From positions 1 to 33,229 of IMG/VR virus record IMGVR_UViG_3300010361_000025: a DNA stretch of 33,229 bases, one strand, 5' to 3'. Both the position numbers and the translations under genes were made by a program. Shown here piece by piece: positions 1-33,229 of the stretch (position 1 is the stretch's first letter; each line of letters starts with the position of its first letter). The DNA comes from a virus (lineage: Duplodnaviria > Caudoviricetes). The notes beneath the pieces are model-generated. The model was not told where the DNA came from. It ran no database searches and saw only the letters and a list, made by a program, of their open reading frames with translations.

Positions 1-49
1 AAAAAAAAAAAAAAAAACCAACACAAACCACCCCTAAACACATGAACTC

Positions 50-94
50 CCTATACAAACCCTAAACCAAATCCTATACAAACCCTAAACCAAA
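50..94 (+). repeat. Tandem 23-bp direct repeat (CCTATACAAACCCTAAACCAAA x2) in a G-poor A/C-rich tract
   Basis: Copies at 50-71 and 73-94. CCCTAAA also occurs at 32-38. Only one G in bases 1-110; a 17-nt poly-A run begins the window. Confidence 0.85.
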
Positions 95-95
95 A

Positions 96-271
96 ATCTC
101 TTACTATATCGCGCCCGCGAGGCAACCGACTCTCTACGCGGACACTCGTTCGAGCGCGTACGCTTAGAGCAGTTGTCTACCGGGTCGGGCGCGCGCGATA
201 AGCGCGTACGTGCGCGTACACGACACCGCGATCTTGGGCAGCTCGCGCGCGCCGACGCGATATAGAAGAGA
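96..271. repeat. Palindromic non-coding element with inverted TCTCTT(A)CTATATCGCG ends and GCGCGTAC iterations
   Basis: 97-113 TCTCTTACTATATCGCG versus the reverse complement of 256-271, TCTCTTCTATATCGCG. Inner inverted repeat 188-198/243-253. GCGCGTAC at 154, 202 and 212. Confidence 0.75.
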
Positions 272-274
272 CAA

Positions 275-303
275 TAGACTTTTCGACTTGAATCAGGTAG
301 ACT
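275..303 (+). promoter_or_regulatory. SigA/sigma70-type promoter TAGACT-17bp-TAGACT
   Basis: -35 at 275-280, exact 17-bp spacer, -10 (TANNNT) at 298-303, upstream of a hairpin and RBS for the CDS at 354. Confidence 0.65.
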
Positions 304-311
304 TCGAAATC

Positions 312-329
312 CGACCCCTTACGGGGTCG
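312..329 (+). other. 5'-leader stem-loop CGACCCC-TTAC-GGGGTCG
   Basis: Perfect 7-bp stem at the predicted transcript 5' end, followed by an A/C-rich tract and AGGAGG. Confidence 0.65.
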
Positions 330-353
330 CAAACAAAACAAAAGGAGGGAGCA

Positions 354-743
354 ATGCCAAGACCACGTAAAAGCGCAGCCCTAAGCACAGAGCAGCTCGC
401 TTACCTGGCCGGCATCTATGAAGCGACGTTGGGACTCAGGGGCGTCGGAACCAACGGTGCGTGCGGGATCTCCAACACCGAGGAGTGGCCGCAGTACATG
501 GCTGCGACATACGGTGGCAATGCCACGGCGTTCACGTCGAACGCTGGAAAGACGATTTGGGGATGGTGGGTGCCGATTCCACGCAGGCTGGAGATCACCA
601 ACCTGCTAAAAGAGGCTGGTGTGTGCAAGACGCTCACCATTGAGGATTGGGACAAGGTGATCAACAAGCAGAAGAAGTGGGTTGACAACTTGGAGTACAG
701 CGACTCTGAAAAGCCGGATGGAAGCGGGCCGGTCGGGAAGTGA
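354..743 (+). CDS. Hypothetical protein, degenerate LAGLIDADG-like domain (129 aa)
   Basis: ATG at 354 after AAGGAGG. QLAYLAGIYEA resembles the LAYLAGLIDxEG helix; downstream ISNTE, YGG and WxWxV match the spacing typical of the fold. Confidence 0.55.
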   Translation: MPRPRKSAALSTEQLAYLAGIYEATLGLRGVGTNGACGISNTEEWPQYMAATYGGNATAFTSNAGKTIWGWWVPIPRRLEITNLLKEAGVCKTLTIEDWDKVINKQKKWVDNLEYSDSEKPDGSGPVGK

Positions 744-769
744 ACCCGGAAATAGCGGGATTTCACGAC

Positions 770-798
770 TAGACTTCATCGAGTCCAGCTAGTAGAAT
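770..798 (+). promoter_or_regulatory. SigA/sigma70-type promoter TAGACT-17bp-TAGAAT
   Basis: -35 at 770-775, 17-bp spacer, -10 at 793-798; same -35 hexamer as the promoter at 275. Confidence 0.7.
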
Positions 799-802
799 AG
801 GC

Positions 803-890
803 GGAGTGCCCCGGCGACGAGGGTGGTGCTGTGACGAGTCTCCATCCTCGTGCCAATCGTCAGACCCGGTTGGGCACGCCGGGGCGCTCC
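803..890 (+). ncRNA. Candidate structured RNA (three-way junction) in the 5' leader of the CDS at 913
   Basis: P1 803-816/877-890 (14 bp), P2 817-826/842-851 (10 bp), P3 about 852-859/867-875. Non-Watson-Crick positions in the stems are G-U pairs apart from one bulge in P3. Confidence 0.6.
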
Positions 891-912
891 TGAAATCAAA
901 CAAAGGAAACCA

Positions 913-1287
913 ATGGGTGAGATCACCCGCGCGCTTCTGATGAAGATGTGCGCAGAAGCAACCATAGAGGCAGTGGACAACCTTCTGCAGACCAGCCAGC
1001 TTCTCGGTGGGCTAGCCAAGGCCGTGATGGAGGAGCAGGAGGCAGCCGACCTGGTGAACCCAGAGCAGCTGATTGAAGCATCTGCAAGATGCATTGACAC
1101 CATCGAGTTGATTGTGGAAGCAGCTCGACCGCCCGAGCACGAGCTGAGCGACTGGGAGCAGACGAACCTCCATCATGAGCTAGTCCAGGTGCGCAACCAA
1201 CTACAGAGGATGCGCAACCAGCTTCTCAACATACCCAACGACGTAAAGGAGGACAGTGGACGTTCTGACATACAACAGGATGCCTGA
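913..1287 (+). CDS. Hypothetical helical/coiled-coil protein (124 aa)
   Basis: ATG at 913 after CAAACAAAGGA; Leu/Glu/Gln-rich helical sequence. Confidence 0.75.
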   Translation: MGEITRALLMKMCAEATIEAVDNLLQTSQLLGGLAKAVMEEQEAADLVNPEQLIEASARCIDTIELIVEAARPPEHELSDWEQTNLHHELVQVRNQLQRMRNQLLNIPNDVKEDSGRSDIQQDA

Positions 1288-1483
1288 TACATCGGCGTCC
1301 GAGACGCCAGTTGTGATGACGGACATCGTGCGCGTCGAGACCACCATCGTGAGCGACGGGGGCGAGCAGTTCCAGGTCATGCTGTTGGACGCCGACGACT
1401 CCTTTGACGTCGCGGTGAAGTGGCCCAACGGCGAGAGCGAGATTGTATGGAGCCTGGTGCGGGAGCGCACCATCGAGGGATAG
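1256..1483 (+). CDS. Hypothetical small acidic protein
   Basis: Fills the gap between neighbours. The start is uncertain (GTG 1256 after AAGGAGG, or ATG 1280). Confidence 0.65.
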   Translation: MDVLTYNRMPDTSASETPVVMTDIVRVETTIVSDGGEQFQVMLLDADDSFDVAVKWPNGESEIVWSLVRERTIEG

Positions 1484-1484
1484 G

Positions 1485-2033
1485 GTGCGCGGCATCTTCG
1501 CGGTTGACCCAGGCGGCCACACCGGCATAGCCTGGTGCATCCTCAACGAGCGGCATCAGGGGTATGCGTGGGAAGCGGTACGCGACCGGCAGCACTCGGC
1601 GTCTTGCACCATCGATGGAACGGAGCGCGAGCAGATCCGCGCGCTCTACATCCTCTGGACGAGCTTCAAGCGGCGCTGCGTGAAGACGCACCAGATGGAG
1701 CCGGGGTGGATTGACCTCGTCGTGGAAGACTTCGTGCTGTTCCCAGGCGAGAAGCCAGGCCGCCAGACGACGATCCCGGAGCGCGTGGCCTGGGGATTCG
1801 AGGGGTACAGGATGGCGATGTACGACAAGTACCGGCCTCAACTCGATCCGCCGCGCAAGCACATGTCCCCGACCATCTGGCAGAAGTCGGCGGCGGCCAG
1901 CCGCTTCTTCAAGGATCGTGAACTGATGACTCAGGCGGACTGCTGGATCAAAGGGCGCGAGCATGAACGGTCAGCCTTTGCTCATATCATCTTGAGGACG
2001 AACATCCTCATGGACGGGCACGCACCGGCGTGA
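1485..2033 (+). CDS. RuvC-like Holliday junction resolvase
   Basis: N-terminal IFAVDPGGHTGIAW, central LVVEDF and C-terminal HERSAFAH fit the RNase H-fold phage resolvase pattern. GTG start just after the upstream stop. Confidence 0.75.
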   Translation: MRGIFAVDPGGHTGIAWCILNERHQGYAWEAVRDRQHSASCTIDGTEREQIRALYILWTSFKRRCVKTHQMEPGWIDLVVEDFVLFPGEKPGRQTTIPERVAWGFEGYRMAMYDKYRPQLDPPRKHMSPTIWQKSAAASRFFKDRELMTQADCWIKGREHERSAFAHIILRTNILMDGHAPA

Positions 2034-2182
2034 TGGCACATCCAGTCTGCGGCACCTGCCGGCGTTTCGCCAAATGGGACGCCGCCATGCTGATCTGGCG
2101 TTGCCCTATCTGCGCAGCCGCGATCTCGGCCGAGGAGCTGTATCGGCTGATGCACAACGCGGCGAAGCGTTACGCGAGTTAG
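2033..2182 (+). CDS. Zinc-ribbon microprotein (49 aa), absent from the ORF track
   Basis: TGATG overlap with the resolvase stop. MAHPVCGTCRRFAKWDAAMLIWRCPICAAAISAEELYRLMHNAAKRYAS has two CxxC pairs. Confidence 0.75.
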   Translation: MAHPVCGTCRRFAKWDAAMLIWRCPICAAAISAEELYRLMHNAAKRYAS

Positions 2183-2192
2183 CGTGATGGCC

Positions 2193-2250
2193 ATCTCTTA
2201 TATATCGCGCGCGTAACGTACGCGCGTACACGCGCGCGTACGCGCGACAC
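2193..2250. repeat. Alternating purine-pyrimidine tract sharing motifs with 96-271
   Basis: ATCTCTTATATATCGCGC (2193-2210) matches 96-114 with a single gap. GCGCGTAC at 2222 and 2234. Confidence 0.75.
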
Positions 2251-2282
2251 CCCACCTGGAACGGGGCCATCCTTTGCCGCCC

Positions 2283-2311
2283 TTTACGCGAGGAGCGAGC
2301 TTCGCTAGACT
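2283..2311 (+). promoter_or_regulatory. Promoter TTTACG-17bp-TAGACT, probably giving a leaderless mRNA at the head of the structural operon
   Basis: -10 at 2306-2311 ends 6 nt before ATG 2318, with no SD sequence in between. Confidence 0.6.
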
Positions 2312-2317
2312 CCCGGC

Positions 2318-2530
2318 ATGTCAACTCCCCGCTGGCCCGATCCGAGCCTTCGCCCATTGCCGGTGGAGGATCTCTGGGCAAGAGGGCCGGAGTGGGAAGT
2401 CCTGCTGCGCGATCCTACCAACATCGGTGAGGGCCGCGAGTTCTGGTGGGATCCTGTCCACGGATGGATCAAGCACGAAGGCCCGACCATCGAGGTCACG
2501 ATCCCGCCCGACCACACGAGGCCATACTGA
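2318..2530 (+). CDS. Hypothetical Trp/Pro-rich protein (70 aa)
   Basis: Its stop overlaps the TerS start (TGATG); positioned at the predicted promoter start. Confidence 0.65.
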   Translation: MSTPRWPDPSLRPLPVEDLWARGPEWEVLLRDPTNIGEGREFWWDPVHGWIKHEGPTIEVTIPPDHTRPY

Positions 2531-3201
2531 TGGCCAAGGCTCGGCCTCTTCGCAAGCAGAGCCAGAAGTGGAAGAAGATCCAGGCCCGTGACGAGCGCAA
2601 GCCGTCTGTCTGCGGAGCGATCACGCGAGGAACCAAAACGGGTTGCAAGCGACCGGCGGGATGGGGCACCAACCATATTGGGATCGGCCGCTGTAAGACT
2701 CATACTGGTCAATCGCCGAGCGGACGTAAGAACTCCATCGTGGTTGAGGCGCAGCAGTTCATGGGCGCGCCCAAGGACATCAACCCGCTCGACGCGATCA
2801 TGTGGTGCATTCGGATTACGGCGGGCGAGGTCGAATGGCTGAGCCGCGAGATCGCGAAGGTGCCAATGGAGCAATGGGTCGAGGTCGCCTACATCGGCCG
2901 ACAGATGAACGTCTTGCAGCGCTCGCGGGCCGATGCGCAGGACAGGCTCGTTCGTTACAGCCGCGATGCGATCCAGCTGGGACTGGCGGAACGCGCGGTC
3001 AAGCTCGCCGAGAACTTCGGCATGATGATTGCGCGTCTGCTGGAGAACATCGCGGCTGAGTTGGAACTGAGTCGCAAGCAGAAGGAGATGTGGCCGACGA
3101 TCATTCGTCGGCAGTTGATCTTACTTGAGGGCGGGGTGCCACCTGAGCCCGCCGAACTGGTCGAGGGTGAGGTCATTGCCGAAGTCGAAGACGCAGCTTA
3201 G
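2530..3201 (+). CDS. terS: Terminase small subunit (putative)
   Basis: N-terminal CGAxTR..GC..PAGWGTxHxGxGRCKxH (HGGxSTG-like) motif and helical body; immediately upstream of TerL. Confidence 0.7.
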   Translation: MAKARPLRKQSQKWKKIQARDERKPSVCGAITRGTKTGCKRPAGWGTNHIGIGRCKTHTGQSPSGRKNSIVVEAQQFMGAPKDINPLDAIMWCIRITAGEVEWLSREIAKVPMEQWVEVAYIGRQMNVLQRSRADAQDRLVRYSRDAIQLGLAERAVKLAENFGMMIARLLENIAAELELSRKQKEMWPTIIRRQLILLEGGVPPEPAELVEGEVIAEVEDAA

Positions 3202-4681
3202 GCGCGAAGCGGGCCTGGTGCCCGAGTACGACCACTTGCCAGAGGGCACGGTTGATGCGACGCTGCGTTACCTCTTCCCCGAGCCAGCGCCGTATCTGGA
3301 CAGCGCGGCTGATTGGGTGCGAGACATCCTCAAGGAAGAGATCTGGTCTGCGCAGGAGCAGATCTGCCAGTCAGTGGCCGCGAACCGCTACACAGCGGTC
3401 AAAGCATGTCATGGCCCCGGTAAGTCATTCATTGCCGCGAGGATCGGCTGCTGGTGGCTCAACGTTCATAAGCTAGGCGATGCATTCCTCGTCACGACCG
3501 CTCCGAGCTGGCCGCAGGTTCAGGCGATCCTCTGGCGGGAGATTCGGCGGGCTTGGCGCATTGGACGGTTGCCGGGCCGCATTACCCTCGAATGTCAATG
3601 GTACATGGGCGAGGGGAGAAGCGACGAAGAACTGATCGCAATGGGCCGTAAGCCCGCCGACTACAATGAGCAAGCATTCCAGGGACTGCATGCTCGCTAC
3701 ATCCTCATCGTGATCGATGAGGCATGCGGCGTACCTGAGACTCTGTGGACAGCGGTGATGACGCTGATGACGAACGAGAACGCTCGCGTGCTAGCCATCG
3801 GCAACCCGGACGATCCTGGCAGCTACTTTGCGAATGTCTGCAAGCCAGGCAGCGGCTGGAACGTGATCTCCATCTCCGCGTTCGACACTCCGAACTTCAC
3901 CGGTGAGACGATCCCGGACGACATGGCCGAGAACCTGGTCACTCCTCTGTGGGTCGAAGATCGACGGCGTGATTGGGGCGAAGGCTCACCCCTCTGGCAA
4001 GCCAAGGTGCTTGCCGAGTTCCCCGACATAAGTGATGAGTACCTGATCACGCCGTCGATGATTCAGAAGGGAATCGACACAGACCTGCCCGGCATCGAGA
4101 AGGGCCGGTATGGTGCAGACGTGTCGAGGATGGGCGTAGACAAGACGGTCGTGTACCGCAATCGTGGGGGCGTCATCAGGTATGTGGACTCCTGGGGGAT
4201 GCTGGACACCATGAAGACGACCGGCAAGTTCAAGCTCATCCTCGACCAGCACCATCGGACGAACCGACCGAACATGGTGATTGACATCATCGGTCTCGGG
4301 TCTGGCGTCTTCGACCGTCTGCGCGAGATGGGCTACCCGGCGTCACCGTTCAACGGAGCCGAGCGCGCGTACCGGCCAGACAAGTTCAAGAACCGTCGTG
4401 CCGAAATCTACTGGACGTTCCGCGACAATTTGGAGAACGGCAACATCGACCTCGACCCAGACGACTTGCTTCTGCAAGAGCAGTTGCAGAACATCAAGTG
4501 GTGGGTCGATAGCTCGGGCCGCATTCAGATCGAGTCTAAAGACGACATGCGTGAGCGCGGGGTGAAGTCTCCAGACCGCGCTGACGCCTGCGTCTACTCG
4601 ACGGTGCACTCTGGCCCTCTGATTGTTCAGCCGATTGCCAAGGGCAGTATCGCCTCCGATCTACTCACGATGGAGATGTGA
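3176..4681 (+). CDS. terL: Terminase large subunit
   Basis: Walker A ACHGPGKS, Walker B IVIDEA, coupling motif IGNP, nuclease motifs GADVSR..DKTV and SPDRADA. Start uncertain (TTG 3176 preferred; GTG 3218 possible). Confidence 0.95.
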   Translation: MPKSKTQLRREAGLVPEYDHLPEGTVDATLRYLFPEPAPYLDSAADWVRDILKEEIWSAQEQICQSVAANRYTAVKACHGPGKSFIAARIGCWWLNVHKLGDAFLVTTAPSWPQVQAILWREIRRAWRIGRLPGRITLECQWYMGEGRSDEELIAMGRKPADYNEQAFQGLHARYILIVIDEACGVPETLWTAVMTLMTNENARVLAIGNPDDPGSYFANVCKPGSGWNVISISAFDTPNFTGETIPDDMAENLVTPLWVEDRRRDWGEGSPLWQAKVLAEFPDISDEYLITPSMIQKGIDTDLPGIEKGRYGADVSRMGVDKTVVYRNRGGVIRYVDSWGMLDTMKTTGKFKLILDQHHRTNRPNMVIDIIGLGSGVFDRLREMGYPASPFNGAERAYRPDKFKNRRAEIYWTFRDNLENGNIDLDPDDLLLQEQLQNIKWWVDSSGRIQIESKDDMRERGVKSPDRADACVYSTVHSGPLIVQPIAKGSIASDLLTMEM

Positions 4682-4830
4682 TGCTGTGGGCTACCAGCGT
4701 TCCGACAGATGTGTACATAGCTGTTCCAGCTGGCGTCGCCATCGCTCTGATCTCAACGGTGGGCTGGTATATCTACAAAAAGAAGGGCGGCAAGGATGAC
4801 CCACCGCCGCCGACAGGAGGGCCATCATGA
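4681..4830 (+). CDS. Single-pass membrane microprotein (49 aa), possible lysis accessory/holin
   Basis: TGATG and ATGA overlaps on both sides. MLWATSVPTDVYIAVPAGVAIALISTVGWYIYKKKGGKDDPPPPTGGPS is a hydrophobic helix followed by KKK. Confidence 0.75.
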   Translation: MLWATSVPTDVYIAVPAGVAIALISTVGWYIYKKKGGKDDPPPPTGGPS

Positions 4831-5738
4831 CTGATTGGTGGGAGAAACCGTATCCTGGCGGCCCAATGGTCGCAGTAAGAGGCTTCCCGCGTGCCTTGTA
4901 TCCTCCGGACGCAGCGCCTGGTCATAAGCCGTCCATTGACGGCCCTGACGTGGAGGCTTACAAGCGGACGGTCTCGCGGGCTGGCCGCTGGAAGTGGCAA
5001 GCGTTCGACCAAGCTTTCTCGAACGGCTTCAGTCATGGAAAGTCCAGCAATGTCCTCGACACCGGCATTGCTGGCATCCAGCGGCAACAGAACATGGAAC
5101 CGCCGACGGGATTCGTCGGTGAGAAGACATTCAACACTTTGCGGTCAATCAAGATCCCTGCGGGCTTGCCGCACGCTGGCGAGATGGCGATGGATGCCCG
5201 TTCCGTCGAACTCATAAATGCCGCGTGGGACGAGTTCAAAGGGAAGGAGCCTGCGCCGTCCCCAACAACCCCAGCGGCGCAGGCTCGCCTAGCGCGAGCT
5301 GTTCCCGAGATCGGCACCAAGGAATCTCCGGCCAACTCAAACCAGTGCAAGTATACCGACTGGTACAACATGGTTGGCCCTTGGTGCGCTATGTTCGTCA
5401 CCTGGTGTGATCAGACCGGCGCGAACCCAACCAAGAGCTTCGCGAAGGGGAACAAGTACGCCTACGTGCCGTACGTGGTGTCGGATGCGCGGATGGGGTA
5501 CAACGGTCTCTCCGTTACTAGCTCGCCGCAACCTGGCGATCTCGTCTGCTTCGACTGGGATCGCAACGGCGAGTTCGATCACATCGGGATCTTCGAAAAG
5601 GATCTGGCTGGAAGTCAGTTTCAATGCATCGAGGGGAACACTTCCGACAGTAATCAATCGAACGGCGGCGAAGTCATGCGCAGGACGCGCGACACCGCAG
5701 CGTATGGCGTTGTCTTCGTACGAGTGAAGGAGACGTGA
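4827..5738 (+). CDS. Endolysin: N-terminal peptidoglycan-binding-like domain plus C-terminal CHAP domain
   Basis: CHAP motifs PWCAMFVTW, PQPGDLVCFDW, DHIGI and IEGNT. PGBD-like GPDVEAYKR...IQRQQN...TGFVGEKT. Confidence 0.88.
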   Translation: MTDWWEKPYPGGPMVAVRGFPRALYPPDAAPGHKPSIDGPDVEAYKRTVSRAGRWKWQAFDQAFSNGFSHGKSSNVLDTGIAGIQRQQNMEPPTGFVGEKTFNTLRSIKIPAGLPHAGEMAMDARSVELINAAWDEFKGKEPAPSPTTPAAQARLARAVPEIGTKESPANSNQCKYTDWYNMVGPWCAMFVTWCDQTGANPTKSFAKGNKYAYVPYVVSDARMGYNGLSVTSSPQPGDLVCFDWDRNGEFDHIGIFEKDLAGSQFQCIEGNTSDSNQSNGGEVMRRTRDTAAYGVVFVRVKET

Positions 5739-5821
5739 TGAACAGAACCTGGACAGCAACTGAAGTTTTTGTCCTCGGAATCTTCATCGTGCTTCTGGTC
5801 GAGCTGATCCATACCTGGTAA
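5738..5821 (+). CDS. Membrane micropeptide (27 aa)
   Basis: AAGGAG RBS, TGATG and TAATG overlaps exactly filling the gap; MNRTWTATEVFVLGIFIVLLVELIHTW. Confidence 0.7.
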   Translation: MNRTWTATEVFVLGIFIVLLVELIHTW

Positions 5822-7308
5822 TGGCTCGGCCGAAGACAACCACGAACACCGGCGCTGCTCCTCCACTCAACGAGCTGGGGACGGTTCTCAACGGGAACTT
5901 CTCGCCCGCTGGGATGGCTCCGTGGATCACGTGGGTCGATGTCGAGGAGACCGTACCGCAACTCAGGTGGCCGCTGTCGGTACGGACGTACCAGCAGATG
6001 CGGACGGATTCGCAGATCGCTGCGTTGTACGACGCGACCCTGCTCGCCATTCTCAAGATGGACTGGCTGATCGACCCGAATGGCGCATCGTCCGAGATGG
6101 TCAACAAGCTCTCGACCGATTACAACATCCCGATCCTCGGTCAGAAGAGTGACAATATCAAGCGCGGGCGTCTGAAGAATCGGTTCAGCTTCCGCAACCA
6201 TCTGCGGCTCGCGTTCAAAGCCGGGATCTACGGCCACTACTACTTTGAGCAAGTCGGCTACATCGGTGACGGCCGTAACGGACGACCGAGTGACGGGCTG
6301 TGGCACCTTCGTAAGCTCGCGGAGCGCCCGCCTATTACCATCCAGGAGTTCCGCGTAGCCGACGACGGCGGGCTGGTCTCGATTGTACAGAACGTCGTAC
6401 AACCGAACGCAGCATCCTGGCAGAACCCGGTTCCCGAGATCCCGATTGACCGGCTGGTCGCGTACGTCTGGGACAAGGAGGGTGCCAACTGGGCTGGTCG
6501 CTCGTGGTTCCGCGAATGCTATAAGAACTGGCTGATCAAGGATCGGCTGATTCGCATCGACGCGATCAACCACGAACGCGCGGGCGGCGTGCCGTATATC
6601 GTCGCTCATCCCGGCGCGACGAATGATGAGGTCGATGAGCTGAACCGGATGGCGCAGGCGTTCCGCGTCGGAGACACTGCCGGCGGCGCTGTTCCTTCCG
6701 GGGCCAAGTTTGAGATCGCGCGAGGTCTACAGTCTTCGGTCATCAACTCGGTCGAGTACCACGATCAGGCGATGGCCCGTAAGTTCATGCTGATGGTCAT
6801 GCAGCTGGGACAAACCCGAACGGGGTCGCGCGCGCTCGGCACTACGTTCGTGGACTTCTGGGCAGCCGGGATGGAGGCTATCGCCTGGTGGTTTACGGAC
6901 ATCTTCAACGAGTTCGTCATCGAGGATGACATCGACTGGAACTGGGGTGAGAACGTCGAGCAAGTACCGATTCTCAAGTTCGACTTCGACCCAGAGCTGG
7001 TCGCGGCTGACCTCGTTCAGCTGATCTCGACAGGCGCAATCATCGTGGACGACGAACTGGAGGCAGAGATCCGCAAAGAGATGCATCTGCCGCCAGCTCA
7101 GCATCCCCGTCCTGTTCCCGCTCCGCTACCTCCTGGAGCTGGCGTACAGGAGTTGCCGCCACCGCCAAAGGATCCGAACGTACCGGATCCAAACAAGGTT
7201 CTGGAGATCGAAAAGGAGAAGGCAAAGAATCCAGCTCCAGTTCTGCCTCCAGGGCAGCCGTCAAAGTCTACGCCTCCGTCGAGCGCCAAGCCAAAGGTAG
7301 GGGCGTAG
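5821..7308 (+). CDS. Portal protein (Mu gp29/DUF935-like) with Pro-rich C-terminal tail
   Basis: 495 aa after TerL; motifs MRTDSQIAA, YGHYYFEQV, GRSWFRECYKNW, ERAGGVP, GSRALG. Confidence 0.9.
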   Translation: MARPKTTTNTGAAPPLNELGTVLNGNFSPAGMAPWITWVDVEETVPQLRWPLSVRTYQQMRTDSQIAALYDATLLAILKMDWLIDPNGASSEMVNKLSTDYNIPILGQKSDNIKRGRLKNRFSFRNHLRLAFKAGIYGHYYFEQVGYIGDGRNGRPSDGLWHLRKLAERPPITIQEFRVADDGGLVSIVQNVVQPNAASWQNPVPEIPIDRLVAYVWDKEGANWAGRSWFRECYKNWLIKDRLIRIDAINHERAGGVPYIVAHPGATNDEVDELNRMAQAFRVGDTAGGAVPSGAKFEIARGLQSSVINSVEYHDQAMARKFMLMVMQLGQTRTGSRALGTTFVDFWAAGMEAIAWWFTDIFNEFVIEDDIDWNWGENVEQVPILKFDFDPELVAADLVQLISTGAIIVDDELEAEIRKEMHLPPAQHPRPVPAPLPPGAGVQELPPPPKDPNVPDPNKVLEIEKEKAKNPAPVLPPGQPSKSTPPSSAKPKVGA

Positions 7309-7309
7309 T

Positions 7310-7383
7310 GACGGCGACGGCCATCCGCAAGAGGTTGCTCCCTCCCGGTCATGGTCGTCGCCGTCTACAAACAAGGAGGTTGT
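7310..7383 (+). promoter_or_regulatory. Intergenic RNA structure: 15-bp stem followed by an RBS in a mini-hairpin
   Basis: 7310-7324 pairs with 7351-7365 (one G-U). The loop contains CCTCC. Downstream ACAA-GGAGG-TTGT. Confidence 0.6.
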
Positions 7384-7692
7384 ATGGCTAGGAAGGGCGC
7401 AGGCCCGAAGCCAGGGAAGCCAACTTCCAAGGCAAAGGGCGTCACAAAGAACCCGAAGTTCAAGGGCGCACCGGCCGCACAGGTCGGCTCCAGCTCTAGC
7501 TCCGGGATGAACGTCGGTGGTCGGACGGACAGACAAGTCCGGACGGCTGTCGCAGCCCAGGGCGCGATGCTTCACAAGCAGCTCGCGTCGAACAAGAGCA
7601 CCGGCATGAAGGTTCCCGGCATGAAGACTCCGGGCAAGGTCGGTAGCTCGAACGGCCGTAAGGAAGGCAAGGTCAGAAAGCCCGGTGGGTAA
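7384..7692 (+). CDS. Lys/Gly-rich basic protein 1 (102 aa)
   Basis: ATG after AAGGAGG; hand count 16 K, 6 R, 2 acidic residues. Confidence 0.8.
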   Translation: MARKGAGPKPGKPTSKAKGVTKNPKFKGAPAAQVGSSSSSGMNVGGRTDRQVRTAVAAQGAMLHKQLASNKSTGMKVPGMKTPGKVGSSNGRKEGKVRKPGG

Positions 7693-7841
7693 TGCCGAAG
7701 GCGACGAGTAAGCAACAGCAAAAGTTCTTCTGGGGCGTACTCGTCCCATCGGGCAAGATGACCCAAGCCGAGGCCAAAAAGCGGAGCGCGAAGGGCAAGG
7801 CGTACAAGAAACTGCCCACTCGCGTGAAGAAGGGAAAGTGA
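7692..7841 (+). CDS. Lys-rich basic microprotein 2 (49 aa), absent from the ORF track
   Basis: TAATG/TGATG coupled; MPKATSKQQQKFFWGVLVPSGKMTQAEAKKRSAKGKAYKKLPTRVKKGK. Confidence 0.8.
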   Translation: MPKATSKQQQKFFWGVLVPSGKMTQAEAKKRSAKGKAYKKLPTRVKKGK

Positions 7842-7960
7842 TGGCCGCCAAGAACACAAAGAAGAAGCCACCGGGTGGCAAGCCAAAGGTGCCGTTCGGC
7901 GGCAAAAAGGCTGCTCCCTTCGCGAAGGGTGGCGGCCGGGTGAAGAAGGGGCCACAGTAA
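7841..7960 (+). CDS. Lys-rich basic microprotein 3 (39 aa), absent from the ORF track
   Basis: TGATG/TAATG coupled; MAAKNTKKKPPGGKPKVPFGGKKAAPFAKGGGRVKKGPQ, with no acidic residues. Confidence 0.78.
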   Translation: MAAKNTKKKPPGGKPKVPFGGKKAAPFAKGGGRVKKGPQ

Positions 7961-8157
7961 TGGCCGCCTCCAAGAAGAGTAAGGCTCATCCCGGCTTCAA
8001 AGCTGTGCAAGCCAAGATCGCCGCGAAGCAGGGGATCAGCAAGGATCGTGCTGGGGCGATCCTCGCTAAGAGCAGTCGCAATGCCAGCGCCGCAGCAAAG
8101 AAGGCCAATCCCCGGCTGAAGAAGGTGGCGATGCCCAAGAAGAAGGCCAAGAAATGA
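7960..8157 (+). CDS. Lys/Ala-rich basic protein 4 (65 aa)
   Basis: Coupled on both sides; HPGFKAVQAKIA...AGAILA...NPRLKKV; hand count 17 K, 3 R, 1 D. Confidence 0.82.
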   Translation: MAASKKSKAHPGFKAVQAKIAAKQGISKDRAGAILAKSSRNASAAAKKANPRLKKVAMPKKKAKK

Positions 8158-9605
8158 AGTTCAAGTGGCTGATTAGGGCATCGTCTGCTCCAGAGATCGG
8201 CGTTCCGCACAAGGGGGATGACGGTCTCTGGCGCGTTGACAACGTACCGATCTGCACCACTGGGATCGAGTACCCGCTCGCCAGTGGCCCTCATACGTTC
8301 ACCGAATCCGAACTCGCGGATGCAGTCAAGGCCGCGAGCGGCCAGGACATCGCGATCAACCCGCCTCGGATCAAGCTCGGGCATGCCTCGAAGGCCAACG
8401 AGCTGTTCCTGGGTGAAGACGAGCCTGCGTTCGGACGTGTCGAGGGCATGAAGCTGAGTGAGAACAGTCAGACAATCCTCGGAACGTACGTCGGTACACC
8501 GGAATGGTTGGCGAAGGTTCTGCCGGTCGCCTATCCCAGCCGCTCCGTTGACGCGCAGCTCGACGTATCGACCGCCACCGGCAAGAAGTACGAAATGGTG
8601 ATCACGGACGTATCTCTGCTCGGGATCACCTGGCCGGGATGCTCGACCCTGGAGGATCTGCCACTTTGGTATGGGTCGGACACCCCGGAGGCGGTCGAAA
8701 TCACCGCTTCTGTCGATGTCTCCGCCATCCGGTCGAAGTTCTACAACGAAGGCCCAGGGATGGGGAACATGAAGTCATGGATCAGAGGCGAGCGATTCGA
8801 CACTGTTCAGGGTTACACCCTCATTGTGGATGAGGGCGACGGCAACCTCAGCCGCGTTCCCGTCACAGTCGAAGACAATGAGGTGCACTTCGGTGACGCT
8901 GTTCCCGTCGTGGAGGAGTTCACCGACAAGGTGGCAGCGGCTTCGGCCGTTCTCGCCGGGATGAAGATGGCAGATCCCGCCATGGTCATCCACGCTTCCA
9001 AAGAAGAGACGAAAGGAGAGGCAATGGATGAGGAGCTTCGCCAGAGCCTTGCCAAGCGCCTCGGTCTGGCCGACGATGCAACAGAAGACCAGATCAAGGT
9101 CGAGTTGGCGAAGCCTGTGAACGAAGATCCGCCTGGAGAGCCAGAGCCTGGCGAGCCGCCGGCACCTGGTGATCCCGAGCCTGGTGAGCCCGCTCCGACG
9201 GGTGAGCCGGCAGAGGTCAGCGCAACGGTCACCCTCGACCGAACGACGTATGACCAGCTCAAGCGCGGTGCCGAACTGGCCGTCAAGCACGAAGGCGACC
9301 AGATCACCGCGCGCATCAAGGACACCGTCGAGGCGGCTGTCATGGATGGTCGGATCCCGCCTGCTCGTCGCGAGCACTGGACGAAGGCGTTGGAGGCCGA
9401 TTACGACGGCACCAAGACCGTAATCGACGGTCTGGAGCGCGGACTGGTGCCACTTACCGCTCGCGGGTCTGGTGGCCCCGGCGGTGAGGACAACGTGGGG
9501 AATGGTCAGGGCGAGGGTCTGCCCGAAGACTGGTTCCCCGAGATCAAGACGATCCGGGCCCAGGCCAGCACGGATCGCCGCGTCGTCAACGCCAAGGAGG
9601 GATAG
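8154..9605 (+). CDS. Capsid maturation protease-scaffold fusion (Mu gpI-like)
   Basis: Between portal and capsid genes. N-terminal IKLGH...PAFGRV...YPSRSV...VSLLG..PG protease pattern; C-terminal AVMDGRIPPARREHW scaffold motif. Confidence 0.8.
   Translation: MKFKWLIRASSAPEIGVPHKGDDGLWRVDNVPICTTGIEYPLASGPHTFTESELADAVKAASGQDIAINPPRIKLGHASKANELFLGEDEPAFGRVEGMKLSENSQTILGTYVGTPEWLAKVLPVAYPSRSVDAQLDVSTATGKKYEMVITDVSLLGITWPGCSTLEDLPLWYGSDTPEAVEITASVDVSAIRSKFYNEGPGMGNMKSWIRGERFDTVQGYTLIVDEGDGNLSRVPVTVEDNEVHFGDAVPVVEEFTDKVAAASAVLAGMKMADPAMVIHASKEETKGEAMDEELRQSLAKRLGLADDATEDQIKVELAKPVNEDPPGEPEPGEPPAPGDPEPGEPAPTGEPAEVSATVTLDRTTYDQLKRGAELAVKHEGDQITARIKDTVEAAVMDGRIPPARREHWTKALEADYDGTKTVIDGLERGLVPLTARGSGGPGGEDNVGNGQGEGLPEDWFPEIKTIRAQASTDRRVVNAKEG
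9024..9605 (+). CDS. Nested in-frame scaffolding protein (internal start)
   Basis: AAAGGAG at 9012-9018 before an in-frame ATG at 9024 (MDEELRQSLAKRLGL...); PGEP-repeat linker; analogous to Mu I/Z. Confidence 0.65.
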   Translation: MDEELRQSLAKRLGLADDATEDQIKVELAKPVNEDPPGEPEPGEPPAPGDPEPGEPAPTGEPAEVSATVTLDRTTYDQLKRGAELAVKHEGDQITARIKDTVEAAVMDGRIPPARREHWTKALEADYDGTKTVIDGLERGLVPLTARGSGGPGGEDNVGNGQGEGLPEDWFPEIKTIRAQASTDRRVVNAKEG

Positions 9606-9608
9606 TTC

Positions 9609-10067
9609 GTGGCCAACGATCTCATCCCATACAAGCGATTCGGTGACGACATCACCGGATACGCGACTGCCGCCATCACCGGCAAGCGCTGCGTTCAGAT
9701 CGCAGCTGCGAAGCCGGTAGGTGAGAAGGCCGAAGGCAATCCTGGGCTGCTCGCTTCGGGTACGCCGACCGGCGGTGGCGGTACATACCGCGTCGCACAC
9801 CCTTCAGGTGCCGGCGCGAACGGAGGCGCTGCCAAGATGATCTTTGGCGTCGCCAAGTACGACCAGCCGACCATCGGAAAGCTCGTGGGAATCATCCGCG
9901 AGGGGATCGTGCCAATCACCACTTCGGCGGCGATCACGGCTGGGCAACTCGTCCAGGTCGCTGCAGACGGAACGATTGTGCCGGTCTCGACCGGCGTTGC
10001 AATCGGAACCGCTTGCGACGACGCAGCCAGCGGGGCGGACGCAGAAGTCGCCCTGTTCATCAGCTAG
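9609..10067 (+). CDS. Capsid cement/decoration protein (DUF2190-like)
   Basis: Small Gly/Ala-rich protein before the MCP; GVAKYD, GIVPIT.SAAITAGQLVQVAADG, AIGTA motifs. Confidence 0.75.
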   Translation: MANDLIPYKRFGDDITGYATAAITGKRCVQIAAAKPVGEKAEGNPGLLASGTPTGGGGTYRVAHPSGAGANGGAAKMIFGVAKYDQPTIGKLVGIIREGIVPITTSAAITAGQLVQVAADGTIVPVSTGVAIGTACDDAASGADAEVALFIS

Positions 10068-10079
10068 AGGGGAGGGGAC

Positions 10080-11069
10080 ATGGAAAGCAGAGTCAAACTG
10101 GCCGAAGACATCGTCTGGGTTCCGGGACAGCCGGGCATCACTCGGGCGAGGGAGGCCATCGAGGCGTCCACGTATCCCAACCCTGTAGCTCACCCGCTCG
10201 GCCCTCCGACGGTGAGCGGTACGACAATCACGATGGACATCGCGCTGAACGCTCCGACGCGGATCACCCGAACGCTGATGGATCTCACGCTTCAGAGGTT
10301 CTTTGCAGATCGGGTGTTCACTTCGTCGGGTGGCGTCACCGGCGGTGCCGTCGTCTACGATCAGCTGCTGGCCAACGATCTGTACTCGGATCGTGACATC
10401 CAGCGCGTTGCTCCCGGTGACGAGTTCCCGCTCGTGACCAGTTCGCGCAGGGTGCCGGCAGTCGCGGAAGTGGAGAAATGGGGCGGCAAGTTCTTCGTCA
10501 CGGTCGAAGCTCGCGACCGCAACGACGTAGCCGTCTTCACCCGAAACGTCCGCATGCTCGCGAACACCATCGTCCGCAAGATCAACCAGCGGGCGGTCGA
10601 GGTCTTGGAGGCTGCCGTGCAGGCGTCTCCGAACCGCCTCGTCACCGGCGTCAACTGGGCAACCGTCGTCACGGCGGGCGCTTCGGCGTCGAACTCCAAC
10701 CTGTGGCCTGGGTACGACTTCAGCCGTGCGCAGGCTCAAGCCGAGACCGAGGAGCTGGGGATCGTGTACGATCTCTGGATCCTCAACCCGCAGGAGTACC
10801 TGCAGCTGGCCCGCATCTACGGGCCGGATCTGAACAACCTGCTCGCTTCGCTCAACCTGGCGATCTTCGTGACGAACCGCGTGCCTGCGGGCAACGCCTA
10901 CGTCGTGCAGTCCGGTCAGGTCGGGCAGATGCGCACCGAGCAGCCGCTGCAGACCACGCAGTGGTACGAGCAGGAGACGGAGCGGTTCTGGACGCAGAGC
11001 AGTGTCCGGCCGTTGATGTTCGCGGACAACCGCTTCGCCGTACTCAAGTTCACCAACCTCGCCGGGTAA
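10080..11069 (+). CDS. Major capsid protein
   Basis: 329 aa, strong RBS, strongly biased codon usage, position after scaffold and cement; VAPGDEFP, VEKWGGKF, ARDRND motifs. Confidence 0.88.
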   Translation: MESRVKLAEDIVWVPGQPGITRAREAIEASTYPNPVAHPLGPPTVSGTTITMDIALNAPTRITRTLMDLTLQRFFADRVFTSSGGVTGGAVVYDQLLANDLYSDRDIQRVAPGDEFPLVTSSRRVPAVAEVEKWGGKFFVTVEARDRNDVAVFTRNVRMLANTIVRKINQRAVEVLEAAVQASPNRLVTGVNWATVVTAGASASNSNLWPGYDFSRAQAQAETEELGIVYDLWILNPQEYLQLARIYGPDLNNLLASLNLAIFVTNRVPAGNAYVVQSGQVGQMRTEQPLQTTQWYEQETERFWTQSSVRPLMFADNRFAVLKFTNLAG

Positions 11070-11078
11070 GGAGGGGAG

Positions 11079-11609
11079 ATGACAGAACTACACGGAATCG
11101 ACCCCACCGCCAAAGAGTCGGAGGGGTACGAAACGCCCGAGGAGTACAGCGGGCAAGGTGACGACCGGATCATTCGCAACCTGCGGTTCCTGTACACCGT
11201 CCAGAGCGAGGATCCGACCGGCACGACCGTCATCGAGCCGCGTGAAGCCCTCATGGGCGAGACGGTCACGTTGGAGCAGATCGGTCTCATCGCCCAGATG
11301 AAGGGCGAAACGTCTCACGCGTTCTTCACCGATGAGGAGCGCGAACGGATCGAGGCCGGACAAAACCCTGATCAGCCGCTCTCGTCCGGATCGGGCGGCG
11401 ACGTCAACTCGATGGGCGAGTACGAGTTGGCCGAGTACATCAAGGGTGCGAACCCCGAAGGCAAGGAGCTGACGGTGCAGCAGACGGTCGATCTGGCCGG
11501 CACCGACAAGGATCTTGCGCATCGCATCCTGCAAGCAGAGAACATCGCTACCGATGGCGAGCCTCGGAAGGGCGTCGAGGCAGGCCTGACTTCGATCATC
11601 GAGGGCTAG
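11079..11609 (+). CDS. Hypothetical acidic protein following the MCP
   Basis: AAGGAGG RBS; C-terminal helical ILQAE...PRKGVEAGL motif. Confidence 0.75.
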   Translation: MTELHGIDPTAKESEGYETPEEYSGQGDDRIIRNLRFLYTVQSEDPTGTTVIEPREALMGETVTLEQIGLIAQMKGETSHAFFTDEERERIEAGQNPDQPLSSGSGGDVNSMGEYELAEYIKGANPEGKELTVQQTVDLAGTDKDLAHRILQAENIATDGEPRKGVEAGLTSIIEG

Positions 11610-11612
11610 GCC

Positions 11613-12026
11613 ATGTCGGACGAGTACAAGGCTCTGACGTATGTGAACCTCCCGTTCCTGGATGGGAACGGGAGGACATACGTTCCAGGGCAGATGATTC
11701 CGGCCGATGCGTTCGAGGAGTCGGCGGATCTGGCCGTGGGTGCAATGCCGGAGCACGACAATCCGGTCTCGGCCGAAGACATGATCGACGCTCTCATGCA
11801 GTACGGTTCGATCAGCGATGACGCAAGCGCGGACATTCACCCCGCTCACATCGCTGTCGATCCCGGAGCGCCGACGGTCTACGGTCTCGCTCAGCAAGCC
11901 AAGCAGCTCGTCGGTCAGTACGAAGCCGAGGGCAAGGAAGTGCCTCCTGAGTTGGAGGTCTTCGCCGAAGCCATCCAGAACATCCAGTCGGAAGATGCTG
12001 GCGCAGGTGGTGACAAGAATGCGTAA
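11613..12026 (+). CDS. Hypothetical acidic virion-associated protein
   Basis: In-operon ORF with phage-like codon usage. Confidence 0.7.
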   Translation: MSDEYKALTYVNLPFLDGNGRTYVPGQMIPADAFEESADLAVGAMPEHDNPVSAEDMIDALMQYGSISDDASADIHPAHIAVDPGAPTVYGLAQQAKQLVGQYEAEGKEVPPELEVFAEAIQNIQSEDAGAGGDKNA

Positions 12027-12594
12027 CGGAACCACACTCTGGATCTGCGAGAAATGGAGTGAGGAGGCATGCGAGTTCACTCGCAAGCGTCTCGGGTACT
12101 TCGACGGCGCTGTTCCATCCTCCGCGCTCCGAGAGGTCATCGGCGATCCCGAGGAGTGCTTGGAAATCTACGGCAACCTGCTTCTCAACGAGGGCATCCA
12201 GCGGATGCAGGACATGACGATGATCGCCACCGTTCTGTCCAATCAGGTTGGATCGAACCCGTGGACAAACTCCAACGCATTCCTCGGCGTCGGTGACAGC
12301 TTCACTCCAGAGGCGGCGACGCAGACCGAACTCCAGGCTGCGTCCAACCGCTTCTACAAGGCAATGAACGCGACGTACCCGTCACGTTCGAATCAGACCG
12401 TCTCGTTCCAGTCAGACTTCGTGACAAGTGAAGCGAACTTCACCTGGTCGGAATGGACGGTCGCAGCCGGAGCTACGTCGGCATCTGGTGCGGGGTTCCT
12501 CAACGGTACGACGAACCTCCAACGGAAGGTCGCCGCGCTCGGAACGAAGGCGTCAGGGACATGGACGCTCACGGCGCAAGTCACGTTCTCGTGA
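12019..12594 (+). CDS. Putative structural adaptor, resembling fibre-attachment (collar) domains
   Basis: ATG 12019 after AGGTGG. GNLLLNEG...LGVGDS..EAATQTELQ...F.TSEANFTWSEW...RKV..LGTK...WTLTAQVTFS resembles beta-sandwich fibre N-terminal domains. Confidence 0.55.
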   Translation: MRNGTTLWICEKWSEEACEFTRKRLGYFDGAVPSSALREVIGDPEECLEIYGNLLLNEGIQRMQDMTMIATVLSNQVGSNPWTNSNAFLGVGDSFTPEAATQTELQAASNRFYKAMNATYPSRSNQTVSFQSDFVTSEANFTWSEWTVAAGATSASGAGFLNGTTNLQRKVAALGTKASGTWTLTAQVTFS

Positions 12595-12632
12595 GGAGGG
12601 TGGGGCAGCCCACCGGCTGCCCCTAGCCTCCT
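12594..12632 (+). promoter_or_regulatory. Hairpin filling the intergenic gap before the long fibre gene
   Basis: AGGAGG (12594-12599) pairs with CCTCCT (12627-12632); inner stem GGGGCAGCC-CACC-GGCTGCCCC. Confidence 0.65.
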
Positions 12633-15600
12633 ATGCCGGCCACAACTACAAATCACGCGATTCCGTATCCCCTCGGTACGGATCCGCCCTCTGTCGCCAC
12701 CGACATGCAGGCGATGGCGCAGAAGCTCGACACAGAGGTACCGCTCCCGAATGTCCCCAATGGGTACGTCCGGCTCGACGGATCTAGCAACATAGCACTG
12801 GCCGCCGCTCAGAGGATCATCTGGGCTGGCGACACGAACTTGTATAGATCTGGCGCTAATCAGCTCAAGACTGACAACCAGTTCTACGTAGGATCTCAGT
12901 TCTCGGTCTCGGGTGGGATTGTCTCCACCACCGGCCCGTACTACGTTGCCGCCTCTGGTACGGCGCAGCAGACCGTGATTGGAGACGTTTCTCTCTGGAC
13001 GCCTGGGAGCGTTCATGCGGGCGGTGTCACCTTCGGAAGCTCGGTGTTCTATCAATCGGCGTCCGGAATCATGACGTTGACCGGGATTCTGCTTACGGTC
13101 GGAGGCTATCAAGCTACTCAGCTCGCCAACGTAGGTTACAGTGCGTTCGTAGCCCAAGTTGCTGGTGACGCTTACGCGAGATTCTTCGTAGGTGCTGATG
13201 GTAAGATCAACTGGGGATCAGGTGCGGCATCAGCCGACACCTATCTGGCTCGGATCGGAGTGAACTACCTTTCAACTGGCGGTGCAATACAGGCACTTCA
13301 GGGATTCAACGCGAACGCGATGAGCGGGCCTGGGCAGAGTGCGTTCCAGGCAGCTGTGAGCGGAGACACAGCTGATCGTTTCTTCATCCGTGGGGATGGG
13401 TATCACGCTTGGGGGCCAGGGAATGCGGCGGTTGATACTTCCTTGTATCGTTCGTATACCAATCAGTTGTTCACTCCTGGTTCGTTTCTGTCACAGGGCG
13501 GCTTCAACGCATACCAGATGGCTGCCGCCGGCAACTATGCCTTCACCGTTGCAGTCACCGGAGATACGCAGCAGCGGTTCATTCTGACTGCGTCTGGTGG
13601 GATGTACTGGGGGCCAGGTGGGAGTACAGGTTGGGACACAAACCTGACTCGAAGTGGCGTCAACTCTCTGTACACGCAGGGAGTTCTTCAGGTTGGTTCG
13701 AACATCTACGGAAGCGCGCCTGTCGTCGCGAACTACAACATCGCGAGCCAGGTTGGCATGGGATACAACTACGGCACAGGACTGGCTGCAGCAGCGATCT
13801 CATTCGGCAGCCCATACGACACCAACCTGTACCGGACATCGGCTGGGAACCTTCAGACTGATGGCGGTTTTTACGCAAAAGGAAATATTGGGAGCTATCA
13901 GACCGTCTCGAACATCCTCACCGGAGTTGGCTTTGATGTAGGTGGTGCATCGTCGCCTTGGACGTATACATCGCTCTGGTATGACACCGTAAACAACATC
14001 GCGAAAGTCGGATCACTCTCGGGTGGTGTGGCATGGCGCAACGTCTTCGTAGGTTGGGGCAATAGCACGCTCACGAATACGATTTACTTTTGCACCAACA
14101 ATGCGATCGGTTTTGATACGAACCTGTACCGCTTGTCGGCAGGGATCCTCAAGAGTGACGGTTACTTCGTATCTGCCGTTGGGTTCGAGACACAGAGGGC
14201 AGCGGGAGGAGAAGCGTTCGGCGCTAGACTGAATGCGGATACAAACCTTCGCTTTCAGATCGACACGAACGGTCTGATTTCGTGGGGGCCAGGAAATGCA
14301 GCGGCTGATGTAAACCTGCAGAGGATTAGCTCTGGTCTGATAGGCACCAATAGCTTTTGGGTCGGTACCAATCAGTACTTCGGGAGTGATACCGGGACGA
14401 TCTTTTTCGGGTCTGCGAGCGATTGCAGCATCTCTCGCTGGGGAGTCAAGGTCATTCAGGTTTCCGCACTTCTTATGGCGCCAGGAGTATATGGGTCAAA
14501 CACATCTGGCCCGGTAGGGATTTCAGCCGGAGCGTATACCGGCTACGGATCGGTGGGTCTCTACGGGAATACCGATAACGCTGCGAATGCCTGGATTACT
14601 CATAACGCCTACTTTCAGTCAACTGCTGGTGCTGGCAATATGCTATGGAACGCTACGCATTCCTCGTTTGGCTCGCGGGCGATCCTGTTCGGGTTCACGA
14701 CCGGGATCACGTTCTACGCTGACGCCAACCCGGCGACTGCCGGAGCTACTGTTACTCCTACGCGCCGCTTCAACATTGGTAACGGCGGCAACATTGTCAT
14801 CGATCCAGACCTTCTGAATACTGCGACTCTCTGCTTCGGTGGGGACGGTCTTACTTACCTCAACCGTTCTGCAAACAATCTCAACCTGGGGCCATCCGCT
14901 TCTCTCAACATAGCGCATAACGTCGCGAACCAGACTGCGCTTCAAATCCAAAATCTAGCTAGCAACGGGTACTACCTCGCGTTCAAGCGCGGCTCTGACT
15001 CAACGAACGTCTTCATCATGTCGAATGACGGGCGTATGGTCTGGAGTGCTGGTGGAGGAAGCGCGCAGGATACGAACCTGTATCGCGGCGGCGCAGGGAT
15101 TCTCATGACGGATGGTTTGTTCTCCGTCGGATCTATCAAAAGTCTTGCTTATGGAACAAGCTTCCCAGCAAGTCCAGGCGATGGACAGGAGTTCACGCTC
15201 GTTGATTCTCTTACCGCTCCCAACTATATTTGGCGCTTCCGGTACAACGCTGGATCGACTTGGGCGCAGAAGTGGGAGTTCATCGGCGGCTCGCCGTTCC
15301 TTCTGAGAATGAATGACGGCCCAGGCGTCTCGGGGTGGGTAGGACTAACTCCGACATGGGCAGCTATCAGAGCTGGAGTCTACAATGTGATATCAACCTG
15401 TAGATTTGTTTCTCCGAGCGCGGCAGGATTGTTTGGAGTCGCTATCGCTGTCAATGGTGCACTAAGTGGTTACCAGCAGCATTCTCAGTCCGCCGGAGGG
15501 AACTGCTGGATTTCTATTACGCAGGAAGATCAGATTGTTCCTGCCGCTGGCAATACAGTAGGAATGCTTGGGTACTCAGGTAATGGTGATGGTCAAGCAA

Positions 15601-15641
15601 GTTCTCGTTCTATGATGATCACACCACTTCGACTTCAATAG
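12633..15641 (+). CDS. Long fibre/receptor-binding protein (1002 aa) with DTNLYR repeats
   Basis: N-terminal fibre anchor TTTNHAIPYP..TD...DMQAMAQKLD; about 10 DTNLYR-type repeats; Gly/Ser/Asn/Thr-rich beta composition. Confidence 0.8.
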   Translation: MPATTTNHAIPYPLGTDPPSVATDMQAMAQKLDTEVPLPNVPNGYVRLDGSSNIALAAAQRIIWAGDTNLYRSGANQLKTDNQFYVGSQFSVSGGIVSTTGPYYVAASGTAQQTVIGDVSLWTPGSVHAGGVTFGSSVFYQSASGIMTLTGILLTVGGYQATQLANVGYSAFVAQVAGDAYARFFVGADGKINWGSGAASADTYLARIGVNYLSTGGAIQALQGFNANAMSGPGQSAFQAAVSGDTADRFFIRGDGYHAWGPGNAAVDTSLYRSYTNQLFTPGSFLSQGGFNAYQMAAAGNYAFTVAVTGDTQQRFILTASGGMYWGPGGSTGWDTNLTRSGVNSLYTQGVLQVGSNIYGSAPVVANYNIASQVGMGYNYGTGLAAAAISFGSPYDTNLYRTSAGNLQTDGGFYAKGNIGSYQTVSNILTGVGFDVGGASSPWTYTSLWYDTVNNIAKVGSLSGGVAWRNVFVGWGNSTLTNTIYFCTNNAIGFDTNLYRLSAGILKSDGYFVSAVGFETQRAAGGEAFGARLNADTNLRFQIDTNGLISWGPGNAAADVNLQRISSGLIGTNSFWVGTNQYFGSDTGTIFFGSASDCSISRWGVKVIQVSALLMAPGVYGSNTSGPVGISAGAYTGYGSVGLYGNTDNAANAWITHNAYFQSTAGAGNMLWNATHSSFGSRAILFGFTTGITFYADANPATAGATVTPTRRFNIGNGGNIVIDPDLLNTATLCFGGDGLTYLNRSANNLNLGPSASLNIAHNVANQTALQIQNLASNGYYLAFKRGSDSTNVFIMSNDGRMVWSAGGGSAQDTNLYRGGAGILMTDGLFSVGSIKSLAYGTSFPASPGDGQEFTLVDSLTAPNYIWRFRYNAGSTWAQKWEFIGGSPFLLRMNDGPGVSGWVGLTPTWAAIRAGVYNVISTCRFVSPSAAGLFGVAIAVNGALSGYQQHSQSAGGNCWISITQEDQIVPAAGNTVGMLGYSGNGDGQASSRSMMITPLRLQ

Positions 15642-15649
15642 GAGGGAGC

Positions 15650-15874
15650 ATGAGTCAATACCGTCCGTACAAGTTTCTCGTCATCCCTGTGATCCAGGAA
15701 GTAGACGATGACGGGGTTGTTATCAGCGAGGCTTCACCCGAGCAGCCGGTGCCGGTGTTTGGGATCGACGGGCTGCATAGGTTTGCCGATGGGTTCGAAG
15801 CGGATCTGATCGCGAAGACACCGCAGAACGGATCCGGCATCATTACTCCCAGCCGAGAGATCATTCGCCCGTAA
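15650..15874 (+). CDS. Small protein, possible fibre chaperone
   Basis: GGAGG RBS; directly follows the fibre gene. Confidence 0.65.
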   Translation: MSQYRPYKFLVIPVIQEVDDDGVVISEASPEQPVPVFGIDGLHRFADGFEADLIAKTPQNGSGIITPSREIIRP

Positions 15875-17050
15875 GTGCCAACCGACGTTGATCAGAATGC
15901 GGCAGTAACCGAGTACACCGGCGGTGTCGGTCGTCTCGTCAAGGAGCCTTCGGGTCTCCAAGTCTACGACGACATTCCGCTCGTCTTCAATACGTACAAC
16001 CAGTTAGTAGCGTCGGTCGCAACCTACAATCAGATCCCGGAATCATTCGATCTGATTCCGGGCCTGACCGAGACGGCGGGCTGGAAACAACAGGAAGTCG
16101 ATACGGATGGCGGATCCATATCGGAGACGGCGACTGTCCGCGTAGTCGTCGCGAGCGCGGAGACCGGAACAGGCTATGACACGGCTTCTCCTGGTGTAAG
16201 ACCGCTTGTCACGGATTCGAACGGCTCGACTACCGATATAGCTCTGCTCAACGCTAAACCCGTTGTAGTCGATTCGGGCTTGTCGGCGGTCGAATATACA
16301 GCCCAAGCATTTTACGCCTATGACTCGGCTACTGCGGTCGAGGTAGCGAGCGTCCAGGAAGGAATCAACGACTTTAGCGGGCCGGTCACTGAGACCGGGA
16401 TCCTTCATGCTCTGCTCTCGTCTGCGGATACAGCCGTTGGTTCGGAGGTCGCGCAAGGTGGCGACTTCATCGAAGCGTTCGACACGGCGACCGGGATTGA
16501 ATCTGCCGCGATCACTCCCGGTCGTCTGTCGGACGGTGATGCCGGCCAAGCGAGTGAGATCGCCTCAATCACCGTCGCTCTGCTCGTCAGCGATGCCGGC
16601 GTCATAGCCGAGGTCGCCGCGCCAGTCGTTCTGATCACGAGCACCGACTATGGTACAGGGACGGATTCTAGTAGTCCGATCAAGACGAACATCTACGACA
16701 CGGATCTCGGGCGCGCTTCGGACATCGCCTCAACCGCTGCCCGGATCCTCGCCGCCGACGCCGGAACAACTATCGAGATGGCGGTTATGTTCCTCGGATC
16801 GTACGACACGGCGACCTGTCTTGACGCGGCGAGCCTTCTCGCGAGACTCAGCGACGGCGATTATGGATACGCTCGCGAGGATTATGACCGCTATCCGCCC
16901 TATGTACTCTTTACTCCAATCCCGGCCGGAGTTATACTCTCGGTGGCCATGGGAGACATCGTGAACGCTTCGCCGGTTGGACACTACCGCAACCCCTCGA
17001 ACGTGAGGGGCAAGATCATCGGATCTGGCAGAGGGAGGATCTTGCATTGA
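15875..17050 (+). CDS. Acidic repeat-rich structural protein (D-x-G/A-x3-E/D-x-A repeats)
   Basis: About 15 imperfect 16-20 aa repeats, e.g. SADTAVGSEVA, DGDAGQASEIA, STDYGTGTDSS. Confidence 0.7.
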   Translation: MPTDVDQNAAVTEYTGGVGRLVKEPSGLQVYDDIPLVFNTYNQLVASVATYNQIPESFDLIPGLTETAGWKQQEVDTDGGSISETATVRVVVASAETGTGYDTASPGVRPLVTDSNGSTTDIALLNAKPVVVDSGLSAVEYTAQAFYAYDSATAVEVASVQEGINDFSGPVTETGILHALLSSADTAVGSEVAQGGDFIEAFDTATGIESAAITPGRLSDGDAGQASEIASITVALLVSDAGVIAEVAAPVVLITSTDYGTGTDSSSPIKTNIYDTDLGRASDIASTAARILAADAGTTIEMAVMFLGSYDTATCLDAASLLARLSDGDYGYAREDYDRYPPYVLFTPIPAGVILSVAMGDIVNASPVGHYRNPSNVRGKIIGSGRGRILH

Positions 17051-17787
17051 GTACGCCGCCACAGACATACGTCGTCTCGTTTGACGACTATCAGCCGGTG
17101 CCTCGGTTCGATGACATCCCCTGGACGACGGTGATGATCGAAGAGAGTGCATCCGAGGGTGGGCCATGGAATCTCATTGATACCCAACAGTTGACGCCGG
17201 TGGACACGGATCCGGCGAACCCGATGTCTCGTTCGTTCACGACGGACAAGGCGACCATCGAGCACGGATGGTACTTGATCTCGTTTGGCGATGTAAACAA
17301 CAACATCGTCGAGACCGCGCCGACGTACAATGGCATTCCCATCGAATGGACACCGACTCTGCAGGATGTCGGACACGTTGTTCTCTCACGCACTCGTGAT
17401 GACAACGGGAACGTCCTGGGGACATTCACCGACGTCACCCAGCCGACCGACGAGGAATGCCGCGTTCTGATCCAGAAGGCGATTGACGACGTAATGCCGC
17501 TGATCGGGACTGACATACCCGAGGAGCTGATCAGCGAGGCGCAGAACATCGCTTCGATCCGAACTGCGATGTACATCGAGTTGACGTTCTACGCGAACGA
17601 GGTTGCGACCAACCGCTCGGTCTATCCAGAGCTGAAAGCTCTGTTCGATGAGAAGGTCGCTACGCTCGCCAAAGCTGTCGTCGCTATCGAGTCTGGCGAG
17701 AGCATGACCGACGCACTCGCGGGCGCGGGCGGCTCACCCAAGTATGCCTATCCTCCCGACGACGGGATGTACTGGAGACCGTTCTAA
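17047..17787 (+). CDS. Head-tail adaptor (putative) with an extra N-terminal beta domain
   Basis: C-terminal WTPTLQDVG...GTFTDVTQPT..E...LIQKA helical region; position before the Mu gpG-like gene. Confidence 0.6.
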   Translation: MSTPPQTYVVSFDDYQPVPRFDDIPWTTVMIEESASEGGPWNLIDTQQLTPVDTDPANPMSRSFTTDKATIEHGWYLISFGDVNNNIVETAPTYNGIPIEWTPTLQDVGHVVLSRTRDDNGNVLGTFTDVTQPTDEECRVLIQKAIDDVMPLIGTDIPEELISEAQNIASIRTAMYIELTFYANEVATNRSVYPELKALFDEKVATLAKAVVAIESGESMTDALAGAGGSPKYAYPPDDGMYWRPF

Positions 17788-18272
17788 TGCCGATGACTCA
17801 GTTCCTCTCGGTCAAGATATTCGGGGCTGACGAGGTCAACCAGATGCTGCTCAACGGTATGCGAGCCGCGAACAACATGAAGCCAGCTCTGGAGCTAGTC
17901 GCCGACGACCTGATGGAAGTGATCGACATCAACTTCGGTTCCCAGGGTCGGCGTGGCGGCGGATCCTGGAAGCAGCTCGACCCGTATACAGTCGAGCGGA
18001 AACTTCATGAAGGAGAGCTACCGCTCATCCTGATCGCTACTAGCGCGCTCCGAGACTCGATGACGCTGCGCGGCGATCCGAACATGGACTTGCGCGTCAG
18101 TCGAACTGAGGTCAGTTTGGCCAGCAAGTTGCCCTACGCGAATGTCCAGGACAAGGGTGGCGGAAGGAGTGACCTGCCGGCCCGCCCGTTCGCCACCTTC
18201 CTGGACAGCGACGTTCGTCATTGGGCTCGGCTCTGTGAGGATTACCTGATGGGGGCGATGAAGGTCAGATGA
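17787..18272 (+). CDS. Virion morphogenesis/tail completion protein (Mu gpG-like)
   Basis: NFGSQG...WKQL, LIATSALRDS, YANVQDKG and LPARPF motifs. Confidence 0.8.
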   Translation: MPMTQFLSVKIFGADEVNQMLLNGMRAANNMKPALELVADDLMEVIDINFGSQGRRGGGSWKQLDPYTVERKLHEGELPLILIATSALRDSMTLRGDPNMDLRVSRTEVSLASKLPYANVQDKGGGRSDLPARPFATFLDSDVRHWARLCEDYLMGAMKVR

Positions 18273-18895
18273 TCACAGACGACGTATTTGGGCCAATCTT
18301 CGACGGTAGCCTTCTTACGCGCGCCGTCATGGCCACTCTCAAGGCATGGATGCCGACGTACATTCAGGAAATCGAATACCAGCGTGGTTGGGATCGCGGT
18401 GAGATTCCACCGCCGCGCACCTACGCAGAGCGTTGGCGCTTCGACTCATACCCTGACGACAAGATCCCGGCAGTGATTGTCGTCTCGCCGGGTATGACCG
18501 AGCAGCCTCGCAAGGATGGAGATGGTACGGTCAGCGGCTGGTGGGCGCTCGGCGTTGGCGTCATCGCCGCCGCGAGTACGGAGGATAACTCGGAGCGTCT
18601 GGCGAAGGTGTACGGAGCTGCGGTTCGTTCGATTCTCAGTCAGAAGGGGTGGCTAGATGAGAGCTGGGAGTTCAACGGAACCGAGATCCTGGACGAGACG
18701 TACGGCGAGGTTCCAGACATCGAGCAAGCTCGTACGATGCGCTCAGCCCAGGTCATTGCCCGCACCCAGGTTATGGACATGTGGAACCTTCGTGGCGGGC
18801 CTGCCTCGCCAGCCGATCCGGATACGCAGCCTGGGTCGCAGTGGCCTGAGGTCGAAAGTGTCTTCACTACAATCCAACGACTAGAGGAGGAGTGA
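18269..18895 (+). CDS. Tail terminator (putative)
   Basis: Position just before the sheath; size; PAVIVVSPG motif. Confidence 0.55.
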   Translation: MITDDVFGPIFDGSLLTRAVMATLKAWMPTYIQEIEYQRGWDRGEIPPPRTYAERWRFDSYPDDKIPAVIVVSPGMTEQPRKDGDGTVSGWWALGVGVIAAASTEDNSERLAKVYGAAVRSILSQKGWLDESWEFNGTEILDETYGEVPDIEQARTMRSAQVIARTQVMDMWNLRGGPASPADPDTQPGSQWPEVESVFTTIQRLEEE

Positions 18896-19134
18896 TGCCG
18901 CCGACACCTAAGAAGGCGGATACCAAGACGGCAACAACGACGACGTACCGCTACGTCGGCGATCACGCAATCGTCCTGGAGGGCGGGAGACCGCTCGGGC
19001 CTGGAGAGTTCATCGATCTCTCCACCGAGGATCTGTCCCAGGGACTCAACAAGGATCTGCTCGAATCGGGGATGCTGCTCGATACGACCGCACCACCCGA
19101 GACCGAAGCAGCTACACAGGAGGATGAGGCATGA
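18895..19134 (+). CDS. Small pre-sheath protein
   Basis: Coupled on both sides; GAGGAGG RBS. Confidence 0.7.
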   Translation: MPPTPKKADTKTATTTTYRYVGDHAIVLEGGRPLGPGEFIDLSTEDLSQGLNKDLLESGMLLDTTAPPETEAATQEDEA

Positions 19135-20570
19135 GCACCGTTCTCATTCGGCCTGGCGTCAACGTCACTCTTCGTCCCAGTCCGTCAACACTCGGTGCGC
19201 CCACCGATACTGGCGTCTGGTTCGCAGTGGGTCTCGTCGATGCAGGGCCGACTAAGCCAACTCTGATCTCAAGCATGTCCGACTACACCAACAACTTCGG
19301 CCAGCGCCCAAGCTACAGCGTTCTGTACGACGCGCTCGATGTCTACTTCCGCGAGGGCGGCGCGCATGCCTACGTCGTTCGCGTGGTCGGGCCAGGAGCG
19401 GTCACCGCTTCTAAGAACCTTCTTGACGCAGGAGCGGCTGTCTGTCTCGTCGCGTCCGCGCTCGGGCCAGGCGCGAGCGGGAACAACATCTCGGTCGGCG
19501 TGCGAGCCGGTCAAGCTGGAGGGAGCTTCGTCGTCTTCGTCGTGGTCGGCGGTGTCGAGGTCGAGACCAGCCCAGACTTGGCCGATCCGCCAACGGCGAT
19601 TCTTTGGGCGCAGAACTCCGCCAACATCCGGCTCTCTGCAGGGCCGTCAGCAAATGATCCTGCTGTCATCGCCGCCGCCGCGCTCACGGGTGGCAACGAC
19701 GACCGTGGGAACATCACCGACGCTCAGTGGCAGGCGGCGCTCGATTCGATCACGTCCGACTTCGGGCCTGGTCAGGTCAGTTGTCCCGGCCGGACGACAG
19801 ATGTCGGTCATACGCAGCTCGTCACTCATGCCGGCAACCACGCGAGGGTCGCGATCCTCGATGCGCCGGACACGGCGACCGTTGCCACTCTGCTCACCAG
19901 TGCGATCAACGCTCGGGCCGGGATGCAGAAGTTCGCGGCGATGTTCTGGCCGTGGCTGACGGTTCCAGGCGTTGTCTCGGGATCGACCCGCAGCGTGCCT
20001 CCATCCGCTCTGATCGCCGGTCTGATCGGACGCAACGATTCGTCCGGGATGGGGCCGGATCAGGCGGCTGCCGGCGACAACGGCGTCTCGCTCTACACGA
20101 CCGCGCTCTCGCAACCGGCTCTGAGCGATACCGTTCGCCAGCAGCTGAACGGCGGCGGGATCAACGTCGTCCGCTCCATGTTCGGTACGTTCCGGAACTA
20201 CGGCTGGCGGTCGCTCGTGGATCCGGTCGCGGAGCAGACTTGGGTCAACTTCGGCTGCGCTCGGCTCTACATGGCCATCGCTGCCGACGCTCAGGCTCTC
20301 GGTGAGTCGTTCATGTTCGACAAGATCACTTCGACGGCCATCGCGACGTTCAACGGTGTCCTCACCGGGATGCTGCAGGGCTACTACAACAACGGCGATC
20401 TCTACGGTCAGAGCGCGGGCGATGCATTCTTCGTGGACACCGGCTCGACCGTGAACACGCCGACGACCATCGCCAACCACGAGCTGCACGCCGTTCTGAA
20501 CGTCCGGATGAGCGAGTTCGCCGAGATGGTTCAGATCGAGGTCTACAAGAAGCCGATCACGGCTCCATAG
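19131..20570 (+). CDS. Contractile tail sheath protein
   Basis: RPGVNV, YFREGG..AYVVRV, LTGGND, RVAILDAP, FWPWL, VPPSALIAG, LNGGGINVVR, YGWRSL and AEMVQI motifs. Confidence 0.93.
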   Translation: MSTVLIRPGVNVTLRPSPSTLGAPTDTGVWFAVGLVDAGPTKPTLISSMSDYTNNFGQRPSYSVLYDALDVYFREGGAHAYVVRVVGPGAVTASKNLLDAGAAVCLVASALGPGASGNNISVGVRAGQAGGSFVVFVVVGGVEVETSPDLADPPTAILWAQNSANIRLSAGPSANDPAVIAAAALTGGNDDRGNITDAQWQAALDSITSDFGPGQVSCPGRTTDVGHTQLVTHAGNHARVAILDAPDTATVATLLTSAINARAGMQKFAAMFWPWLTVPGVVSGSTRSVPPSALIAGLIGRNDSSGMGPDQAAAGDNGVSLYTTALSQPALSDTVRQQLNGGGINVVRSMFGTFRNYGWRSLVDPVAEQTWVNFGCARLYMAIAADAQALGESFMFDKITSTAIATFNGVLTGMLQGYYNNGDLYGQSAGDAFFVDTGSTVNTPTTIANHELHAVLNVRMSEFAEMVQIEVYKKPITAP

Positions 20571-20584
20571 GAAGGAGGTAACAA

Positions 20585-21055
20585 ATGAGTACCCAAATCA
20601 AGGGAACCCGCCAGGACACATTCCTGGTGAACCTCTCGGTCGAGAACCCTCATGTTCCTGGCCAGATGGTTCAGTGGGGCATCTGGGACACCAAGACCGG
20701 CGGCGATCTCGACTCCGAGGAGAGGCTGTACTACCCAGGTGGCATGCTACCGCCGTACTCGCTCGGTGGCCGGATTCTCCCGCAGCAGGTCACGATCTCG
20801 CGCAACTACCGGATCGCTCGCGATCACTTCCACGTCCAGCAGTTGCTCGACGGCGTAGGAAAGTCGAACGTACAGATCCAGATGTTCCCGATGGACAAGT
20901 ACGGTCAGGAGCATACGCCGGCAATCGTCTGGAACGGAACCCTCAAGACGGTGACCCTTCCGGAGCACAACTCGGAGTCGTCGTCGGATCCGGCGATGAT
21001 CACCCTCGTCTGCACAATCGACTCGGCACCCACGGCGGTCGGAGCGCCGAGCTAA
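20585..21055 (+). CDS. Tail tube protein
   Basis: 156 aa immediately after the sheath; WDTKTGGD...YYPGG...VTISR pattern. Confidence 0.8.
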   Translation: MSTQIKGTRQDTFLVNLSVENPHVPGQMVQWGIWDTKTGGDLDSEERLYYPGGMLPPYSLGGRILPQQVTISRNYRIARDHFHVQQLLDGVGKSNVQIQMFPMDKYGQEHTPAIVWNGTLKTVTLPEHNSESSSDPAMITLVCTIDSAPTAVGAPS

Positions 21056-21064
21056 AGGAGAGCC

Positions 21065-21628
21065 ATGACCGACATCGAAGATGAGGCCCAGCCTCTCGTT
21101 CACGAGATCACGGACGAAGAGACCAAAGGGCCGCAAACCCTCGCTGATTCACTTCGCGCCCGTCGTACGGAGATCGCAGAGACGCATGAGATCATGCTGC
21201 CTCTCACCGGCTATGAGGAGTACGGTGTTCAGGTGAAGCACCGCCTCATGGATCGACAAGAGGTCGAGAAGATCGGCCGCAGGATCATGAGTGAGACTCG
21301 GGATCGCGGTGAACGTAACATGCGCATCCTGATCGACGTGATCATCAGGTCAACCACCGGCTTCTACCTCGAAGACACAGAGACGAAGGAAGTGCAGGAG
21401 ATCCGTAGCGACCTGCACGACGGGATGCACGTCATGACTTGGGGTATGTTCGCGAACTACCTCGGGTGGAATCCAAACGGCGACGAGGACAACTCACGTA
21501 TCGCTCTATACTGGGTGTTCGGCGGTAACGAGTTCATGGTAGGACAGTACGGCATACTCCTCAACCGGTGGATGAGCAACACCGGTCTCAAAGTCGATGA
21601 GGAGTTCTTGGGGGAAGTGCTGGCGTAG
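21065..21628 (+). CDS. Tail assembly chaperone (gpG analogue)
   Basis: Between tube and TMP; ends just after a slippery site. Confidence 0.75.
   Translation: MTDIEDEAQPLVHEITDEETKGPQTLADSLRARRTEIAETHEIMLPLTGYEEYGVQVKHRLMDRQEVEKIGRRIMSETRDRGERNMRILIDVIIRSTTGFYLEDTETKEVQEIRSDLHDGMHVMTWGMFANYLGWNPNGDEDNSRIALYWVFGGNEFMVGQYGILLNRWMSNTGLKVDEEFLGEVLA
21610..21616 (+). other. Programmed -1 ribosomal frameshift site G-GGG-GAA
   Basis: In-frame TTG GGG GAA three codons before the stop; the -1 frame is open to 21825. Confidence 0.75.
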
Positions 21629-21825
21629 TTCCAGATGAGATCAAAGCAGCAGCTCAAATCGCTCTCTCCGGTCAGAATGTCCGAGCGTTCTTGGAGACAA
21701 ATGACCCCGAGGAGAGGGCACTTATGCAGGCCATTGCGACTGAGTACCAAAAGCTGCTGCTCCTTCTCAACGATGACTTGTCAAACAAGATCATCAGTAA
21801 ACTCGCGGAGGCAATGAGGAAGTAA
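21613..21825 (+). CDS. Frameshift extension of the tail chaperone (gpT part of gpGT)
   Basis: The -1 frame reads GSAGVVPDEIKAAAQIALSG...KLAEAMRK* and its TAA overlaps the TMP ATG. Confidence 0.72.
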   Translation, partial: GSAGVVPDEIKAAAQIALSGQNVRAFLETNDPEERALMQAIATEYQKLLLLLNDDLSNKIISKLAEAMRK

Positions 21826-24062
21826 TGGGTTGGGCATCAGCATCGATGGCTGATATCCGGATCGTCCTAACCGGGGCGCAAAAGGCAGTTGCCGGATTGG
21901 AAGCCACTCGTGGTGCAGTCGTCGGGCTCAAGGATTCCGTCCGTACTCTGGGTGTCGTCTCTGATGAGACAAAGAAGCGCGGATTCCTGATGAACCAGGC
22001 GCTGTTCTCGATGCGCCGCTACGCCTACATGGGAACGCTAGCTCTTACAGGCGCAGCGGCAGTCGCGGTCAAGTGGGGCTACGACTTCAACTCCGCGATG
22101 CAGAGCGCGAGCGTCGCTCTGAAGCCGGTCATGCAAGGGACAGGAGCGGTACGTGGCGAGCTGGAGAAGTTGTTCAATATCGCCAAGTATAGCTCGTTCC
22201 AGTTCAAGGATGTGACCATCGGCTTCCGGTCGATGTACCTGGCGATGCAGCCGCTCGGGATCTCGGCCGATACGGTGAACAAGACGATGCAAGCAATGAT
22301 CGACGCGCTCTCCGCGACCGGCCGCACTAGCCCCGCGAATCTCAACCGCGTCTCGGTCGCTCTGCAACATATGGCGTACCAGGGACGGCTGACCGGCTTC
22401 ACCGTCAACCAGCTCGCGCGCGACGGCATCCCGATCTTCGGCGCTCTGTCGAAGGAGCTTGGAGTCACCGGAACGAACCTGCACAATATCTCCAAGCTCG
22501 GGATTCCGGCTCAAGCGGTACTCGACGCGATCAACAAGTACATCGAGACGACGCCTGCGTACATGAACGCAGCTTACCGGCAGGCGCAGACACTACACGG
22601 TGAGCTAACGACGTTGAGGGACAACATCGCTCAGACGATGGGCGCGCTAACGCTCGGCGGTTTCAACAAGACGACGACCGGGATCCTACCGGCGATCAAC
22701 CATATGTTTGATAAGATCAGCGCGATCATTGTCAAACAGAAGGGGCGGATCTCGATTGGCCAAGTCTTCGGGGTGATCGGAACGAGCTTCCCATGGATGA
22801 GACCGTTCATCTCGCTCTTCAATACGATCATCAGCGCTGTCAAAGCTCTCTTCTCGGTCATCAAGAACGACCTGCTCCCCACAATCATCGTTCTCGGAGT
22901 CATCTTCCAGTACAGCGTGTTCCCAGTTCTGAGACTCGTTCTCTGGGGCATCAAGGAACTCTCCAAGGCGAACTATGTACTCGTCCCGATTCTGACGGTA
23001 GTGATTGGTCTCTGGATGGCGGACAAAGCGGTCACTATGGCGGTCGTCGCTGCCAACAGACTGTTGATTATCTCCGAGGCGATCCTCAACATTCTCTTGG
23101 GCAAGGGCAAAGGTCTCATGGCCGGGTATATGGCGACGCAGCTCGCTGGGACGAGGATTCAGGAGTTGTGGGGAATCGCGACTGGCAAATCGGCGCGAGC
23201 TGCGAATGGTCAGTTCCGTGCTCTCACGGCGGTCGAGAAGATGGCCAGAAAGTTGTACAAGACGATCAGAGATCTGCTCATCCCAGCTGAAGAGGAGGAA
23301 GCTGGCGCTGCAACCACGGCATGGGTAGCCTCGCTTGGCCCAATCGCTTGGATCATCGCGGCCATCGTGGCGGTTATCGCGATCCTCGTGATCCTCTACT
23401 TCAAGTGGAAGTGGTTCCACAACCTTGTCAATACGACGTTCCATTGGATCTGGGAGCATTGGATCCTGGTCGCGGCGATACTCACATTCATTGCTCCCAT
23501 CTTCGCAGTTCTGCTCGTCCTGGCCCGTCTCCTCTACAATAACTGGCATAACCTGGGGAAGCTGGTTCTGGGGTTCTGGAACGATATTCTCAAGCCGTTC
23601 GCGAGATGGCTCGATACGGTCTGGAACATGCTTGTTACAGCGTTCGCCGAAGTCTTCGGGATCCTGGGGAACTACTTCAAGCCTGTGTACAACTTCTTCA
23701 AGATGATCTACGACTGGGTGAAGAAAATCATCGACAAGCTGACCGACATGCTCGGATTGTGGAAGAAGATCCCAGGCGCTACCTTCATCGTTGGTCTGGC
23801 CAAGGGCGCGTACCACGTTGCCTCGAACCTCGCGAACGCTCCAGGCGTGCTGAGCCCTTACGACAAGTCTCCTGCCGGGCCACCCAAGCTAATAGCTCCG
23901 GGCGGCGCTCTTACCAGTCCGCTGTACGGTCAAGGTCTCTTCCAGATACCGAAGCTCAACGCCGAGATTCATGTTCATTCCCATATCGACGGAAAGCAAG
24001 TTGCCCATTCGGTTGCGAAGGCTAATCAGAAGGCCAGAGCGAGGAGTACGACGCACGGATGA
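21825..24062 (+). CDS. Tape measure protein (745 aa)
   Basis: Tape_meas-like core (QMAYQGRL...NQLARDGIPI), hydrophobic segments, periodic Trp/Phe C-terminal helices, IDGKQVA end motif. Confidence 0.9.
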   Translation: MGWASASMADIRIVLTGAQKAVAGLEATRGAVVGLKDSVRTLGVVSDETKKRGFLMNQALFSMRRYAYMGTLALTGAAAVAVKWGYDFNSAMQSASVALKPVMQGTGAVRGELEKLFNIAKYSSFQFKDVTIGFRSMYLAMQPLGISADTVNKTMQAMIDALSATGRTSPANLNRVSVALQHMAYQGRLTGFTVNQLARDGIPIFGALSKELGVTGTNLHNISKLGIPAQAVLDAINKYIETTPAYMNAAYRQAQTLHGELTTLRDNIAQTMGALTLGGFNKTTTGILPAINHMFDKISAIIVKQKGRISIGQVFGVIGTSFPWMRPFISLFNTIISAVKALFSVIKNDLLPTIIVLGVIFQYSVFPVLRLVLWGIKELSKANYVLVPILTVVIGLWMADKAVTMAVVAANRLLIISEAILNILLGKGKGLMAGYMATQLAGTRIQELWGIATGKSARAANGQFRALTAVEKMARKLYKTIRDLLIPAEEEEAGAATTAWVASLGPIAWIIAAIVAVIAILVILYFKWKWFHNLVNTTFHWIWEHWILVAAILTFIAPIFAVLLVLARLLYNNWHNLGKLVLGFWNDILKPFARWLDTVWNMLVTAFAEVFGILGNYFKPVYNFFKMIYDWVKKIIDKLTDMLGLWKKIPGATFIVGLAKGAYHVASNLANAPGVLSPYDKSPAGPPKLIAPGGALTSPLYGQGLFQIPKLNAEIHVHSHIDGKQVAHSVAKANQKARARSTTHG

Positions 24063-24700
24063 TAATACCAACCAGGGTACCAGACAAGTATTTCTACACG
24101 TTCCGGTCGAGCGCGGGATCCGTCGTCAAGGTCATGCGCGGAGACAACCCTGCGCAGATCGTCGGCGGTGAAGGCGGATGGAACTTCGTACAGAGACCGC
24201 GCCGGACGAGCCTCACACAGTGGGGTGGCCGCGATCCCTACCAGATGGATGTTCCGATCATCTTCGACGGCTGGCGGTATCAGACGAGCGTAGAGCAGGA
24301 CATTCGTCGTCTACAGATCATGTCGGTCGGATCCGACTTCAATCCGCCGCCGACAGTCAAGATCGACGGCGCGCTACCTATCGGCGGCGCGACCTGGGTC
24401 ATTGCCAGCATTGATTGGGGCACTGAAGTCTTTTGGTCGCAGGCAAACAGAGGTCGATACTTCCGACTGCGCCAGGATGCGATAGTTCATCTCTACGAGT
24501 ACAAGGCGTCCGAGGATCTCAAGATCACGATAACGAACTCGTTGCCGAACACGTACATCGTGCCGAAGGGAAAGACGACGACGTTCAAAGAGATTGCCAA
24601 GGCGATGTACGGTAACGGCTCGCGCTGGAAGGAGATTCAGTCAGCAAACCCGAAGGTTCGTGATCCTAACAAAGTTAGTGGAACGGTGAGGATCCCGTAA
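24059..24700 (+). CDS. LysM-containing tail tube initiator/baseplate protein
   Basis: C-terminal YIVPKG..TFKEIAKAMYGNGSRWKEIQSANP...VRIP LysM pattern; position after the TMP. Confidence 0.82.
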   Translation: MIIPTRVPDKYFYTFRSSAGSVVKVMRGDNPAQIVGGEGGWNFVQRPRRTSLTQWGGRDPYQMDVPIIFDGWRYQTSVEQDIRRLQIMSVGSDFNPPPTVKIDGALPIGGATWVIASIDWGTEVFWSQANRGRYFRLRQDAIVHLYEYKASEDLKITITNSLPNTYIVPKGKTTTFKEIAKAMYGNGSRWKEIQSANPKVRDPNKVSGTVRIP

Positions 24701-26928
24701 TGCCGCAGAAGACCGCGATCACCGCTGTACAGAAGATGGAGCTGTCGAAGCTCAACCCGAACGAGATCCAGCGCGAGATGATGGGAGCGGATCTCGACCT
24801 CGGGAAGCTCGTCGTGTACCTGAAGAGTCAGATGCTCTTCGATTCGACTGACAGGGTGATCGACGTTACCGTCAATCGCGCCATAGACGGATCTAGCACT
24901 GTCGATCTAACGCTCGATGACTACGACCGGGCTATCATCAAATCGTGGGCGATCAACGCGAAGCTCGATATTCAGATCGATGGCCTTTGGTTCCGGCTCG
25001 TCTCTGTCTCCAAGAATGCTAGCGACGACGAACTCAAGATGACCTTCGAGCAGCGCGAGATCGCTTTGCTGCGCTCGTACCCGAAACCGGACACAACGAC
25101 CTATTCCATCGAGAATGCTAAGAAGTGGGTCAAGTGGGCGAGCCGGGACAAGACGACGCGCGCGGAGTTCGTCCTCAACCTGATTCGCGAGGTCAAGGAG
25201 ATCGACATCCCGGTAGTGATTCCGCACCTACATCAAGTACAGAACATCGCGAAGACGACCGACGTGTCTTCGAAATGGACGAATCCTACTGTGGCTTCGT
25301 CGAGCGGTATCCCTACTGACTACAACACTCAGCGGACGCGAAAGAAGACCAAATCAACGAAGGGCAAAGGTGGCTTCGCGGCGATAGCAACGATGGCCGG
25401 TAACGTCGCTACTCAGATTGAGAACGCAATCTCGGTTCAGCTAACGTCCAAGGGTGTACGGATGGATAAGTCGCAGATCGCGAACGCGAACACCATCTTG
25501 ACCGTCGGGCAGAACATGGGCGCTCGGAGAAAGGTTCTCGTCGCCGGTATCATGACCGCGATGCAGGAGAGCAACATTCAGAACCTCGCGGGCGGCGACG
25601 GTACCAGTGTCGGTCTCTTCCAACAGATTGACACCGGCTGGGGTAGCTACTCTGACCGCCACGATCCGGCGACCGCGAGCCGAATGTTCTTCAACCAATG
25701 TATCCAGTACGACAAGGATCATCCGGACGTGAGCTTCAACGATCTCTGCCAGGGTGTTCAGCGCAGCGGTCATCCGACTCTCTACGGTCAATGGCGTCCG
25801 GAAGCAGAGCGGATCGTCAGCGCGTTTGGGATTCCACCGGGCGGCGAGGGTAACGCGGCTACGGGCGGAACGCCTGGAAGTGACTCTACAACAGAAGGAA
25901 ACGCTGCGACGGCGAACGCAATGGGTCAAACCTGGACTATGCCGGGAAATGACGGATCGTACTACTACTACAGAGGCATCCCGCCGACGCGGAACAAGGG
26001 TTGGTGGAGACGCGAGGATAACTGGACTTGCATTCAGCGGCTCGCGTCCGAAGTTGGATGGCGCGCGTTCTTCATCGGTGGTGTCTTCTACTTCCTTACA
26101 GACGAGGATCTGTTCAAGACGCAGCCGATAGCGACAATCAACGAAGAGACGCAGGGCATTATGGGGATCGGATTCGACTACGATGTCGGACGCAAGGGTG
26201 CGACAGTAGATATTCCCTGCCAGGTCGGTCTCTGGCTCGCGCCGCCGGGATCTCTCGTCGTGCTCACCGACCTGGGGCCGCTAGAAGGCCGCTGGCTCGT
26301 CAATACGTTCACCCGTAGCGTCTTCAACCCGAACGCCGACATTCAGCTCATCAAGCCGCAACCAAAGCTCCCAGAGCCTGCCACCGAGACATTCACACTT
26401 CCGACCTGGGCACCTGGTAGCGCGAACAACGTCGCTACAGCTACCGGGCCTGGTACCAATCAGGCTGTGTTCGGCGGAATGCCTGGCAGTAACAACGCTG
26501 ACCGCAAATCGGTCGTCGCCGTCGCGAAGTACGCTCTGGCTCAGCAGCAGAAGTGGCCGTACAAGTACGCCGAAGCTCGGCCGTATCCGAAGACTTTGTG
26601 GAGCGCCGATGCTCATACCGGAACGGGCATCGACTGCTCTTCGTTCGTCACTCTCTGCTACAAGGAGGCTGGCTGCGCCGATCCGAACAATGCCGACTAT
26701 GATGGTCAGGGTTGGACTGGGACGCTCGCTAGCTCGCCGAACGGGAAGACAGTCACCGCTCCTCATCCTGGTGACATCATTCTGTACGGAGATCCGCCCG
26801 ACTATTTCCATGCCGCTCTCTACATCGGTTCGAATCAATGTATCGAGATTGGCGGGTCGGCCGGGATTCATCAGACGAACTTTCCGGAGTATTCAAACTA
26901 CGCGATCAGGAGCTTCTTGCCGGTATGA
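24700..26928 (+). CDS. Baseplate hub / tail-associated lysin with lysozyme-like and NlpC/P60 domains
   Basis: Hub-like N- and C-segments; inserted TAMQES...GDGTSVGLFQQ transglycosylase-like motif; C-terminal GIDCSSFV, PGDIILYG, HAALYIG. Confidence 0.85.
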   Translation: MPQKTAITAVQKMELSKLNPNEIQREMMGADLDLGKLVVYLKSQMLFDSTDRVIDVTVNRAIDGSSTVDLTLDDYDRAIIKSWAINAKLDIQIDGLWFRLVSVSKNASDDELKMTFEQREIALLRSYPKPDTTTYSIENAKKWVKWASRDKTTRAEFVLNLIREVKEIDIPVVIPHLHQVQNIAKTTDVSSKWTNPTVASSSGIPTDYNTQRTRKKTKSTKGKGGFAAIATMAGNVATQIENAISVQLTSKGVRMDKSQIANANTILTVGQNMGARRKVLVAGIMTAMQESNIQNLAGGDGTSVGLFQQIDTGWGSYSDRHDPATASRMFFNQCIQYDKDHPDVSFNDLCQGVQRSGHPTLYGQWRPEAERIVSAFGIPPGGEGNAATGGTPGSDSTTEGNAATANAMGQTWTMPGNDGSYYYYRGIPPTRNKGWWRREDNWTCIQRLASEVGWRAFFIGGVFYFLTDEDLFKTQPIATINEETQGIMGIGFDYDVGRKGATVDIPCQVGLWLAPPGSLVVLTDLGPLEGRWLVNTFTRSVFNPNADIQLIKPQPKLPEPATETFTLPTWAPGSANNVATATGPGTNQAVFGGMPGSNNADRKSVVAVAKYALAQQQKWPYKYAEARPYPKTLWSADAHTGTGIDCSSFVTLCYKEAGCADPNNADYDGQGWTGTLASSPNGKTVTAPHPGDIILYGDPPDYFHAALYIGSNQCIEIGGSAGIHQTNFPEYSNYAIRSFLPV

Positions 26929-27728
26929 GTGATCTCTTCCAAGAGACTCGCGAACCTGAGGTCTCGCTTGGGCAGGTCTATGAGGCTCAGGTCGCGCGAG
27001 CGCCGCTCAACTTCTCGGCGTCGATAGACATTGTTATCCCGGACATACACCCAGGGATCGTCTTTCATAACGTCAACTGGCAGGCGCGAGACAATCTCTC
27101 GCTGCCGCAAGCTGGCGACGATCTTCTCGTCATCTTCGATAACAACAACAAGCCATGGGTGATCTCCTGGATGCCGGCGACTCGGAATCCTGTCATCACT
27201 ACCGGCCCTGTCAGTAATGGGCCTCCGTCGAATCCAATCGACGGTGATATTTGGATCGCGTACGGGTCAGCTACGGGAATGGCTTGGCAGTTCGTCTACG
27301 AAGCGGACTGGACGACCGATGCATACAAGTGGAAGTGTATCGGTGGTGGGAATGCTTATGCACAGGTGATCACCGCTGAGCTTCGACCTGCAAGCTCTGC
27401 TCCAGGCGATCTCGCGACCGTAGGCCCATCCATTCCGATTCCGCGAGCCGGTATCTATCACGTCAACTGGGGATCGCTCGTCAATACCGCGAACTCGCAA
27501 TCTGGTGGCTATGCCGGTTCCTACATCTATGACACTACCAACACCCGTCAGTCGAACGGCATGGCAGCCGAAGCTGCAACCAATGGTGGGAACGCATCTG
27601 CGGCGGCGTCAGAGCAGATCGAGATCAACCCGCCGATAACCATCAAACTGAGTTACTTTGCGCAGACCAATCAGAATGTCACCTTCTCGTACAGGTGGCT
27701 GTCTGTATATCCACTACGAATCAAATAG
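26925..27728 (+). CDS. Baseplate spike-like protein (gpV/gp45 OB-fold N-terminus) with a fibre-type C-terminal domain
   Basis: ATGA overlap; LPQAGDDLLVIFDNNNKPWV matches the OB-fold spike pattern; C-terminus resembles that of 12633-15641. Confidence 0.65.
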   Translation: MSDLFQETREPEVSLGQVYEAQVARAPLNFSASIDIVIPDIHPGIVFHNVNWQARDNLSLPQAGDDLLVIFDNNNKPWVISWMPATRNPVITTGPVSNGPPSNPIDGDIWIAYGSATGMAWQFVYEADWTTDAYKWKCIGGGNAYAQVITAELRPASSAPGDLATVGPSIPIPRAGIYHVNWGSLVNTANSQSGGYAGSYIYDTTNTRQSNGMAAEAATNGGNASAAASEQIEINPPITIKLSYFAQTNQNVTFSYRWLSVYPLRIK

Positions 27729-27736
27729 GAGGAAAC

Positions 27737-27964
27737 ATGCAAGTCTTTGCACAGATCACTCTCGCTCCGGACGAGCAGCCGACTCTGACCGCCGATGACG
27801 CAGCGGCGGCGATCTTGGCCGCGCTCAACGGAGACGAGACAAACGACTTCGTTCAGGTAACTGCGTCTCGTCCGCCAGTCTCTGGTTCAGCCGGTTCTAA
27901 TCCCAATGTTGCTCCGGCGATGGCAGCCCCGCCGATGCCGCCGCCGATTATGCCGGCACCGTAA
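27737..27964 (+). CDS. Small protein, possible chaperone, with a Pro-rich tail
   Basis: AGGAGG RBS, ATG 27737, TAATG overlap. Confidence 0.7.
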   Translation: MQVFAQITLAPDEQPTLTADDAAAAILAALNGDETNDFVQVTASRPPVSGSAGSNPNVAPAMAAPPMPPPIMPAP

Positions 27965-28287
27965 TGGCCGACGTTCCGCACTTCGCGCTTCCGTTCCAGC
28001 TCGGGCCAGCTGGAGCGCCGGTCGTGGAGCAGGACAGCATCGACGACATCGCGAACTGCGTCACAGCGATAGCTGTCACTCACATCGGCTGGCGCGCCGA
28101 GGTACCGACATTCGGGATCCCGGATCTCGTACTGCGGCGAGTGCCGATTGGTGCGGAAGACATCAACAGCTGGATCTCCAACCAGGAGCCTCGCGCTCTG
28201 CTTACGGTCGAGGAGAGACCGGACAAAGTCGATAGCCTGATTGATTATATCAACATCGGGGTATCAATCGTCTCGAAGGGAGGGTAG
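27964..28287 (+). CDS. Baseplate wedge subunit (gpW/gp25-like)
   Basis: HFALPF, T..GWR..VPTFGIPD, I...EPRA motifs. Confidence 0.8.
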   Translation: MADVPHFALPFQLGPAGAPVVEQDSIDDIANCVTAIAVTHIGWRAEVPTFGIPDLVLRRVPIGAEDINSWISNQEPRALLTVEERPDKVDSLIDYINIGVSIVSKGG

Positions 28288-29477
28288 TGAGCGGCTACAT
28301 TGATTATCCGATTGACTCGGATCCTGCCGACCTTCTGGCCGAGGCGTACTCGACCATCAAGGACAAGGCACCGAACTGGGTAGAGAATGACGCCAACCTC
28401 GATACATGGATTCTTCAGATCGTTGCGTCGCAGGCGTCAGATCTCCTGTCTCTCGCCAACGACGTGCCGGATACGATCTTCAAGTGGTACGGAGCGAACC
28501 TGGTCGGTCTGCCGCCGCTCGACGCTACCTCAGCTGTCGTCGGATCGACTTGGACGATGCAGGACAACGTCGGCTACCTCATCCCGGCCGGAACGCAGGT
28601 CGCGATCCGCGACAGCGTCGGCGTCGATCATGCGTTCGTGACAACACTCGATACCGTCATTCCGGCCGGGCAGACCGCGACGGCAGCGGGTGGCATCACT
28701 CTTAGCTCGGTGGAGACGGGCTCAGCTCTGTCCGGTCTCGGGGCGAACGGGTACATCTGTACGATGATCGACACACTCTCATTCGTCAGTCAGGTCGCGC
28801 TCACCGGAGCTACTGCCGGCGGTCAGGATGCGGAGCTATCGAGCGACTACAACAACCGGCTCGCGCGTAAGCTACAGCGTCTCTCGCAGCGGCCGGTGCT
28901 GGCGTCTGACTACAGCCTCGCCGCGCTCGACGTTGCTGGCGTCTATCGTTCGGTTGCGCTCGACGGGTACAATCCGGCTGATCAATCATTCAATAACCAG
29001 CGAATGGTAGGTATCGCGGCGGTAGATCAGAATGGTACGGCGATCTCGGCCGGGATCAAGGCCAACCTGCAGAACTACCTTCAGTCGATGCGCGAGGTCA
29101 ACTTCGTGGTGAATGTCTTCGATCCGACGACGACACAGATCGATGTGACGTTCAATGTCAAATGTCTCGTGGGCTACACGACCGCTACCGTTCAAGCGAA
29201 CGCGGTCGCGCGTGTACAGAACTACCTCAATCCGGCCAACTGGGGAAAGGATCCGACGATCACCGACGTGACGGCGGCGGCTCAGTCCTGGGTCGAGACG
29301 AACACGGTATACTACAACAAGATGATGAATGTTCTTGGGCAGGCGGATGGAGTAGATCGCGTCCTCAGCATGACGATGGCGATCCATAGCGCCGCGCTCG
29401 GAACTGCCGACATCGTTCTGCCTGGGCACGGAACTCTTACCAACGTCGGAACTATCAACGGAACGGCGACGGCATGA
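28287..29477 (+). CDS. Baseplate J-like protein
   Basis: IPAGTQV, GGQDAE...Y..RL, DY...ALDVAGVYR motifs; size and position. Confidence 0.88.
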   Translation: MSGYIDYPIDSDPADLLAEAYSTIKDKAPNWVENDANLDTWILQIVASQASDLLSLANDVPDTIFKWYGANLVGLPPLDATSAVVGSTWTMQDNVGYLIPAGTQVAIRDSVGVDHAFVTTLDTVIPAGQTATAAGGITLSSVETGSALSGLGANGYICTMIDTLSFVSQVALTGATAGGQDAELSSDYNNRLARKLQRLSQRPVLASDYSLAALDVAGVYRSVALDGYNPADQSFNNQRMVGIAAVDQNGTAISAGIKANLQNYLQSMREVNFVVNVFDPTTTQIDVTFNVKCLVGYTTATVQANAVARVQNYLNPANWGKDPTITDVTAAAQSWVETNTVYYNKMMNVLGQADGVDRVLSMTMAIHSAALGTADIVLPGHGTLTNVGTINGTATA

Positions 29478-30103
29478 GTAGCTACGGCTGGTCGGTCGAA
29501 GATGTCACGCAGCGGTTGTACGACAACCTGTACCCACTTACTGGCGCAGAAGCTCGGCTCGGCTGGCCTCTGCTCGCGTACATCGATGCCATCGGCCAGA
29601 TGTTCCAGGATGGAGCGGATCTCGTCCAAGACGGGCCGGACGGAGAGCCTGGTTGGTCGATCATCCTCGACATCAACCGGATCCCCGACGTAGGGCTGCC
29701 ATGGTTGGGTCAGCTCCTCGGGATGCACTTCTATACCGGCATCACCCCGGCGCAGATGCGGCAGCAAATCCGTGATCACATATCATGGCAGCGTGGTACG
29801 GCTGCGTCGATTCTCGCGGCTGTGCGCCTCTTCCTGACCGGAACTCAGACAGCATCAATCGCGGAGCGCGACACCGGGCCATATCATTTCACTGTGACGA
29901 TCCTCGCCGCAGAAGCTCCGGCCGATACTAGCCCGACCTCGCCGCTCGTGACGTACGTCAATAAGTTCGCGAAACCGGCTGGCCTCACCTGGACTCTGGT
30001 TGTCGGTACGCCACCGCCGACGACGTACCTGATCATCTACAACCGTGGCGATACGTACGGCTCGATGTACTCTAGCTTCCAGACGTACGCCGACATTCAC
30101 TAG
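29474..30103 (+). CDS. Baseplate wedge protein (P2 gpI-like)
   Basis: LPWLGQLLG, RGTAASI, KPAG motifs; follows gpJ. Confidence 0.8.
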   Translation: MSSYGWSVEDVTQRLYDNLYPLTGAEARLGWPLLAYIDAIGQMFQDGADLVQDGPDGEPGWSIILDINRIPDVGLPWLGQLLGMHFYTGITPAQMRQQIRDHISWQRGTAASILAAVRLFLTGTQTASIAERDTGPYHFTVTILAAEAPADTSPTSPLVTYVNKFAKPAGLTWTLVVGTPPPTTYLIIYNRGDTYGSMYSSFQTYADIH

Positions 30104-30110
30104 GAGGGAT

Positions 30111-30815
30111 ATGCAAACTACAACTAGGCGCGGAGTTCAGTATCCCTCGGCGGATCGGAGCGACCGTGCAGACATCGCCACCCACTTCGGCTACCTGGCC
30201 TCGGCGGTCGATGTGGACGTTCTCTTCAACCAGGGCACCGACGCTGCGCGCCAGGCTGCGGCGCATCAATCCGGTGGCGGTCGGTTCTGGTGGACGACCG
30301 ATACGCTCATCATGTGGTACGATGACGGCGCAGCCTGGCGGACAGTCGGCTCGATAGCCGCCGGGTCGATCACCGGCGCTCTCATCCAGGACGGGACGAT
30401 CACCGACGTAGACATAGCTGCGAACGCCGCCATTCAGATCCTCAAGCTCTCCGGATTCCCGAACGATGTCACGAAGACTCTGATGGGGAACGGAGCTTGG
30501 GCAGTTCCGGTAATGACCGGCCCGAACACCCGAACCGCGAGCTACACTCTGACGCTTCCCGACAGCAATGGGATCGTTGAGATGAATGTCGTCGGTACTG
30601 TGACGATCCCCGCCGACGCGACGACGAGCTTCCCGGTTGGGTCGCAGGTAACTATCACCCAGATGGCAGCGGGTCAGTCGAACATCGCCGGTGCCGGCGG
30701 GGTAACGCTCCGAGCGTACAACGGCAATCTTCGACTCGCCGGACAGTACGCTGTCGCGTCCGTCTTCAAGCGCGCCGCCAACGACTGGTACGCGGCAGGG
30801 AACTTGGTGCCGTAA
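30111..30815 (+). CDS. Tail fibre/fibre-adaptor protein
   Basis: N-terminal TTRRGVQYP..D..D...LASAVD anchor; C-terminal SYTL...VTIP....FPVGSQVTI.Q...G...L..QYAVA...W...GNL domain. Confidence 0.72.
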   Translation: MQTTTRRGVQYPSADRSDRADIATHFGYLASAVDVDVLFNQGTDAARQAAAHQSGGGRFWWTTDTLIMWYDDGAAWRTVGSIAAGSITGALIQDGTITDVDIAANAAIQILKLSGFPNDVTKTLMGNGAWAVPVMTGPNTRTASYTLTLPDSNGIVEMNVVGTVTIPADATTSFPVGSQVTITQMAAGQSNIAGAGGVTLRAYNGNLRLAGQYAVASVFKRAANDWYAAGNLVP

Positions 30816-32122
30816 TGCTACCGTCGGGTGTTCTCTGCGTAGACCGGATCGCGCCGACCGTTCAGTTCACTAGTCCAGCAGCCGGGAATGTCTCAGGGAC
30901 AATCACGATCTCTTGCACGGCTGCGGACAACGATCAGGTCGCCTCGGTGCAGTTCACGCTCGACGGGTCGAATCTCGGGTCGGCAATAACTGTCGCTCCG
31001 TTCTCGATGACCCAGGACACCCATACGCTCGTCAATGGTGCTCATACGTACGGCGTGATTGTCAAAGACCGCGAGGGCAACCAGGTGACCTCTTCGGTCG
31101 CGGTCACAGTGAAGAACACTCCGACCGTCTCGTTGACCGCTCCTGGGAACGGAGCTACGATCTCGGGGACATCGACATTCACGGCGAACGTGACCGGGTA
31201 CGGAACCGGGATCACCGTGCAGTTCCAGCGAGACGGCGGGAACATCGGGCCAGCTATGACGGTAGGGCCGTACCAGTACTCCTACGATACTCATGCCGCG
31301 ACCAACGGCGCTCACACCATTGGTGTCGTCGCGACGGACGCGCAAGGGAACTCGACTACGCAGACTGTCAATGTGACGGTCGCGAACGTCCCTGTTGTCA
31401 ACTCGCTCAGTCCTGCGAACGGCGCGCATACGTCCGGGACAACGACGATTACCGCGAACGTGACGCAGTACGGAGCGAGCTGTACCGTTCAGTTCTTTAT
31501 CGACGGCAATCAGGTCGGTGGTAATCAGAACGGCGGTAACGGCAACTATTCGGTCAACCATGATTCGCACTATCTGTCCGGTCAGACCTGGCATACATAT
31601 ATGGTCAGGGTGACCGACAACCTGGGGAACACCGCGAGCGCCAGCAACGGAGTCTACTGCGACAACACGACGCCTGCTAGCGGACAGACGCTTCTTGGCG
31701 ATTGGCAGCTCTGGGATGACGGTGCGGGTGGGTACTCGTCTGGTCGTAACTACCTGCCGAACTACAACGACCGCGACAACTGGAACTGGATCTGGCAGAA
31801 TACCGGAGCCAAGTTCGGCTACGTCAACTTGCCGGGCAATCCCGACCCGACTCACTACCAGATGTACGGGCAACTCGTCTCTAGCCGCTGTGAGGGTGGA
31901 GCTATCGGCCTAATCATCAACGGAGTCGAGCAGGCGGCGCAGGCACCTGGACAGTTCAACTACCAGGGTGGGCAGACTTGGTCGTTCGGCGGCGGTGAGC
32001 AGATCGGTGGTCGCTGCTGGATCAACGGCTCTGCGGACGCGGACGAACAGGCAAACACCTTCTTTGAGCAAGGCATCGGTATTGGCTATTGGTTCGGGGT
32101 CAAGGCAGGCTACAACTCGTGA
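30815..32122 (+). CDS. Ig-like (three bacterial Ig repeats) adhesin / receptor-binding protein
   Basis: Three PTV...SP..G..VSGT...VQF.LDG...D...NG.HT repeats followed by an aromatic/Gly/Asn-rich C-terminal domain. Confidence 0.8.
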   Translation: MLPSGVLCVDRIAPTVQFTSPAAGNVSGTITISCTAADNDQVASVQFTLDGSNLGSAITVAPFSMTQDTHTLVNGAHTYGVIVKDREGNQVTSSVAVTVKNTPTVSLTAPGNGATISGTSTFTANVTGYGTGITVQFQRDGGNIGPAMTVGPYQYSYDTHAATNGAHTIGVVATDAQGNSTTQTVNVTVANVPVVNSLSPANGAHTSGTTTITANVTQYGASCTVQFFIDGNQVGGNQNGGNGNYSVNHDSHYLSGQTWHTYMVRVTDNLGNTASASNGVYCDNTTPASGQTLLGDWQLWDDGAGGYSSGRNYLPNYNDRDNWNWIWQNTGAKFGYVNLPGNPDPTHYQMYGQLVSSRCEGGAIGLIINGVEQAAQAPGQFNYQGGQTWSFGGGEQIGGRCWINGSADADEQANTFFEQGIGIGYWFGVKAGYNS

Positions 32123-32131
32123 GGGGGAAAG

Positions 32132-32479
32132 GTGAGCAAGAAGGGGGCTGGAGATTGGGTTGCGATCATCCTCGCGTCGGGTGTCGCGATCTCGATGGTC
32201 GTGTTGATCACCGGGATTGTCTGGGGAGCGATCAAGAACGGGCATGGCGCAGCTACACTCACTGAGAACGAGACGCAGGTTTTGCTCGGCGCGTTTGCCG
32301 GCATCTTCGGGATCCTTGGAGCCTATCTCGGGTTCAAGACCGGCAATGGTAGCAAGGAGCCGACTCGGTTCTACTTGAAGCCTCCAGGTGACGGCGAAGA
32401 CACCGCCGTCATCCCGCTACCTGAGGGCTGGCCTACTCAGGAGCAAGAGGGTGGATCTAGTCCCTCATCGCGCGCTTGA
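32132..32479 (+). CDS. Two-TM membrane protein, holin candidate
   Basis: Hydrophobic helices WVAIILASGVAISMVVLITGIVWG and VLLGAFAGIFGILGAYLG; last gene of the operon. Confidence 0.55.
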   Translation: MSKKGAGDWVAIILASGVAISMVVLITGIVWGAIKNGHGAATLTENETQVLLGAFAGIFGILGAYLGFKTGNGSKEPTRFYLKPPGDGEDTAVIPLPEGWPTQEQEGGSSPSSRA

Positions 32480-32759
32480 CTCGGCTCCAGTAACGGTGCC
32501 GTCCGCAGGCGCAACCAGGTTCGCATTTTCGACCTAGTTGCGGAGCCTTGCGGCCAGCATTCCAAGAAGTACCACCCTTGCGCGGCCACTCATCGAACTT
32601 ACAATGGCAAGGTTTACAAAGCTCGATGTAGTCGTCAGGATCGCGCCGGTACTCGCCGCTGACGTTCGCCCATTCTGTATAGCGTCGTTGCCCGCATTGA
32701 GAACAGAGACCTGTCTTTTTCTTTCGACGGCTAACCCAGTTGTGAACTGTATCACCCAT
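32457..32759 (-). CDS. HNH-like (zinc-binding) endonuclease
   Basis: VHNWV..., CSQC, EWANVSGEYRRD..DYIELCKPCH..FD, plus KGGTSWNAG and a CxxxCxCxxH tail. ATG in a TGATG overlap at 32759. Confidence 0.7.
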   Translation of the reverse strand: MGDTVHNWVSRRKKKTGLCSQCGQRRYTEWANVSGEYRRDPDDYIELCKPCHCKFDEWPRKGGTSWNAGRKAPQLGRKCEPGCACGRHRYWSRVKRAMRD

Positions 32760-33229
32760 CAATCACGCATAGCGTACGTAAGCCAGCGCATCTCGTTCTC
32801 CAGATTGACGACGGCCGTACGTCCCCAGCGGCCATCGTCGTTCTGAACAGACCATGTGGCGACCATACGCAGTTCGTTCATCAACTGCGTCATATGGTTC
32901 GGTACGAACTCCTGCCAGTTGAGCTGAGCGCCTTCCCGCTGTATCTCGGCGGTGACTTGAATCCTCGGCTGCTTCTTACTCCAGCCGCCGAGAGACTGCG
33001 TCAAGGCCCAGCCAACGCGCTTCGATCTCTTCTTGTCCAAAGCAAGCTCGTCGTCGGTCGCATCTCCGCCAAGACGACGTGGAATCGAGCCGACGACTAG
33101 GATGAGAGTCAAAGCGCCTGTGATCCGCTCGACTTCGCCTGAAATCAGCGATTCCCGTGTAATAGCCTCCGGGATCGCTAAACCGGGATCAAAATACCGG
33201 CCGACGAAGCTGTAGGATGTTGTATACGG
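32759..33229 (-). CDS. Hypothetical protein, 5'-truncated by the window edge
   Basis: The frame of the 32759..33112 ORF stays open to the last base of the window (PYTTSYSFVGRYF...). Confidence 0.7.
   Translation of the reverse strand, partial: PYTTSYSFVGRYFDPGLAIPEAITRESLISGEVERITGALTLILVVGSIPRRLGGDATDDELALDKKRSKRVGWALTQSLGGWSKKQPRIQVTAEIQREGAQLNWQEFVPNHMTQLMNELRMVATWSVQNDDGRWGRTAVVNLENEMRWLTYAMRD

Follow-up and report, generated by a model that had tools for sequence, protein, structure and literature searches.

Positions 803 to 890 of the analyzed viral DNA (33,229 nucleotides, hereafter the window) hold a real, so far uncatalogued structure. It belongs to a familiar kind, with a puzzling modular feature: a strong stem at the predicted 5' end of an mRNA carries what look like two loop modules within one closing stem. 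Among the orthologous leaders of related phages, position and pairing are conserved, and shape is not. We propose, giving the reading about an even chance of being right, that in the leader of the gene starting at 913 the bases predicted to come first in the mRNA are paired, which would block 5'-end-dependent decay and leave the A-rich ribosome-binding site open.

Genomic setting

The window covers the morphogenesis half of the genome of a phage with a contractile tail, with the terminase at 3125, portal at 5821, major head protein at 10080 and sheath at 19131; its gene order is collinear with that of a complete 60.6-kb relative (G001), and from 913 to past 32,000 all genes share one direction. 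The host is probably an actinomycete, because the best matches of the capsid protein are Gordonia and Mycobacterium phages, at no more than 50% identity. No sequence variants within 803-890 were found in contigs of four of the nine DNA runs, two of which cover the segment completely.

The helical-bundle protein encoded immediately downstream of the leader yielded no Pfam or PHROG match and no Foldseek match at E<=0.001, and has nine database matches, itself among these. The upstream protein (354-743), with 57 matches in the representative library, is a candidate regulator: the 13 best VIA-align rows for its model are all LAGLIDADG-fold chains, headed by WhiA (8dy9_I; Z 7.4, a middling score; rmsd 3.0; 88 aligned), and the Foldseek search at E<=0.001 was empty. 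It could be a domesticated homing-endonuclease-type regulator. A second tandem paralogue was seen by eye in L009 and L050. No relatives were obtained by searching viral contigs with the 354-743 protein or genome contigs with the 913 alignment, and the Atlas yielded no usable match for either protein.

Several compositional features of the region were noted in passing. Palindrome-rich CGCG tracts at 104-271 and 2194-2246 have common TATATCGCG motifs in inverted orientation and bracket the block of small genes; similar tracts occur in relatives, and those of the window are possibly origin, packaging or promoter elements. Positions 1-102 form a low-complexity A/C-rich tract devoid of G, with a 22-nt direct repeat (50-71, 73-94), and strand-biased tracts lie at the matching place in relatives. 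Upstream of the 354-743 homologue, L005 (~1500-2036), L003 (~1800-2129) and L002 (~1700-2000) have stretches of odd repetitive composition in which some dinucleotides are seemingly avoided, followed in L003 and L005 by a terminator-like hairpin (all by eye).

Table 1. Features of the leader region, in window coordinates
Feature	Position	Strand	Basis
Another promoter of this class (275-303), followed by a small 5' hairpin (312-329)	275..329	+	pattern scan, fold
Upstream gene, single-domain protein of predicted LAGLIDADG/WhiA-like fold	354..743	+	structure model, pLDDT 79
Imperfect palindrome just 5' of the -35 box: CCCG 745-748, 7-nt center, CGGG 756-759	742..764	.	kept in L002, L003, L005, L009, L012
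Promoter: -35 TAGACT (770-775), 17-nt spacer, -10 TAGAAT (793-798)	770..798	+	sequence; kept in relatives
Predicted transcription start (A)	805	+	15 of 18 orthologous leaders have A as the 7th base 3' of the -10 box
P1 closing stem (805-816/877-888), predicted to sequester the 5' end	805..888	+	fold; closing stems of differing sequence at the same place in relatives
P2 arm (stem 817-826/842-851), loop module A (GACGAGTC, 833-840)	817..851	+	8-mer in loops of L003, L008, L012
P3 arm (stem 853-859/867-873), module B (CGTCAGACC ... GGTTGG)	853..873	+	9-mer shared with L005
A-rich spacer, weakly paired, with ribosome-binding site AAGGA (903-907)	891..912	+	A makes up 65% of the last 20 nt; pairing probability averages 0.37
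Downstream gene, 124-aa helical-bundle protein	913..1287	+	structure model, pLDDT 82

Fold and transcription signals

The sequence-only reading had described 803-890 as an 88-nt non-coding segment of three helices lying just downstream of a -10 box. Its sequence and coordinates are as claimed and the three-armed fold is real: the plus strand has a minimum free energy (MFE) of -58.9 kcal/mol (z -6.54), with none of 200 shuffles equally stable, and is stabler than all 3014 of the 88-nt grid windows (best -48.5; step 22; the target was placed by hand), compared with -44.4 kcal/mol (z -3.09) for the minus strand. The 14-bp P1, the 10-bp P2 with its 15-nt interior and the 7-nt P3 loop were recovered, and P3 has 7 bp in the MFE structure and the proposed 8 in the centroid. 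As a DNA inverted repeat, P1 spans the full 14 bp (803-816/877-890). The helices contain four G-U pairs and no mismatches. The case for selection on the plus-strand RNA, which had been read from these G-U pairs, stands for the window, where the plus strand is 15.4 kcal/mol stabler than the minus strand (control windows: mean -1.4, sd 5.1 kcal/mol), but not across homologues, in which the plus strand is the stabler one in 12 of 21 leaders (p 0.66).

That the segment is no known riboswitch, ribozyme or tRNA was borne out by Rfam and ARAGORN, which returned no family, tRNA or tmRNA. None of the Rfam 15 covariance models reached its gathering score in the window or in 20 related loci, and the only matches for 700-1000 (E 0.42 and 9.2) both scored far short of the cut-offs. 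Nothing meaningful came from a blastn search of 50,697 phage records, and none of the accessible papers describes the leader. A riboswitch was considered and rejected, given that no column 3' of the promoter is invariant among 13 aligned leaders, there is no terminator, and alternative folds lie at least 13.8 kcal/mol above the MFE.

The -10 box is present, and a -35 box precedes it at 17 nt. This promoter pattern occurs twice in the window (770-798 and 275-303) and not once in 100 shuffles; its TAG (-35) and TAG..T (-10) columns are invariant in the 13 aligned leaders, and the spacer is variable. A scan with the pattern returned five loci, two of them already-known relatives and the others L016, L017 and L020. 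The earlier placement of the RNA start at 803 gives way to 805, since the seventh base after the -10 box is so often A (Table 1); the transcript thus probably begins at A805, in which case the stem would begin within about two bases of the 5' end. At the other end, P1 is continuous with the mRNA, AAGGA and the ATG at 913 lie outside the strong helices, and no terminator or U tract follows P1. Of the two roles suggested previously, the cis-acting leader is therefore supported, since the fold opens at the +1 predicted for a conserved promoter and continues into the ribosome-binding site and start codon, and the small RNA is unsupported, because P1 is followed by neither a U tract nor a terminator. 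Translation from GTG 850 was rejected as unlikely, in that the closest homologues have their initial Met-Gly where 913 lies and many leaders contain in-frame stops, in agreement with the non-coding status originally assigned.

At the neighboring promoter of the same class (275-303 in the window), a hairpin of 6-9 bp starts no more than about 5 nt from the predicted +1; this applies to roughly 11 of the 14 genomes, and z is below -2.4 in 10 of them; the two promoters of the window have no stem sequence in common. The leftward early leaders also begin with a hairpin. With a hairpin at both promoters and in these leftward leaders, this is a general design of such promoters. The palindrome upstream of the -35 box, which is flipped in L007 (1452-1476) and L008 (27-51), is a candidate operator, to which the 354-743 protein perhaps binds, or a candidate weak terminator of the 354-743 gene.

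Six of the leftward early leaders that carry boxA-like sites begin with a promoter and 5' hairpin and continue into a long folded tract, resembling a miniature rRNA operon leader. The boxA-like sites form pairs 260-483 nt apart on the minus strand (G002:C1 46511-46027; G001:C1 25808 and 25388; L005 784-273; also L062, L064, L067, L068, L072, L073 and L100). This region, which lies 5' of the window start, has no Rfam match. In the rightward leader of L072 (3190-3276), a boxA-like site lies within a hairpin loop.

Orthologous leaders

Using the downstream protein and the terminase as queries, we obtained 18 distinct leaders at the orthologous promoter, including that of the window. Left out of this count were L004 (identical to the window), the duplicates L010 and L043, the weak partial matches L013-L015, L045/L067 (no promoter there), and L001, L006, L011, L037, L042 and L051, each of which ends before the leader; the distant L083, L085 and L089 were held apart, and the unpublished-genome loci L125 and L173 were excluded. 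Six of the 18 (L041, L048, L049, L050, L072 and L100) yielded no detectable 913 homologue, and their leader lies in front of the gene that comes next; in L048, where this gene starts is uncertain. One relative (L045/L067) has neither the promoter nor the leader before this gene.

In 17 of the 18 leaders, a G+C-rich stem ahead of the start codon pairs base +2 or +3 with a probability of at least 0.79, and the folding of every one of the 18 surpasses that of its shuffles (z -1.9 to -7.0). Stem sequence and length vary (59-149 nt), and the leaders do not align well enough for a covariance model. Eleven leaders are single hairpins, four are separate tandem hairpins, and three, those of the window, L002 and L057, are three-way junctions. 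A novel three-way-junction family, as first proposed, is not borne out: the junction is confined to these three, and the loop motifs sit in single hairpins of relatives that have no partner arm.

The distant L083 (321-428), L085 (1492-1584) and L089 (572-710) have a long leader hairpin with an invariant loop and a perfect 10-bp complement just 5' of the ribosome-binding site, a match reached in none of 18 swaps and clear in this group only. It is a candidate translational pseudoknot, although devoid of covariation.

Loop modules

The P2 loop 8-mer GACGAGTC recurs exactly in hairpin loops of L003, L008 and L012 (shuffle p 0.007, 0.003 and 0.010, respectively), and GGGTG plus the 8-mer is invariant in all four module-A arms; the stems bearing it change in sequence with pairing maintained. 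The P3 9-mer CGTCAGACC is also present in L005 (p 0.010), with a weaker 6-nt match in L009 (p 0.22). Relatives thus bear the two motifs of the window singly, three of them the former and one the latter. In reverse orientation, the CGTCAGACC 9-mer occurs in L041 (p 0.010) and a 7-nt module-like string in L048 (p 0.056), which argues against strict RNA-level recognition. These p values come from 40 pairwise comparisons in two orientations and are uncorrected. The window and its module-sharing relatives are only 24-45% identical at fourfold-degenerate sites, and L007 and L008, which are 91% identical at such sites (53 of 58), have unrelated loops. This pattern is compatible with selection acting on the loops and equally with leaders having recombined recently.

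Derivation of module A from a host RNA was rejected: none of 49 rRNA loci contains the exact 8-mer, and a search of 401 actinomycete genomes with the module A hairpin pattern returned 15 matches in 14 genomes (one of the 15, on which no conclusion rests, in the unpublished G127) against 7 control matches. In viral contigs the pattern has 12 matches, of which only that in L157, the L003 contig, has a -10 box upstream; the other 11, in long stop-free frames, four of them in an apparent helicase motif (by eye), were taken as chance. The P2 arm (817-849) resembles the DNA of this apparent motif, V-V-x-D-E-S-S-I-L, in L154, L160, L161 and L163 of other phages, which was likewise taken as chance.

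Proposed function and alternatives

In the proposed mechanism, transcription would start at A805, and P1 would pair the first bases of the mRNA and hide its 5' end, which would then be shielded from attack by RppH, RNase E or RNase J. The A-rich ribosome-binding site ahead of ATG 913 would stay open. The three-way junction would be a by-product of placing in one closing stem two apical modules that are single in relatives, and retention of the loop sequences hints at a further role in binding proteins. RppH and RNase E require single-stranded 5' ends, with B. subtilis RppH requiring two or more unpaired bases (PMC3997798), and stem-loops at the 5' end count among the features reported to stabilize mRNA (PMC7509114). 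Protection of the 5' end is further favored by the register of the stem with +1 in 17 leaders and the better-than-shuffled folding of all 18, by the hairpin design shared with the neighboring promoter and the leftward early leaders, and by the continuity of the RNA past P1 in the absence of a terminator. Against it stands a Mycobacterium smegmatis study of ~1800 transcripts, in which half-life showed no correlation with 5' UTR structure and a reporter gained no stability from the esxB hairpins (PMC11728522), the host here being probably also an actinomycete. Protection also leaves unexplained the 8-mer loop kept where fourfold sites have diverged so far, stems far longer than the hairpins of the neighboring promoter, and boxA in some of the leaders, and it has to contend with the lack of plus-strand preference across homologues and with the relative that has no promoter and leader at this place.

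In a rival reading, the stable, abundant 5' stem is a scaffold that presents interchangeable loops for binding phage or host proteins, acting as a translational operator or as a decoy against host defense. We regard this as unlikely overall: the exact recurrence of GACGAGTC in the window, L003, L008 and L012 despite their divergence, the unrelated loops of the near-identical L007 and L008, and the co-occurrence of both modules in the window all speak for it, but either module is present in at most 4 of the 18 leaders, recent leader recombination gives the same pattern with no selection, strings in reverse orientation occur in L041 and L048, and the rRNA and actinomycete genome searches revealed no host RNA source. 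The occurrence of motifs and of the upstream palindrome in both orientations, the missing strand preference and the inverted repeat that reaches 2 nt 5' of the predicted +1 would also suit inverted repeats acting at the DNA level, as a cruciform, operator or recombination site, or an RNase III processing stem; the stem-loops of the PeSL cassettes of T4-type phages mediate shuffling (PMC2839356). Such a role is nonetheless highly improbable, given a stem in register with +1 in nearly every leader, the much greater stability of the plus strand conferred by G-U pairs in the window, and the unrelated stem sequences of its two promoters. A tentative synthesis, which we also hold to be improbable, is that this highly expressed leader is a cassette with a constant 5' stem and a small exchangeable repertoire of loops for protein binding or decoy, sometimes with a borrowed rRNA boxA, the window being the two-module version.

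The boxA sites raise the prospect of a leader for antitermination in the style of rRNA operons, in which a hairpin is followed by a boxA bound by NusB/NusE, serving the long rightward operon, with the boxA of the window decayed. The matrix used was derived from bacterial rrn leaders and spacers and seeded by a boxA core, and the core match was found in 47 of 49 loci, some of these being -35 boxes. It identified a site in five leaders (L005, L009, L049, L050 and L072; p 0.002 each), always 3' of a hairpin, which is the rrn order (L102; PMC10250234), and together with the pairs of boxA-like sites that ten related loci have in their leftward early region and the unidirectional genes downstream of the leader, this is consistent with antitermination; the clade appears to use a boxA signal. 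However, the other 13 leaders have no boxA, that of the window among them (score -0.9, p 0.17), and the resemblance at 884-896 requires gaps and is half buried in P1. In E. coli rrn antitermination, boxA is necessary and sufficient (PMC10250234); it is missing from the window leader, which therefore falls outside that class, making antitermination here quite unlikely. A tertiary-structured RNA with loop-loop or loop-tail pairing (a kissing complex, pseudoknot, pRNA-like oligomer or switch) is very unlikely as well. The complementary strings on which kissing had been proposed, TGACGA (832-837) with TCGTCA (857-862) and GTCT (838-841) with AGAC (862-865), are where they were said to be, and P2 loop and P3 arm share a complement of at least 6 bp in 249 of 5000 shuffles (p ~0.05). 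As loop-loop pairing the proposal is weak: positions 857-859 belong to the P3 stem, paired at a probability of 0.98-1.0, so that half of the partner is buried; loop against loop, only 4 bp are available, as in 1343 of 5000 shuffles; and forced nested refolds reach -39.0 or -34.7 against -52.8 kcal/mol, a cost of 13.8 and 18.1, respectively. Relatives offer some encouragement, in that the two loops of L057 can form 6 bp (by eye), the L003 and L012 loops each have a 6-bp match in their own 3' tail (shuffle p 0.018 and 0.028), and the Fisher-combined loop-shuffle test over 13 groups gives p 0.005. Nevertheless, the shuffle signal comes mainly from the distant, possibly non-orthologous L083, L085 and L089 and from an L057 match in coding sequence; the loop-loop test gives p 0.40 for the window and 0.14 for L057, there being only three junction-type leaders, with unalignable loops; and cross-pairing across homologues is no better than in swap controls (combined p 0.53), with a permutation p of 0.074 for the 18 leaders and 0.27-0.35 without near relatives. 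By the same two controls, a loop-to-tail pseudoknot in the close group, striking by eye, was rejected.

Comparison with known systems

In phi29 pRNA and other kissing-loop three-way junctions, three helices meet at one junction and two apical loops are presented. The likeness ends there: the junction is not kept in relatives of the window, the topology being seen in only 3 of 18 leaders with that of the window included, loop complementarity appears not to be kept either, and the RNA here is continuous with the mRNA; a pRNA-like kissing-loop junction is not supported. Comparison with the orthologous leaders removes 803-890 as a candidate new riboswitch or kissing-loop family. The rrn operon leader (boxB hairpin, boxA, boxC; L102 and PMC10250234) has a promoter and then a 5' hairpin as here, with boxA next in 5 of the 18 leaders; the window leader differs in having no boxA and in feeding a protein-coding operon. 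The PeSL cassettes (PMC2839356) similarly place a strong host-type promoter adjoining a stem-loop with G/C runs before small genes whose function is unknown and which differ between relatives, but their stem-loops are terminators, genome-wide repeats and recombination sites, whereas the window stem is intratranscript, has no U tract and is unrepeated. A PeSL cassette was rejected in view of the unrelated stems at the two window promoters and the missing U tract, the window covering one half of the genome.

Among the close counterparts are the 5'-terminal stem-loop stabilizers of E. coli ompA and papA and B. subtilis aprE (PMC3997798 and PMC7509114). These have a strong stem at or near the first base, as the window leader would with a start at A805, and, like that leader, no sequence family and an open ribosome-binding site 3' of the stem. 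The window leader is longer, with a 12-bp closing stem and two arms, and the stabilization proposed for it is doubtful in mycobacteria (PMC11728522). If 5' protection is true, the 18 leaders would be a natural series of strong 5' leaders for a probable actinomycete host and would directly test stabilization of mRNA by 5' stems, which that one mycobacterial study reports as not general. A further difference from the ompA, papA and aprE stabilizers is that the loop motifs here are common to distant relatives and exchanged among close ones; if the modules bind proteins and swap between near-identical phages, they would hint at an undescribed RNA layer of phage-host conflict.
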